From Phycisphaerales bacterium (GTDB lineage: Bacteria; Planctomycetota; Phycisphaerae; WQYP01), in contig DAIDJN010000063.1 of assembly GCA_027451365.1 (NCBI GenBank), forward strand, positions 70,979 to 134,978: a DNA stretch of 64,000 nt. The letters are read 5' to 3'. Shown here piece by piece: positions 1 through 64,000 of this stretch. The notes under the pieces were generated by a model, which had not been told where the DNA came from, searched no databases, and was given only the letters and a program-made list of their open reading frames with translations. The position numbers and the translations under genes are program-made. How positions within the stretch are numbered: the first letter of the stretch is position 1; each line of letters begins with the position of its first letter.

Positions 1-166
1 GCATACGGGAAACCGGAAGACGGTCCGAGGGGATACCGGGTGGCGAGTCGTGAAACTGAAGACTTTTGGTGGTTTGGGCTGCGGCGATATTGCATTCGTC
101 GGACTGACACTTGGACAGGGCCGTGAATTGCGCGATGGGATCGGAGGTTATATTGAGTATGTCCAT
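1..166 (-). CDS. hypothetical protein, 5' part only (runs off the window edge)
   Basis: Minus-strand ATG at 166 preceded by AAGGA; frame open to position 1 (MDILNITSDPIAQF...). No recognisable motif. Confidence 0.4.
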   Translation of the reverse strand, partial: MDILNITSDPIAQFTALSKCQSDECNIAAAQTTKSLQFHDSPPGIPSDRLPVSRM

Positions 167-338
167 AGAGTCCTTCGAATTGTTGCAATTGTGAATCATA
201 GCCGTCTTCAGGTTCCGCCCACCGGCATTCGCATCATCAGTTTCCGCTCGCGTTCCGGGCGTCGCCCATTATTATCGGCAGATTGGCCGGTAAACATGCG
301 GAATCTTTTGGCGGGAAAATGAAGAGTTCCCCGGCGCA

Positions 339-2714
339 TCAATCGGCCGCTTCCGGCGGCAATGCAATTTCCACCATTAAAGTTTGCCGCGGAAGACAGG
401 TGCCCTGCGTGCACACAGAAGCCCGCAATGTCAGTTGCGCCTTTTGCGGTCGCATGGTGCAGGCAAGGCCCAAGCGGCACACCAATTCCACTTCTCCAAT
501 CAGCCCGGTCGGCGCATCGGGCCACAGGCCAACCGGCACTGGCGGCGGTGAATCAACGGAAATCAGCCAAACGCCGGACGAAGGTGTGAGCTGCCACGTT
601 AAGCCGAGTGACTCGCCCGCTGTAAGCTCAATATAGTAATTCGGAGCGATACGCAACCGCAGTGGAACTTCCAGGATAACTTCGCTGTTTGATGATGGAA
701 CTTGGCGCACCGAAAATGATTCATTGATTTCAAGAATTAAATTGGTCTTCGATTGTTCGCGGACGGAATTACCTGCGTCGAATATGGGTGCCGACAGAGA
801 TGTCCCTGATTCATTCTCGCGGGCGGCGCTGGTCAGCAGGGCTGCAAGAAGTGAGTGATGTCCGGTGGGGTGACGTTGAATGTCGGCGGCGGCCCATTGC
901 GCGTTGCGCATGGCCAACTCTTGAAAATCGGGACGATTTAATTTTTCAGCAAGTTCCAGCAGGGCGTGAATCGCCAGTGCGTTGGGTGATGGAATCGCGT
1001 TGTCCAGAACCGGCTTCAAACGAACCATCAACGCATCGTGGCGGTGTGAGGTTCCAAAAAAGCCGCCGCAATCGGTATCCAGAAAGTCGCGTATCAATTC
1101 ATCGGCCAGTTTTGCGGCGCGGTGCCAGGTGTCTGTGGCCGCCGGATTTTTCCACTGTTCCAGGCTTCTGGCCAGTCGCACCAAACCATCAAGCAGGAAC
1201 GCGTAATCTTCCAGGTAAGCTGGACCGGTGGCGGTTCCATTGCGGCTCATGTGAAGCAGTGTTCCCTTGGAATCGCGATGCAGCTGGAAAAGCGCGTCAG
1301 CGCAGCGCTGGGCGGCGTGAAGGTAGTGATCATAATTCAGGGCTGTGCTGGCGGCCGCCAAAGAGGCGATTAACAGTCCGTTCCAGCCCGTGAGAATTTT
1401 ATCATCCAATGCGGGGGAATTGCGCTTATTCCGCGCGGCCAGCAGGCGGCCGCGAAGCTGATTTAATCGTGATTGAATGACGGTCGGATCGGCCGTTGAA
1501 TCAGCTGCAATCTGGCCGGCATCGGCCGCCAGATATAACACGTTAACCGATTCCCAGTTGCCAGCGGGCGATATTCCAAAATGGCGAGCCAGCAGGTCGC
1601 GGTCCGCGCTTTCGGGAAACAAACCGCATAATTCTTCCCAAGGCCAGACATAAAATTTCCCTTCCTCTCCATCGCTGTCGGCATCTAATGCGGAAAAAAA
1701 TAAGCCCCGCGAATCGGTCATGGAGTTTAACCAGAAATCCAGCGTGCCGCGCGCGGTTTGTATCCAGAACGGGTCGTGAAATAATTTGCCGGCGCGGGCA
1801 TAAATGCCGGCGAGCTGGGCATTGTCATACAGCATTTTTTCAAAGTGAGGGGCGAGCCATTTTTCATCGGTGCTGTAGCGTGCGAAGCCGCCGGCAAGCT
1901 GGTCATAAATGCCGCCGCGGGCCATCTGTTCCAGGGTAATGGCCAGCATTCGACCAGCGGTTGACTGCAGATGCGCGGGCAGATGGAGACCTGGTGACGG
2001 CTTTTTGGATGCGGCAATTTCCGCCATGGTAAGCCACAGATTCAGGGCATGGTGCGGCGGAAATTTTGGCGCTCCGCGGGACCCGCCAAAGGTGTCATCA
2101 AAACCTGCGAGTTCAGCGGCCACGGCATCGGCGATGCATTTGCGCAAGTCGATTTCCGATTTTCCGGCGGCTGTGGATGAAACGTGCTGCGCGATGGCGG
2201 CAACAATATCGGCGGCCTGTTTTTCGACATCCGTACGCTTACGGGTAAAGGCATCGGCCAGGGTACCCAGCACGCGGGCGAAGCCGGGCCGGTTATAACG
2301 GTCTTCCGGCGGGAAATAGGTTCCGGCGTAAAACGGTTTGAGATCGGGCGTCAGCCAGACGCTCATGGGCCAGCCGCCTGACCCTGTAAGCAATTGCGTG
2401 GCGATCATGTACGTTTCATCAATGTCGGGATGTTCTTCGCGATCAACCTTGATGCAGATAAAATGAGAGTTAAGTATTTCGGCGATTTGCGGGTTTTCAA
2501 AACTTTCGCGTTCCATCACATGGCACCAGTGGCAGGCGGAATAACCGATCGAAAGAAAAATGGGACGGTTCAACTCACGGGCCGAGGCGATGGCGTCCGG
2601 TGACCAGGGCCACCAATCCACCGGGTTGTGCGCGTGCTGGCGCAAATATGGGCTGATGCTGTTGGCCAGACGGTTCGCCTGGCGGGCGTTTGTGGACTGG
2701 GCGCTATGCGTCAT
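339..2714 (-). CDS. thioredoxin domain-containing protein (YyaL/SPATA20, DUF255) with C-terminal DsbD-N-like domain
   Basis: NRLANSISPYLRQHAHNPVDW, GYSACHWCHVMERESF, PHFEKMLYDNAQL; C-terminal VCTQGTCLP resembles the nDsbD Cys pair. Confidence 0.92.
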   Translation of the reverse strand: MTHSAQSTNARQANRLANSISPYLRQHAHNPVDWWPWSPDAIASARELNRPIFLSIGYSACHWCHVMERESFENPQIAEILNSHFICIKVDREEHPDIDETYMIATQLLTGSGGWPMSVWLTPDLKPFYAGTYFPPEDRYNRPGFARVLGTLADAFTRKRTDVEKQAADIVAAIAQHVSSTAAGKSEIDLRKCIADAVAAELAGFDDTFGGSRGAPKFPPHHALNLWLTMAEIAASKKPSPGLHLPAHLQSTAGRMLAITLEQMARGGIYDQLAGGFARYSTDEKWLAPHFEKMLYDNAQLAGIYARAGKLFHDPFWIQTARGTLDFWLNSMTDSRGLFFSALDADSDGEEGKFYVWPWEELCGLFPESADRDLLARHFGISPAGNWESVNVLYLAADAGQIAADSTADPTVIQSRLNQLRGRLLAARNKRNSPALDDKILTGWNGLLIASLAAASTALNYDHYLHAAQRCADALFQLHRDSKGTLLHMSRNGTATGPAYLEDYAFLLDGLVRLARSLEQWKNPAATDTWHRAAKLADELIRDFLDTDCGGFFGTSHRHDALMVRLKPVLDNAIPSPNALAIHALLELAEKLNRPDFQELAMRNAQWAAADIQRHPTGHHSLLAALLTSAARENESGTSLSAPIFDAGNSVREQSKTNLILEINESFSVRQVPSSNSEVILEVPLRLRIAPNYYIELTAGESLGLTWQLTPSSGVWLISVDSPPPVPVGLWPDAPTGLIGEVELVCRLGLACTMRPQKAQLTLRASVCTQGTCLPRQTLMVEIALPPEAAD

Positions 2715-3451
2715 ACGGTATATATCCTGAGGCTTGGATATCTGCCGAGTCCGCTACATAACGGATCGGGCGCTTTGATTCCATTTCAATTCTAACCGTT
2801 GCGGGCGGGGATTTCCTGATTTGCAAATCATGGCGACTGAAAAATTGTCAACTGGCTTGCCGCACTTATTAAGCCAGTTTCTTAAGGCGGCTATTGGGAA
2901 GGCGTGACCACGCATCAACCGACTTTTTTTGCGGCGCAGTCCTTCCACTCCGCACGAAGTTAACGTGCGATGGTGTGCGGATGGCGGGTGGAGCGGTCCT
3001 GTTCGGGAATCGGCAATTCCACTGCATTCCAAGGCGTTTTGGCGCAGAGTTCCGGAGCCATTGACTACACGCTTAATTTTTTTGCCGCCCCCCCATCGGA
3101 TAGGTTGCGATCGCGTTGTTGGATACATTGCTGATCGTCCGCCCCATCGCAAACCCGCCGCCATGCCGGATTAAGCCTGTCTTAAAATAAGTCATGAATA
3201 ACCAGGAGCGGAATAACTTCGCAAATCTTGAACCAGGCAACAGGCCCAAAACAAATGAGGTGCGGTATAGGCGGCAAAAGTCGCGCGGAATAATCGAAGA
3301 GTTGTCGGCCACCAGTGCGGCGGCGCGAGTTTTGCTTGGAAGCGGCAGTTTCGATTTCGAGCGTAACATCGCTGATTTAATTATAAAAATATGGAAAAAA
3401 TTTCGCTAACGGCGAAATATAAAAGTGGCGTGGCTTTTTATCGGTCCACAG

Positions 3452-3479
3452 TTGACATCGTGACGGGTTGGTTTAGTAT
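3452..3479 (+). promoter_or_regulatory. putative sigma-70 promoter
   Basis: TTGACA (3452-3457) and TAGTAT (3474-3479), 16-nt spacer, upstream of the 3573 ATG. Confidence 0.45.
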
Positions 3480-3572
3480 CAATATAAACGAAATGAGAAT
3501 TCGCAAGTTGAATTCCAAAAGTTCCATAAAGGGAGAGCCGCTGTTACGAAGGTCTTGGCGGACTGAATAACG

Positions 3573-4613
3573 ATGAGTGAACGCGAAAAATATGCTGCCG
3601 ATGAGCTGGCGATTGTGCTAAGCCATTACGATATTGGGGTGATAAGCGCGGTCAAGGAATTTCCCCGCGGATCGCGTAAGGCGCCGAAACTGCTGATACG
3701 TTCGGACCGTGGGGAATTTCTGCTAAAAAGGCGGGCCAAAGGGAAAGACGATCCGTTTAAGGTGGCGTTTTGTCACGCCCTGCAGTTGTTTCTGGCGGAA
3801 AAGCAATTTCCGTTACCCCATCTGATTGGCACGCGCAAAGAAAATAATTCCATGCTTCAGACGCTGGGGGGCATTTACGAGTTGTTTGAATACATTCGCG
3901 GAAACAGCTACGACAATTCACTGGAAGCCACGCACGATTCAGGACGTATTTTAGCGCTGTATCATAAACTGCTTCGGGACCATACCTCGGAATATGAGCC
4001 GCCAACCGGAAGTTACCATAATTCGCGGCATATAGGCAGCAGTCTGGATCAGATACCGGCGACATTTTCGCGCGCGCCGCGGATCCCTACGGAAGCCTCG
4101 CAGATTGCAGATATTCTGGAAGTGTTGCGCGCCGCCTATGTCGCGGCCGCGGCACGGGTGAATCGGGCTGGTCTGCAGGATTGGCCATTGCAGGTGGTTC
4201 ATTGCGACTGGCACCCCGGCAACATGCTGTTTCGAAACCAGCGCGTTGTGGCGGTAATCGATTACGATTCAGCGCGGCTGCAACAGCGCATCATTGACCT
4301 GGCAAACGGAGTGTTGCAGTTTTCGATCATTGGCGGAGGGGACGATCCATCCACCTGGCCCGACCATGTGGATGAAGCCCGGTTTGAACGGTTCATCCGC
4401 GGGTACGACTCGGTGGATATGATCAGCACTGCAGAAATGCAGACGATCCCATGGCTGATGGTGGAGGCGATGGTTGCCGAAAGCGCATTTCACATTGCCG
4501 CCACCGGTTCGTTTGGACGAATTGAGGGGTTTGGATTTTTGAAAATGATTGATAGAAAAGTCAAATGGGTGACAGAACATGCCGACCGTCTGGTTCGGCT
4601 TGTGTCCGGATAA
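3573..4613 (+). CDS. APH / type II homoserine kinase-like phosphotransferase
   Basis: Brenner-type motif HCDWHPGNMLF followed by VIDYD. Confidence 0.85.
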   Translation: MSEREKYAADELAIVLSHYDIGVISAVKEFPRGSRKAPKLLIRSDRGEFLLKRRAKGKDDPFKVAFCHALQLFLAEKQFPLPHLIGTRKENNSMLQTLGGIYELFEYIRGNSYDNSLEATHDSGRILALYHKLLRDHTSEYEPPTGSYHNSRHIGSSLDQIPATFSRAPRIPTEASQIADILEVLRAAYVAAAARVNRAGLQDWPLQVVHCDWHPGNMLFRNQRVVAVIDYDSARLQQRIIDLANGVLQFSIIGGGDDPSTWPDHVDEARFERFIRGYDSVDMISTAEMQTIPWLMVEAMVAESAFHIAATGSFGRIEGFGFLKMIDRKVKWVTEHADRLVRLVSG

Positions 4614-4877
4614 GGGAGGCGGGTTTCCGCCCGCGTGACGGATAATTCGTATTAGCGAATTTCCTGAATTACGCCGCCCTTAGTTCAACTGGCGTTGAAA
4701 CGGTTATACGATTATTATATACACCTGAGGGAACGGATTGGACGAGTGCTTTTCAATGTCTGCCGGCGCGTTGGACTTTTCTGCTTCTTCGGAACGTCAG
4801 GTTTGATATTATTGGGAGTTGGGACGGGCTAACTTCAGCAGGTGCCAGAGGTTGCCCAGTAATTGCAGGAGTGTGTT

Positions 4878-5207
4878 ATGAATATTCTTGTGCCGCAAAT
4901 AAATCTTCGCGGAGATTACGTGCAAATTTGTGAACGCCTCCGTCAGGTGCGCGTGCAGGTATGCGGCCGCCGTGGCCAGTCGCGATTCGCGTTTCTGCTG
5001 GGGCTTTCACCATCCACGTATAACTATTACGAGAAGAAACGCATTCCGCCTGTGGAAGTGCTGGATTTAGCGGCCAAGGTAACCGGTGCTCCGCTCATGT
5101 GGCTGATTCGGGGGGAACCGGAAACCTTTCAACTTTCCACATTAATTTACATTGTGGGTGAATTGCCGGAAAAACCGACCAAAGATACCGCCTCCGCCGA
5201 CGACTGA
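4878..5207 (+). CDS. XRE-family helix-turn-helix regulator
   Basis: ERLRQVR...QSRFAFLLGLSPSTYNYYE...WLIRGE HTH_3 pattern; AGGAG upstream of ATG 4878. Confidence 0.8.
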   Translation: MNILVPQINLRGDYVQICERLRQVRVQVCGRRGQSRFAFLLGLSPSTYNYYEKKRIPPVEVLDLAAKVTGAPLMWLIRGEPETFQLSTLIYIVGELPEKPTKDTASADD

Positions 5208-5409
5208 CTCATGGGCATCCTCACCCGCCTGGGGGCATTGGCACACAGGCGGTTGGCAACTCGCGACGGCGTTAAACGCGTTCCAGAAATAGCCGATCAC
5301 AGAATTCATACTTTTGTTCTTGCACCGGCGCGAAATGCAATCGTGGGGCCGGTATTTTCAAAACAATTGAAGTTATTTCGTAAGACTTACCGGTACTGCG
5401 GCGACTGAT

Positions 5410-7443
5410 ATGATACGCGGTGGCGTCATGCCGGCGTTGAATGTAAGGAATCTGATGTTGCGTGATCGATACATTCTGGTGGCCCGCTCGCGGGGTGTCT
5501 GGTTGGCCGCACGGGCGATCCGGAGTTGGGCACTCCTCGTTGCGATGGCGTATGTTGCGGTTGGCCTTACCGGCGGCGGACTGGCTAGAGCCGGAGAAAT
5601 GGCCGTAAAACTAACCGCTGTGCCGGCGGCCGTGCACGCAGGCGCGAAGTTCCGCCTGAAAGTGCATATAAATGTAAACGCGGGCTTTCATATTCAATCC
5701 GCGCATCCGCTGGACAAAGATTTTATTCCGACCAAGCTTACGCCGGAAGCCAATAGCGACATTCAATTTGGACCGGTGCAATATCCCAAAGCCGTGCTGT
5801 TGCCGGCGTCGACGGCTCTTACGGCCGCGGGAAAAATATCGGTATATCTTAACGACGTTTCGGTATGGATTCCGGCACGGCTCAAGGCCGACACTCCGAC
5901 TGGTGATTTGATTCTGAAAGTCGATTTTCAGGCCCAGGCGTGCAACGATCAGACATGCTTTATGCCGGTGCAAAAAACCTTGACTGTACGGGTGCAGGTG
6001 TTGCCGGCTTTGTCCAAAGGGGGGACCGCACCGTCCGGCGGAGCCGTTGGAAAACAGTCAATCGGTTTGCCGCACCAAATGCCAGCCGCAAATTTGCCTG
6101 CAACAGGAGTGGCTTCATCCAGTCGGCCAGGTGGCCTCCAGCCAGCGCGGTCGGCACCGCGGGAATCCATTCAACAGCAGTTGCAGATCATTCAATCGCG
6201 GCCCTACCATGTACCACACGAACATTTGCCGTTGTGGGAGTTAATTGTTTCAGCGCTTTTGGGTGGGCTTATTCTGAATGTCATGCCCTGCGTGCTACCA
6301 GTCATACCGTTAAAAGTTCTTTCAATGGTGCAGCAGGCCCATGGCAACCGGAGGCGGGCGGTGGTGCACGCGCTGGCATTTTCCGCGGGGATTATTTCAT
6401 TGTTTGCCGGACTGGCGACGGCGATGGGTATTTACCGTTGGCGGACTCATCAACATTTGATGTACGGCATGCAGTACAGCCATCCGGAATTTCTGCTGGT
6501 GCTGGGCCTTGTGGTAATGGCGCTGGCGTTATCCATGCTGGGAGTCTGGACGATTTCAGCGCCGCGGGCCGTGACAAATTTGGAGGTTCCGCAGGGTGGC
6601 CTGGCCAGTTCATTTGCCATGGGACTTTTGGCGACCATTCTGGCCACGCCATGCAGTGCGCCATATCTGGGGCCACTGTTTGCGGTCACCTTGGCGGCAC
6701 CAACCGGAATCATCGTTCTTTTTTTTATGTTGATCGGTGTTGGCATGGCGGTGCCTTATGTGATACTGGCGGCGTTTCCGCAATGGCTGAATCGCGTGCC
6801 GCGCGCGGGGCGATGGTCTGAACTGCTTAAGCAGGCGTTGGGCCTTGTGATGGTGGGTGTGGCGATCTATCTTTTAAGCAGCCTGCCGTCACAACATGCG
6901 CTGATTTTAGCACTGGCGCTGACCTTGGTGCTTGGAGTGGTGTTGTGGGTGTGGGGGCAGGCGATAAGTTACTCCATGCCAGCGGGCCAGATATGGACCA
7001 TTCGCGGTGCGGCGCTGGCTTTTGGATTGGCAGTGGCGACGGGGCTATGGTTATACAACGGAGGCCTGAATCCGCGGGAGCATATTGGAAGTGGCCGTTG
7101 GCGACCGTTTACACTTCAGCGGTTGGATGCCGGGCTGCAAAACCATCGGCCGGTGGTGGTGGATTTTACGGCGTCATGGTGCATCAATTGTCATTACGTC
7201 AAGCATTTTGTTCTGGATACCATTCCGGTACGGAACAGCTTTCGCAAGGGCGATGTCCTGCTTCTGCGTGCCGATCTGACGGACGAGCCGCCGGTGGAAA
7301 AAGCACTGCTTTACAAGCTGGGCTGGCGATCTATTCCGGTACTGGCGGTATTTTCGCCGGCGCATCCGTATGCACCGAAAATATTGCATGATCTGTATTC
7401 TGCGCAGGCGGTAGAGACCGCGGTAAGCCAGGCGGGCGGCTAG
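5410..7443 (+). CDS. DsbD-family thiol:disulfide interchange protein
   Basis: nDsbD domain (QACNDQTCFMP), membrane domain with MPCVLP and TPCSAP, C-terminal thioredoxin DFTASWCINC. Start codon uncertain. Confidence 0.9.
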   Translation: MIRGGVMPALNVRNLMLRDRYILVARSRGVWLAARAIRSWALLVAMAYVAVGLTGGGLARAGEMAVKLTAVPAAVHAGAKFRLKVHINVNAGFHIQSAHPLDKDFIPTKLTPEANSDIQFGPVQYPKAVLLPASTALTAAGKISVYLNDVSVWIPARLKADTPTGDLILKVDFQAQACNDQTCFMPVQKTLTVRVQVLPALSKGGTAPSGGAVGKQSIGLPHQMPAANLPATGVASSSRPGGLQPARSAPRESIQQQLQIIQSRPYHVPHEHLPLWELIVSALLGGLILNVMPCVLPVIPLKVLSMVQQAHGNRRRAVVHALAFSAGIISLFAGLATAMGIYRWRTHQHLMYGMQYSHPEFLLVLGLVVMALALSMLGVWTISAPRAVTNLEVPQGGLASSFAMGLLATILATPCSAPYLGPLFAVTLAAPTGIIVLFFMLIGVGMAVPYVILAAFPQWLNRVPRAGRWSELLKQALGLVMVGVAIYLLSSLPSQHALILALALTLVLGVVLWVWGQAISYSMPAGQIWTIRGAALAFGLAVATGLWLYNGGLNPREHIGSGRWRPFTLQRLDAGLQNHRPVVVDFTASWCINCHYVKHFVLDTIPVRNSFRKGDVLLLRADLTDEPPVEKALLYKLGWRSIPVLAVFSPAHPYAPKILHDLYSAQAVETAVSQAGG

Positions 7444-7508
7444 GTGGCCGGCCTGTTTGCGAACGGAGGGGATTTCGCATGCAGCACGGGTAGCCGAATA
7501 CCGGGGGC

Positions 7509-8792
7509 TTATTTAGCCAATAGAATAATGATAATAACAATTGCAAAGGCCAGCAGCCCAAGCAGGCTAAGCACGAGTGGATCGGTAAATTTCTGGCTAA
7601 GGGTTCGGGAGGCCATGTCGATCGTTTTCTGGTGGTCCAGATCGGTCAAAGATGATTGTTCATCCATCGGTTCGCCTCCGGTGTTTTTATCCAGATTGGC
7701 AAGTGAAGTCAGGTCATACGATTTTCTGGCCAGCAGCGGCGGCTGGCCAGCGGCGACCGCCTGCAGGTCGGCCAGCATATCTTCCGTGTTGGCGTACCGC
7801 TTTTTTGCATCTTTGGCCATGGCCACTTCAATAATTTCCCCTACGCCGGCGCTAAGGGAAGTGACGATATGGTCGGGCGGAATAAGTTCCTCTTTCAGGT
7901 GTTTATGCATGACCGCGGCCGGCGAAGCCGCTTCAAACGGCACGCGGCCAGTGACCATGTGATAAAATGTGGCACCAAGAGAATAAATATCGGCACGGAA
8001 ATCAATATTCACTTCGCCGCGGATCTGTTCGGGTGAAATATAATAAGGTGTCCCATAGGCCTTGCCGGCTTCCGCCAGAGCGGCGGCCTGGTCGGTGGCA
8101 TCTCTCGCCAGACCCATATCGGCAAGTTTGGCGATACCGGCGGGCGTAATCATGATATTCTTTGGCTTTACATCACGGTGTATCAGGCCGTGGTGGTGGG
8201 CATGAACCAGGGCTTTGCAGACCTGGATGATAATATCGAGCGCCTCTTTTTCGGCATAGGGCTTGCCGCTGTCCACAAGGTGGTCGTAGACGGTTTTTCC
8301 TTCCACAAACTCCATGACGAAGTAGTGGTAACCGCCGGATTCACCTACATCATACGCCCCGACAATATTGGCATGGTTAAGTTTGGCCGCGGCCTTGCCT
8401 TCCATGTAAAAGCGATCAACGAATTCCTTATTCTCACTCATTTTCCGGGGCAGGACTTTAATGGCGACAAGGCGGTCCAGCGAAAGCTGCCGCGCCTTGA
8501 AAACGGTCGCCATGGCACCGGCACCCAGTTTGGAAAGTATCTGGTAGCCGGGAATCTGCTGGAAAGATTTCTGGTCATCCAGGTTGCCACGTACACGCGC
8601 CAACTGGCCAGGAGTGATATAGCCATTTTCGACCAGGAGGTCGGCGAGTGAGCGATGGTTGTTCTGGTGTTCAAGTTCGCCTTGGAGCGCCATGCAGTCG
8701 TTAAGTTCATCGCTGGTGCACAACCCCTGTTCGACAACAACGCGGCCGAGGATCGTGTCCATTTTACTGATTGTGCTGTTGCTGTCTGACAT
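7509..8792 (-). CDS. Hanks-type Ser/Thr protein kinase with C-terminal membrane anchor
   Basis: LGAGAMATV, VAIK, HRDVKPKN, DMG, GTPYYISPEQ; hydrophobic C-terminus. Confidence 0.93.
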   Translation of the reverse strand: MSDSNSTISKMDTILGRVVVEQGLCTSDELNDCMALQGELEHQNNHRSLADLLVENGYITPGQLARVRGNLDDQKSFQQIPGYQILSKLGAGAMATVFKARQLSLDRLVAIKVLPRKMSENKEFVDRFYMEGKAAAKLNHANIVGAYDVGESGGYHYFVMEFVEGKTVYDHLVDSGKPYAEKEALDIIIQVCKALVHAHHHGLIHRDVKPKNIMITPAGIAKLADMGLARDATDQAAALAEAGKAYGTPYYISPEQIRGEVNIDFRADIYSLGATFYHMVTGRVPFEAASPAAVMHKHLKEELIPPDHIVTSLSAGVGEIIEVAMAKDAKKRYANTEDMLADLQAVAAGQPPLLARKSYDLTSLANLDKNTGGEPMDEQSSLTDLDHQKTIDMASRTLSQKFTDPLVLSLLGLLAFAIVIIIILLAK

Positions 8793-9077
8793 AACTCTTT
8801 CGCATTCGACCAACCAGGCCCGATATTACGGATGGCAATCCAGATTGCTCCGATTTATCAGATAAGAAGTATATCGGCTCCGCAATCTGGAAAAACTGAG
8901 TTGCTTAGTTTTAAGGCCAGTCCATGCTTATTGCAAGGGGGTTTGGGTGATTGCCAGGGGCGGTCCGGCGTGGGAACGGGGAATTCGGCAACCGAATTGC
9001 GCGTTATTCGGCACAAGTCGCAACGACAGTTGGTCGTGGACTTTACAGCCGGCCTGCGGCGCGGCAAACTGGCGTAC

Positions 9078-10052
9078 ATGAATACCGTGGAATCCGTTGT
9101 TGCTTCTGAACCTGTTTCGCCAAGTCTGGCGGTACGAATTGGCTCCCTGGCACTGGCTAATCCAACCATGACCGCATCGGGCACCTGCGGCTATGCGGAC
9201 GAGTACGCCGATTTTTCCGATATGTCCCGCCTGGGCGCATTTGTTACCAAGTCCATCAGCAAACTGCCGCGGAAAGGCAATGAAAGCTACCGCGTGATTG
9301 AAACCCGCGCTGGCATGCTTAACGCGATTGGCCTGGCCAATATCGGTCTGGACCGGTTTATTGCCGAGAAAGTCCCCCGCCTGGAAAAAATGGGGGTGCC
9401 GGTGATTGTGAATGTTCCGGGCTGGTGTATTGACGACTACGCGGATGTGGCGGCCAAATTTGACCAGGATGTTCCCGTGGTTACCGGAATAGAACTGAAT
9501 GTAAGCTGTCCGAATGTGAAAAATGGTCTAAGCTTTGGAACCGATCCGGTCCGTCTGGCGGAATTGGTGGCGACGGTGCGCAAGCGGGTTTCCCGCTGCA
9601 CGCTTATCGTCAAGCTTTCACCGAATGTGGCGGATGTGGCTGTAACGGCACGGGCCGCGGTGGACGCCGGTGCCGATGCGCTTTCGCTTGTGAATACATT
9701 TACCGCGATGGTGGTGGATGTGGAAAAAGGACGGCCCATGCTGGCCAACGGTACCGGAGGGCTAAGCGGGCCGGCCATTAAGCCGATTGCGGTATTCATG
9801 GTCCATCGGGTCTACACGCAGGTTGCCAAAGCTCACAATATTCCCATCATCGGCATGGGCGGCATACAGACATGGAAAGATGCCGCAGAGTTTCTGCTGG
9901 CCGGTGCCACAGGTATTGCGGTGGGAACCGCGTTATTTGTGGACCCTGCCGCACCGCAGAAAATATGCGACGGTCTGACCGAATATCTTAAGCGAAAGGG
10001 CAAAAAGTCGGTCCGGGAAATTATCGGATCTCTGGACGCCGGTGCTTCATAG
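9078..10052 (+). CDS. pyrD: dihydroorotate dehydrogenase, family 1B catalytic subunit
   Basis: ASGTCG, MLNAIGLAN, ELNVSCPNV, VKLSPN, GGLSGPAIKP. Confidence 0.93.
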   Translation: MNTVESVVASEPVSPSLAVRIGSLALANPTMTASGTCGYADEYADFSDMSRLGAFVTKSISKLPRKGNESYRVIETRAGMLNAIGLANIGLDRFIAEKVPRLEKMGVPVIVNVPGWCIDDYADVAAKFDQDVPVVTGIELNVSCPNVKNGLSFGTDPVRLAELVATVRKRVSRCTLIVKLSPNVADVAVTARAAVDAGADALSLVNTFTAMVVDVEKGRPMLANGTGGLSGPAIKPIAVFMVHRVYTQVAKAHNIPIIGMGGIQTWKDAAEFLLAGATGIAVGTALFVDPAAPQKICDGLTEYLKRKGKKSVREIIGSLDAGAS

Positions 10053-10070
10053 GGTCGGCATAAAGGTCGA

Positions 10071-10541
10071 TCAACGGGTCGCGCTGGAGGTGTTATGGGC
10101 AGCGGGTGGACCAAGGGGTTCGACTCTGTCCCGACGATCCATGGCCAGGTTGGCCAAAGTATCGGGGCGGGCATTGCTTTCGCGGTACACGTGTTCCATT
10201 TTCCATTTCGGAATTTCCGCCAGCAGGCTGTGGGCGCGCGCGTGCAGCGGTTGAAGTGTGGCGTTGCGCACCTTGTAAATTCCCAGGATCTGTCGCACCA
10301 CCAGTTCACTGTCGGCGCGAATGGTCAATTCGCCGGCTCCCAGGGCCTTGGCGGCCTCCACACCCCGAATAAGGGCTTTGTATTCGGCCACATTGTTGGT
10401 CGCTGTTCCGATGAATTCGCCCAGCTCGTACACGTTTTTTCCGTCCGGCGTGCGCAAAGTAAGGCCGACCGCGGCCGGACCGGGATTTCCCCGCGAGCCG
10501 CCATCAAATTGCAGCACCAGATGCCGCTGCGAAACCGTCAT
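10071..10541 (-). CDS. rnhA: ribonuclease HI
   Basis: FDGGSRGNPG, TNNVAEY, DSELVVRQ, HVYRESN. Confidence 0.9.
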   Translation of the reverse strand: MTVSQRHLVLQFDGGSRGNPGPAAVGLTLRTPDGKNVYELGEFIGTATNNVAEYKALIRGVEAAKALGAGELTIRADSELVVRQILGIYKVRNATLQPLHARAHSLLAEIPKWKMEHVYRESNARPDTLANLAMDRRDRVEPLGPPAAHNTSSATR

Positions 10542-10606
10542 GACTTCTCCTTGGAAAGTTCAGTTCCGGATGCGTGGATGTCTCCGAATGGAGTTTGACC
10601 GCGAAT

Positions 10607-11368
10607 TCAGGATGGCTGAACCGCATTGGCGTTAAGCATTTCAGTCAGGAATAAAATACGGCCGCAAGAATTGCACTTACGGATTTCATCACGGCCGCGC
10701 AATAAATTTACATCTTCCACATTAAGGCTCATATAACAGCCGCCGCAGGAAACATTTTCCAGATCGTCGCCGTCAAATTCGGCTGCGGCCATCACATTTC
10801 CGGGGTACTTAAGCAGAATTCGTTCATATTGGCGACGGGCATCGGGCGGAACATTGGCCAGAGCCAGTCCGCGACTGGCCTCCAACTGGCGGATAATTTC
10901 CTTGACATGGCCAACTTGTTCGCTGTTTTTGCGCTGGGTTTCAGCCAGAGAGGATTGCGCTTTCTCCAATTGAATTTTTATGTCAGCCGCGGATTTGCCG
11001 TTGGATTCAAGCTGCTGCATCAGGTCCAGAGCGAGCTTTTCAATTTTGCCGACTTCCGCTTTTTCGGCGGAAATCTGCACCAGAATAGCGGAGTATTCCT
11101 TGTTGTTTTTGGTAACATTCAGGCTTTGCCGCATCTTTTCAATGTGTTCCTGGCGGGAGGCGATATCCAATTCATGGCCAGAAATACCGGTCTGCAGCTT
11201 GCGTCCGGCAGATTCAAGTTCCGCCAGATGTTCGCTTAAGCGTACAATATTGGTTTCTACGGCCACCTGATCTTTAAGCAGTGCGGCCAGTCGCCCCTGG
11301 AATTCATGAATATCGTGGTCTATTTTATGCAGCGCCAGCAGCGCGGGAACAATGGTCAGAACCGGCAT
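10607..11368 (-). CDS. coiled-coil protein with C4-type zinc ribbon (CT398/DUF164-like)
   Basis: Long coiled coil, CGGC...CNSCGRIL, adjacent to RNase HI as commonly seen. Confidence 0.88.
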   Translation of the reverse strand: MPVLTIVPALLALHKIDHDIHEFQGRLAALLKDQVAVETNIVRLSEHLAELESAGRKLQTGISGHELDIASRQEHIEKMRQSLNVTKNNKEYSAILVQISAEKAEVGKIEKLALDLMQQLESNGKSAADIKIQLEKAQSSLAETQRKNSEQVGHVKEIIRQLEASRGLALANVPPDARRQYERILLKYPGNVMAAAEFDGDDLENVSCGGCYMSLNVEDVNLLRGRDEIRKCNSCGRILFLTEMLNANAVQPS

Positions 11369-11553
11369 CAGGTCACCTCAAAAACTCCAAGTAAAGAAGT
11401 GTACCATCGAAGCGGGTTTTACGCCAACCCAACCGCGGGCCGCCCAATTCGCAATTCGCATATCGCGAAACGTCGCTATCGGTCATGTATTGGAAATCGC
11501 CGGACGGCATTTCGGCGCAGGCGTGACAAAGCACAGAAGTCATGACGGGCGGG

Positions 11554-12537
11554 TTATCGGTAGCCGCTTGGGTTGGCTTTGAACCACTTCCATGCGGATT
11601 CCACAATTGTGTCCAGACTGGTGATCGCGGCTTTCCACTTCATATCGCTGGCCATTTTTTCCGGTGAGGCAAACAGGGCGGGCGGATCCCCCGGACGCCG
11701 CGCGGTTTCGCGTGTGGCAATCGGTTTGCCGGTGACGCGCCGGCAGGATTCAATAATTTCACGCACGCTGTATCCGCGGCCCACACCCAGGTTGTAAAAC
11801 AGTCCTTTGGCCGGCTTAAGATTTTCCAGCAGCACCAGATGGGCCTCCACCAGGTCCCAGACGTGAATATAATCACGAATGCAGGTTCCGTCGGGCGTGG
11901 GGTAATCATTTCCATAAATATCAACATGTGTCCGCTGACCCAGGGCTGTCTGCAGCACAATGGGAATAATGTGGGATTCGGGCCGGTGATCCTCACCGAT
12001 AGATCCATCCAGTGCCGCCCCGGCCACATTGAAATACCGCGGCGCGGCGAAAGCCAGGTTTTCCGCCCGGGCGCAGTCCAGAAGAATATGTTCCACCATC
12101 AGTTTGGACCTGCCGTACGGGCTGATGGGATTCTGCGGAATATCTTCAGTAATCGGCACCGTGCGCGGTTCGCCATAGGTGGCGCAGGTGCTGGAAAAAA
12201 CCAGCTTGCGCACGCCGGCAATCGTCATCGCGTCAAGCATGCTGATGGTGCCGGCCACGTTGTTTCGGTAATATTTTCGCGGGTCGCTGACGCTTTCCCC
12301 CACATAGGCATTGGCCGCAAAGTGCATGACCGCTTCGGTTCCGTGGGATTTGAACAAGGCGGCCAGCCCGGCGGTGTTGGCACAATCCAGCACTTCCAGG
12401 CGGGCCTTGGAATCCACGGCGGCCCGATGTCCGTTGGTCAGGTTGTCCACCGCAATAACTTCATGTCCGCGCTCAACAAGCAGCTTCACCGCATGAGACC
12501 CGATGTAACCCGCACCGCCAATAACCGCTATTCGCAT
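11554..12537 (-). CDS. galE: UDP-glucose 4-epimerase
   Basis: GGAGYIGSH, FSSTCATYG, YGRSK, DGTCIRDYIHV. Confidence 0.95.
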   Translation of the reverse strand: MRIAVIGGAGYIGSHAVKLLVERGHEVIAVDNLTNGHRAAVDSKARLEVLDCANTAGLAALFKSHGTEAVMHFAANAYVGESVSDPRKYYRNNVAGTISMLDAMTIAGVRKLVFSSTCATYGEPRTVPITEDIPQNPISPYGRSKLMVEHILLDCARAENLAFAAPRYFNVAGAALDGSIGEDHRPESHIIPIVLQTALGQRTHVDIYGNDYPTPDGTCIRDYIHVWDLVEAHLVLLENLKPAKGLFYNLGVGRGYSVREIIESCRRVTGKPIATRETARRPGDPPALFASPEKMASDMKWKAAITSLDTIVESAWKWFKANPSGYR

Positions 12538-12705
12538 GAAAAACTATCTCCAAACAATACCATGACTAAAGTACTTGGCGTAGCCGCGGTTGTAAATAGC
12601 ATCGCTTCAATGGACTGTTCTCCGGATTTTGCCGGATTGCCCGATAACAGGCCGCCAATGGTCTTGGGAATATTCACGGAGGGCCGGTTGCCGGACGTGA
12701 AGAAA

Positions 12706-14148
12706 TTAAGGCTTTTGGCGATGAAAATGTGAAACCGGATCGTGGTGGCCATGCGGGCGCATGGGCATGTGGCTAAGGTCTATCGACAGTGTAAGCGGCC
12801 GGTTGTGGCGAATGGCACTGACCGAAACGCTGCTCGGATCAAGATGAATCCGCCGCATGATGGCGGGCAGTTGCAAAATGGAAATATTGTTCAGGGCTGT
12901 AATCAGGTCGCCGCGCCGAATGCCGGCTTCCATCGCCGGAGAGTGGGGAAATACTTTAAGCACCAGTATGGCCGGTCTGCTGCCCAGAATCGGATTTTCC
13001 TTGCGGACCGGGGAATTGGCCGCCAACAGCATGTATTTAATTCCAAATTGCCTGGGGCGGATAACGCCAGTTTCAATAAATTCCCGGAATACCGGATTGC
13101 GCCGCGTGACATGGAATATATTCATGCCCGATCCGACGCCGGTAAGCTGCCCTTGCCTGGACAGAAGCAGTGTGGATTGGAAAGGCTTGTCAGGCATGCC
13201 ATGCCGCTGATTCCGCGAATGTCTGCCGCGCAGCGCAATTTTCCATTTCAGTGTCAGCGTATTGGGATTCAGCGACAACTGCATCCTTTTGTCATCACGG
13301 TCGGCCCGAGCCAGGGGAATCGCCGGCCACTGTGCGGCCTGCCGCAGTGCCACAACGCTTAAATCAAGCCGTGGACTTATCCCCAGAATCCGCCCTGTCA
13401 GCCGCTGGCCGCGATAATTAATAACCGTAATTTTGCCCGTCGTTCCCGCAGTGCCCAGGAGTCCAAGGACCAGAATATTATGTTTAGCACCAACCACCAC
13501 GCCGGGCAGACTGTTGCCCTGCCCTTCGTGCAGAAGCATCAGCCGCTGATTTATCAAACGCAAATAGGGCCAGGGCGGCTTCTGACCCGGTTTGTGCATT
13601 TCAAACAGAAAGTGCCGCATCAGAAATAACTGCGCCATTGGTCTGCGGGTCAGATTATTGAGCCGGTTCCGCTGTTCGAAACTTAACGGTGGCTGACTAT
13701 GGCCGGAATTTGCTTCCGGAACAATGGCCACGGTGGCCGATTGGCGACCTGGTCTGCCGTCGGCGTGAAAGTGGTGGTTTAATACCCACGTCCGTTCCCA
13801 TGCCAGAAAGCGGCGCTGCATTTCCGGGGGAAGAATATGGACCGGATTTTTATCCATTTCAACCCGCACCAGAGATTTCCGAAGCCGCGAATAGAGCGCA
13901 CGCGTTTCCCAGTTCAGTTGTGTAAGAAGTTGCGGATCAATGGGGGCTGATGCGTCGTATTTATAAGCGGGTTCCGGCGGCAGCGCGGAAGCCTGCAACC
14001 GGGCCGCGGCCATGCCGAAAAACCCTGCCGGAAAAAAAATTGGCGCAGCGGCACCAAGCCATACCGCCGCGCGGCGGATCGACAATATGCGGTTCCGCCC
14101 GATTCGGATACACCCGCTGACTGCCGGGACTTGGAAAAATGGATTCAT
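12706..14148 (-). CDS. exported PDZ-domain protein with degenerate trypsin-like region
   Basis: Signal-like N-terminus; C-terminal PDZ (KVFPHSPAMEAGIRRGDLITALN); DLSVVAL strand present but no GNSGG motif. Confidence 0.7.
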   Translation of the reverse strand: MNPFFQVPAVSGCIRIGRNRILSIRRAAVWLGAAAPIFFPAGFFGMAAARLQASALPPEPAYKYDASAPIDPQLLTQLNWETRALYSRLRKSLVRVEMDKNPVHILPPEMQRRFLAWERTWVLNHHFHADGRPGRQSATVAIVPEANSGHSQPPLSFEQRNRLNNLTRRPMAQLFLMRHFLFEMHKPGQKPPWPYLRLINQRLMLLHEGQGNSLPGVVVGAKHNILVLGLLGTAGTTGKITVINYRGQRLTGRILGISPRLDLSVVALRQAAQWPAIPLARADRDDKRMQLSLNPNTLTLKWKIALRGRHSRNQRHGMPDKPFQSTLLLSRQGQLTGVGSGMNIFHVTRRNPVFREFIETGVIRPRQFGIKYMLLAANSPVRKENPILGSRPAILVLKVFPHSPAMEAGIRRGDLITALNNISILQLPAIMRRIHLDPSSVSVSAIRHNRPLTLSIDLSHMPMRPHGHHDPVSHFHRQKP

Positions 14149-14218
14149 ACGACTCCGATTTTATCCGGTCGCGGCTGTGTCGATTACAGGGTCAGGCGGC
14201 CGGATAATCCAAATTCAA

Positions 14219-14770
14219 TCAAAAAACGCCCTGTGTCGCCATGGCCATGGTTTCCCTGGCATTTCCTCCATTCGTTGACCGCGCTTGCTTTGATAGTTGA
14301 TAGCTGCGGTAAAACCGCTGGGCTTGCTCATAGCTGCTGAAGGTTTGGGAAACCGTTTCACCGCCCGGTGTCTGAATTTCAACTGCATAGCGCACGGCGG
14401 GACTGGCGGCCGAGCCGCGCCCGGCCAGGAAGCAACCAACGCCGATCACCAGGCAGGCGGCCACAATCGAGGCCCGTTTAAGCCAGCGAAGAATGGAAAG
14501 GTCGCTGCTGGGTTCAATATGTCCGGCGGGGGCGAATTCCATTTCATAGCAATGTTCCAATACCCGCCTCGCCAAAACGGCTGCTTCCGTCGGCGTTGGC
14601 GCGTAGCCAGCCATCGCGGCCCGGGACAGGCGCTGCTGGTGGACAAGCCGATCGAGTGCGGCTCGCCCTTGGTCGTCTTGTGCCAGCATCGCCTCTACAT
14701 CCGCTTTCTGTGCGGACGAAAGTTCGCCATCCAGATAAGCTTCAAGAAGTTCGTTCGTTAACTTTTTCAT
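14219..14770 (-). CDS. membrane-anchored anti-sigma factor
   Basis: ELLEAYLDGELS motif, one TM helix, directly downstream of an ECF sigma; GAGGTG RBS. Confidence 0.85.
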   Translation of the reverse strand: MKKLTNELLEAYLDGELSSAQKADVEAMLAQDDQGRAALDRLVHQQRLSRAAMAGYAPTPTEAAVLARRVLEHCYEMEFAPAGHIEPSSDLSILRWLKRASIVAACLVIGVGCFLAGRGSAASPAVRYAVEIQTPGGETVSQTFSSYEQAQRFYRSYQLSKQARSTNGGNARETMAMATQGVF

Positions 14771-14837
14771 ATGTCACCTCATGTCCTTTTAACTCTCATT
14801 GCATCTCTGGCAAAGCGGGGCTGCCAGGCTCCGGTGT

Positions 14838-15386
14838 TCAACCGTTTTCAGCTGAATCCGTGACGCGATCCCGCAGACCATCGGCCAGTCGCACCCTGGC
14901 CCGATGCAGCCACGTTTTTACCTGGGCCTCGGTCGCTTCCAGTGCCTCGGCGATTTCGCGATAGCCCATCTGCTGTTGTTCGCGCAACGTCAGAGCTTCT
15001 CGCCAGGCGTCCGGAAGCGTTTCAATTAACCTCCGGAGTTTTTGAGTTGTCTCGGCCGTGCTGTAGGCTTCCGAAGGGTCGTTGTCCGATCCAAGGCTAT
15101 CGTAAATGGCCGGGTCGGCATCCAGCGATTGTCCAACCCTTCGGCGCCGACAACTAATCACAGTCCTGGCGACCGCCTTGGCCATCAGCGACCAGCCACC
15201 ATTTGACCAGTCATAACTGTCGCGAAGGCGAAAAAGTTTGAGCAGCGAATCCTGCACAAGATCTTCCGCCTGCTTCGCATCGCGCGATTGTGCACCCATC
15301 ATGGACCTGGCCAAGGCCACCAAACGACCCATGTTGGCATTCACAGCCTCTTCAAACGCCTGATTAACGGAATTTGGTTCTGGCAT
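14838..15386 (-). CDS. ECF-family RNA polymerase sigma factor
   Basis: AEDLVQD (region 2), GYREIAEALEATEAQVKTWLHRAR (region 4.2); GGAAGG before ATG 15386. Confidence 0.92.
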   Translation of the reverse strand: MPEPNSVNQAFEEAVNANMGRLVALARSMMGAQSRDAKQAEDLVQDSLLKLFRLRDSYDWSNGGWSLMAKAVARTVISCRRRRVGQSLDADPAIYDSLGSDNDPSEAYSTAETTQKLRRLIETLPDAWREALTLREQQQMGYREIAEALEATEAQVKTWLHRARVRLADGLRDRVTDSAENG

Positions 15387-15412
15387 TTGACCTTCCGGCT
15401 TCAATTATGAAC

Positions 15413-15437
15413 ACGCTTAAAAAAGCGGTTTGTTACA
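15413..15437 (-). promoter_or_regulatory. putative autoregulatory ECF promoter
   Basis: TGTAAC-N16-CGT on the minus strand just upstream of the sigma gene. Confidence 0.65.
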
Positions 15438-16015
15438 GATTCGGCCACACTTTTTCCATGTCTGATAACCGCTTTTGGCAATCTTTTGATTCCGGTTGCA
15501 TACCGGGCGTTATGTTCTTGCATGTCCGCAGGCATCCATCGGCGGACACCCGTCCCCGCTGCAAGCAATTTTTCCTGCAACATAATGGCCGCACGATCTA
15601 CGCCAGCCGGGACACCGCTTCGGTCGGGATTCTGTTCGGTTTTCCGTCACCAGTCGCACCTGCCCAATTTTTCAGGGCCGATCGGCGAATCGCCGAAGAT
15701 TATAAGTTTATATCTTAAAAATTTCGACCTGTCCGCCTCAGTGGTTTTTTTCACGCAAATACGGGCTATCGGGCGGCATAATTTGTAAAAGCGATAAATT
15801 TATTGTTATCGTACCATTGTGCCGAAAGGCTTATAGGCGGAAAAGGTTTGCATTGCCCGTTTAACGGAATGTATACTCTGATTCGGGTCGGCAGAGTTTA
15901 GTTGCCACGTTGCATTCCAGCAATGCATTCCGAAATGTATTCGGCCGCTCGCAAGAGAGATTTGCGCAAAACGTAAGACTGGTTGTATTCAGTCAAAGCG
16001 AGTATCAGGCTAATT

Positions 16016-17437
16016 ATGATCGCATCCGCAGTGACATCCAGCCCCACATTCACTTCAACGCTGATGCCGTACATGCAGATATTCTATGTTTCCTTTCTGG
16101 CCACACTGGCCCTTACGCCACTGATGCGCAAGCTGGCGCTCAAGCATGGGGTAGTGGACGAGCCGGACGGGCAGCGTAAAATTCACACCAAACGCGTCGC
16201 TTATCTGGGCGGAGTGGCGATATTCATTGGCTGGCTGCTGGGGGTTCTGGCCTCAATTACCGTGACCCCCTTCCATGCGGGCGGTAATGGATTTGCCGAG
16301 GTCCAGGTGCCTCCGGGCATTCTGCTGGGTGCCGGTATTGTGATGATTTGCGGGCTTATTGACGACGTCTACAGTCTTTCGCCGCGCATCAAACTTTTTG
16401 GTCAGTTGCTGGCGGCGGCGTGCCTCTATTTTTTAAATTTGACCCGCACTGACAACATCGGTGCCCGCGTGGATCTGGCCAACATGTTTGTGTATCCGCT
16501 GGAACGCCACCATCTGATTGGTCTGGTTCAATTGACCGCACCCCATGTATATCTGACGCTGGCCAGCATGTTCAGCGCGATATTCTGTGTGTTTATTGTC
16601 ATGGCCACGAGCAACGCGATGAACCTGCTTGACGGCATGGATGGCCTGTGCGGCGGTGTGGCGGGAATTATGGCCATTGGTTATCTGGTTTTGTCGGTTT
16701 ACCTGTCTGCGGCAAATCTGACGCAACCCGGTGTTTCGTCACTTAATCCGGCCCGCATCGCGCTGAGTCTGGCGCTTCTTGGGGCGGTCCTGGGCTTCCT
16801 TCCGTATAACTTTAATCCCGCGACGATTTTTATGGGTGATACAGGCAGCATGTTCCTGGGCTTTATCTGCGGCGCTATGATCGTTCTTTTCGGAAACGAT
16901 GGAATTTTCCGCTGGTTTCTGGCTTCGGTGGTAATCTTCGGGCTTCCGCTGCTTGATACACTGCTTGCCGTTGTGCGCCGAAAAATCAATCGAAAGCCGA
17001 TCTTTTCACCGGATTCCGGTCACTTCCATCATTTTCTGCTGAAGCGCGGATTGTCGGTGCCGCGTGCGGCACTTGTAAGCTATATCCTGGCGGCCATGTT
17101 TGTAAGCTTCGCACTGGTGATTGTCATTATTCCCACCACCCTGGCCCTGGGTATGTACCTGGTCCTTTTCGGCTGGCTGGTGGTGGCAGCGTTCAAAATG
17201 GGCATGATTAACCAGCAGGGAAGCGTGCCACTTCAGGCGGCATCCACGGCATTTGTCATTTCCAGCCAACCGGGTGACAAAATTATTCCGTTTCCTGATA
17301 CATCAGCCGGCCAGTTGGAAAATCCCGTACCCATTCCGCCGCACGTGATCGCGGCAGACCCATTAACCAAGGCCTCCGAGTCCGCTTCGCGGGATGGCCC
17401 CCAACACCCTCTGGCACCGCGCGTGGCCGGTTCCTGA
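16016..17437 (+). CDS. WecA/TagO-like undecaprenyl-phosphate GlcNAc-1-phosphate transferase (MraY family)
   Basis: RKIH..RVAYLGG, GLIDD, NAMNLLDGMDGL, NFNPATIFMGDTGS, HFHHFL. Confidence 0.9.
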   Translation: MIASAVTSSPTFTSTLMPYMQIFYVSFLATLALTPLMRKLALKHGVVDEPDGQRKIHTKRVAYLGGVAIFIGWLLGVLASITVTPFHAGGNGFAEVQVPPGILLGAGIVMICGLIDDVYSLSPRIKLFGQLLAAACLYFLNLTRTDNIGARVDLANMFVYPLERHHLIGLVQLTAPHVYLTLASMFSAIFCVFIVMATSNAMNLLDGMDGLCGGVAGIMAIGYLVLSVYLSAANLTQPGVSSLNPARIALSLALLGAVLGFLPYNFNPATIFMGDTGSMFLGFICGAMIVLFGNDGIFRWFLASVVIFGLPLLDTLLAVVRRKINRKPIFSPDSGHFHHFLLKRGLSVPRAALVSYILAAMFVSFALVIVIIPTTLALGMYLVLFGWLVVAAFKMGMINQQGSVPLQAASTAFVISSQPGDKIIPFPDTSAGQLENPVPIPPHVIAADPLTKASESASRDGPQHPLAPRVAGS

Positions 17438-17528
17438 CATCAGGCGGGCGTCCGGAGAATCGTTCAATCCGCCATACTTCGCGGCTGAATATTCAGTTGA
17501 ACACAAAGTGCATTCCGCAGGCCGCGGT

Positions 17529-18887
17529 TTATTTTCCGATACAAAACTGCCCGAAAATTCTTCCAAGAATGTCATCACTGCCAATCGTGCCGGAAATTGT
17601 TCCCATTTCGTTTAATGCAGCGCGCAAGTCGCCGGCAGTCAGATCCACGTCTGTTTCCCATTGGTCCCGCCGCACCAGATTTGCAGCTCGCCCCAAATGT
17701 TCGAGGGTACGGCCTAACGCGGTTCGATGGCGGTGGTTAAGCAAAATACTTTCGGCCGCCACCGGGGATTGCTGATAACATTTGCTTCCCACCAGTTTCA
17801 ACAAGTCGGCGGTTCCCTGACCGGTCAGGGCGGAAACTCGCAAAACCTGCGGCTGGTCCAGTTCTGACGGTGCGGGTGTGCAGCACAGGTCCGCTTTGTT
17901 TTGCACCAACAGCCATGGCACACCCGCCGGCGCGCGAACTTGGCCAAGCAACTGCTCCGCAGAAGTGCCGGTATTTTCCGGATCCAGAATCAGCACCAGC
18001 AGATCGGCTCGCTGAATGGCCTTGTGGCGGAATTCATCCATCTGGGGGTAAAGGTCGTGCCCCGAATTTTCCAGGCCGGGCGTATCGACGATGCGAACGG
18101 ATCCGAAGGGCGTCGCCACGGTTACAGAAATGGAATCTCGTGTGGTGCCCGCCTGGCTTGAAACGATGGCGCGGTTGCGACCACTTAAGCGATTGATAAG
18201 TGAGCTTTTGCCGACATTTGCCGGTCCGATCAGGAAGGCCGTCGGCAGTGTCTCCTGTGTTTCCCACTGCGCCGCATGATTCAACAGGTTTGTGATATTT
18301 GCTTCCAGTTCGGATATTCCCGCCTGAAGCTTTGGTCCGGAAATGAATGACACACCCGGTTCATCACTAAAATCAATGCCCGCCTCCACCATAGCCAGCA
18401 AATCTGCAAGTGCATCGGTCTGCCGCCGGGTCCATTCATGCAGCAGGCCGCAGCGCAAGCTTTGTGCGGCCAGCAGTTGCCGGTCGTTGGTGGCGGCAAT
18501 CGCGGCGGCTATTCCTTCCGCCTCGGTCAGATCGCATTTTCCATTCAGGTAGGCGCGAGCAGAAAACTCTCCTGGTCCGGCGCTGCGAGCGCCGGCGGAA
18601 ATGAATTGTGCCAGTACACGCTGCAGCAATGGCACCGCGCCGGGCAAATGCAGTTCCACCGCATCCTGACCTGTAAAACTGGCCGGTGCGCGGAAGAAAA
18701 TCGCCCCCGCCGCCACCTGCGGATTGCGTAACGTTACGTTTATCCATCGCCGGGCAGTCGGACTTTGTATAGGAACAAGAATGGATTCCGCTAAATCCCA
18801 TGAAAGCGGGCCGGAAAGGCGAATAATGCCCCGCCGCGCCGCCCCGGGCGGTGAACTGATGGCGGCAATGGTGTCGGTCGTCAACAT
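17529..18887 (-). CDS. mnmE: tRNA modification GTPase
   Basis: DTIAAISSP, GEFSARAYLNGK, GPANVGKSS, GTTRD, NKAD, C-terminal FCIGK. Confidence 0.95.
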   Translation of the reverse strand: MLTTDTIAAISSPPGAARRGIIRLSGPLSWDLAESILVPIQSPTARRWINVTLRNPQVAAGAIFFRAPASFTGQDAVELHLPGAVPLLQRVLAQFISAGARSAGPGEFSARAYLNGKCDLTEAEGIAAAIAATNDRQLLAAQSLRCGLLHEWTRRQTDALADLLAMVEAGIDFSDEPGVSFISGPKLQAGISELEANITNLLNHAAQWETQETLPTAFLIGPANVGKSSLINRLSGRNRAIVSSQAGTTRDSISVTVATPFGSVRIVDTPGLENSGHDLYPQMDEFRHKAIQRADLLVLILDPENTGTSAEQLLGQVRAPAGVPWLLVQNKADLCCTPAPSELDQPQVLRVSALTGQGTADLLKLVGSKCYQQSPVAAESILLNHRHRTALGRTLEHLGRAANLVRRDQWETDVDLTAGDLRAALNEMGTISGTIGSDDILGRIFGQFCIGK

Positions 18888-19380
18888 ACTTCCGTAAAGT
18901 CTACCCGAATAAGCCGCGGCGCGGTGTGGGCTCGCCGTGCTATAAACAGCCAATCCTCTGTTATATTAACAAGCAGGTCTGCTTCTTCTATAAAAACGAT
19001 GCGCATGCCACCAAATCATTTCCAGGATTTTACGTGTATGGCGAGTCGCTTCATGAATCAACACGATTTGTTGCCACGGCGGGATTGGGTTTGCCGCCTT
19101 TGTGTCGCAATCCGTGATGCGACGCGGCTTGGCGTATAGCGTATCGAGCATAAATAGCGCGGCATGCCAATTGTCTAATATAAACTGCGAGGGCGGCAAA
19201 AATGACTGCGAGTCTTCAGGCGGCATGTATTTACCATCCCCATGGAAGGCGGATTCGGCATACCCCAAATGCTTTTTCTGACGTGGTTCGCTTGGCGGTG
19301 TCGGGTTTGGCGGGATATTATCCTGATTGCCGGTCGGAATGGTCGGCCTTACAATGACAGGTCGGTTTTGTGGAGTGTGC

Positions 19381-19821
19381 ATGCAGCTTTCAAAGCGAAC
19401 GCAATATGGTCTGCGGGCATTGGTCTGTCTTTGCGAGTTTTATCCGAAGGGATATTTGCAAACCAGGGAACTTGCGGCGCGTGAAGGACTGCCGACCAAA
19501 TTTCTGGAATCCATATTGTCCGCGATGGCCCGCGCAAAATTTCTTTCTTCCAAAATCGGTGCCACCGGTGGCTATCGACTGGCAAAAAACCCGCGGGAAA
19601 TTATGATTGGCGAAGTCATTGCCCGGCTGGAAGGCAAAAAGCTTCTGCAGGAGGCGGACAGCCCGGCCGCTGAAGATCAGCGACCCGGCGAAATAGCCGT
19701 TGATATTCTTCAGTCACAGTTGTCCAACGCCATCGGCGGCGTGCTGGAATCCACCAGTCTTGCGGGGCTGGTGGATATGGTCGGGCAGCGAAGCCGCGGT
19801 GGACAGATGTACTATATATGA
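19381..19821 (+). CDS. Rrf2-family transcriptional regulator
   Basis: LSKRTQYGLRAL, KFLESIL, GATGGYRLA. Confidence 0.9.
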   Translation: MQLSKRTQYGLRALVCLCEFYPKGYLQTRELAAREGLPTKFLESILSAMARAKFLSSKIGATGGYRLAKNPREIMIGEVIARLEGKKLLQEADSPAAEDQRPGEIAVDILQSQLSNAIGGVLESTSLAGLVDMVGQRSRGGQMYYI

Positions 19822-20585
19822 ACAAACCGCCTGAAAAACCTTTCCGTCCAGTTGTTGGCGCCACCATGCCGCCGGTGCCGGTGGTTGCGCCCGCAAAAGA
19901 ATCGTTGGGGAAGCATTTTGGTTCGGTATTCATTGGCGGACTCGTCGCCCTGATTCCATTTTTTGTGACGCTTTACATCCTGAAACTTTTGTACGCGGCG
20001 GCGACATGGCTGTCGTTTCCCGTGGCCCAGTGGATGGTTACACATTTTCTACCCCAGTCCAAACATGGCGCATTGGCGGGAGAACTTATTTCCGCCATTC
20101 TTGCCGTGATTCTGTTTCTGGTCATTGTATATGCGATCGGATTTCTATCCACGCGTGTGATTGGCCGCAAACTGCTGGATATGCTGGACCATTTCATTGA
20201 AAATCTGCCATTGCTCAAGGGCATTTACGGCACCACCAAACAGGTGATATCCGTATTCCGGCAGGGTGGCGGCGGCGCCGGCTTTCAGCGCGTTGTGCTG
20301 CTGGAATTTCCGCGGAAAGGACTCTGGACGCTCGGTTTTGTAACCAATGAAATTACCGATTCATCATGCGGCAAAAAATATGTTTCCGTATTTATTCCCA
20401 TGACTCCCAATCCGACCAGCGGCTTCTTCCAGTTGGTGGCCTGCGATGAAGTCCGCGATACAGACTGGACCGTGGACCAGGGCATCAAAATAGTTCTCAG
20501 CGGCGGGCTGCTGGCCCCACGTGAAATGGATTTTGGCAAGCCGGCCTGTCCGGAGGCTTCGATCGCTCCGGCGCTTAACAATTAA
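19818..20585 (+). CDS. DUF502 membrane protein
   Basis: VVLLEFPRKG, VFIPMTPNPTSGF; ATGA overlap with the Rrf2 stop. Confidence 0.9.
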   Translation: MNKPPEKPFRPVVGATMPPVPVVAPAKESLGKHFGSVFIGGLVALIPFFVTLYILKLLYAAATWLSFPVAQWMVTHFLPQSKHGALAGELISAILAVILFLVIVYAIGFLSTRVIGRKLLDMLDHFIENLPLLKGIYGTTKQVISVFRQGGGGAGFQRVVLLEFPRKGLWTLGFVTNEITDSSCGKKYVSVFIPMTPNPTSGFFQLVACDEVRDTDWTVDQGIKIVLSGGLLAPREMDFGKPACPEASIAPALNN

Positions 20586-20645
20586 TAAAAGCCGCCTGGC
20601 CGCAAGCCGCCATACTCCGCAAAATGATCCCTTGCCGAATGGCGG

Positions 20646-21524
20646 TCAGACAAGAGTTTTTCCAGTCAGCCGTTCCAGCACCCGCAAGGTTGATTTTTCC
20701 GGTGAACGCATCGCCTGCACCGGCAACAGATACGTTTGTTCCAGCAGATACTGTCCGGCATCTACCGCGTGCAGCACTTCATCGGTAAAACAGAGCCAGG
20801 TTCCCTGCGCTGGAAAACTGAACGGGAACTGTGGGCAGGTTTTCTGATACTGCTCGTCCATTTTTGCCATATCGTGCAGGTGAAGCATGTAATGGTCGAA
20901 CAGAGTGCGGCGGCTGCGGGTGACGCGCAGCAGATGCAGCAGAGGAAGTGAACCGGGAAACGGCTGGGGCACCTTGTCCACAAATTTTTTAGCGAAAGCT
21001 TCAAATGGTTCGCCGACACGCCAGTCGCGTCCTTTGCCATTCGGGTTAACGTTGCAGAACACGCGTATAATTCGCTGCCCCCCCACCGGTCGGGCGGGAA
21101 ACTGATCTGGATGCAGGCGGGTATCATCTTTGGTTATTTTGCTGACGCGTCCTTTAATTTCCACCGGCCGGTAGCTGGTACGGCGCCGTTTGATGAGGTT
21201 TTGGTATGTTGGAAACAGGTTGTTCATTAACGACCTGGTGGCATCCGAATAGCGTTGCAGCATTGCCGCAAGGTCGCGTTTGTCCGCTCCTTCGCCTTCC
21301 ATGCCCTGTATTTTTCCGCTGGCGGAATCGTAGCTTATATTTTTGGCGCCGCCGTCGCTCCAGTTGGGGGTCAGGAACCGCTTTTCCGCATCGGTAAATG
21401 GAAACGTCAGTTGTGGCAGAAAAACCACCCGCCCGGCTTCCAGAGCGTCCGTGGCCTGCTGCTGCTGCGTCGGGGAAAACGGGCCATTAAAGTTCGTCGC
21501 GCTTACTTCAAATATCTGATCCAT
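20646..21524 (-). CDS. Kdo hydroxylase family protein (KdoO-like)
   Basis: AKNISYD, RTSYRP, KDDTRLHPDQFP, RVFCNVNP, DHYMLHLHD, GQYLLEQT; GGAG upstream of ATG 21524. Confidence 0.85.
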   Translation of the reverse strand: MDQIFEVSATNFNGPFSPTQQQQATDALEAGRVVFLPQLTFPFTDAEKRFLTPNWSDGGAKNISYDSASGKIQGMEGEGADKRDLAAMLQRYSDATRSLMNNLFPTYQNLIKRRRTSYRPVEIKGRVSKITKDDTRLHPDQFPARPVGGQRIIRVFCNVNPNGKGRDWRVGEPFEAFAKKFVDKVPQPFPGSLPLLHLLRVTRSRRTLFDHYMLHLHDMAKMDEQYQKTCPQFPFSFPAQGTWLCFTDEVLHAVDAGQYLLEQTYLLPVQAMRSPEKSTLRVLERLTGKTLV

Positions 21525-21723
21525 CACACTGCTGCTCCAAAAAGAGTGCCTTCTGTCCGGTATTGTAGTGGCAGTTGGAAAAAAATGAATCAATGCGGTT
21601 GGCATGGCGTAAAAGCCGCCAGTAAGGGTCCGCAATCGGTCATTTTGGCATGCGGCGATCGTAAATTGACGTAACGGACATCAACCTGTAGTCTAGATAA
21701 TCCGGCCAATGGCCTTGGCTATT

Positions 21724-21810
21724 GGAGAGATGTCCGAGTGGCTTAAGGAGCACGATTGGAAGTCGTGTGTGGGGGAAACCTCACCGTGGGTTCGAATCCC
21801 ACTCTCTCCG
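21724..21810 (+). tRNA. tRNA-Ser(GGA)
   Basis: GGAGAGA/TCTCTCC acceptor stem, anticodon arm CACGA-TTGGAAG-TCGTG, long variable arm, GGTTCGAATCC; CCA not encoded. TTGACG-N17-TAGTCT promoter at 21666-21694. Confidence 0.97.
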
Positions 21811-21942
21811 TTTTTCCCGGGGTGGGAGACGGGTAAGGGGGCGTGGCGGGCACCCATGCATCATTCGCGCCAATCTGCCGCACCCTACCATCCACGACAA
21901 ATCGGGTTATAGTATTGATAAATCTGTTTCGGGAAATGACCT

Positions 21943-23232
21943 GTGGCTGATCCAACCATTATCTGTCCGAAATGTGGCACCGAGATAAAACTCACCGAAT
22001 CACTGGCTGCGCCGTTGGTTGCAGCGACACGCAGGGAGTTGGAAGAAAAGATTGCCCGCAACAATTCAGAAGTTGCCCGGCGCGAGGCCGCCATCAAGGA
22101 AAAAGAGGCGGCGCTTACGGCATCCCAAGCCACGATTGACCAGCAGGTGGCGGCCAAGCTGGAACTTCAGCGGGCCACCATTGCCGCCGAAGAGGCGAAA
22201 AAGGCCAAACTATTACTATCCAATGAACTCAAGCAAAAGGCTGACGAAATCACCAATCTTCAGGCGGTGATGCAGGACCGCGATGCCAAGCTGGCGGAAG
22301 CCCAAAAAGCCCAGGCGGAATTGATCCGCAAGCAACGTGAGCTTGATGATGCCAAGCGAGAGATGGAATTAAATATTGAAAAGCAGGTGCAGGCGGGCTT
22401 GGGGCAAGCCCGTGATAAAGCCCGCAAAGACGCGGAGGACAGCCTGAAACTGCTGGTCATGGAGAAGGACCAGAAAATAAACTCCATGCAGCAAAAGATC
22501 GAAGAACTCAAACAAAAAGCTGAACAAGGTTCCCAGCAATTGCAGGGTGAGGTGCAGGAACTGGAATTGGAAAGCACACTCCGCGCCAAATTCCCCCGCG
22601 ATACCATTGAACCGGTGCCCAAAGGCGAGTTTGGCGGCGACGTATTACAACGTGTTTTCAATTCCGGTGGCCAAGCCTGCGGAACAATTCTGTGGGAAGC
22701 CAAACGCACCAAAAATTGGACAGACAGTTGGCTGACCAAATTGCGTGATGACCAGCGGACGGCCAAGGCTGAGATATCCATAATCGTTTCCAAAGTATTG
22801 CCCAAAGATGTGGAAACCTTTGATTTGATTGATGGCGTATGGGTCACATCAACGGCTTGCGCGTTGCCGGTGGCCATGGCCTTGCGGCAAACGCTGATGG
22901 AACTTGCTGCCGCCCGGCAGACCGGCGAAGGCCAGCAAACCAAGATGGGCATGGTATACGATTATTTGACCGGTCCGCATTTTCGCCAGCGTGTGGGAGC
23001 GATTGTGGAAGCATTTACATCCATGCAGGACGATCTGAATGCCGAGAAAAAGGCCATAACCAAGCAATGGGCTAAAAGAGAATCGCAAATTGAACGAGTG
23101 ATGCAGGCAACAGTCGGCATGTACGGCGATTTACAAGGCATCGCCGGTAAAAGTCTTAAGGAAATTGAGGGGCTGGATGTAAAGGCGTTAGGTGAAGAGA
23201 GTGCGGGAAATACCAAAGATCGATCGAATTAG
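21943..23232 (+). CDS. DUF2130 domain-containing protein
   Basis: IICPKCGTEIKLTESLA, coiled coil, GSQQLQGEVQEL, ILWEAKRTKNW, MYGDLQGIAG. Confidence 0.9.
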   Translation: MADPTIICPKCGTEIKLTESLAAPLVAATRRELEEKIARNNSEVARREAAIKEKEAALTASQATIDQQVAAKLELQRATIAAEEAKKAKLLLSNELKQKADEITNLQAVMQDRDAKLAEAQKAQAELIRKQRELDDAKREMELNIEKQVQAGLGQARDKARKDAEDSLKLLVMEKDQKINSMQQKIEELKQKAEQGSQQLQGEVQELELESTLRAKFPRDTIEPVPKGEFGGDVLQRVFNSGGQACGTILWEAKRTKNWTDSWLTKLRDDQRTAKAEISIIVSKVLPKDVETFDLIDGVWVTSTACALPVAMALRQTLMELAAARQTGEGQQTKMGMVYDYLTGPHFRQRVGAIVEAFTSMQDDLNAEKKAITKQWAKRESQIERVMQATVGMYGDLQGIAGKSLKEIEGLDVKALGEESAGNTKDRSN

Positions 23233-23395
23233 ATAGGTTCGCTGCAATCACAAACGGGGAATCGTGTTTGCGGTCGGTTTTTTTTTGGGGGGGGCCGATG
23301 CCGTCGTACCGCAGGACAAATGTCGAGGCAGTAGCAGCTTTATGGAGGGCGTTGAAAAGCTAAGAGTGCTTGTTGTCCGTGCCCGCGCGGCGGGG

Positions 23396-23703
23396 CACAG
23401 ATTTTCTTAGATTTTTTGACGGGGGGCGAAAAGCCACCCCAGCGCTTGCCGGGATAAACTCCGATCGCCGAGGTCCTGGCGCGGCTCCGCTGTAATCAAA
23501 TCACCTTATCCACAGATTTTCACAGATTTTTACCGACCCACCATCAGGGAGTGATTACCACGGTAACACGATTTTTTTGGGGGGATTGGGGCACAAATTG
23601 ACGGGCGAGGAGATGGCGGGGGTTTTGCTGAACCAATCTAAAAGTGCATCGACGCCAGGGGTGCTCAGGATGCGGTCATGGCCATCCTTTATATCTGTGA
23701 AAA
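23396..23703. repeat. CACAGATTTT repeat cluster with inverted partner
   Basis: CACAGATTTT at 23396, 23511 and 23521; inverted ATCTGTGAAAA at 23693; related tandem at 61744-61765. Confidence 0.6.
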
Positions 23704-23865
23704 CCGCGGTCCGGTCCGTTCTTGGCAAACTCTGCCGATCCATGCGACGATCCTACAACGTGGCTTCCCCCAGATATCGTTGCGGCTTCTCGCCGCGGTT
23801 TTCTAAATAAGGCGAAGCACGGTTCCGCCTTTCCCCCCGACAATTTGTCCATTTTCCCGGATTTT

Positions 23866-23891
23866 TGAAACCTGCGGGCATTTAGACCGTA
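23866..23891 (+). promoter_or_regulatory. putative ECF (SigW-like) promoter
   Basis: TGAAAC-N16-CGTA, ~90 bp upstream of the His/Met-rich lipoprotein. Confidence 0.65.
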
Positions 23892-23978
23892 CTTAATCTG
23901 AGGCGGTGCATTGTTTTGGGTATAAAGTAGCGCACCTATTGCCAAGTTTTTTTCATACCCGATTTTAGGAGCTTGATC

Positions 23979-25223
23979 ATGCGTAGTGGCGGAATGCGAA
24001 AAATTGCCATCAGTCTTTCGGCGTTGCTTTTGGGCGGCGTGGTGGGCGGGTGTGCTTCGGTAAATGTGCACCCGGTTTCAGTGGCCCAGGTGAATGACCC
24101 GGCCGTCAGCGGGGTGCGGTTCTTTCAACCCGCCCCATACCTGCTGGTAACGGAAATGCCCGCCATGGGGGGTGGCCCGCACGTCCTTATGATGGGTGGC
24201 CCGTTCGGCCCCCGGCCCCATGCGGATAAAGAACATGGCAGACATAAAGAACACGGAGAGCATGGAGAGCATGGCGAACACGCAAAACATGGACATGGCG
24301 ACGACGACCATGCCGACCACCACGGCAAAAAGCATGCTGAAGATGCAGATCATGGCAAAAAAGCCGCAGACCATGATGCCGATGATGATGGCCATAAAGC
24401 CCATGCGGACCATGGCGATAACCACCGCGGCTGGGGCCACGGCCATATGGCCATGGGACACCCCGGTATGCGACCCGGAATGCGACCCGGAATGCGCCCC
24501 GGAATGCGGCCCGGAATGATGCCACCTGCCCCTCCCGCCGCGCAGCAACATATTTATGCCCTGCAGATCATTTACCTGCCAGATTACAGCCATCCGTATG
24601 TGGCGGATATCAAAGGCGGTCTGGGCCATACGCCGAATTCCCTGGTGCTGGCCAATGGCTGGCAGTTGCTGGGAATTAATAATTCTGGCCCGATCGCGCC
24701 AACCCCGCCGATCCGCGCCATTACGGCGACTCCCGTCGGCCACAAGCCGCATCCCATGGGACCCATGGGACCAATGGGGCCAATGGGAATGCAGCGCATG
24801 GGACCGATGGGCCACATGGGCATGGGTGGACCACACGGCTGGATGGGGCGCCGCGGCATGGCACAACACCACATGGGCCATATGGGCGGAATGCACCCGA
24901 TGATGGGCGGCATGCGGCACCATGCAAGGCCCGGCATGAGAATGTTCATGATGCACCGCATGATGATGCCGCGCCACGCCGCCCGCGCAATCGGCCTCAA
25001 GCCCGGTCTTTATCAGTTTGTGTTTAACTCGAAAACCGGCAAGCTGGAAGGTTTGCGGCTCGTGCATCTGATGCATCCAAAGCACCACGGCTGGATGCAC
25101 GGACGTAAAATGGGCCACGGCCACTGGAAAAAGGGTAAACACCACGGCATGTGGCATACACATGGCATGAAAAAGCCGGCGGCCAAGCCAACTACAATGC
25201 CGGCTGCCAACCAACCGGCCTGA
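23979..25223 (+). CDS. His/Met/Gly-rich lipoprotein of unknown function
   Basis: AGGAG RBS, signal peptide ending VVGG-C, short folded-looking segments separated by low-complexity His/Met tracts, followed by a terminator. Confidence 0.85.
   Translation: MRSGGMRKIAISLSALLLGGVVGGCASVNVHPVSVAQVNDPAVSGVRFFQPAPYLLVTEMPAMGGGPHVLMMGGPFGPRPHADKEHGRHKEHGEHGEHGEHAKHGHGDDDHADHHGKKHAEDADHGKKAADHDADDDGHKAHADHGDNHRGWGHGHMAMGHPGMRPGMRPGMRPGMRPGMMPPAPPAAQQHIYALQIIYLPDYSHPYVADIKGGLGHTPNSLVLANGWQLLGINNSGPIAPTPPIRAITATPVGHKPHPMGPMGPMGPMGMQRMGPMGHMGMGGPHGWMGRRGMAQHHMGHMGGMHPMMGGMRHHARPGMRMFMMHRMMMPRHAARAIGLKPGLYQFVFNSKTGKLEGLRLVHLMHPKHHGWMHGRKMGHGHWKKGKHHGMWHTHGMKKPAAKPTTMPAANQPA
24468..24515 (+). repeat. 12-bp coding tandem repeat x4 (MRPG)
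   Basis: ATGCGACCCGGA ATGCGACCCGGA ATGCGCCCCGGA ATGCGGCCCGGA. Confidence 0.9.
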
Positions 25224-25254
25224 AGCAGGCGCGGCTGATACCCAAAAAATTTTC

Positions 25255-25291
25255 AAAACCCCGGATGCGCGCCAGCGTATCCGGGGTTTTT
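25255..25291 (+). terminator. intrinsic terminator
   Basis: AAAACCCCGGATGCGC-GCCA-GCGTATCCGGGGTTTTT hairpin. Confidence 0.85.
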
Positions 25292-25602
25292 CTTCTGTAG
25301 GTATTGGGACACAAGGTGCCGACCGCGGAATATGGCAATGGCCAGCAGAAGACCGCGACTTTTTGAAACCAGAAACCTGCATCCCAAGATCCCCAATCTG
25401 CGGAACGCGTCCGTGGTATTAGATAGCCTGATTCGGCGAAGGCCGTTCCGGAATTAGCAATGCCGAATGGCCATACGCGATTCACACGGCCTTCGGCGCT
25501 GTGGCGGCAGAGCAGTGGGCTTGTACCGCCATCACTTTAGGCTATTATTACCCGCTGGTTTTATGGACCGCGGTTTTATTTACCGGGAGCTGGTGCAACA
25601 TT

Positions 25603-26883
25603 ATGGTTGGTGTATTTTTAGCCCATTTGATTTTCGCCTTTGCCATGCTGGGCATGGTGACAGGAATCATCGCTTATCTGATTCTGCTGGAGCGCAAAAC
25701 CGCCGCCTGGATTCAGGACCGCATTGGTCCGAACCGGGTAGGGCCGCAGGGGCTGCTGCAGCCGCTGGCGGACGGCGTGAAATTCATCTTGAAAGAGGAA
25801 TTCATGCCGTTTCATGCGGATAAAGTGATGTTTATTCTTGCACCGATCATTATTATTGCGCCGGCGTTGTGCGGTTTTGCCGTCATACCATGGGGCGGCG
25901 ACCTTGCCGCGGGCACGGCGCTGCCAAAATTTCTGGGCGGATGGGCATTCCCACATACGTTTCATGTCATGGTGGCCAATCCACAGATCGGCGTGCTGTT
26001 TGTGATCGCCATGGCATCGCTTTCCGTTTACGGCGTGGTGCTGGCGGGCTGGGCGTCGGGCAGTAAATACAGCTTTCTTGGCGGCCTGCGTGCGACCGCA
26101 CAAATGATCAGCTATGAAATTCCCATGGCCCTGTCCCTGCTTTCCGTGGCGGTGGTGGCTGGCACACTGCGGCTTGGCCCGATTACCAACGATCAGGCGA
26201 CTTATTTTTCATCGGTGAGTTTTCTTCCGGCATGGAACGTATTCAGCCAGCCGGTGGCATTTCTGCTGTTTGTGGCGTGCATTTTTGCGGAATCAAACCG
26301 CACCCCGTTTGATCTAGCCGAATGCGAACAGGAACTTGTAGGCGGATATCATACTGAATATTCATCCATGAAATTTGCCCTGTTTTTTCTGGCGGAATAT
26401 TCCGCCATGATCACCGGATCCGCGGTAGCGGTGGCATTGTTTCTGGGAGGCTGGCATCTGCCGTGGCTCGATCAGCTTTTGTACCACGGCGCGCAGCCGG
26501 TGGTCACGGGCTGGCTGGGCATGCTTCTTAAATTTGTTGTGTTCTGGGGCAAGGTCGTGGCGTTCCTGTTCTTTTACATGTGGGTACGCTGGACTCTGCC
26601 ACGATTCCGTTTTGACCAGCTTATGAATCTGGCCTGGCGCGGTATGATCCCGCTTTCACTGGCCACATTTGTCATGGCGGCGGTTTTTGTATACCTGCGT
26701 CAGGAAGGGATTATTGAACACCGCGGCTGGCTGCTGCTGGGCAATATCAGCCTGATAGGCATTATGTTTGTGGTGACCGAATTGCGGCCAGCGCAGTCGG
26801 GCAACCGCCGAATGCAGGTGCTTGACAGCCGTTACAATCCGATTCCGCCAGTTGTGGCATCGGGTCCGGAATCCGCCGCCTGA
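25603..26883 (+). CDS. nuoH: NADH-quinone oxidoreductase subunit H
   Basis: LLERK..AWIQDRIGPNRVGPQGLLQPLADGVK, AESNRTPFDLAECEQELVGGYHTEYS, RFRFDQLM. Confidence 0.95.
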   Translation: MVGVFLAHLIFAFAMLGMVTGIIAYLILLERKTAAWIQDRIGPNRVGPQGLLQPLADGVKFILKEEFMPFHADKVMFILAPIIIIAPALCGFAVIPWGGDLAAGTALPKFLGGWAFPHTFHVMVANPQIGVLFVIAMASLSVYGVVLAGWASGSKYSFLGGLRATAQMISYEIPMALSLLSVAVVAGTLRLGPITNDQATYFSSVSFLPAWNVFSQPVAFLLFVACIFAESNRTPFDLAECEQELVGGYHTEYSSMKFALFFLAEYSAMITGSAVAVALFLGGWHLPWLDQLLYHGAQPVVTGWLGMLLKFVVFWGKVVAFLFFYMWVRWTLPRFRFDQLMNLAWRGMIPLSLATFVMAAVFVYLRQEGIIEHRGWLLLGNISLIGIMFVVTELRPAQSGNRRMQVLDSRYNPIPPVVASGPESAA

Positions 26884-27062
26884 TGGTGATTGTCACCTTT
26901 GGCAACAATGCCGATCATTGACTATCTGATACAGCGCCTGGTGGCGGCGGGCAGCGCGGTCCGACCAGCGTTTAGTTTCCGCCGTACAGAATTTGCATCA
27001 ACCAGTCCGTCCGAATGCGATCCGCCAGAAGAAGGCGGATCGCCCGTTAAAAAAGGAAAACC

Positions 27063-28733
27063 ATGGCAACACCCGATAGCAACGCCGCGGCGGTCAATAC
27101 CGTTTCAAAAATGGACAAACTGGTGGCGCTTTGCCGACGCCGGGGATTCATTTTTCAATCTTCTGAAATCTACGGCGGCATCAACGGCTTTTGGGATTAC
27201 GGCCCGCTGGGCGTGGAGCTTAAGCGGAATCTTAAGGAGGCCTGGTGGCGCGATATTGTGCGCTGTGCCCCGAACGGTCCCGACGGAAAGCCGGTGGACA
27301 TGGTGGGGCTGGATTGCACAATTATTATGAATCGAAAAGTCTGGGAGGCATCGGGCCACGCCAGTGGATTCAACGACCCGATGGTGGACGACCGGGAAAG
27401 CAAACAGCGTTTCCGCGCTGATCAGCTTTTTGGTTTGTATGTCGGGCCGCACACCGGTGATGCGGCGGCCGACCGTGCGGCGCTGCTGGCCGGAATTACC
27501 GCGGGTGTCGCACCGGTCATTACCCTGATAGCCTCCACCAGCGGCGAAGCCGCGGAAGCGATGGAAAAGCAGGGGAAAAAGATTTTCAAGGAACGGAACG
27601 TCCCGCTGCAAATCAGCGAGATTGCCTCGGATTTTGTGCTGCTGAAGGAACGTGGCGAGCCGCGGACAGGCCTGCTGGCGCCGGTCACAGCGGACCTGTT
27701 GCGACTGCGTCCGATGGACATTCCCTCGCCATTTACGCAGAAGCTTGGGGTCTTAACTGAACCGCGGCAATTTAATCTGATGTTCCAGACGCACACGGGC
27801 GCGATTCAGGATGAAAGTTCCATGACCTATTTGCGGCCAGAAACGGCGCAGGGAATTTTCGCGAATTTCCGTAACGTCACTGATACCAGCCGGGTAAAAA
27901 TTCCGTTTGGCATCGCACAAATCGGCAAGGCGTTCAGAAATGAAGTTACGCCGCGGAACTTTACATTCAGATCCCGCGAATTTGAACAGATGGAAATTGA
28001 ATTTTTCATTCATCCTTCACAGGCCGCCGAATGGTATACGTTCTGGCGTGAGAGCCGCTTTAAGTGGTGGCAGTCGATCGGTCTGACCAGCGCGAATCTG
28101 CAGCTGCGCGAACATGACCGTGACGAACTGGCGCATTATGCGCGCGATGGGGCGGGCACCAGCGATATTGAGTATCGGTTTCCATTTACCGCGCCGGGCT
28201 TTGGTGAACTCGAAGGAGTCGCGCACCGGACAGATTTTGACCTGCGGCAGCATGCGCAGTTTTCGGGAATTGGGGATAAGCTCAAATATTTTGATCAGCA
28301 GCGAAATGAACGCTATTTTCCGCACGTTATTGAACCTTCGGCGGGTGCGGACCGCGGCACGCTGGCCGTTTTGTGTGAAGCATATCACGATGATGCAGCG
28401 CGTCCGAGCGGGGTGGTCATGAAATTTCATCCGCGCATGGCTCCGATAAAAGCGGCCATATTTCCCCTTGTTGACAAGGACGGAATGCCGGAAATTGCTG
28501 AGAACATTTTCAACGATCTGCGGAAAACATGGAATGTGGAAATGGATGTCAAACAGAACATCGGCAAGCGTTATGCCCGCATGGATGAGGCTGGCACGCC
28601 ATTTTGCTTTACCGTGGATACGCAAACGTTAACCGACCAGACACTGACCGTGCGATACCGCGATACGCTCGCGCAGGAACGCATTGCCGGCAGCCAGATT
28701 AGAAATTTTTTAGCAGAAAAAATTGGTGTGTAA
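27063..28733 (+). CDS. glyQS: glycine--tRNA ligase (alpha2 homodimer type)
   Basis: EIYGG..GFWDYGPLG, YLRPETAQGIF, FRSREFEQMEIEFF, HVIEPSAGADR. Confidence 0.95.
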   Translation: MATPDSNAAAVNTVSKMDKLVALCRRRGFIFQSSEIYGGINGFWDYGPLGVELKRNLKEAWWRDIVRCAPNGPDGKPVDMVGLDCTIIMNRKVWEASGHASGFNDPMVDDRESKQRFRADQLFGLYVGPHTGDAAADRAALLAGITAGVAPVITLIASTSGEAAEAMEKQGKKIFKERNVPLQISEIASDFVLLKERGEPRTGLLAPVTADLLRLRPMDIPSPFTQKLGVLTEPRQFNLMFQTHTGAIQDESSMTYLRPETAQGIFANFRNVTDTSRVKIPFGIAQIGKAFRNEVTPRNFTFRSREFEQMEIEFFIHPSQAAEWYTFWRESRFKWWQSIGLTSANLQLREHDRDELAHYARDGAGTSDIEYRFPFTAPGFGELEGVAHRTDFDLRQHAQFSGIGDKLKYFDQQRNERYFPHVIEPSAGADRGTLAVLCEAYHDDAARPSGVVMKFHPRMAPIKAAIFPLVDKDGMPEIAENIFNDLRKTWNVEMDVKQNIGKRYARMDEAGTPFCFTVDTQTLTDQTLTVRYRDTLAQERIAGSQIRNFLAEKIGV

Positions 28734-28846
28734 AATTTATGTAAGCCTTTTATTAATATGGCGTTATGCAAAACATAAGGAATAAAAATTAAAAAAATTG
28801 GGTAAATTGGTTGAAGTTTTTGGATTAGAGGATACGATATTTAGTG

Positions 28847-28953
28847 CATAGGAAATGTGACCCGGTTCTTAACCCCGGTTTGTCATAGATGATCTTGCTC
28901 TCTCTCTCCCTCCCCAGGCTGGCGTTCCTTCGGGCCGCCAGCCTGGTTTTTTT
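28847..28953 (+). ncRNA. candidate small RNA (~105 nt) with CU-rich tract and terminator
   Basis: Promoter-like TTGAAG-N16-TACGAT (28811-28838), 5' hairpin, CTCTCTCTCTCCCTCCCC tract, CCAGGCTGGCG/CGCCAGCCTGG hairpin plus T7. Confidence 0.5.
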
Positions 28954-29270
28954 GTATTCGCATTTTCAAGCAGGCAAGTTAATTATTAACAGCACCTTAA
29001 AAAACGCGCATTAAAGTCCTGTTTATATCGCGTAAGCGAATTTTTGCCACACGCACCATAATTCGAGATCTTCGATTGGTGCCCTACTTCCCCATGCTTC
29101 AGCACTGCGCCGCGCCATATCGTTTTCGGTGACGCCTGGCAACGGGCTTAAGCTTTAACTTCAGTTCAATGCGCGGATATTCATTTAATTGCAACGCCGA
29201 TCCAAATTTTTCTTTAGCAATTCTAATTATGAATTGAACTTTTATATTGGCGAATATGCTATTTCGTTGT

Positions 29271-30224
29271 TTAACGCAGGAATTTTAATATCAGACGGGC
29301 GACGCATTCGGGTGATTCCTCATGCGGCAAATGCGATAAGGCAGGCAACCCCGCATACTGGCCATGCGGCAGAAGTTCCGCAAGTCGGCGGCCGGCGTCC
29401 GAAGCAAGCAATCGGTCCTGTTCTCCCCAGACCACCAACGTGGGCTGGGCAAATTTTGATACCTGGGCCAAATAGCGGCTCACATCCGCATCCCTCCGAG
29501 GCAGGTGGCGAATTGTATCCATCAGTTTCATACGGTTGGAACAAGATGCCATTGTGTCTGCATAGATTTTCAGAAGGTCCCTGTCCGCCAGGGCCGGATC
29601 TGCGTAGCCGATGCCGACGACTCCCTGCACCAGTTGGTCCACCGGCGTAATGGCCATCACCAGTTCGCCAAGAATCGGGAAACTGACCAGCCGATAGAAG
29701 CGCGGCAATGGCTGTGGAAAAATGGCCGGATTCAGCACCACAATTCGCGAAAAAAGTGCTGGCTTCAGCATCGCCGCAAGCAGACTTATGCCTCCGCCCA
29801 GGCTTGATCCGCCGATGTTCACACATCCCAGTCCCAACGCTTCCACCAGTCGCACCGCGATGCGTGCCATAACCGGCACGGCGATTCCCCCGGCGGGCCA
29901 GCCCTGATCATGTGCAAAACCGTTGTAATCCGGAAGAATCAGATCCATCGAATCAATCAGATATTCCGCCAGCCTTCGAAACGAGCCAATGTGCAGCCCC
30001 ATGCCGTGGAGCAGCAGCAATGGCGGAAACGCGGCGGCGGAGCCCCCAATGCGGTTGGAACTTCGCAATACCTTAAATGCGATGTCGCGACCGTCAGCCC
30101 GCAGCGCATAAGTCAACCGATTGGAAATGTCCGCGGGCTGCGAAAAATTAAATTTTTTCACCGGCACAAATGGCTGTGCGAAGTGAAAAAAATCAACCGG
30201 TAAAAAATGGCGCGTTGGGGGCAA
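29271..30224 (-). CDS. alpha/beta fold hydrolase
   Basis: LLLHG, nucleophile GSSLGG, WGEQD, SHLPHEE. TTG start at 30224 chosen from GGAGAG RBS and upstream TATAAT. Confidence 0.85.
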   Translation of the reverse strand: MPPTRHFLPVDFFHFAQPFVPVKKFNFSQPADISNRLTYALRADGRDIAFKVLRSSNRIGGSAAAFPPLLLLHGMGLHIGSFRRLAEYLIDSMDLILPDYNGFAHDQGWPAGGIAVPVMARIAVRLVEALGLGCVNIGGSSLGGGISLLAAMLKPALFSRIVVLNPAIFPQPLPRFYRLVSFPILGELVMAITPVDQLVQGVVGIGYADPALADRDLLKIYADTMASCSNRMKLMDTIRHLPRRDADVSRYLAQVSKFAQPTLVVWGEQDRLLASDAGRRLAELLPHGQYAGLPALSHLPHEESPECVARLILKFLR

Positions 30225-30395
30225 TGCATGCTCTCCGTTTGGCGGCGGGGAAATTTTACTCCAGGCATTATAGTTCGCCACCTCGTGCTTGGCTGCGACC
30301 AGCGAAAAATGATCCGTCCGGTATGGAAAGCAATCTTGGACAACAGCAAGGCGGCGGACTGGCAACTGGGCCGGGGAATCGTATAATCGGTGGAT

Positions 30396-30490
30396 GTTCG
30401 CTAGGGGTGTCCATTGGCCCGCAAAGGCCCGGACTGAGAATAAACCCTCCGAACCTGACCCGGGTTGTACCGGCGTAGGGAATGCGATTC
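30396..30490 (+). promoter_or_regulatory. TPP riboswitch
   Basis: AGGGGTG...CTGAGA..AAACCC..GAACCTGA..CGGGTT.TACCGGCGTAGGGAA upstream of thiC; TATAAT at 30382-30387. Confidence 0.93.
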
Positions 30491-30617
30491 ACCGCCATTT
30501 GTTCTGGCGGCAGGTCTTCTGACACTTCTTTACGCGGAATAACCGATTTATTGCGGTTCCAGCGGCTACAATATATCCGCGGGGTAATCGCTGTTGTCGC
30601 GAATACAGGAGTCTTCC

Positions 30618-32390
30618 ATGATTCAGCCCAATTCGACCCGTCCATCAACCCTGCCCGCCAGCAACGCTAGCGGCCCGCCGAATGGGCGGCATCTGGTGAC
30701 ACAATATGAATTCGCACGGGCCGGCATCATAACGCCCCAGGTGATTCGGGTGGCTCAGCGGGAAGGGCAGACTCCGGAATTTATCCGTCAGGAGGTGGCC
30801 CGCGGCCGTCTGGTTATTCCCGCCAATATCCGCCACCTGGCCGGTGCCGGCGGAAAGGCGCTGGAGGGAAGTGTGATGGACCTGAATTTTCCACTTCCGG
30901 CGGACATCGCCCATCCCGGCGCGCGCGGCAACGCGGCGGCGCTTTGGGTGAACCAGACCGTTGCGCAGCGGTCAGCCATTATCGGCGACGCCTCCGCATT
31001 TGTCGGACGCGCCGCGCCCAAGCGGCTGGATCCAATGGCCATTGGCCGCAAGGTTACAACCAAAGTCAACGCAAATATCGGAGCATCGCCGGTCAGCAGC
31101 AACACCAGCGAAGAAGTGGAAAAACTTCAGTGGGCGCAGAAATACGGGGCCGACACGCTGATGGACCTTTCCACTGGCGGAAATCTGATGGAATGCCGCC
31201 AGGCGATTATTGACCACAGCACCATTCCCATTGGAACGGTTCCGATTTATTCGATGATCATTGGCCGCAAGATTGAAGACCTGACCCATGACATGATCCT
31301 TCGTGAGGTGGAGCGTCAGGCCCGGCAGGGGGTGGACTATTTCACGATTCATGCCGGGGTGCTGAAGGAACATATTCCGCTCTTGAAACACCGTCTGACC
31401 GGGGTGGTCAGCCGTGGTGGAAGTCTATTGGCGAAATGGATGATTGTACATAACAAGCAAAATCCGATGTATGAATTATTTGACGAGATTTCCGCCATCA
31501 TGCGGCAATATGATGTCACTTATTCGCTGGGCGACGGGCTGCGTCCCGGCTGCTGCGCCGACGCCACCGACGCGGCTCAGTTGGCGGAACTCCGCACACT
31601 CGGCGAACTGGTACAGCGGGCGCGTGAAGCGGGCGTGCAGGTGATGGTGGAAGGCCCCGGCCATGTGCCGATGGACCAGATCGCCATGAACATGCAGATG
31701 GAACAGCAGATTTGTGATGACGCGCCGTTTTATGTGCTTGGCCCGCTGACCACGGATGTGTTCCCCGGCTATGACCATATCACCAGCGCCATCGGCGCAA
31801 CCGAGGCCGCCCGCGCCGGCGCCGCCATGTTGTGCTATGTCACGCCCAAGGAACATGTCGGCCTGCCCAAGGCCCAGGACGTGAAGGCGGGCTGCATTGC
31901 CTACAAAATTGCCGCCCACGCCGGGGATATCGCGCGCGGCATTGACGGTGCCCGGCAATGGGATGATGACATGTCCCGCGCCCGCGCGGCCTTGAACTGG
32001 CCCCGAATGTTCGAATTGGCCTTCGATGGCCAGACCGCACGTGCCCTGCACGATGAAGACCTGGAAGTGGATACGGACTTTTGCGCCATGTGCGGTCACG
32101 ACTGGTGTTCCATGCGGATCAGCAAGGAAATTCAGGAATTTGCCAGCGGCAAAGACCCGAATTTTCAGCCGGAGAAAAAAGCCGCCAGTTCCGCCGGCAT
32201 CAGCGATGACGGTGCCGACCTGCTGCGGCAGCGCGGCGTGCTGACCCAGGAACAGATTCACGCCCTGGCCCACAAGGGCAAAAAGGCCGAATGCCACACG
32301 GACAACGTGCCGGATGCTCACACCGCAAAACTTGTGCAGCTTAATACCCTCAAGGCTCACGGCCTGGTGGTGAACGAAAGCGGGCTTTAA
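30618..32390 (+). CDS. thiC: phosphomethylpyrimidine synthase
   Basis: [49 protein letters not shown]. Confidence 0.96.
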
Positions 32391-32457
32391 AATATACGAA
32401 CCAACGATTATCAGGCCGGAATTGAAGCCTGCCGACATTGGCCGTGGCCGTGGGACA

Positions 32458-32483
32458 TGTAACTTTATCAGCCGCGGTCCGTT
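32458..32483 (+). promoter_or_regulatory. putative ECF promoter
   Basis: TGTAAC-N16-CGTT, same -35 and spacing as the promoter of the ECF sigma gene. Confidence 0.6.
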
Positions 32484-32553
32484 TATAGTAAAGGTCGGCT
32501 GCGCCGCGCAAGCTGCGTGCGGTGTTTGAAGAGTTTATTACAGGAATTAACCA

Positions 32554-33738
32554 ATGCGCCAACACCCACTGAATTATCCGGGAATCCGAATGGCTCCCAC
32601 ATTGGCCGCATGGTTCATTGCCGGATTCTGCTGGTTGCAAATGCCATTGGATATTTCCAGCCAAAGCGCGTTGGCTGCGGCGACTCCGGCCGCGGGCAAA
32701 CCCGCACAGACCCAAACACGGAAAAAGGCGGCGCGGCGCGATGTCGAATTGTCCCGGGACTGGAACCAGTGGAACAAACTGACCCGCGCATACTATCAGG
32801 CGGTGCCCCATTGGACAGACGTTATAAACAATGCAAAACTGCGGCGGCATTTCGCACCCAAGGCGATCGGGCTTCTTAACCAGCTTGTGGCGACCGAGGA
32901 CAACATCAGTCGCCTGGAGCCGAGCTACGCACGCTATCTGCTGTATTTTAAATTACGGAACATCGCCCAGCTTGCGGCCTACGGGGACAAAGCCGCGGTT
33001 GCCCGGCTGCAGAAAGCCGCCGCCGCCAGTGACCCGCGCACCGCCATGCTTGGGCAGGTGGAAATTGCCCAATACAAGTGGTGGATCGCCGATGGCGTCG
33101 CCGCGCGGCAAATCAGCATACTCCAGTCACTTGAACCGCTGGCGCGGAAATATCCGACATCCAATGGGCTGACGCTGGGCATTGTGCGGATTGGCGCATT
33201 CGCTGATACGGTGAATCCGAAAGTAAGCCAATACGCCGTGACCCTGGTGAAGCATCTTCACACGGCCATCGCACGAAACACTCTGGAAGGCGTTCAATCG
33301 CGGTTGCGCCTGATTGAACTGGTGGGCAAGCCGCTGACGCTCAAGACTCCAACCCTTGCCGGGGATACCTTCAATCTGAAGAATTGGCGGGGCAAGGTGG
33401 TGCTGATCACTTTGTGGAGGCAACCGTTCAGCCAATTCCAGCTTGGCGGCATTTATAAGGAATTGCATCCGCAGGGGCTGGAAATTCTTGCAGTACCGAT
33501 AGATCAGCGCTTTACACAAATCGGCACACTGATGATGACCCACCCGGAAATGTCCTGGACACAAACCGCAATACAAAAGCCCACCGGTCCTGGCCGAACT
33601 GTATTCGGGCTGCCGGTCGGCCCGGGCGATTCCATGCAGATAGTTCTGGACCGCAAAGGAATTGTGCGAATGGTTTCCGCGGATCCGCGAATCAACGGGA
33701 TTGTGCCCGAAATCCGCAAATTGCTGGCCCAAAAATAA
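32554..33738 (+). CDS. exported TlpA/ResA-like thioredoxin-fold protein lacking CxxC
   Basis: Signal peptide, helical N-domain, VGKPLTL...FNLKNWRGKVVLITLW...GLEILAV...VLDRKGIVR. Confidence 0.75.
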   Translation: MRQHPLNYPGIRMAPTLAAWFIAGFCWLQMPLDISSQSALAAATPAAGKPAQTQTRKKAARRDVELSRDWNQWNKLTRAYYQAVPHWTDVINNAKLRRHFAPKAIGLLNQLVATEDNISRLEPSYARYLLYFKLRNIAQLAAYGDKAAVARLQKAAAASDPRTAMLGQVEIAQYKWWIADGVAARQISILQSLEPLARKYPTSNGLTLGIVRIGAFADTVNPKVSQYAVTLVKHLHTAIARNTLEGVQSRLRLIELVGKPLTLKTPTLAGDTFNLKNWRGKVVLITLWRQPFSQFQLGGIYKELHPQGLEILAVPIDQRFTQIGTLMMTHPEMSWTQTAIQKPTGPGRTVFGLPVGPGDSMQIVLDRKGIVRMVSADPRINGIVPEIRKLLAQK

Positions 33739-33896
33739 GCCGCCCCCACCGCCGCGCATAACGCAACCATCTTTTTTCCAATATAGAATTGCGACCATCG
33801 GCCTTTGATTATTCCGGGACAAAACCACCTGGCGCAATCATGCACCTGCCGACGGAATCAGGCCGCCCCTTACCGGGCTCGCGAATCTGAATTATA

Positions 33897-36686
33897 ATGA
33901 ACGTCATGTCGCCTTCGCTCAACGAACAATCCATTACCTCGATTGACACGGCCGCTCTTACGCCGGCCATGCGGCAGTATCAGCAGTACAAAACCCAATA
34001 CCCGGACGCCATACTGTTTTTCCGGATCGGCGATTTTTACGAAACGTTTTATGAAGATGCCCGTGTGATTTCACGGGTTCTTGGTGTGGCCTTAACCAGC
34101 CGCAGCAAAGGGGAAAACGCGGTGCCCATGGCCGGCGTTCCCTACCATGCCGTGGATGGGTACCTGCAACGCATGATTGCGGCGGGCTACCGTGTGGCGA
34201 TCTGCGAGCAGATGCAGGACCCCAAACAGGCCGCCGGCCTGATTGACCGGCAGGTAACGCGACTGGTCACGCCGGGCACACTGACCGAAGAAACAATGCT
34301 GGACGGCCGAGCGGAAAATTTTATCGCGTGCCTGATTCCGCTCTCCGGGCGGGAAGCGGAACAGGCCCTTCGGCAAAGCCCCGGTCGTGAAACCGCGGAT
34401 TCAAATAGCGGCGAATCGCCCGATAACCAGCGCGGTAGCGCGGTGGAGAATGCCCCGGAAATTGCGGCTCTGGCCTGGTGTGAGCTATCCACCGGAAAAT
34501 TCCTGACACTGGTCGATCGTCTGGCCGCCTGTCGCGAAGAGTTGGCCCGCATTCGACCGCGCGAACTATTGTACAGTGAACCGCCGGACCACCAGCCGCC
34601 CGCCTGGGCGCGCAGCCTCAAGGACATGCTGCAATTGACGCTGACCAGTCGGCCGGCGTGGCAATTCGGGCAGCATCAGGCGGCCAGCCAGCTTAAACAG
34701 CAGTACGGCGTGATCGGCTTTGAAGCGTTTGGCTATACTTCCGCGGCAGATCCGGCGATTATGGCGGCCGGTGGTCTGGGGGCCTATTTGCATGAAACAC
34801 AAAAAGCCTCGTTGGAGCATCTGCAACCCCCCCGCCCATTTTTGCGCGACGATTACCTGGTCATTGACCCGGCGTCGTTGCGATCGCTGGAGGTGGAACG
34901 CACCATTCGGTCCAACAACGTGGAAGGATCGCTGGTAGGTTCGCTGGATGTCAGCCGCACTCCGATGGGTTCACGTCTGATTCGCAACTGGCTGCTGTTT
35001 CCGCTGCGCGACCCGGCCGCGATTGAAACGCGTCTGGCCGCCGTAAGCGACCTGATCGCGAGCGATGCGGTTCTGGATCAACTGCGGCTGATATGCACGG
35101 ATTGCGGCGATATTGAACGCATCGCGGCGCGCATCTGCTGCCGCCGCGCCACGCCGCGCGACCTGTTAACACTGGCCCGCAGCCTGGATACGCTTCCAGT
35201 GGTGATAAAACTGTTGAAATCGACCGGGCCAGCCGCGGGACTTGCACCGTTGACCGCGGCCCTGGAAAGTGCCGGAGTGCGTGCAGGCGAACTGGCGGGC
35301 GCGGTGAACCGCACGATAGCAGAAGACCCGCCATCGCATCTGCGGGATGGCAATGTGATCCGCGCCGGAATGAATCCTGAACTTGACCGCCTGCGCACAT
35401 TGGCGGGCGACAGCCGCACCTGGCTGGCGGACTATCAGGCGAAACTCTGCAAAGCCTCCGGCATTCATTCGCTGAAAGTCGGATTCAACAAAGTTTTCGG
35501 GTATTACATTGAAGTCAGCCACGCGCAACAGTCGAAAGTTCCTCCGGAATTCATTCGTCGGCAGACCGTGAAAAGCGCGGAGCGTTACATCACGGAAGAA
35601 CTTAAGAAATTTGAAGCCGAAGTACTGACCGCCCAGGAACGTTCACGGGCCTTGGAGCAGGAAATTTTTGAAGACCTGCGCGGGCATCTGGCCAATGAAA
35701 TACAGGTGCTGCAGAATCTGGGACGGCGGATTGCGGAGCTTGATGCCCTGGCGTGCGTCGCCCATCTGGCGCGCAGCCGGCGTTACTGCCGTCCGGAAAT
35801 AACGCGCGACCGACAATTGCATATTCTGGAGGCCCGTCACCCGGTTGTGGAACCGATTCTGGGTGAACAGTTTGTTCCCAATGATATTTCATTTGCTTCC
35901 GACGGCCCCACGCTGCACATTATCACCGGGCCGAACATGGCTGGAAAATCGACCTATATTCGTCAGGCGGCGCTGCTGGTGCTGATGGCTCAGGCCGGTT
36001 TCTACCTGCCGGCCAAGCAGGCGACGATCGGGCTGGTGGACCGGATTTTTACACGGGTGGGAGCCTCAGACGACCTGGCCGCCGGACAATCGACCTTCAT
36101 GGTGGAAATGACCGAAACCGCCAATATCCTTTTGAATTCCACCGCTCAGTCGCTGGTCATTCTGGATGAGGTGGGACGCGGCACCAGCACGCTGGATGGC
36201 CTGGCGCTGGCCTGGGCGATTGCCGAATACCTGGCCGACACCACACGCTGTCGCACACTGTTTGCCACGCATTATCACGAACTGACGGAACTGGCGGAAA
36301 GTTCTTCGGCGGTCTGCAACCTCAATGTATTGGTGCGCGAATGGGAAGATCAGATTCTATTCATGCACCGCATCGTGCCCGGTCGGGCGGACCGCTCGTA
36401 TGGTGTGCAGGTGGCGCGCCTGGCCGGAGTGCCGCGCAGCGTCATTCAGCGAGCGCGACGGCTTATGGACCAATTAAATGTTCAGGTGGGAAAGGCCCGG
36501 CCTCGGGCGGCGGCGACCACAGTAGCCGGCCAGGTGAATCTGTTTGATTCATCGGAAAGTCAGGTGGCCGGAAGACTTGCGGCGCTGGACTTAAACCGGA
36601 TGTCACCGGTGCAGGCCTGGGAAGCCATTAAGGCACTTCAGACTCTTCTGACCGAAAAGAAAGCCTTGGCCGGTCAGAAAGCCTAA
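33897..36686 (+). CDS. mutS: DNA mismatch repair protein MutS
   Basis: TPAMRQY, GDFYETF, ITGPNMAGKSTY, STFMVEM, DEVGRGTST, FATHYHEL. Confidence 0.97.
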   Translation: MNVMSPSLNEQSITSIDTAALTPAMRQYQQYKTQYPDAILFFRIGDFYETFYEDARVISRVLGVALTSRSKGENAVPMAGVPYHAVDGYLQRMIAAGYRVAICEQMQDPKQAAGLIDRQVTRLVTPGTLTEETMLDGRAENFIACLIPLSGREAEQALRQSPGRETADSNSGESPDNQRGSAVENAPEIAALAWCELSTGKFLTLVDRLAACREELARIRPRELLYSEPPDHQPPAWARSLKDMLQLTLTSRPAWQFGQHQAASQLKQQYGVIGFEAFGYTSAADPAIMAAGGLGAYLHETQKASLEHLQPPRPFLRDDYLVIDPASLRSLEVERTIRSNNVEGSLVGSLDVSRTPMGSRLIRNWLLFPLRDPAAIETRLAAVSDLIASDAVLDQLRLICTDCGDIERIAARICCRRATPRDLLTLARSLDTLPVVIKLLKSTGPAAGLAPLTAALESAGVRAGELAGAVNRTIAEDPPSHLRDGNVIRAGMNPELDRLRTLAGDSRTWLADYQAKLCKASGIHSLKVGFNKVFGYYIEVSHAQQSKVPPEFIRRQTVKSAERYITEELKKFEAEVLTAQERSRALEQEIFEDLRGHLANEIQVLQNLGRRIAELDALACVAHLARSRRYCRPEITRDRQLHILEARHPVVEPILGEQFVPNDISFASDGPTLHIITGPNMAGKSTYIRQAALLVLMAQAGFYLPAKQATIGLVDRIFTRVGASDDLAAGQSTFMVEMTETANILLNSTAQSLVILDEVGRGTSTLDGLALAWAIAEYLADTTRCRTLFATHYHELTELAESSSAVCNLNVLVREWEDQILFMHRIVPGRADRSYGVQVARLAGVPRSVIQRARRLMDQLNVQVGKARPRAAATTVAGQVNLFDSSESQVAGRLAALDLNRMSPVQAWEAIKALQTLLTEKKALAGQKA

Positions 36687-36744
36687 GTGCAAAGGGCCGA
36701 CGGAGCGGCCCAACGCATGGGGAACGGCTGATGAAGGATTGCGC

Positions 36745-37251
36745 ATGTCCAGACGGAAAACATCACTATGGCAGAGTTATCCCGCGCGGCCGGATATTGT
36801 GTTGTATCTGCTGGCGCTGATGGCGCTGCTGCTGGCCGCACAGCTTACGCCGGTGCTTACCATTAAAAAATTTGTCTTCTGGAAAAGCAGTTATTCGCTC
36901 TGGTCGGGCATGATCGGACTGTTCCGTGACCGGCATTATGGTCTGGCCATCATTCTGCTGGTGTTTTCCATTCTGTTCCCGTTCACCAAACTTGCGGTAT
37001 TGATGGCCCTGTGGGTTGGCCGGTTTACGGACGCCCGCCGTCAGGATGTGTTAAAGTGGCTGGAGCGGCTGGGAAGATGGTCGATGCTGGATGTGTTTGT
37101 GGTGGCGATGATTGTGGTAATCGCCAAAACCGGTGGCGCCTTGCAGGCGCGGCCGCGGCTTGGAATTTATCTGTTTGCGGCCGCGGTACTCCTGTCCATG
37201 GTACTGACCCGTTATATTCACCATCTGGCGCGCCGACGAAAAGCGGACTGA
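36745..37251 (+). CDS. paraquat-inducible protein A (PqiA) family membrane protein
   Basis: FSILFPFTKL and LGRWSMLDVFVVA motifs; single PqiA repeat. Confidence 0.85.
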   Translation: MSRRKTSLWQSYPARPDIVLYLLALMALLLAAQLTPVLTIKKFVFWKSSYSLWSGMIGLFRDRHYGLAIILLVFSILFPFTKLAVLMALWVGRFTDARRQDVLKWLERLGRWSMLDVFVVAMIVVIAKTGGALQARPRLGIYLFAAAVLLSMVLTRYIHHLARRRKAD

Positions 37252-37453
37252 CCGCGAGCCTTCAATTTGACCCGATTTTTACCCTCCAGATGAAAGAAGA
37301 GTCGCCGGGCGGCAACTAAATGCTGTACGCGAATTCGGGGCGTTGAACATAGTCACCCGCGCCGTCCCGAAGTCTGCCGCACGCGGTGTGCGGCAAAACT
37401 CAAAAACCGGTGGCCGCTGGCGCCGGTTGCGGGTATCAGCAGAGGTATTCATC

Positions 37454-39040
37454 ATGATCCACAAAACAGCACATGCGAACGTCCGAAAATACGGGGCAAT
37501 CGCCAAAGGCTCATTTTTAACGGCCATGGTCGCAGCGGCGGGCATCGGCTGCGGTCTGGCGGCGCTGGGTGCCGCACCCGGCGGCGCGCGGGCCGGAACC
37601 AGTCTGGCAAATTCGCATGACCTGGCGGTGGCCCAGGAGCTTTCGCACGCCTATGAGCAGTTGCACCACGCGATTAAAAATTCAGTGGTCAACATTTCCG
37701 TCATTAAGGTGATTCATCAGGCCGCACCGCAATTCCATATTCAAATGCCGCCGGGTTTCGGAAATATTCTTCCGCCGGGCGCGTTTCCGCTGGTTCCCGG
37801 TCAGGGCGGCGGAGGTGTGGAGAAGCTGATGGGCACCGGCAGCGGCGTGATCATAAGTTCCGACGGGTATATTGTCACCAACAACCATGTGGTCAGCGAT
37901 GCAACGCACATTCGCGTGACCCTGGCCGACGGGCGGCATTTCAAGGCCACGGTCGTGGGTCGTGATCCGAAAACGGACCTGGCTGTCATCAAGATCAACG
38001 CGTCGAATCTGGCCGCCGCGACACTGGGCGATTCGGCGAAGGTGCGCGTTGGCGAATGGGTGATCGCAATTGGTTCACCGTTTAATTTCAAACAGACCAT
38101 GACCCACGGGATTATTTCCGCCACAGGACGCACAAATGTAAATATCATCGCGGATAACGATCAGAAGCTTCGCGGCCTGACCTATGAAGACTACCTTCAG
38201 ACGGACGCGGCTATCAACCCGGGAAATTCCGGCGGTCCGCTGGTTAATCTGCGCGGGCATGTGATTGGCATCAATTCCGCGATTGCCACCAACACCGGAT
38301 CGTTTAACGGCATCGGATTTGCCATTCCCTCAAATGAGGTCAAGGCTATTTCCCATGCCCTGATCAAATACGGCAAGGTGGTTCGCGGTTATCTGGGAGT
38401 CACCATTGCCGACATCCGTCATGCGGAAGTGCGAAAAGTGGCCGGCACGTTCGGCTACAAGGGCCATCATGGCGTGCTGATCAATCAGGTGGAACCCGGA
38501 TCGCCGGCGGCCAGCGGCGGCCTGAAACGCGGCGATATTATTGTGGCGATGAATGGCCACAAGGTCATGAACATCAACGTTCTGCGTGATGAAATCGCCA
38601 ACACGCATCCCGGAAAAGATGTTCATTTGTCCATATTTAGAAATGGAAAAGACATGTCGCTGACACTCCCGGTGGGAACCCAGCCGGCCACCCGCACCCT
38701 GGCCGCGATGGCCGGCGGCAATGGCGGCGGCCAGACCATGGCCCAGTCGCCGACTCTGGGACTGACGGTTTCCGCCGTCTCCGCGCCACTGGCGAAAAAA
38801 TACGGGCTGTCGGCCCCAAAGGGAGTGCTGATCACCGGAGTCAAGGGCAACAGTGTCGCCGCAGGCGTGGGAATCAGTCCGGGCGATCTGCTGCTGAGCG
38901 TTCAGGGCCATCCGGTGAATTCGCCCGACCAGTTTTCCACGGTCATTCATAAGGTCAACCTTGCCGCGGGCGTACGCATGACGCTGCGAAGTCCGGACGG
39001 TTCGGAACGCTTTGTGTTTGTGCAGCATAGCGGTCATTAA
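37454..39040 (+). CDS. DegP/HtrA periplasmic serine protease with two PDZ domains
   Basis: GSGVII, TNNHVV, DLAVIK, QTDAAINPGNSGGPL. Confidence 0.95.
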   Translation: MIHKTAHANVRKYGAIAKGSFLTAMVAAAGIGCGLAALGAAPGGARAGTSLANSHDLAVAQELSHAYEQLHHAIKNSVVNISVIKVIHQAAPQFHIQMPPGFGNILPPGAFPLVPGQGGGGVEKLMGTGSGVIISSDGYIVTNNHVVSDATHIRVTLADGRHFKATVVGRDPKTDLAVIKINASNLAAATLGDSAKVRVGEWVIAIGSPFNFKQTMTHGIISATGRTNVNIIADNDQKLRGLTYEDYLQTDAAINPGNSGGPLVNLRGHVIGINSAIATNTGSFNGIGFAIPSNEVKAISHALIKYGKVVRGYLGVTIADIRHAEVRKVAGTFGYKGHHGVLINQVEPGSPAASGGLKRGDIIVAMNGHKVMNINVLRDEIANTHPGKDVHLSIFRNGKDMSLTLPVGTQPATRTLAAMAGGNGGGQTMAQSPTLGLTVSAVSAPLAKKYGLSAPKGVLITGVKGNSVAAGVGISPGDLLLSVQGHPVNSPDQFSTVIHKVNLAAGVRMTLRSPDGSERFVFVQHSGH

Positions 39041-39101
39041 TTTTTGCGTATGGCTTCTGTCATCTGATGCCATAGAGTCGGAATTCATAACTTCTCCTCC
39101 G

Positions 39102-39140
39102 AAACCTCCGCGGAAACAAGGTATTCCGCGGAGGTTTTTT
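39102..39140 (+). terminator. intrinsic terminator
   Basis: AAACCTCCGCGGAA / TTCCGCGGAGGTTT hairpin plus T-run. Confidence 0.88.
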
Positions 39141-39404
39141 ATTGCGCGCTGCGGCACCGTCGGCACCCGTGACCGGCAACAGCGCGTTCGATTCGCCGCG
39201 TTCAATGGATTTGCGCTAACAATTGGATAACATTTTGTTTGTGTTCGATTAATCTTTCATTCAGCCGCCTGATTACTAAACAATCGAGGTCTTCTTAATG
39301 CGGTCTTAACAAGCATCGGGATAATCTGCCTCGTCCTGTTACGGGTATTCGCCCAGGGCGGTCCCGGGCGAGCAACAGAATGAATTCCTCTTTTTAAGGA
39401 GAAC

Positions 39405-40958
39405 GTGATGAGGAATATCCCGCAGAGAAAGTCCCGCAGCGCGGGCCGGGCGATCGCGACCGTCGCCGCGATTAGCGCGGGCTTGTGCCTGACCGGCATC
39501 GGTCATGCGGACGCCACCAGCCAGAAAGCGGCGGTCAGCAACGCGCAGCTGCAGGCGGAAATTGAAGTGCTGAAATCTCAGCTTTCGCAGGTGCAGTCGC
39601 ACCAGAACAGCGCCTGGATGAGCAAGGCCCAGACCGATCAGGTGCGGGCGATTGTGAAGGATGTTCTGGCACAATCCAAACATGATTCACAGTACATGGA
39701 TTCACAACTGCAGGCCGGCTATGACAATGGGTTTTATATCCGGTCGGCGAACAAGGCATTCACGTTTAAGCTCAATGGCTATTTTCAGTACCGGTACGAT
39801 TACGGTTCTTATCAGCCGGTGAACAGCCAGGGCTATGGCCACACACCAGGTACCGACAAACTGGACCCCGGCTCCGTTGCCGGCGGTTCGGCCAACGGGT
39901 TCGGCTTCCGATATGCCCGTTTGATCTTTTCCGGAAATATTTTCGGCCCGCGCCTCACCTATTTCATCCAGAGCGATTTCGCTGGCGGCAATGGAACGAG
40001 CAACAGTAATTTCTTCGCGGAAAAGGACCTGTGGATCGCTTACCGGTTTGCCAACTGGCTGCAGGTCAAGGCGGGTTCCATGCTGGTGCCATTCACCCAT
40101 GTGGAATATGTGTCCTCCGGTCTGGAAATGGTGGATTTCAATTCCGTCGAATGGCCATTTGACCCTGTCCGTGCAATGGGTGTAAGCGTCTTCGGGGATA
40201 TTATTCCTGATAAATTTGACTATGAAGTGAACGTTAACAACGGCGCAAACACCAATGGAAACGGCATTGCGTCCAACAATGTCTCGCTGGACAATCGCCT
40301 TGGATTCGCAACACGCTGGCAGATCGGTTCGCGGATTTCCGATTTTGTCATGGAACCGGATCTGCGTTGGTCCAAACACTTCCAGTGGATGCTGGGTGCC
40401 GCTGTGAACGTTGACAGCCAGACCCGCAGCCCCGCCGCCTTCCCGGCACCAGAGGCCACGGATACGGTCTTGGGTCTTTCTTCAAACCAGACCACCGGCT
40501 TTATTCCCAGCTACGCCTTTACCGGGAATATTTACCGCGCCACAGTGGACTATCAGATGCACTACCGCGGCTTTGCATTCAGCCCGGTTGCGTTCTATCA
40601 GGACATTAATGAAAGTCCAGGCGCTGGTGCCAGCCCCGGCAATACGCCGCAGACGCTTACCAGCTACTACGGCGGCAGCAGTGTACAGCAGTTTGCCTAT
40701 TACCTGCAGGCGGGTTATTTCATAGTGCCACACAAATGGGAAGTGGCGGCCAGCTATGGTCAAATGTACACGCTTGGCCAGCACAACCATATGGACGCCT
40801 ATGAAGCCGGCGTCAACTACTACATCATTGGGGACAATGTGAAACTGCAGCTTGATGAAATTTATATTCCACAGGCCGCATTCACCAATCAGTTCTCCGA
40901 AACATTCGCAAATGCGGCAAACTACATTACCGAGCTGCAGTTGCAGTGTAAGTTCTAA
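39405..40958 (+). CDS. outer-membrane porin, OprO/OprP-like
   Basis: Signal peptide, coiled coil, AGYDNGFYI..FTFKLNGYFQYRY, GFRYARLIFSG, GVNYYI, terminal Phe; AAGGAG RBS. Confidence 0.8.
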   Translation: MMRNIPQRKSRSAGRAIATVAAISAGLCLTGIGHADATSQKAAVSNAQLQAEIEVLKSQLSQVQSHQNSAWMSKAQTDQVRAIVKDVLAQSKHDSQYMDSQLQAGYDNGFYIRSANKAFTFKLNGYFQYRYDYGSYQPVNSQGYGHTPGTDKLDPGSVAGGSANGFGFRYARLIFSGNIFGPRLTYFIQSDFAGGNGTSNSNFFAEKDLWIAYRFANWLQVKAGSMLVPFTHVEYVSSGLEMVDFNSVEWPFDPVRAMGVSVFGDIIPDKFDYEVNVNNGANTNGNGIASNNVSLDNRLGFATRWQIGSRISDFVMEPDLRWSKHFQWMLGAAVNVDSQTRSPAAFPAPEATDTVLGLSSNQTTGFIPSYAFTGNIYRATVDYQMHYRGFAFSPVAFYQDINESPGAGASPGNTPQTLTSYYGGSSVQQFAYYLQAGYFIVPHKWEVAASYGQMYTLGQHNHMDAYEAGVNYYIIGDNVKLQLDEIYIPQAAFTNQFSETFANAANYITELQLQCKF

Positions 40959-41005
40959 GAACGGCTGAACTTTATACCCCAGTTTTTTGTCAGATAAGAC
41001 GCACC

Positions 41006-41042
41006 GGGGGCGGATAAATTTTTATCCGCCCCCTTTTTTTTT
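41006..41042 (+). terminator. intrinsic terminator
   Basis: GGGGGCGGATAAA/TTTATCCGCCCCC hairpin plus T9. Confidence 0.9.
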
Positions 41043-41503
41043 ATTGGCTGCGCGCGACGACTAATTGGCGAATCAAACGAAGGTCCTGAAAAAGTGGCAT
41101 ATTCAAATGGTCTGGAACCATTAACCTGTTCATTCGTAAACATGAAACTATAAAATTACAGCAATACGTTCGCCGAATGCAACTTTCGGCGTAGGGTATC
41201 GTTTTTGCATTGGTTATCACGACGGCGATGGCCGTCGACTTTTGCCCTATTTTTAGGCAATTGCGGTATATTAGACGTTTTGTGTTGAGAATGGATGACA
41301 CCTAACTGACTAAACATGTGGCAATCAAAATATGGCGAACGGTGAACTTGGCACTTAGCAGGGGCGTAGTTGTGTCCGGTATACGGTAGGTTGCAAGGAT
41401 ATGACAAGCTGAATCGGAAAGGGCAAGCTGACATAAGAAAAATACATGGCGTTTGGTTGGGGCCGCGCTTTTTTTGAATATTCAGGGAAGGTTTGGAGTA
41501 TTT

Positions 41504-42880
41504 GTGAACGGTTTTATTGATAAGCGCTCACTTAAAGTGATCTTTATCGGCACTTTGGGTGTAATCGTCGTAATAGGTGCCATTAAACTGCTGCATATGC
41601 GGAAAAAAACGCTGCTTAGCGCGAAATCCGTCGCCGGGATCAGCGATCCGAGCAGGGTTCCGCGCGTGCTGGTGGAGGTCGTAAAATCCGGTCCCATTGC
41701 CCGCGTGCTGGACCTGCCTGGCTCGCTGCGGTCCTTTTATAAAACAAATATGTACGCCAAAGCATCGGGCTATATCAAAGATGTCCGGGTGGATATTGGC
41801 GACAGGGTAAAAGCCGGCGAATTATTGGCGGTCATTGAAGAGCCGGAACTTCAGAAACAACTTGCTCAATCGCAGGCTTCTCTGGCCGCTGCGGATGCGG
41901 GTATTACTCAGGCCCAGGCGCAACTGGAGCAATATAAACGAGGTTTGGGCGTAGCCCAGGGCAATTTAACGAGCGCTCAGGCATCGTTAACGTTGCAGCA
42001 GGCCATTTTTGCGAGTTCCAAACAATTGTTTCAGGGGCAGGCCATCAGCCAGCAGGCCTTTGACCAAGTCACCAGCCAATTGACCGGCGCTCAAGCCGGG
42101 GTGGATGTGGCCCGCGCAAAAGTGGCGGCGGCCGAAGCTCTGATTCAGAGCGGTCAGTCAGCGCTGGTGCTGTCCAAGGCCAATGTGCAGGTAGCGCAGG
42201 CTCGAATGCAGAAAATTCAAACATTGCTGGCTTATGACAAAATCACCGCGCCATTTGACGGCGTGATCACCATGCGCGGCATTGATCCGGGTGATTTTGT
42301 GCAGTCTGCATCCCAAGGCAAATCGCTTAAGCCGCTGTTTGAAATAGTACAACAGAAGAAGGTGCGCGTCTTTGTGGATGTACCGGAACAGGAAGTCCGA
42401 TTTGTGCGGGTCGGCACGCCCGTGCAAGTCACGCCATTCGGGTATGACAACGTGCATTTGACCGGCAAGATTACACGCACCGCCGACGCACTGGACGTGG
42501 CCACGCGCACGCTGCGTTGTGAGATTGATCTGGAGAATGCAACCGGGATTCTGCGCGGCGGAATGTACGCGGATGTAAAAATATTTGAAAATCGCGCCAA
42601 TGGCGTGCTGGTTCCCCAGACTTCCATCATTACGTCCGGCAATGACTCCTTTGTCATGCTGGTGCGGAACGGCCGGGCTATGGAAATACCTGTCAAAACC
42701 GGGCTGTCGACGAGCCTGATGGTTCAGATCACGTCCGGCTTGAAGGTCGGTCAACGCATCATTGTACGCGGACAGAATTTTGTCCAGCCGGGTGGACGGA
42801 TCATTCCCATACAATCCAAGGGAATTCCTGTAACGGCAAGTGTAAATCCAGTGCCGGCGGTCGCCGGATTTGCCAATTAA
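41504..42880 (+). CDS. RND efflux periplasmic adaptor (MFP)
   Basis: SGYIKDVRVDIGDRVKAG, ITAPFDGVI, TRTLRCEIDL; GGAG before GTG 41504. Confidence 0.92.
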   Translation: MNGFIDKRSLKVIFIGTLGVIVVIGAIKLLHMRKKTLLSAKSVAGISDPSRVPRVLVEVVKSGPIARVLDLPGSLRSFYKTNMYAKASGYIKDVRVDIGDRVKAGELLAVIEEPELQKQLAQSQASLAAADAGITQAQAQLEQYKRGLGVAQGNLTSAQASLTLQQAIFASSKQLFQGQAISQQAFDQVTSQLTGAQAGVDVARAKVAAAEALIQSGQSALVLSKANVQVAQARMQKIQTLLAYDKITAPFDGVITMRGIDPGDFVQSASQGKSLKPLFEIVQQKKVRVFVDVPEQEVRFVRVGTPVQVTPFGYDNVHLTGKITRTADALDVATRTLRCEIDLENATGILRGGMYADVKIFENRANGVLVPQTSIITSGNDSFVMLVRNGRAMEIPVKTGLSTSLMVQITSGLKVGQRIIVRGQNFVQPGGRIIPIQSKGIPVTASVNPVPAVAGFAN

Positions 42881-42901
42881 ATATTTTGAAATCGAGAGGT
42901 T

Positions 42902-44431
42902 ATGACGAAACTTCCTGTCGGACTGCTGATTTGTGTATGCAGTTGTTTTTTATCGGCGTGTTCACAGGAATTTCAGGTAGCCAGCAATCACGCCAGCGTA
43001 TCTCTGATGCCGGCATCAAGCGGCAAACCGCCTACCTTTCATATCGATCGCGCACGAGTTCCGGCAATGTACAGCGAACTGCTGTCCATTAATCTGGCCG
43101 CGGTCGTCAAGGTGGCGCAGGCCGACAATCTGGATATAAAGATAGCGCGGCAGCAGGTTGAGGAATCCCGTGGACGGCTGGCTTCCAGCGTGGGGGCGGC
43201 CTTTCCCGTACTGGCACCGACCGCGATTTTTAACTATAACAACGGCGTAGCGCGCAGCACTGCGGGGAATATCGTCACAGCGGATTTCAGTTCCATTTCG
43301 CCAGCGGCGGCAATTCAATGGGTGGTGAATCCAGGTCAGGTGATTTACAACATTGTGGCCGCAAAAAAAAGGCTTAACGCATCGCGCGCCGGGCAAGCGT
43401 CGATCATTGAAGAGACGCTTAAAAACAGCGCCATTCAGTATTACCAACTCGTACAGGCGCAGGCGGACGTCGTGGCGGCGCGGGATGCCGAGGCGGACGC
43501 CGAAGAACTGTTGCGGTTCGCCAAATTGCGGCTTAAAGCGGGAACGGCGATTCCCGCGGACGTGGCCAGCGCTGAAGCCGAAGTGGCCAGTCGGCGGCAG
43601 GGCGTACTGCTGGCCCTTAACCGTTTTTATCACGACTCCGCGGATCTGGCCACGACGCTTAATCTTGACCCGACCGTGACGCTTGTGCCAAGCGTCAATT
43701 CACTGAAAGCGAATCGTCTGGTACGGAAGTCCATTTCCATCGGTCAGCTCATTAAGCTCGCTGTCGAGTACAGGCCGGATCTCCAACAGGTGCGCGAACT
43801 GGTGCGCGCCGCACAGGCGGAAGGTGGCGCCGTGGCATGGGGAGACCTTGGGCCTACGCTGACGGCGGGCTATCGCGCCGGCGAAATAGAGGGGCGATAC
43901 TACAATGTCACCGGCAAAGGACCGCCAGCAAGCCAGAATTACAGCCTGCACGGCTATCAGAATTTTCAGGCTGGCGGAGGCTGGCAACTGGGACTTAGTA
44001 CATTTGGCGACATTCAAACCGCCAAAGCTCGCGAACGCATCGCCGCCATTCGCGCCAATAAGCGCCTGGCTCTGGTGGAAGCGGCCGTGGTCAAGGCATT
44101 GCAGGACAGCCGCACCAACGCCCAATTAATTCCGATTTCCGCAGACCAGGTGAGATCCGCGCAATATGCACTTAATATCATTAAGGTCAATTACAAAGCC
44201 GGCACGGTGACCTCTCTGGAAGTACTTGTGGCCGAAAGTCAATTGGCCCAGGCGCAGCGCGATTATGCGGCCGCAATTGCCCATTTCAACCAGTCGCAGA
44301 TTGCGATCGTCGGCGCGGTGGGACTGGTGAGCAACAGGGCGATACTCGGATCCGCCCTGCTGCCGGTAATGACTCCATCGCACGGCGCAACGGGAACGGC
44401 ACCGGCACCGCAAAAGCATGGTGACTATTAA
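42902..44431 (+). CDS. TolC-family outer-membrane efflux protein
   Basis: Lipoprotein-like FLSAC, two OEP repeats (YRPDL, YKAGTVTSLEVL). Confidence 0.88.
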   Translation: MTKLPVGLLICVCSCFLSACSQEFQVASNHASVSLMPASSGKPPTFHIDRARVPAMYSELLSINLAAVVKVAQADNLDIKIARQQVEESRGRLASSVGAAFPVLAPTAIFNYNNGVARSTAGNIVTADFSSISPAAAIQWVVNPGQVIYNIVAAKKRLNASRAGQASIIEETLKNSAIQYYQLVQAQADVVAARDAEADAEELLRFAKLRLKAGTAIPADVASAEAEVASRRQGVLLALNRFYHDSADLATTLNLDPTVTLVPSVNSLKANRLVRKSISIGQLIKLAVEYRPDLQQVRELVRAAQAEGGAVAWGDLGPTLTAGYRAGEIEGRYYNVTGKGPPASQNYSLHGYQNFQAGGGWQLGLSTFGDIQTAKARERIAAIRANKRLALVEAAVVKALQDSRTNAQLIPISADQVRSAQYALNIIKVNYKAGTVTSLEVLVAESQLAQAQRDYAAAIAHFNQSQIAIVGAVGLVSNRAILGSALLPVMTPSHGATGTAPAPQKHGDY

Positions 44432-44502
44432 TAATAAGCACCTCCATAGGGCGATCTGCAAAGATAATGGCGCGTTACGTACAATGTTAGGGTATTAAAA
44501 GC

Positions 44503-47500
44503 ATGTTTAATCTGGTTCGTCTGGCACTTCGGCGTCCTGTTACCGTCCTCGTGTTGATTACGAGCGTGGTGCTGATCAGTATCCTGGCCATAAAAGAAAT
44601 GCCGCGGGACGTGTTTCCCGACCTGGGCGTGCCAATCATTTATGTTGCCCAGCCCTTTGGCGGCATGAGTCCGGCCCAGATGGAAGGCTATATAGCCCGC
44701 TATTATGAAGCCAATTTTCTTTACGTGTCGGGCATTCAAAGCATCGAAACCAAATCGATTCAAGGCCTCACCCTGGTCCGGCTGCAATTTCATCCCGGCA
44801 CCAACATGGCCCAGGCGCTGGCCCAGACAATTTCCTACGCCAATCGCGCCAAAGCCTATATGCCACCCGGAACGGTGCCCCCATTTATCATGCGTTTCAG
44901 CACGGGAAGTCTGCCGGTCGGCGATCTGGTTTTCAGCAGCAAGACGCGCAGCCTGGCCCAATTGCAGGATCTGGTGCAGTTCCGTGTACGCCCGCTGTTT
45001 GCCACTTTACCGGGGGTCTCGGCACCGGACCCGTTTGGTGCCAGCAAACGTTCGATTGTCATTAATCTCAAACCTGAACGACTGCGCGCCTACGCCCTGA
45101 CGCCGGATCAGATTGTCGCGGCCGTCAAAGCCGCCAATGTCATTGTGCCATCAGGCAATGTGCAGATCGGGCACGAAACGCCGCTGGTGAAGGCCAACGC
45201 CGTGGTCGGCCAGATACAGAACATGCTGGATATACCGCTGAAATTCGGCACGACACGCACCGTTTATCTTCGCGATGTCGCGAGTGTGGAGGATGCATCC
45301 GATATTACCGTCGGTTACGCACTGGTGAATGACCGCAAGACCATTTACATGCCGGTGACGAAACTGTCCGGCGCATCGACTCTGGCGGTGGTCAATACGG
45401 TGAAGCACAATTTGCCGAAATTTCAGGCCATGATGCCCAAGGATGTGAAGATCCGCTTTCAATTCGATCAATCTCCATATGTGACCCGCTCCATCGCCAA
45501 TCTGTTAAGTGAGGCAGCGCTGGGCGCCGTACTGACCGGCCTGATGGTGCTGCTGTTTCTGGGCGATTGGCGCAGCACGGTCATTGTGCTGATCACCATA
45601 CCCATTTCATTGCTCTGCGCGGTGGTGGCGCTCTGGATCATGGGGCAGACCGTGAATCTGATGACGCTGGGCGGCCTGGCGCTGGCGGTGGGAATTCTGG
45701 TGGACACGGCAACCGTCACGATTGAAAACATGCACACCCATCTGGAGCGGGGCAAGAGCGTGGCGCGCGCCGCATTGGATTCCACCATAGAAACCGACGG
45801 ACCGCGGCTGCTGGCGGTGCTTTGCATTGTCGCCGTGTTTATTCCGGCCTTTTTCATGCAGGGCGCGCCGCGGGCGCTGTTTATTCCATTGTCGTTGTCC
45901 GTGGCGTTTGCCATGGCCGCCTCGTATCTGCTTTCCAGCACGCTGGTACCGATGCTGTCGGTCTGGATGCTCGGCGAACAGAAAACGCACGCCCCTAGGG
46001 AACGCAAATATTCCTTCGCCTCCTTTCAGCGGCTATACAAACGTTTTGTCATGGTTCTGACTTCCGGACGGGTCATCCTTCTGATTGTTTATTTCCTGGT
46101 TTGCGGCGCGGTGATCGCACTGGCGACGCCGCATATCGGCACTCAGATTTTCCCCACCGTTTATAACGGTCAGTTTGAGGTGCGATTACGCGCCCCCACG
46201 GGCACGGACATCGACACCACCCTGAAAATCACGCGCAACGTGCTGGCGGAAATCAGGCGGGAAGTCGGCCCGAAGAATCTCGAATTGACCCTTTCCTACA
46301 TTGGTCTGCAGCCTTCGGACAACCCCATCGGCCCGATCTATCTGTGGACCGCAGGCCCGGAAGACGCAGTCATTGATGTCCAGTTGCATGACAAAGCTCC
46401 CGTGGACGTTCAAAAAGTGGAAAACAGCCTGCGGTTAAAACTGGCCTCTCTGGAACCCGGCGTTCGATTCAGCTTTGACCCGAGCGATATTATCAACCGG
46501 GTCATGAGCTTTGGCGCGCAGAACCCCGTGGAAGTGGATGTAAGCGGACCGCATCTGAAAGCGGACCTGGCATTTGCCCGGAAAATCAAGGCGAAGCTGC
46601 TGGATATTCACGCGCTCAAGGATGTGGAAATAGCTCAGTCCGTCAATTATCCGACTTTGAATCTGGATATCGACCGGGCGCGCGCCGGCCTGTTCGGATT
46701 AACGGCTCGCAGCATCATGGATTCTGTTCTGGAGGCCACGGCTTCAAGCCGCTATGTCACACCGATTTTCTGGGCGGACCCTCTGACCGGAATTTCCTAT
46801 CGCATGCAGGTACAGGTGCCGCAGAGCAAAATGAAATCGCTGCAGGCCGTCGAGAATATTCTGGTCGGTGCCCTGCATGGCCAGGCGGTCCTGCTGCGGA
46901 ATATGGCCGCGGTGAAACGTGGCGTATCGGTCGAAGAGTATGACCGGGTGAACATGCAGCGGGAAATCTCAATTGCGGCCAATGTCAATTCGGATAATCT
47001 CGGCGGTGTGGCAAAGCGCATTCGCGACACCATCAAATCGGCAGGCCAACCGCCACGTGCGGCGATTGTGCGTGTGACCGGACAAATCCCGATCATGGAG
47101 GAAATCCTGACGGGCTTGGGAATCGGCCTGATCGCCGCGATTGTGGTTATTTTTCTGCTGCTGGCCGCCACGTTCCAGAGCTTTAAGCTTGCAATCGCCA
47201 TTATTCTGACGATGCCCGCCGTTATCGCCGGCGTGGTGTTGTCCCTGTATCTGACGGGGACGACCCTGAATATCCAATCGTTTATGGGATCCATCATGGC
47301 GGTGGGAATCGCTGTTGCCAATTCCATTCTGCTGGTCACGTTCGCCGAACAATTCAGACGCGGCGGAATGAACAGCATCGCCGCGGCCGTCGAAGGCGCT
47401 GGCAGCCGGTTACGCCCCATTCTCATGACCAGTATTGCCATGATTGCGGGCATGGTGCCGATGGCCCTGGGGCTTGGCGAAAGCGGCCAGCAGTCGGCAC

Positions 47501-47673
47501 CTATCGGCCGGGCGGTTATAGGCGGGCTGGTTTTCGCCACATTCACAACCCTGCTGATTCTGCCATCACTTTATGCCGTTATGCAACGCAACGCACCGAT
47601 GAAAACAGCCTCTTTGGATCCCGACGATCCCGGCGGGCTGTTCTACGAGAAAAGCGCTGGCCAAGCGGGATAA
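44503..47673 (+). CDS. RND efflux permease (AcrB/AcrD/AcrF family)
   Basis: 1056 aa; NLMTLGGLALAVGILVD, RLRPILMT, two-repeat TM layout. Confidence 0.95.
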   Translation: MFNLVRLALRRPVTVLVLITSVVLISILAIKEMPRDVFPDLGVPIIYVAQPFGGMSPAQMEGYIARYYEANFLYVSGIQSIETKSIQGLTLVRLQFHPGTNMAQALAQTISYANRAKAYMPPGTVPPFIMRFSTGSLPVGDLVFSSKTRSLAQLQDLVQFRVRPLFATLPGVSAPDPFGASKRSIVINLKPERLRAYALTPDQIVAAVKAANVIVPSGNVQIGHETPLVKANAVVGQIQNMLDIPLKFGTTRTVYLRDVASVEDASDITVGYALVNDRKTIYMPVTKLSGASTLAVVNTVKHNLPKFQAMMPKDVKIRFQFDQSPYVTRSIANLLSEAALGAVLTGLMVLLFLGDWRSTVIVLITIPISLLCAVVALWIMGQTVNLMTLGGLALAVGILVDTATVTIENMHTHLERGKSVARAALDSTIETDGPRLLAVLCIVAVFIPAFFMQGAPRALFIPLSLSVAFAMAASYLLSSTLVPMLSVWMLGEQKTHAPRERKYSFASFQRLYKRFVMVLTSGRVILLIVYFLVCGAVIALATPHIGTQIFPTVYNGQFEVRLRAPTGTDIDTTLKITRNVLAEIRREVGPKNLELTLSYIGLQPSDNPIGPIYLWTAGPEDAVIDVQLHDKAPVDVQKVENSLRLKLASLEPGVRFSFDPSDIINRVMSFGAQNPVEVDVSGPHLKADLAFARKIKAKLLDIHALKDVEIAQSVNYPTLNLDIDRARAGLFGLTARSIMDSVLEATASSRYVTPIFWADPLTGISYRMQVQVPQSKMKSLQAVENILVGALHGQAVLLRNMAAVKRGVSVEEYDRVNMQREISIAANVNSDNLGGVAKRIRDTIKSAGQPPRAAIVRVTGQIPIMEEILTGLGIGLIAAIVVIFLLLAATFQSFKLAIAIILTMPAVIAGVVLSLYLTGTTLNIQSFMGSIMAVGIAVANSILLVTFAEQFRRGGMNSIAAAVEGAGSRLRPILMTSIAMIAGMVPMALGLGESGQQSAPIGRAVIGGLVFATFTTLLILPSLYAVMQRNAPMKTASLDPDDPGGLFYEKSAGQAG

Positions 47674-48036
47674 TGCTGGAGTTTCAACTATTTGCGGGTG
47701 GCCGACGCCGAGCTTATTTTTGCCAGGCCCAATGACGGCCAGCAGGTCACGAATGACTGCTTGCGGGGCGACGGATGCAATTGTTTCCACTTGCCGGACC
47801 CGACGGCGGACTACAAGGCGGACGGAAAGCCCGCGGCAGGTGCATGGCGCGGGACAGCCGACACCCAATGACGTTCCTAACCGTCTCCTGCTGCGATCGA
47901 CACCCCCACCGAATCTGTCGCGCACCGGCGGTGCCGCCCGAAATCCCGGCAATATCCATGGATCGGGTGATTTACGTTATGATAGACACGCCCGGCGATG
48001 GAGAAATAGACGAGCAATTTTGGCCGGCGAAGGGGC

Positions 48037-48852
48037 ATGATGCACAATCACAATATTAAACTCATGATTTCCGATGTGGATGGCACACTGCTGACACCAC
48101 AAAAAATCCTGATGCCCAAAACTATTGCCGCGGTCAAACGGGTCAAGTCCGCGGGCGTCCGCTTTACCATTATCAGCGGACGGTCGCCCGATGGCCTGCC
48201 ATCATTGATTGCACAACTGGGCCTGACTGAACCGGTGGGCGCGTTTAACGGGGCACAAATTGTCTGGCCGAATTTAAGCACACTGGAATTTTGCACGCTG
48301 CCGGCAACGGCGGCAGAAAAGGCGATCGCAATATGTCGCGAATTTTCCGTTGATTTCTGGCTGTATGATTTTTCCCGCTGGCTGGTCAGCAAGGCCGATG
48401 GGGTGTATGTGGATCGGGAAAGCAACACGGTCGGCCATGCGCCGGCCGGGGTATGGGAATCCGGCCCGTTGCCCCCCGATCTGATCAAGCTTGTCGGGGT
48501 AAGTGACCAGCCCGCCGTTCTGGCCGCGTGCGAGGCGGCCATGCGGCAGCGGCTGGGAGGCGAATTAAGCGCCAGCCGGTCACAGGCGCATTACCTGGAT
48601 ATCACCCGCCTGGGAGCGGACAAGGGGCACGGGCTTAAACGATTGGCCGCGGTCATGGGAATACCGCTCAATCAGGTGGCGGCGATTGGGGATGGTTCCA
48701 ACGACCTGCCCATGCTGAATATGGCGGGGCTGGCCATGGCAATGGGCAACGGGGTGGATGAGCTTAAAACACTCGCCGTATTTGTAACGACCAGCAATGA
48801 CGAAAACGGATTTGCCCAGGCAGTCGATTGGTTGCTGACATCCACCGCCTGA
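48037..48852 (+). CDS. Cof-type HAD-IIB hydrolase
   Basis: SDVDGTLL, SGR, ADKG, IGDGSND, AMGNG. Confidence 0.92.
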   Translation: MMHNHNIKLMISDVDGTLLTPQKILMPKTIAAVKRVKSAGVRFTIISGRSPDGLPSLIAQLGLTEPVGAFNGAQIVWPNLSTLEFCTLPATAAEKAIAICREFSVDFWLYDFSRWLVSKADGVYVDRESNTVGHAPAGVWESGPLPPDLIKLVGVSDQPAVLAACEAAMRQRLGGELSASRSQAHYLDITRLGADKGHGLKRLAAVMGIPLNQVAAIGDGSNDLPMLNMAGLAMAMGNGVDELKTLAVFVTTSNDENGFAQAVDWLLTSTA

Positions 48853-48931
48853 TCGCCGTGACCCGAGTGGATGTCGCCAACAGCCCCTTTCCATGAGCAG
48901 GCATTCGGGCAGCGTCTAAATTTTCAGTCGC

Positions 48932-48959
48932 TTGACGTTAGCCAAAAGTTAGGTACCAT
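48932..48959 (+). promoter_or_regulatory. putative recA promoter
   Basis: TTGACG-N16-TACCAT upstream of ATG 49020. Confidence 0.5.
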
Positions 48960-49019
48960 AAAATAAACGCTTACGCGCCGCACCGCGTGCGAATTTCGGT
49001 GTTTTTTTGTGAGATTTTC

Positions 49020-50150
49020 ATGTCCGCACTTGCCACAGCCTCCAATCCGTCACATTCGGCCGCTTCAACCCCACGGGAACAGGCTCTGGAAAGGGCAGTC
49101 TCCCAAATTGAAAAAACGTATGGCAAAGGTTCCATCATGACGATGGACGGTGCGGGTCTGGTGGCGATTGATGGCATTCCAACCGGCTCACTGGGGCTGG
49201 ATATCGCGCTGGGCGGCGTGGGTCTGCCGCGGGGCCGCATTGTGGAGGTGTTTGGCCCGGAATCTTCAGGGAAAACGACGCTTTGTCTGCATATCATCGC
49301 GCAGGCACAAAAAACCGGCGGCGTGGCGGCTTTTGTGGATGCCGAACATGCGCTGGATCCATCCTGGGCCAAACGGCTGGGGGTAAGCCTGCAGAACCTT
49401 TTGGTCAGCCAGCCGGACACCGGCGAGCAGGCCCTGGAAATTGTGGAGTTGCTGGTGCGCAGCAATGCCGTGGATGTGATCGTGGTCGATTCAGTCGCGG
49501 CCCTGATTCCGAAAGCGGAAATTGAAGGTGAAATGGGCGATGCCTCCATGGGCATGCAGGCCCGTCTGATGAGCCAGGCCATGCGGAAACTGACCGGCGC
49601 GGTTTCCAAAAGCAAAACACTGATCGTTTTCATCAACCAGATCCGCGAAAAAATCGGCGTCATGTTCGGCAATCCGGAAACCACCACCGGCGGCCGCGCC
49701 CTTAAATTCTACAGTTCCGTGCGAATTGACATCCGCCGCGTCAACACCATCAAGGAAGGAGAGGTCGCGATTGGCAATCATGTACGCGCCAAAGTGGTGA
49801 AGAATAAGATCGCGCCGCCTTTCCGTGAGGCGGAATTTGATATTCTGTTTGACAGCGGCATCAGCTATGAAGGTGACCTTCTGGACCTGGCCGTAAATGA
49901 CAATGTCATTGATAAAAGCGGCGCATGGTTCAGCTATGGTCCATTGCGGATGGGTCAGGGGCGCGAACAGGCGCGGCAGTATCTGAAGGAAAATCCGGCC
50001 GCCGCCAAGGAAATTCGTGAAAAAATTCTGGCCAAGCGCATGCCGAAGGTGGAAGCGGCTCCGGAAAAATCCGCCGTGAAAGCAGAATCAAAAGTGGATG
50101 GCAAGCCTGAACTGAAGGATAACCGCCCCACAGCCAAAGCTGGAAAATAG
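49020..50150 (+). CDS. recA: recombinase RecA
   Basis: [46 protein letters not shown]. Confidence 0.98.
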
Positions 50151-50152
50151 TG

Positions 50153-50421
50153 CCCGGTTCCCGCCCCTTTCCGGTGCCCGTTGGCCTTGGGCAAATGGGG
50201 ATCGGTTCCGATCCGACTGCGGCTATCGTCCGTCGCGGTCGGTATGCGGCCGGCGGGACCGCCGCGGCACGCTGCCGACCAAGCGAACTTAATAACGACG
50301 GACGTGACGATGCCATCGTTTCGTTCGCCCATTGGGCCGAAGGCTCGCCAGCTTTCCAACAATGACTCTGAATTCCGCGGCCTAAATGGCAGCTCCACGA
50401 AAGGCAGGCCCGCCAACCGGG
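50153..50421 (+). ncRNA. candidate structured RNA downstream of recA (family not recognised)
   Basis: At least 8 complementary stems including an end-to-end closing helix and a pseudoknot; G-U pairs favour the + strand. Confidence 0.45.
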
Positions 50422-50614
50422 ACCGAACACCGGTACCTCACCATGAGGCCTCAGCTTGGGGACCGTAGACTGCGAATTGCCAGCAAATATACCCCCCCTG
50501 TTTGGCTCTATTGCCGGGCCGTTTTGAAAACGGTCATTTCCGAATATTTTCCGACACGCCCAGACAAATTCAGGAAAAATTCTTATACTATGAACTGTTG
50601 GAAAAGGGTTGGCT

Positions 50615-51469
50615 ATGCAATCATCCTCTGTACGTGTTCTTCTGCCCCGAACGGCCGGCACCAATTGCGACCAGGAACTTGCCTGGGCGTTTGAACAGGC
50701 CGGTGCCGCGGTGACCAAACTTCACATCAACCGCCTGATGAACGCCCCCGATCAGTTGCGTCACTATCACATACTGGCATTGGCTGGTGGCTTTTCCTAC
50801 GGCGACGACATAGCCAGCGGAAAGATTTTCGCCAACCAGCTTGTGCATCATCTGAAAAATCCGCTGGAACAATGGGTACGGGATGGAAAGCTGATTATCG
50901 GCATCTGCAATGGCTTTCAAATTCTGGTCAAGGCGGGGCTGCTGCCCGGCCCGCTGCCGCAGTTTGCGCCAGAAGACACCCGCACCGCCACGCTTACCCA
51001 CAATTCGCACGCCCGCTTTGAGGACCGCTGGGTACGGCTTAAAACCTTTTCGAGTCTCTGCAAATGGATTCGGCCCGGCCAGTTGCTCCGCCTGCCAGTG
51101 GCCCATGGCGAAGGCCGCTTTATGGTTCGTTCGCCGGAAGTGCTTGCGGCCCTGCAGCAAAACGATCAGATAGTCTTGCGATATGTCGACGCAGGTGGCC
51201 AGGCGACCAGCGATTTTCCGGACAATCCCAACGGCAGCACCGACGCGATTGCCGGCATTTGCGATATCACCGGTCGTGTACTGGGCCTGATGCCACACCC
51301 CGAACGCTTTACCCAAATGCACCAGTCACCAGACTGGACGCGCGCCGACCAGACCGCCGATGGCATGCAAATTTTCCGGAACGCTGTTGATTTTGTGCAC
51401 GCGTCGCAATCGCTTGACATACAATCTTCAGAGAGCCTTCCGGTGGAACCGGCTGCCGCCGCCGGCTGA
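50615..51469 (+). CDS. purQ: phosphoribosylformylglycinamidine synthase subunit PurQ
   Basis: GTNCD, GGFSYGD, GICNGFQ, AHGEG, NPNGS, GLMPHPER. Confidence 0.95.
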   Translation: MQSSSVRVLLPRTAGTNCDQELAWAFEQAGAAVTKLHINRLMNAPDQLRHYHILALAGGFSYGDDIASGKIFANQLVHHLKNPLEQWVRDGKLIIGICNGFQILVKAGLLPGPLPQFAPEDTRTATLTHNSHARFEDRWVRLKTFSSLCKWIRPGQLLRLPVAHGEGRFMVRSPEVLAALQQNDQIVLRYVDAGGQATSDFPDNPNGSTDAIAGICDITGRVLGLMPHPERFTQMHQSPDWTRADQTADGMQIFRNAVDFVHASQSLDIQSSESLPVEPAAAAG

Positions 51470-51522
51470 TGCGGCCACATCCGCGCTGGTCAACACCGAA
51501 TCCAATACAAGGACCCACACGG

Positions 51523-53364
51523 ATGATACACGGCACGGAAGCTATCAGTCATAAAAAGCGGCACTGGATTCTGCCGCAGGCCATGCCGCGGGCCGCGGAC
51601 GTTGCGGCAACAGCCTGCGCGCTGGCCTGTCATCCGTTGGTCGCCAGACTGCTGCTGACGCGGCAGATCACAGACCTGGCGGAAGCCCGGGAATTTATTC
51701 ATCCGCAATTCAAAAATCTTCACCCTCCGGAAACGATTCCTGGCATGACCGCGGCTGCGGAACGTATCGCGGCGGCAATTCACCAGCGCGAGAAAATGAC
51801 CATTTATGGTGATTACGATGTGGACGGCATCACCGGAACGGCGATGCTGTGGCGACTGCTTAAAATGGCCGGCGCTGATTTTGATGTTTACATTCCGCAC
51901 CGTGTGGATGAAGGCTATGGAATTTCCTGTAAGGCTCTCCAGCAACTGGCTCAAAAAGGCACCCAACTGCTGGTGAGCGTAGACTGCGGCATTACTGCGA
52001 TTGAACCCATTGCCCAGGCCCGCCGTGCCGGCATGGATGTTGTGGTGACCGATCATCATGAAATGGGCGACACGCTGCCCGAGGCCAATGTGCTGGTTCA
52101 TCCCGGCCTGGATTCCACCGGGCAGGCGAACCGGCATCTGTGCGGAGCGGGTGTGGCATATAAACTGGCATGGGCCATTGGTGCGCGACTTTGCAATTCG
52201 CCACGGCTTACCGGCGGGTATCGGAGCCTGATGGTGGAATTTTCAGCACTGGTGGCTCTGGCCACCATCGCCGATGTGGTTCCGCTGACCGGGGAAAACC
52301 GCTTGCTGGCGCGGTTCGGCCTGGCGCAACTGCCGCGTTCGTCGCTGGTCGGCATTCAGGCGCTGATTTCGGCCGCCGGTCTGACGAACAAAACAATTGA
52401 TGGCACGGCCGTGGGCTTTCTGCTGGCACCGCGGCTTAATGCGGCCGGTCGAATGGATCACGCCTCGGAAGCGGTTGAACTTTTAACCACAGATGATGCA
52501 GCCCGCGCAACTGAACTTGCGGATTATCTGGAAGAGCAGAATATGGATCGCCAGGGCACCGAACGCAAAATTACCGCCGCTGCGCTAAAAATGGCGCGCG
52601 AACCGCGGGATATGCCACCCGCCATCGTGTTGTGCAGCCAGGACTGGCACGCCGGCGTGGTGGGCATCGTCGCTTCACGCCTGGTGGACGCTTTCAATCG
52701 CCCGACGTTTATCCTCTCGCAGGATGGGGCGCAAGCCGCCGGGTCTGGACGCAGCATTAAGGGCATTCCACTGCATGAAGCCATTGAATTCTGCCGCGAT
52801 CTTCTGATCAGCGGTGGTGGTCATGCCGCTGCAGGCGGCGTTCGGCTGGAATCCGGAAAGGTGGAAGCGTTCCGTCAGCGTCTGTGTGAATTTGTCCGCA
52901 ACCACTATCCGCAATTGCAATTCGCCGCCGCACTGGATTTGGATGGCGAACTCACGGAAGCCGATCTGGACCTTCAGGCCGTGCGCGAACTGGAAAACCT
53001 GGCACCGTTCGGCTGCGGCAATCCACGTCCGAAATTTCTGATCGCCGGTGCAAGATTGGCTACCGCGCCCCGTCGCATGGGTGCGGCGGGCGGGCACCTG
53101 CAACTGCAACTTCGCATCGGCACGCAAACCGCACGGGCAGTGGCGTTCCGCATGGGCCTTCTGGAGCCATATCTGCCCGTCGGCCTGGAAATTGACTTGG
53201 TGGTGGAACCACGAATTGACACCTACAAGGGCCGCACACGCCTGGACCTGCACGTTGTGGACCTTCGCAGATCCGATGGCAGATTTCTGGAACCTATTGT
53301 TCAGACAGCCCGCACGGACATCGCGCGCGAAATTACACCCGCCGCATTACATCCCACCGTTTGA
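51523..53364 (+). CDS. recJ: single-stranded-DNA exonuclease RecJ
   Basis: YGDYDVDG, VDCG, TDHH, APRLNAAGR, GSGRS, GGHAAAGG. Alternative start at 51469. Confidence 0.95.
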   Translation: MIHGTEAISHKKRHWILPQAMPRAADVAATACALACHPLVARLLLTRQITDLAEAREFIHPQFKNLHPPETIPGMTAAAERIAAAIHQREKMTIYGDYDVDGITGTAMLWRLLKMAGADFDVYIPHRVDEGYGISCKALQQLAQKGTQLLVSVDCGITAIEPIAQARRAGMDVVVTDHHEMGDTLPEANVLVHPGLDSTGQANRHLCGAGVAYKLAWAIGARLCNSPRLTGGYRSLMVEFSALVALATIADVVPLTGENRLLARFGLAQLPRSSLVGIQALISAAGLTNKTIDGTAVGFLLAPRLNAAGRMDHASEAVELLTTDDAARATELADYLEEQNMDRQGTERKITAAALKMAREPRDMPPAIVLCSQDWHAGVVGIVASRLVDAFNRPTFILSQDGAQAAGSGRSIKGIPLHEAIEFCRDLLISGGGHAAAGGVRLESGKVEAFRQRLCEFVRNHYPQLQFAAALDLDGELTEADLDLQAVRELENLAPFGCGNPRPKFLIAGARLATAPRRMGAAGGHLQLQLRIGTQTARAVAFRMGLLEPYLPVGLEIDLVVEPRIDTYKGRTRLDLHVVDLRRSDGRFLEPIVQTARTDIAREITPAALHPTV

Positions 53365-53766
53365 CCTTTCGCGCCCCAGGCAAATTCCGTCCAACCAATG
53401 CGGAATCTTCATCACACAAATCGATTCGGCGGCAACAAGCGCCAACGGCGCGTTCAAACCTCATCTGGATAAATGGGGCGCTTGGGGCGGTGAACTTATT
53501 TTCAGTCCGCAATCCTGAAATGCGATAGATGTTGTACCCGTCCGCAGACCCCATGCGCGGCGGGCCGCCAGGATCGCGTTATTTGACTATCTCTTAGGCA
53601 GGAACTTCCGCCGCATCCTAATTGTGCGGCAGTCCGAATAATAAAACGCGCGCGAATGGGGGCGGGCCTGTGACAAATATTTTTTGAAAGGGCAAATTTC
53701 ATCGGTTTTAGCTCAATTTTTGTATTCCGTCCGGCGGAGGAAATATTTTTTGAGGTTTTAGTGAAT

Positions 53767-53782
53767 TGGCACGTTAGTTGCA
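53767..53782 (+). promoter_or_regulatory. sigma-54 (-24/-12) promoter
   Basis: TGGCACG-TTAG-TTGCA, exact match to TGGCACG-N4-TTGCW, with AT-rich sequence upstream. Confidence 0.85.
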
Positions 53783-53792
53783 TTATTAGTCT

Positions 53793-54062
53793 GGTGCGAG
53801 CTGAGGCATCGAAGTGAAGATGCGAGAGGCAGACAGAGGCAAGTGTGACTGGGAAGCCAGTCATGGTTGCCGGGAAGACAGGAGCAGAGAAGTCTTCACG
53901 AGCCTCAGCCGTATTGAAAATTCAGGTGCATGGTGCAGACCAAAAAGCTTAAGCACAAATTGGGGGTCTGTGTCTGATTGATCTGCTCCATGCATTTCCC
54001 AAACTCGTTTCCTCCTCCGCCAGGCCGTGTGGATATACCCTCCTCCACACGGCTTTTTTTTT
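53793..54062 (+). ncRNA. candidate sigma-54-dependent small RNA (~270 nt)
   Basis: Bounded by a sigma-54 promoter and a terminator; two long stem domains; CCTCCTCC tracts at the 3' end. Confidence 0.6.
54022..54062 (+). terminator. intrinsic terminator
   Basis: AGGCCGTGTGGA/TCCACACGGCTT hairpin plus T-run. Confidence 0.9.
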
Positions 54063-54314
54063 GCGCGCCGCGAATCGGATTCCCGTCATTCCGCGATTGC
54101 GACCGCGATCGCCCATTGGACACTGCCAATCGCTGATCTGCCAATTGCACTCCGGAATTTAAAATTTTTTCCCTGAAATTGGCATCCGACGCCCAATTCC
54201 TGCGCCGCCGCGTGCCACCTCTGTTACATTCCGCCATCCCCCCGCATAATACCGACATCAGGATATTCCTGCCGCGGAGGCAGACGAACTGTGGATCAAC
54301 TTCAGAGGCGACTT

Positions 54315-57300
54315 ATGCCCGATGTTCTGCCGCCGACAACCGATGATCAGAATATTCCCGCCAGTGCCGCGGCTGCAATTCAGGAAGCGCAACTTGCCGC
54401 GGAAATCCGCCAGGGGCGATCGCGCTTTCTGGCGATGGCCATCGCCTACGCTTTGGGTAATTTTAACGACAACTTCATGAAGCAGTCGGTCAGTCTGCTG
54501 GCTGTTGCCCATCACCATGCCGCGCTTCAGGGCTGGATTTCCACATTTTATACGCTGCCATTTCTGCTTTTTGCCGCCCCGGCGGGCTGGATGGCCGACC
54601 GTTTCAGCCGCCGCAATGTGGTCATTTTTGCCAAAGCCATGGAATTGCTGTTTCTTAGCCTTGGGGCCTGGGCGGTGCTGACGCTCAACTGGCCAGTCAT
54701 TATCACGGTTATTTTTCTGATGGCCTTTCAGGCCAATATATTCGGGCCATCGCTGGTGGGCAGTATTCCGGATATTTATCCAGCCAGTTTCGTAGTCGAG
54801 GCCAATTCGCGACTTAAATCCATCATCACCGCGGCCATACTGGTTGGCGTGATAGTGGCGGGTATCGCCCTTAGCGCCAGTGGCATGGTCCACCTGCCGG
54901 GTTTTCTTCGGCCCGCCGGCCATGGGGCGGCGCACGCATCGGCGGTAACAGCAGGGGGAAAATCCGCAACAGCCGTGCATTCGGTGGTAATACCGAATGG
55001 AGATATATCCCGCGGCAGAGTGGTAGTCGCGGTGATTCTGGTATGTGTCGCGATTGCGGGATTGCTGGTGAGCTTTGGCGTTCCCCGCCGCGCGCCCGCA
55101 AATCCGAAAGCGGCATTTCCCTGGGCGGGTCCGCTGAATTCTGCGTTTGAACTTCATCGCCTCTGGCCGGATCGGCTGCTGCGAACCGCCATCCTCGCGG
55201 ACAGCTATTTCTGGCTGATCGCGGTGTTGCAGGTTCTGGTTATTAATCAGATGGGCATCGCACAGTTTCACCTGACCAAACTTCGCACCAGCTACCTTTC
55301 GCTGGCGGAACTCGTTGGCGTGGTAATGGGTTCACTGGTTGCGGGCAAAATTACCAAGCGCGAAGCCGGACTTTGGGCCAGTGCCCCGGCGGCCGGAGCG
55401 TTGGCGCTGTTTTTAATTGCCATCGGTGCCGCCCCGCTGCTTCCGGCAGATGCCAGACTTGCTTTCTGTGTTTTTGTGCTGGCTGGCGCGGGCGTATCCG
55501 GTGGAATTATGATGGTGCCGCTGGAAAGCTTTTTCCAGGTCCGTCCGGCGGCCGAACACCGCGGCCGGGTGATTGCGGCGGCATGGTTTGTCGGCTATGT
55601 GGGCATTTTATGCGGCAGTCTGCTGTACACGCCGTTAAGCAGCGCATTCAAGCCAACCGCCATATTCATGATCGGCGGCTTTGCCACCATTCCCGTGGCG
55701 CTGTGGATGTCCACCGTTTTCGTTCGCAATCGGCCGGGCATAGCATCCTGGCCGGCACGGGTCTTGTGCCTGAAGGCCCGCTGCATTCTGCCGCTGCGCT
55801 ACCGTGTCAGGGTAAATGGAATTGATGCCGTTGCGCAAAAAGGCCGCAATGGAATTCTTTTTTTGCCCAATCATCCAGCCCTGATTGACCCGGTTATTGT
55901 CACCGCGTGGCTGCATGGCCGCTTCGCCGTGCGTCCGCTGGCGCTGGAAAATCAGATACACAAACCGATTGTCCGGCAAATCGCGGACATTCTGGGCGTA
56001 CTGCCCATCGCCGACGTTTCCAGAGTGGATCGCGAAGCGGCGGACCGCGCCGACGAAGCCATTGGAACCTGCATTGAAGCCCTGCGGCGCGGCGAAAATG
56101 TGCTGCTTTATCCGGCGGGCCGCATTATGCGGTCGCGGGTGGAAAAACTCGGCGCTGTCAGCGGCGCCCATCGGATACTCAGGGAATTGCCGGATATCCG
56201 TGTGGTGCTGGTGCGCACCACCGGCCTGTGGGGCAGCAGTTTCGGCTGGGCGGCCGGCGGCGCGCCGGATCTGGCCAGAGGCCTGCTTGAGCATCTTCCC
56301 GCCCTGCTGGCCAGTGGACTGTTCTTCGCCCCGCGGCGCGCCGTAACCGTGACTCTGGCCGAACCGGCGGATATCCCCCGGACTGCTGATAAATCTACAT
56401 TTAATACATATCTTGATTCGTTTTATAATGCCGATGCGCCCGCCGCCCGCTATATTCCTTACAGCCGGTGGGAAACCGGCAGTCCCCATGACCTGCCCGA
56501 ACCGCGGGCCGCAACCGCCGCCGCCGCGGATGCCGATATTCCCCCCGCCACACGCCAGATCATCCTTGATTATCTGCGCCAGGAAACCGGCGCGGCGGCG
56601 GTGAGTGAGACCCAGCAGCTTGCCGGCGACCTGGGGATGGACAGCCTGGCGGTGACCGACCTGATATTCTGGCTGGAAAAGGAATTCGCCGTGGCCGTAC
56701 CCAATGTCGAAGCGCTGCAATCCGTCGCGGATGTCATGCGGGCGGCCTGTGGAAAGCTATCCGCCGAAGCCTTCGATGTTCGCATCACACCCCCCACTGC
56801 CGCCTGGATGAAGGATTCTTCTGATGAGCGTGTGCAGATTCCCCCCGGTCATACCATTCAGGAAGTGTTTCTGACACAGGCTCTGATGAATCCGGGGCGG
56901 ATCGCCGCCGCCGACCTGCAGCGCGGCCCTCGAACCTATCGCGATCTGCTCACCTCCCTTTTCGCCCTGCGGGGGCCGATATCCAATCTTCCGGGAAATT
57001 ACATTGGCATTCTGCTACCGGCCTCGGTTGCGGTGGATACGGTTTTTCTGGCGGCTCTTTTTTCCGGCAAAACACCCGTGATGATCAACTGGACCGCGGG
57101 CCAGCGGAATATCCGCCACGCCATGGACCTGCTGGGAATTCAGCACATTCTTACGTCTGAACTTCTGCTTCAGCGGCTGGCCGGCCAGGGTATTGACCTT
57201 TCCGACCTGCGATCCGCCATGGTCCCGCTGGAAAAGCTGGCCCAGAACCTGGGCATGCCCGAGAAACTTTCCGCCGCGATGAATGCCCGGCTTATGCCCC

Positions 57301-58412
57301 GCCGACTGCTGCGAATTCCCGGTCGCGGAAGTCTGGAAGCAAAGCCGAATTCCGTGGCCGTTGTGCTGTTTACCAGCGGTTCAGAATCACTTCCAAAAGC
57401 CGTCGGACTGACCCATGAAAACCTGCTGACCAATATTCATGATGCGCTGGAAAGTTTCCGGATATGCCGGTCTGACCGCTTTCTTGGCATGTTACCGCCG
57501 TTCCATTCCTTCGGCCTTACCGGCACCATGCTCCTTCCGATTCTTTCCGGTGTGCGGGTGGTGCATTACCCGAATCCGAATGATGTCACCACGCTGGCAA
57601 AACTGATTGCGGCATGGCGGGTTTCCATTCTGCTGGGCACGCCTACTTTTGTATCCAACATCATGCGGGCGGCCGGAGATGCGGATATGTCCGCAGTGCG
57701 GCTGTGCGTGACCGGCGCGGAAAAATGCCCCCCCGCGGTATATGACTTGCTCCGGAGCCGCTGCAAAAAGGCCAATATCCTGGAGGGTTATGGCATTACC
57801 GAATGCTCGCCCTTTGTTTCAGTTGTCCGACAGGAAAATCCGATGCCTGGAACCATTGGCCGTGCATTGCCTTCGGTAGAATGTCAGATTCTGGATATTG
57901 ATACCAATCAGCCCTGTCCGCCGGGCCGCACCGGCATGTTGCTGGTGCGTGGACCGAGCATTTTTCCCGGCTACCTGAACTATCAGGGTGCATCGCCATT
58001 TGTTCAATGGAACGGTCAGACCTGGTACAAAACCGGAGATCTGGTGGCCATGGACGCACAGGGAAACATGACATTTATGGGTCGACTGAAACGGTTTGTG
58101 AAAATCGGCGGAGAAATGGTCTCCCTTCCGGCCATTGAAGAAGTGCTGACAGCCCGGTTCCCCGCCGCCGCGGAGGCCGGTCCGGGAATTGCCGTCTTGC
58201 CCACGGCGGATGAGGACCATCCGGAACTGGTGCTGTTTACCACGCAGCAAATAGATCGTGCCGCGGCCAACGAAGCGATCCGTCAGGCCGGTCTCTCCGG
58301 TCTGCATAATGTGCGCATGATTCGCCAGATAAGTGCTATGCCCCTGTTGGGCACCGGCAAAACCGATTACCGCGCGCTGACCGAATTGCTGAAAACCAGC
58401 GGACCGGAATAA
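54315..58412 (+). CDS. Aas-like fusion: MFS lysophospholipid transporter + acyltransferase + acyl carrier domain + AMP-binding ligase
   Basis: LGNFNDN/GWMADRFSRR (LplT-like MFS), PNHPALID and LLYPAG (PlsC), LGMDSL (ACP), FTSGSESLPK, EGYGITE, YKTGD (adenylation). Confidence 0.9.
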   Translation: MPDVLPPTTDDQNIPASAAAAIQEAQLAAEIRQGRSRFLAMAIAYALGNFNDNFMKQSVSLLAVAHHHAALQGWISTFYTLPFLLFAAPAGWMADRFSRRNVVIFAKAMELLFLSLGAWAVLTLNWPVIITVIFLMAFQANIFGPSLVGSIPDIYPASFVVEANSRLKSIITAAILVGVIVAGIALSASGMVHLPGFLRPAGHGAAHASAVTAGGKSATAVHSVVIPNGDISRGRVVVAVILVCVAIAGLLVSFGVPRRAPANPKAAFPWAGPLNSAFELHRLWPDRLLRTAILADSYFWLIAVLQVLVINQMGIAQFHLTKLRTSYLSLAELVGVVMGSLVAGKITKREAGLWASAPAAGALALFLIAIGAAPLLPADARLAFCVFVLAGAGVSGGIMMVPLESFFQVRPAAEHRGRVIAAAWFVGYVGILCGSLLYTPLSSAFKPTAIFMIGGFATIPVALWMSTVFVRNRPGIASWPARVLCLKARCILPLRYRVRVNGIDAVAQKGRNGILFLPNHPALIDPVIVTAWLHGRFAVRPLALENQIHKPIVRQIADILGVLPIADVSRVDREAADRADEAIGTCIEALRRGENVLLYPAGRIMRSRVEKLGAVSGAHRILRELPDIRVVLVRTTGLWGSSFGWAAGGAPDLARGLLEHLPALLASGLFFAPRRAVTVTLAEPADIPRTADKSTFNTYLDSFYNADAPAARYIPYSRWETGSPHDLPEPRAATAAAADADIPPATRQIILDYLRQETGAAAVSETQQLAGDLGMDSLAVTDLIFWLEKEFAVAVPNVEALQSVADVMRAACGKLSAEAFDVRITPPTAAWMKDSSDERVQIPPGHTIQEVFLTQALMNPGRIAAADLQRGPRTYRDLLTSLFALRGPISNLPGNYIGILLPASVAVDTVFLAALFSGKTPVMINWTAGQRNIRHAMDLLGIQHILTSELLLQRLAGQGIDLSDLRSAMVPLEKLAQNLGMPEKLSAAMNARLMPRRLLRIPGRGSLEAKPNSVAVVLFTSGSESLPKAVGLTHENLLTNIHDALESFRICRSDRFLGMLPPFHSFGLTGTMLLPILSGVRVVHYPNPNDVTTLAKLIAAWRVSILLGTPTFVSNIMRAAGDADMSAVRLCVTGAEKCPPAVYDLLRSRCKKANILEGYGITECSPFVSVVRQENPMPGTIGRALPSVECQILDIDTNQPCPPGRTGMLLVRGPSIFPGYLNYQGASPFVQWNGQTWYKTGDLVAMDAQGNMTFMGRLKRFVKIGGEMVSLPAIEEVLTARFPAAAEAGPGIAVLPTADEDHPELVLFTTQQIDRAAANEAIRQAGLSGLHNVRMIRQISAMPLLGTGKTDYRALTELLKTSGPE

Positions 58413-58457
58413 CCCGCGCGGCTGTAAATTTTTGTTCCCAGGAGTTATCCTTTCACC

Positions 58458-59507
58458 ATGACCTTGCCCAAAACGTTCATAGTTACCGGATCCCCTGATC
58501 CCACGCCTTCCACCGATGCGCAAATCGCCGCGCGAATGGAGGCCTTTTCCAGCCATTTTTCCGCGATGGAAAACGAAATGGGAAAAGTGATTGTCGGCCA
58601 TCGCCAGATTATCCGCCACACGCTGCTGTGCCTGCTGACCGGCGGGCATGTGCTGCTGGAAGGCGTGCCGGGACTGGGTAAAACCCTGCTGGTGCGAACT
58701 TTGGCGCAGGTTCTGGACCTGACCTTTTCCCGCATTCAGTTCACACCAGATCTGATGCCCGCGGACATTATTGGCACCAGCATTCTGGTGGCCGATGCGA
58801 TGGGCAATCGAACCCTGCAGTTCCAACCCGGACCGCTGTTCGGCAATCTGATTCTGGCGGACGAAATCAACCGGGCCACACCCAAAACACAATCAGCCCT
58901 GCTGGAGGCGATGGCCGAACGAAGCGCCAGCGTGGGCCGCACCACGCACAAAATGCCCGAACCCTTTTTTGTTCTGGCCACCCAGAATCCGCTGGAAATG
59001 GAGGGAACCTATCCGCTGCCGGAAGCCCAGCTTGACCGCTTTGCCGTTAAATTGCGCGTGGAAATTCCCACGGAGGCCGAGCTTCTGGAAATTATGCAGC
59101 GCACCACAGGCACACTGCACGCAAGCTCTTTTACCCTTATTCACGCCGCCATGCTGGCCGATATGAAAAACATGGTGCGCCTTATTCCCATCAGCCATGA
59201 CTTGCAACGGTACATTGCGCGGCTGATCATGGCGACCCATGCGGAAAATCCAGCTGCCACCGACATGGTAAAACAATATGTCCGTCATGGCAGCAGCCCG
59301 CGCGGCGCTCAGTCTATCATGCTGATGGCCAAAGCAATGGCTCTGGTGCAAAACCGCCCTCACGCCTCGCTGGCCGATATTCAGGCGATGGCCATTCCCG
59401 CACTGGCCCACCGCCTGATCTGCTCCATTGAAGCATCTCTGGACGGCGTGACGCCCGAGGCTATCATCCGCGACCTGCTGACGCGCATTCTTCCAGAGCC
59501 AGACTGA
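58458..59507 (+). CDS. MoxR-family AAA+ ATPase
   Basis: LLEGVPGLGKT, RIQFTPDLMPAD, LADEINRATPKTQSALLEAM, GTYPLPEAQLDRF. Confidence 0.95.
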   Translation: MTLPKTFIVTGSPDPTPSTDAQIAARMEAFSSHFSAMENEMGKVIVGHRQIIRHTLLCLLTGGHVLLEGVPGLGKTLLVRTLAQVLDLTFSRIQFTPDLMPADIIGTSILVADAMGNRTLQFQPGPLFGNLILADEINRATPKTQSALLEAMAERSASVGRTTHKMPEPFFVLATQNPLEMEGTYPLPEAQLDRFAVKLRVEIPTEAELLEIMQRTTGTLHASSFTLIHAAMLADMKNMVRLIPISHDLQRYIARLIMATHAENPAATDMVKQYVRHGSSPRGAQSIMLMAKAMALVQNRPHASLADIQAMAIPALAHRLICSIEASLDGVTPEAIIRDLLTRILPEPD

Positions 59508-59653
59508 AATGCCCCAGCCTGCATTGACGGCCTTCGCATGGTTGCGTCATACTGCATAGCCATCAGACCCGGCATGCGGATGATCGGCGGGAATAGCCGA
59601 TGCCGGCAATATCCAGGAACGTTTGGACACGAATCCCAAATACGGAGGCGAAC

Positions 59654-61543
59654 ATGGCTATGTATATATTTAATTTTACCATTACGCTGCGGCGGTTGGC
59701 CGGCATACGGAAATTGCGGCACGCTGCGCGGCTGTCGAAGAGCCGCCATGCGCTGGCGACGGCCTTTCCGGCTTTGCGCCAACGATTGCTACGGATCGCG
59801 GCCCTGGCGATTGTGGCCGGTGCGTTCAGCCGGGCCGGCGCGGTGAACGTGCTGACCAACCACAACGACCCGCACAACACCGGTCAGAACCTGCGGGAAC
59901 GGATATTAACCCCGCGCAACGTCCGGCCCGGATCGCTGGGTAAATTATTTGTAACGCGCCTGGATGGCATCGACTATGGCCAGCCGCTGCTGGTAACGGG
60001 TGTGGATATTACAGCCGGACCGCATCAAGGCTCGCAGAATGTTATTTTTGCCGCCACTGCGACCGACACGGTTTATGCCATTAACGCGGACAACGGCACA
60101 GTACTTTGGAAAACCAATTTGCTGACCCGGTTCGACAATCCGCGGGATGTGGTGACAGCCCGCGAGATTAATCCGAACTGGGCGGCCAGAAACCAGCCGC
60201 TGGAAGATACCCCCGTGATTGATCTGGCCACCGGCGCCCTTTATGTGGAATGCGAGGAGACAGAAAAAGGCCCGGGAACCCATGGCCAGTTGCATTGGAT
60301 ACATCTGCTTAGCTCTTTAAATATACGCAATGGAGCGCACTATGCGCATGATGTTAAAATTTCCGAAAGCGGCCCCAAGGGCCAGGACATCAGCGGCCCA
60401 TCCATTAAAAGAAAGAATGGCAAACGCGACCGGTTTTACGGATACGAGATTACTTTCCGTTATCTGGCTATCAATCCGGTAAACCATCTGCTTTACATGG
60501 CCTGTGCGGATCCGGGCGATATTGGCCCTTACAACGGCTGGATTCTTGGATACACCACGGTTAAAAACCGGGCCGGGAATCTGACACTTAAAGCGCTTTT
60601 CAGCGTCACGCCAAACGGCTGGGCCGGGGGAATTTGGGGAGGCCCCATCGCCATGGACCGCCGCGGCAACTTGTTTGTGGAAACAGGAAACGGCACCTTT
60701 GACACCAGACTTATCAAGGCTCCGTACAGTGGGCGATTGCGCACCGATTCTCGGAATATGGCGGTGCCGGCCAACGGAGATTACGGCGATGCCGTCCTGA
60801 AGCTGACGCCCGATTTGGATACCTATCAACATTCGGATAATCCTAATGGTTTTGGACTGCACGTCAGTGATTATTTCGTGCCGAAGGACGAAAACGTTCT
60901 GCTGCGCGGCGATCTGGACATTGGTTCTTCAAGCCCGGTTCTGCTGCCCGCTTCGGTCGGGGACGCACAACACCCGCACCTGCTGGTGATTAACGACAAG
61001 CAGGGGATTATTTACCTTCTGGATCGCGACAATATGGGTGGATACCATGGCGACGCGGCCGGCGATGGCAAATCGGGCTTCAACAATGTCGTGCAAACGC
61101 TGGATAAAGCCACCGGAGCCGGATTCAGTACGGGTGCGTTTTACGCCGGCAATCTTACACGAAGCGGTTTGATTTATTACGCGGAAGTTGGCGATTATGC
61201 CAAAGCATTTGAGATTTCCCGCGCCCATATTCGTCCGCGGCCTGTATCGCAATCGCACAGCCGTTTTCCCTATCCAGGATCAACCCCGGAAATTTCCGCC
61301 GATGGCACCCGCGATGGCATTGTGTGGATGTTAAACCGCAGCGGCAATCGGCTGCTGGCTTTCAACGCCGGCAATCTGCGGCAGGTCCTGTTCGACAGCA
61401 ATAAGGGAAAGGGACGTAATGGCATCAGCAATAAAATCATTGGCGCACAGGAAGATATGAATTCCATACCCACCGTCGCCAATGGACGGGTGTATGTCAG
61501 TACCAGCAAAGCCCTGAATGCGTATGGTCTTCAGGGACGGTAA
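59654..61543 (+). CDS. secreted PQQ-like beta-propeller protein
   Basis: VLTNHND..NTGQNL.E.ILTP, VYAINADNGTVLW, DLDIGSS, PTVANGRVYV; GGAGG RBS before ATG 59654. Confidence 0.75.
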   Translation: MAMYIFNFTITLRRLAGIRKLRHAARLSKSRHALATAFPALRQRLLRIAALAIVAGAFSRAGAVNVLTNHNDPHNTGQNLRERILTPRNVRPGSLGKLFVTRLDGIDYGQPLLVTGVDITAGPHQGSQNVIFAATATDTVYAINADNGTVLWKTNLLTRFDNPRDVVTAREINPNWAARNQPLEDTPVIDLATGALYVECEETEKGPGTHGQLHWIHLLSSLNIRNGAHYAHDVKISESGPKGQDISGPSIKRKNGKRDRFYGYEITFRYLAINPVNHLLYMACADPGDIGPYNGWILGYTTVKNRAGNLTLKALFSVTPNGWAGGIWGGPIAMDRRGNLFVETGNGTFDTRLIKAPYSGRLRTDSRNMAVPANGDYGDAVLKLTPDLDTYQHSDNPNGFGLHVSDYFVPKDENVLLRGDLDIGSSSPVLLPASVGDAQHPHLLVINDKQGIIYLLDRDNMGGYHGDAAGDGKSGFNNVVQTLDKATGAGFSTGAFYAGNLTRSGLIYYAEVGDYAKAFEISRAHIRPRPVSQSHSRFPYPGSTPEISADGTRDGIVWMLNRSGNRLLAFNAGNLRQVLFDSNKGKGRNGISNKIIGAQEDMNSIPTVANGRVYVSTSKALNAYGLQGR

Positions 61544-61804
61544 CGGTGGGAGCCGCGCAATATTGGCGGCAGACAGCCACTTTGGCCGCAGACCAAAACA
61601 CCTTGGGAAATCACCTTGGGCGTCGGGCGTCTCGCGTGAAAAGAAGCCGCTGGGGGCCGCGTTCACCGCCCAGCACACCGGGTAACCCATAACCGCAAGC
61701 CAATGATCATCACCACGAAACAAAGGCGCACCGGAATAAACCGATCCACAGATTCCACAGATTTTGTTTCCACGAGCAAATTGGCGGGAGCTCTATTTTT
61801 CTGT

Positions 61805-62341
61805 TCATAGATCGTCATGTATTGTAAAAGCCCACAGCGGAGGAGGATAAACTTTCATACCGGTATACGCCACCAATTTCCCGTCAGAAGGCACGGAATC
61901 AGCAGCTAAATTCCGCAAAATCCATGCCGCAGGCCAAACCACCGTGGGGGGCGGGCGTCTCACCCGAAATGTAGCAGCCAGGATGGCCCTCACCCTGCAA
62001 GAAAGCCTTCAAATTTTGGCCGTCGGAGGTATAGAATATGTAAGTTAATAACTGGCCGGTATTGCCCGCCCGCCGACAAAAGTTGGCGGTTATGGCGTTG
62101 GTTCGGACTTCAACGGAGCGGGAACGAAAATAATTTGAGGGGTTCAGCGTGTCCTGCCAACGTCGGATTCCGGCAGCTTCACTGCTTCCCTCACCGCTGG
62201 AATAGCTTCCCGGTCGCAACGACCTTTACCGGGGCGAGACTTGCACTCGCTGGAACACTTCGCCTTTGCACGCCGCGCCTGGGCCGCAACAGCCGCTACA
62301 GCCGCTGAAATCTCAGTTATCATGAATATCAGCCGGACCAC
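61805..62341 (-). pseudogene. possible frameshifted remnant of a further toxin/immunity module
   Basis: Three overlapping short minus-strand ORFs downstream of the RHS pair; no recognisable motif. Confidence 0.25.
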
Positions 62342-62371
62342 AATCCGCTGGGCCGCTAAAAGGGTGACCGA

Positions 62372-63112
62372 CTATTCGTCAGGGCTGTGCGGAACTGCAT
62401 CGAATTGGACATCGAAAAGATGCCCCCCGTCAGGCTGGGCACACTCCCCGTATATCACGCCGCCGCCAAACACCTTCGCCACCTTATCCAAAGCCCGGTC
62501 AACCGAGACGCCCATCAGACGGGCGGCAAGATGTGGCAGGCCGGGGGCGGGACCGCTGAAGGCAACGTCCATTAAATAGAGATCACTGCGAAAGCCGAAT
62601 TGTTTTCCGGCCGCAGTCACATCTCCCGATCCTGTAATTGCAAAAATTGCCAAGGCGGCCGAGTATTGCGCGCCAGGGTCGAGCTTCACCCTGCGCAAGT
62701 TCGTCTGTAATATCGCTGGCGATACCCTCCCAATGTAGATGCGGACCATTCCGCGCCGCCCCTGCATGACTACGACGTTCCTGTCACCACGAAAAATTGC
62801 CCGGACTGCGGTTATACCCGATGCTCCCTTGGGCGGCGGCCGCACCGGAACCGTGGGAAAGCCAACACACGGTAGATGAAGGAGCCAGGAACCCGTCGCC
62901 ACATAAGGCCCATGGTAATAAAGCCGAAACACTCCCTGCCGGGGTCCCAGGGCGGCCGTGAGATATTTTAAGACGGTCCGCTCATTGCCGAAGACTGTCG
63001 CCGCGGTCGCGACCGATTTATGTAGCGCCACAGCTTTGGGCACCTGACAAGCGCACCCGCAAACGCCAACAAGCACCAGAAGTGCAAATGCAAGCAGCCC
63101 CATAAGTCTCAT
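62372..63112 (-). CDS. putative exported/lipoprotein immunity protein
   Basis: AAGGAGG RBS overlapping the RHS stop; hydrophobic signal ending VCGCAC. Confidence 0.7.
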   Translation of the reverse strand: MRLMGLLAFALLVLVGVCGCACQVPKAVALHKSVATAATVFGNERTVLKYLTAALGPRQGVFRLYYHGPYVATGSWLLHLPCVGFPTVPVRPPPKGASGITAVRAIFRGDRNVVVMQGRRGMVRIYIGRVSPAILQTNLRRVKLDPGAQYSAALAIFAITGSGDVTAAGKQFGFRSDLYLMDVAFSGPAPGLPHLAARLMGVSVDRALDKVAKVFGGGVIYGECAQPDGGHLFDVQFDAVPHSPDE

Positions 63113-63123
63113 GAACGCCTCCT

Positions 63124-63972
63124 TCAAGGGTGCACAACGACGACCGTGGACCATGAAAATTGGCCACTGGAATAGCGGACCACATGCCTAAACTTAGTCC
63201 CAAGATTGTAATATTTGCCATCGTATTTGACGGTCCAAGTCTGGTAGCAGCGAACCGTTTGAGTCACGTTAGGCGGAATCAATTGGCCCTGGCCCTGACC
63301 GACCCTATCACCTATCACGCCCTTAATCAACGGCACGAAGTGCTCGTTAACCATACCGAGCTGTGGAGCGATGTGCTCCTGGGCAGCGTATCCCTTCCCG
63401 GTTAGCGGCTGCCCCTCACGGTTTTCTAGCTGGTAAGTGAACCACCAGTACGTTGCGTATTGCTTTGCCGGAGCGCCGACGATCACGAATTTATAGGGAA
63501 TCTTGTCTGGCTTACACTTGGGCTCAGTGGCCGCCGGTGGAGTCGCGGTCAGCCCCAGAGGATCCTCGCGACCAACCGGATTACCCATCACAAACTGATA
63601 CGTGTTCGCGCCATTGATGTATTGCAATGGATCCTGCGAAATCCACGTCCCCAAACCTGGCGAATAATTCCGGAAACGTTCGTCATACAGCCCTGTCACC
63701 ACATCCAGCGTCATGCCCTGATACAGATTGTTCACTATTGCCTGCGTGCCGGCAGGTGGTGTGGACCATTCGGCGTTCAGGACTGTGATATTGCCGTAAG
63801 GCGAATAGACATAGCGTTGCGTAACGCCCCAAGTACCGGTGGTGCTGTTGAATCCAACGACCGCGGTGGTATCCCAATTCGCATCCTGCAAATAATAGAC
63901 AGGCAAATCAGAGGATGAAAATTGTGAACCGGGAGTGAAAAACTGGTCTTCGCCGCGACCACACGAGGACAC
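63124..63972 (-). CDS. RHS repeat-associated core domain with C-terminal toxin-like domain (5'-truncated)
   Basis: YYLQDANW, RYVYSPYG, LYQGMTLD..TGLY..RFRNYSP.LGTWISQDP, NPVGREDPLGL. Confidence 0.88.
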   Translation of the reverse strand: MSSCGRGEDQFFTPGSQFSSSDLPVYYLQDANWDTTAVVGFNSTTGTWGVTQRYVYSPYGNITVLNAEWSTPPAGTQAIVNNLYQGMTLDVVTGLYDERFRNYSPGLGTWISQDPLQYINGANTYQFVMGNPVGREDPLGLTATPPAATEPKCKPDKIPYKFVIVGAPAKQYATYWWFTYQLENREGQPLTGKGYAAQEHIAPQLGMVNEHFVPLIKGVIGDRVGQGQGQLIPPNVTQTVRCYQTWTVKYDGKYYNLGTKFRHVVRYSSGQFSWSTVVVVHP

Positions 63973-64000
63973 AACGCCATTGAAGGAGGCCTTTTGATGG

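Follow-up and report, generated by a model that had tools for sequence, protein, structure and literature searches.

What is made from a stretch of Phycisphaerales DNA in which a consensus sigma-54 promoter is followed, about 270 nt on, by a strong terminator, with no convincing gene in between? The stretch (53767..54062) lies in a 64,000-nt piece of contig DAIDJN010000063.1, called the window here, from a 93%-complete assembly of a 4.06-Mb genome (the host genome, G000). A preliminary description had read it as an enhancer-controlled regulatory RNA, possibly both a CsrA sponge and a base-pairing repressor. The reading that we favour, with a probability of roughly 0.6, is a nitrogen-starvation sRNA whose seed would repress translation of ammonium-transporter (amt) mRNAs.

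The locus and its predicted RNA

The -24/-12 promoter and every sequence motif named in the preliminary description were recovered; the description had overlooked two enhancer boxes, at 53584 and 53612, and the control region consequently begins about 180 nt before the stretch. The features are as follows.

51469..53364, + strand: recJ (DHH, DHHA1 and RecJ_OB domains), upstream neighbour, outside the element
53584..53600, no strand assigned: enhancer box 1, NtrC-type, 17 bp, 183 nt before the -24 element, 11.6 bits
53612..53628, no strand assigned: enhancer box 2, a weaker partner site 28 nt from box 1, 7.4 bits
53767..53782, + strand: sigma-54 (-24/-12) promoter, TGGCAC at 53767 and TTGC at 53778
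53793..53915, + strand: predicted domain 1, a closed multibranch stem with purine-rich loops
53820..53981, + strand: 53-codon ORF, rejected as a conserved gene
53925..53996, + strand: predicted domain 2, with a 13-bp outer stem
54005..54021, + strand: seed with CCU repeats (anti-Shine-Dalgarno plus flanks), 17 nt, invariant
54024..54062, + strand: intrinsic terminator, 10-bp stem, second CCCUCC tract in the loop, nine U
54291..58412, + strand: MFS-acyltransferase-ACP-AMP-binding fusion, Aas-like, downstream neighbour, outside the element

Transcription is predicted from sigma-54 geometry to start at about 53793. Three RNA runs showed no reads over the element, which counts neither for nor against its transcription. 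The paired motifs of domain 1 are GCTGAGGC (53800) with GCCTCAGC (53902) and GTGAAGA (53814) with TCTTCAC (53893); within it lie a GAAG hairpin with arms GTGACTGG (53845) and CCAGTCAT (53857), GGGAAG at 53851 and 53872, and CAGGAG at 53879. Domain 2 has GGTGCATGG (53925), TCTGC (53982) and CCATGCATT (53988), and it is followed by the anti-Shine-Dalgarno motif TTTCCTCCTCC (54008) and by CCCTCC at 54038. The region folds with z = -5.71, a value that 0/200 shuffles equalled. The terminator has arms at 54024-54033 and 54044-54053, nine T behind them and a stem that covaries among relatives; an automated scanner had left it unlisted because its 10-nt loop exceeds the scanner's 8-nt limit. The strict -24/-12 pattern occurs 11 times in the whole 4.06-Mb genome, and rpoN, whose absence had been named as a reason to abandon the idea, is present together with five sigma-54 activators.

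The stretch also appears to be non-coding. The 53-aa ORF has no Pfam match, other leaders contain nothing like it, and in the same-genus relative L005 the reading frame holds for about 8 codons before it diverges. Neither neighbour belongs to the element: recJ adjoins the RNA at only 2 of the compared loci, and the Aas-like fusion (1373 aa, a lysophospholipid transporter fused to an Aas-like part), which has its own sigma-70-like sites at 54138-54165 and 54223-54250, lies 3' of the RNA in this locus only, among the loci compared. No Rfam family reached its gathering threshold for the element in the window or at nine homologous loci, and the RNA is not described in the texts that we found, although genome-wide sRNA tables in supplements could include it. 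Judged on its sequence and that of its homologues, the locus is almost certainly a real, uncatalogued sRNA gene. Elsewhere in the window are a TPP riboswitch above the Rfam threshold (30393-30499, +) and a tRNA gene with a long variable arm (21724-21810, +). A tRNA-like origin of the CCGCCA end was dropped by eye, the spacing being wrong for a T-arm.

Promoter and enhancer are kept at homologous loci

An exact 21-nt pattern found 119 stretches in GTDB, nearly all labelled Phycisphaerae, Tepidisphaerales, Phycisphaerales or Planctomycetota. Merging duplicates reduced 139 loci to 121 unique ones, of which 115 were kept; six pattern matches that had neither hairpin nor promoter (L027, L039, L063, L073, L124 and L128) were dropped as chance and were excluded before the promoter counts. 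Among loci with sufficient sequence, 82/82 are preceded by a sigma-54 site of more than 12 bits, compared with 0/82 in antisense, 0/75 in downstream and 0/77 in far-upstream controls. The promoter matrix was trained on these same loci; at held-out metagenome loci the promoter was found at 49/51 and its antisense control at 0/51.

De novo motif discovery upstream of the promoters of 74 non-redundant homologues returned TGCnCA-N5-TGnGCA, which fits the 17-bp NtrC box given as TGCACCAnnnTGGTGCA in the available text of PMC8743547. The exact form TGC-N11-GCA occurs in 66/81 proximal but 3/81 far windows, with other spacings at 3-16/81, and at 30/33 of the held-out loci, where N10 gave 3/33. Box 1 stands at the same distance in L065, and many homologues have a second box 28-43 nt away; no clear IHF site was found. 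Together, the kept promoter and boxes support the view of the preliminary description that this is an enhancer-controlled, probably sigma-54-dependent non-coding RNA.

Several variants surround this set. One paralogue class (L024, L028, L038, L043, L055, L062, L066, L071, L084, L087, L093, L122, L123, L132 and L141) has -12 elements of the TTCGCT type and a leader hairpin that is conserved, long and nearly perfect, without an Rfam match in L024 and L087; the hairpin is read in two different frames and is thus non-coding. L187 (G076, family f13) has two tandem modules whose CU-rich seed is related yet distinct, together with a small receiver-like ORF and a sigma-54 promoter; it has no enhancer box. 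L183-L186 (family f7) have a CCUCC tract and terminator hairpin without a sigma-54 promoter, and are possibly distant relatives or convergent modules.

A 60-nt 3' module is the conserved part

Conservation resides in the 3' 60 nt and not in the GGA-containing domain. The module consists of the 17-nt CU-rich seed, a hairpin that usually has a second CCCUCC in its loop, and a U tract. BLAST found the element in 18/24 genomes of the same family, and beyond the closest relatives only its 3' end aligns. The seed is invariant in 51/51 aligned modules, 26 of which were picked with the seed motif itself and 25 by BLAST. In the terminator stem, changes on both sides are seen at 9/10 pairs, 97.6% of cells are paired, and 0/500 shuffles reached as high a covariation; the seed is unpaired in the consensus fold of the module. 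A covariance model detected the module in 16/20 sampled genomes of family f1, the sole family of its order among the genomes compared, and in 16/20 of family f6, which is probably Tepidisphaeraceae (both are Phycisphaerae). Further families gave weak matches only, and 150 other genomes of the phylum sample gave 0 matches at E<=0.001.

Modules occur singly, in tandem arrays of 2-3 spaced about 100-118 nt apart, and in up to four dispersed places per genome. The covariance search that had been suggested for paralogues thus had a divided outcome: homologues lie behind sigma-54 promoters in relatives, but the host genome has no paralogue detectable by blastn, nhmmer or the covariance model (next match, E = 0.08). 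Among virus sequences, an IMG/VR contig (L297:940-1030, -) holds the exact seed in a structured intergenic region, with a different hairpin behind it and no sigma-54 promoter, and may thus carry a phage version that mimics the host RNA; hairpins are lacking at the three remaining viral seed matches.

Upstream of the module little is kept. Leaders range from 25 to 456 nt and neighbour genes vary among loci. The outer stem of domain 2 is retained in part of f1 (12 sequences), with one compensatory column (CG 6 / UA 6) and several G-U changes, and domain 1 was found only in the closest relative rather than family-wide (2 sequences, 1 compensatory pair). In the minimum-energy fold of the whole RNA the seed is paired to domain 1; the modular fold, which leaves it open, lies 6.3 kcal/mol higher, and the median unpaired probability of the seed over 102 homologues is 0.39. 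Pairing between seed and leader does not exceed that of shuffles (median z +0.4 and +0.65), no conserved anti-seed in the leader rose above shuffles, and the covarying stems belong to the modular, seed-open fold. Co-transcriptional folding or processing may expose the seed; NrsZ is processed into modules, according to the available text of PMC4253122.

The module also follows protein-coding genes

At 14/102 GTDB and 23/49 metagenome loci the leader contains the whole or a part of an ORF for a CBM48/AMPK1_CBM glycogen-binding protein. The protein has about 105 aa, and its ORF ends 13-90 nt before the seed in 12 intact cases; in f6 the module is the 3'UTR of this small CBM48 gene. The arrangement of small CBM48 gene, promoter, box and module was seen at 5/6 f6 loci and 0/24 loci of other families, and a search of 20 f1 genomes did not find the gene. 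At eighteen loci the convergent gene opposite the module is one and the same (lpxK-like by eye); six of these loci have a CBM48 ORF, one a 42-codon remnant and eleven neither. These orthologous f6 loci form a natural series for the interconversion of 3'UTR-derived and stand-alone sRNA genes. The locus in the window has no conserved ORF and so does not count as 3'UTR-derived, as the f6 paralogues do. At L198-L200 (f6), a sigma-54 promoter and strong enhancer box precede an unannotated small protein with two predicted hydrophobic helices, and a diverged module lies in the 3'UTR of its gene.

The RNA probably belongs to a nitrogen regulon

Of 183 promoter-like sites in the host genome, 8 have a box of at least 11 bits (random windows, 1%). 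In the ranking by box, amtB-glnK comes first, a nitrate-type ABC binding-protein gene third and this RNA sixth; the urtA box scores 10.6 bits, and 5 of the 8 sites have no identified nitrogen gene. Among relatives, a sigma-54 site was found at 9/30 amt loci, 7 of the 9 also having a box, compared with 4/116 (none with a box) and 5/50 (one with a box) at two sets of control loci. Promoter and enhancer match those of ammonium-transporter genes, suggesting that the RNA is likely to be on when nitrogen is short and very probably belongs to the nitrogen regulon.

The candidate activator is a conserved GAF-AAA+-HTH protein (G000:C34:82295-83899), present in 18/19 f1 and 9/10 f6 genomes at 63-95% identity. 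A box of at least 10 bits precedes the activator's own gene at 24/31 loci, compared with 4% of genes. The protein is of GAF type without a receiver domain and is closest to the NifA model, below that model's cut-off; the host genome encodes four further sigma-54 activators. Among the best plasmid-collection matches of its HTH, S. meliloti ntrC was the sole named ntrC-type feature, and a PDB search with the HTH gave Fis as best match and did not single out NtrC. PII or 2-oxoglutarate as the signal of the GAF domain would be a guess from NifA-type proteins. A survey of Planctomycetota reports limited NtrB/NtrC conservation in its available text (PMC12316311).

Three further observations were made. 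Strong enhancer boxes (16.7 and 17.1 bits) at G000:C12 about 15255 (+) and at the divergent gene precede a second gene for a nitrate-type binding protein and one that is cysG-like (both named by eye), and the region is likely a nitrate-assimilation cluster. Several f6 GAF-activator genes (L349-L357) show, by eye, a TANNNT hexamer 5-8 nt before the ATG, which suggests leaderless activator mRNAs overlapping the enhancer box. Sigma-54 sites without a nitrogen box (G000:C42 56366, C35 29023, C11 3759 and C58 63524) stand before rpoN itself and groEL-, dnaK- and hsp20-like genes (by eye).

Seed complementarity points to amt mRNAs

The target proposed here, amt, came fourth among the candidates and was picked up by eye: the amt start regions printed out contain 10-nt perfect complements of the seed over Shine-Dalgarno sequence and spacer. 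In the discovery set, perfect complements of at least 8 nt lie in 6/29 amt start regions and of at least 10 nt in 4/29, and 1/150 flank-scrambled seeds did as well as the real one; such scramble counts are not probabilities, because the genomes are related, and start codons were chosen by a ribosome-binding-site score that favours strong Shine-Dalgarno sites. Controls at 8 nt or more gave 4/53 for gdh, 0/24 for glgP and 0/28 for the activator gene, and all 2702 host genes gave 1.0%, with a perfect complement of 10 nt or more at 0% of host start regions. Held-out amt genes gave 7/23 in f6 and 4/15 in f1 (4/200 scrambles each), compared with 1/13 (59/200 scrambles) in families without strong module matches. 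Altogether, 17/67 amt start regions from carrier families reach 8 nt and the remaining 50/67 fall below it. The glnK start regions of the same loci, other families included, have strong Shine-Dalgarno sites and yielded 0/54 matches of at least 7 nt. The amt matches use different registers, some engaging the 5' half of the seed and some its 3' half; repeated selection would be expected to give this pattern, and a single inherited site would not. In the host itself the amtB site is 7 nt long (a heptamer found at 6/2702 start regions; duplex energy rank 133rd of 2702), and a second amt gene has a 6-nt site. We found no paper on sRNA control of amtB mRNA. The anti-Shine-Dalgarno tract probably acts by base pairing, as first proposed, and amt is more likely than not a true target.

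Other candidates were set aside. gdh (glutamate dehydrogenase) was a good match in the host, but its seed match exists only in this genus; glgP (glycogen phosphorylase) was good in the host and not conserved; the only 13-nt complement in the host genome lies inside a coding sequence; and GCGG-type matches at the activator's own start occur in several f1 genomes, not in this one and not above scrambles. Duplex ranking over the host genome gave no outstanding site (atpB/atpZ ranked high in it), and an exact 11-nt complement pattern over 32 genomes found mostly the RNA itself. An unpublished genome (G308) contributed to two tallies only, and none of the conclusions depends on it.

The same RNA might instead have other main targets, carbon-storage or other genes with long Shine-Dalgarno sites, its amt complementarity being secondary or a by-product of strong ribosome-binding sites. 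The position of the f6 module in a CBM48 3'UTR recalls MmgR and carbon storage, the host amtB site is weak, two CCUCC tracts offer possible pairing to the numerous GGAG-type sites (present in 33% of host start regions), and the whole-genome screen covered one genome. We nonetheless consider this unlikely: the glgP and gdh sites are not conserved, the seed flanks improve amt matching in three sets and add nothing for strong-Shine-Dalgarno genes of the host (109/150 scrambles as good), and glnK, with its strong sites, lacks long matches.

Probably a base-pairing regulator rather than a decoy, sponge or bare terminator

An invariant 17-mer spanning two orders, tandem and dispersed copies, and the lack of any perfect 10-nt complement at host start regions could also describe a protein decoy, in which a KH-domain or ribosomal protein recognizes the anti-Shine-Dalgarno sequence and extra copies raise the dose. 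Neither Hfq nor ProQ was found in the 93%-complete host genome, which fits a decoy as well. Such a decoy seems improbable given that complementarity is specific to amt over glnK, that no candidate protein emerged, and that the multi-copy anti-Shine-Dalgarno modules of NfeR1 are base-pairing regulators in the available literature.

Titration of CsrA, as sole or second function, was the half of the preliminary proposal that was not supported. The host has two csrA genes, one on C59 and one directly behind fliW (fliW-csrA at G000:C34:8302-8990, -), an arrangement for which protein antagonism has been suggested in Planctomycetes (PMC4682653, available text). One CAGGAG is retained in the closest relative and GGAGG occurs in domain 2 of several f1 members; CsrA can, moreover, aid sRNA-mRNA pairing in Bacillus (PMC6546359, available text). 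However, the 211-nt leader in the window has 3 GGA and no ANGGA, compared with 13-22 sites in CsrB/C as given in the available sources, and CsrB/RsmZ-type sponges have many exposed, conserved GGA/ANGGA sites, which this RNA does not. Across 102 homologous leaders GGA is below expectation (370 compared with 414 +/- 18 in shuffles), ANGGA is at expectation (106 compared with 99 +/- 9) and 10 leaders have no GGA at all; the GAAG hairpin (53845-53864) is deleted in the closest relative aligned. With GGA not enriched and a csrA gene beside fliW, a sponge is unsupported and, in our estimate, very improbable.

Least credible is the absence of any trans-acting RNA, the element being only a conserved terminator or the mRNA of the 53-aa peptide: the RNA is predicted from sequence, and the hairpin does face a convergent gene in 18 loci, but the stem changes from locus to locus and the unpaired 17-mer ahead of it stays the same, promoter and enhancer persist through changing leaders and neighbours, and the peptide is not conserved.

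Comparison with known RNAs

The RNA has the marks of a nitrogen-regulated sigma-54 sRNA, namely a conserved -24/-12 promoter in a genome with rpoN and an enhancer common to nitrogen-assimilation genes, and the available texts on such RNAs place it as follows. NrsZ of Pseudomonas aeruginosa is NtrBC/RpoN-dependent and nitrogen-induced, has repeated modules and spacer hairpins, and needs only one short module; it differs in presenting ACAGGCAG in the loops of repeated stem-loops and in activating rhlA (PMC4253122), whereas here an anti-Shine-Dalgarno seed precedes the terminator, repression is predicted, and the NrsZ loop motif is absent from the module. GlnZ of Enterobacteriaceae, whose repression of glnP is the closest precedent, is nitrogen-induced, comes from a 3'UTR and acts near the Shine-Dalgarno site in negative feedback, but derives from glnA and needs Hfq and RNase E (PMC9731577). 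Most loci here are without an ORF, and where a parent gene exists its product is a small CBM48 protein or a two-helix membrane protein; Hfq was not found, and amt is the target predicted.

Cuckoo (alpha-r14) RNAs (CcsR1-4 and NfeR1; RF02344) share redundant anti-Shine-Dalgarno modules with variable stems and copy number, sometimes lie behind a small gene, and include NfeR1, which acts in nitrogen control. They are alphaproteobacterial, with 2-4 adjacent hairpins whose loops display CCUCCUCCC, and the NfeR1 promoter, at which NtrC acts as a repressor, has no sigma-54 signature (PMC4615179, PMC10746234). Here the main tract, which has GCC at its end, is unpaired and precedes the terminator, and the loop holds a shorter, variable tract. 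The RNA in the window scores 15 bits against RF02344 (gathering cut-off, 58.8). MmgR (suhB, RF00519) is likewise a short anti-Shine-Dalgarno RNA, induced by NtrC under nitrogen limitation and concerned with carbon storage, but it is Hfq-dependent, alphaproteobacterial and linked to PHB rather than glycogen (PMC7143759). The RF00519 score is 15.8 bits, below the cut-off of 41. LhrC of Listeria (RF00616), which is under two-component, envelope-stress control, resembles it in the CU-rich tracts of its terminator loop and of a single-stranded linker; the RF00616 score is 21.3 bits (cut-off 110, E = 1). In its predicted workings the RNA is like NrsZ, GlnZ, MmgR and the cuckoo RNAs as the available texts present them, but it qualifies as a member of none of these groups.

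A proposed nitrogen-starvation circuit

Under the favoured reading of amt repression, nitrogen starvation would lead the GAF-AAA+-HTH protein to activate the RNA gene, the sigma-54 promoter and two NtrC-type boxes firing a non-coding RNA of about 270 nt. Its invariant 3' seed would pair with the ribosome-binding site of amt mRNA and lower translation, while the variable 5' part may be a scaffold or may be processed away so that the 60-nt module acts. One activator would then turn on both amtB-glnK and the RNA, an incoherent feed-forward loop in which the RNA would trim AmtB and spare GlnK; other mRNAs with long Shine-Dalgarno sequences are probably also hit.

More tentatively, and at somewhat less than even odds, two orders of Phycisphaerae may share a starvation circuit without NtrBC or Hfq, in which a GAF activator whose DNA-binding head is of NtrC type drives a portable 60-nt module that uncouples amtB from glnK, the module serving as 3'UTR, stand-alone gene or tandem array as the CBM48 gene is gained or lost. 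The analysis provides a candidate nitrogen regulon for Phycisphaerae, comprising activator, DNA box, RNA and target, and the module is carried by the cultured strain Fontivita pretiosa B-254 (L067), which makes this regulon experimentally accessible. If true, it would be an example of an sRNA that controls AmtB and leaves GlnK of the same operon untouched, apparently without Hfq or ProQ.
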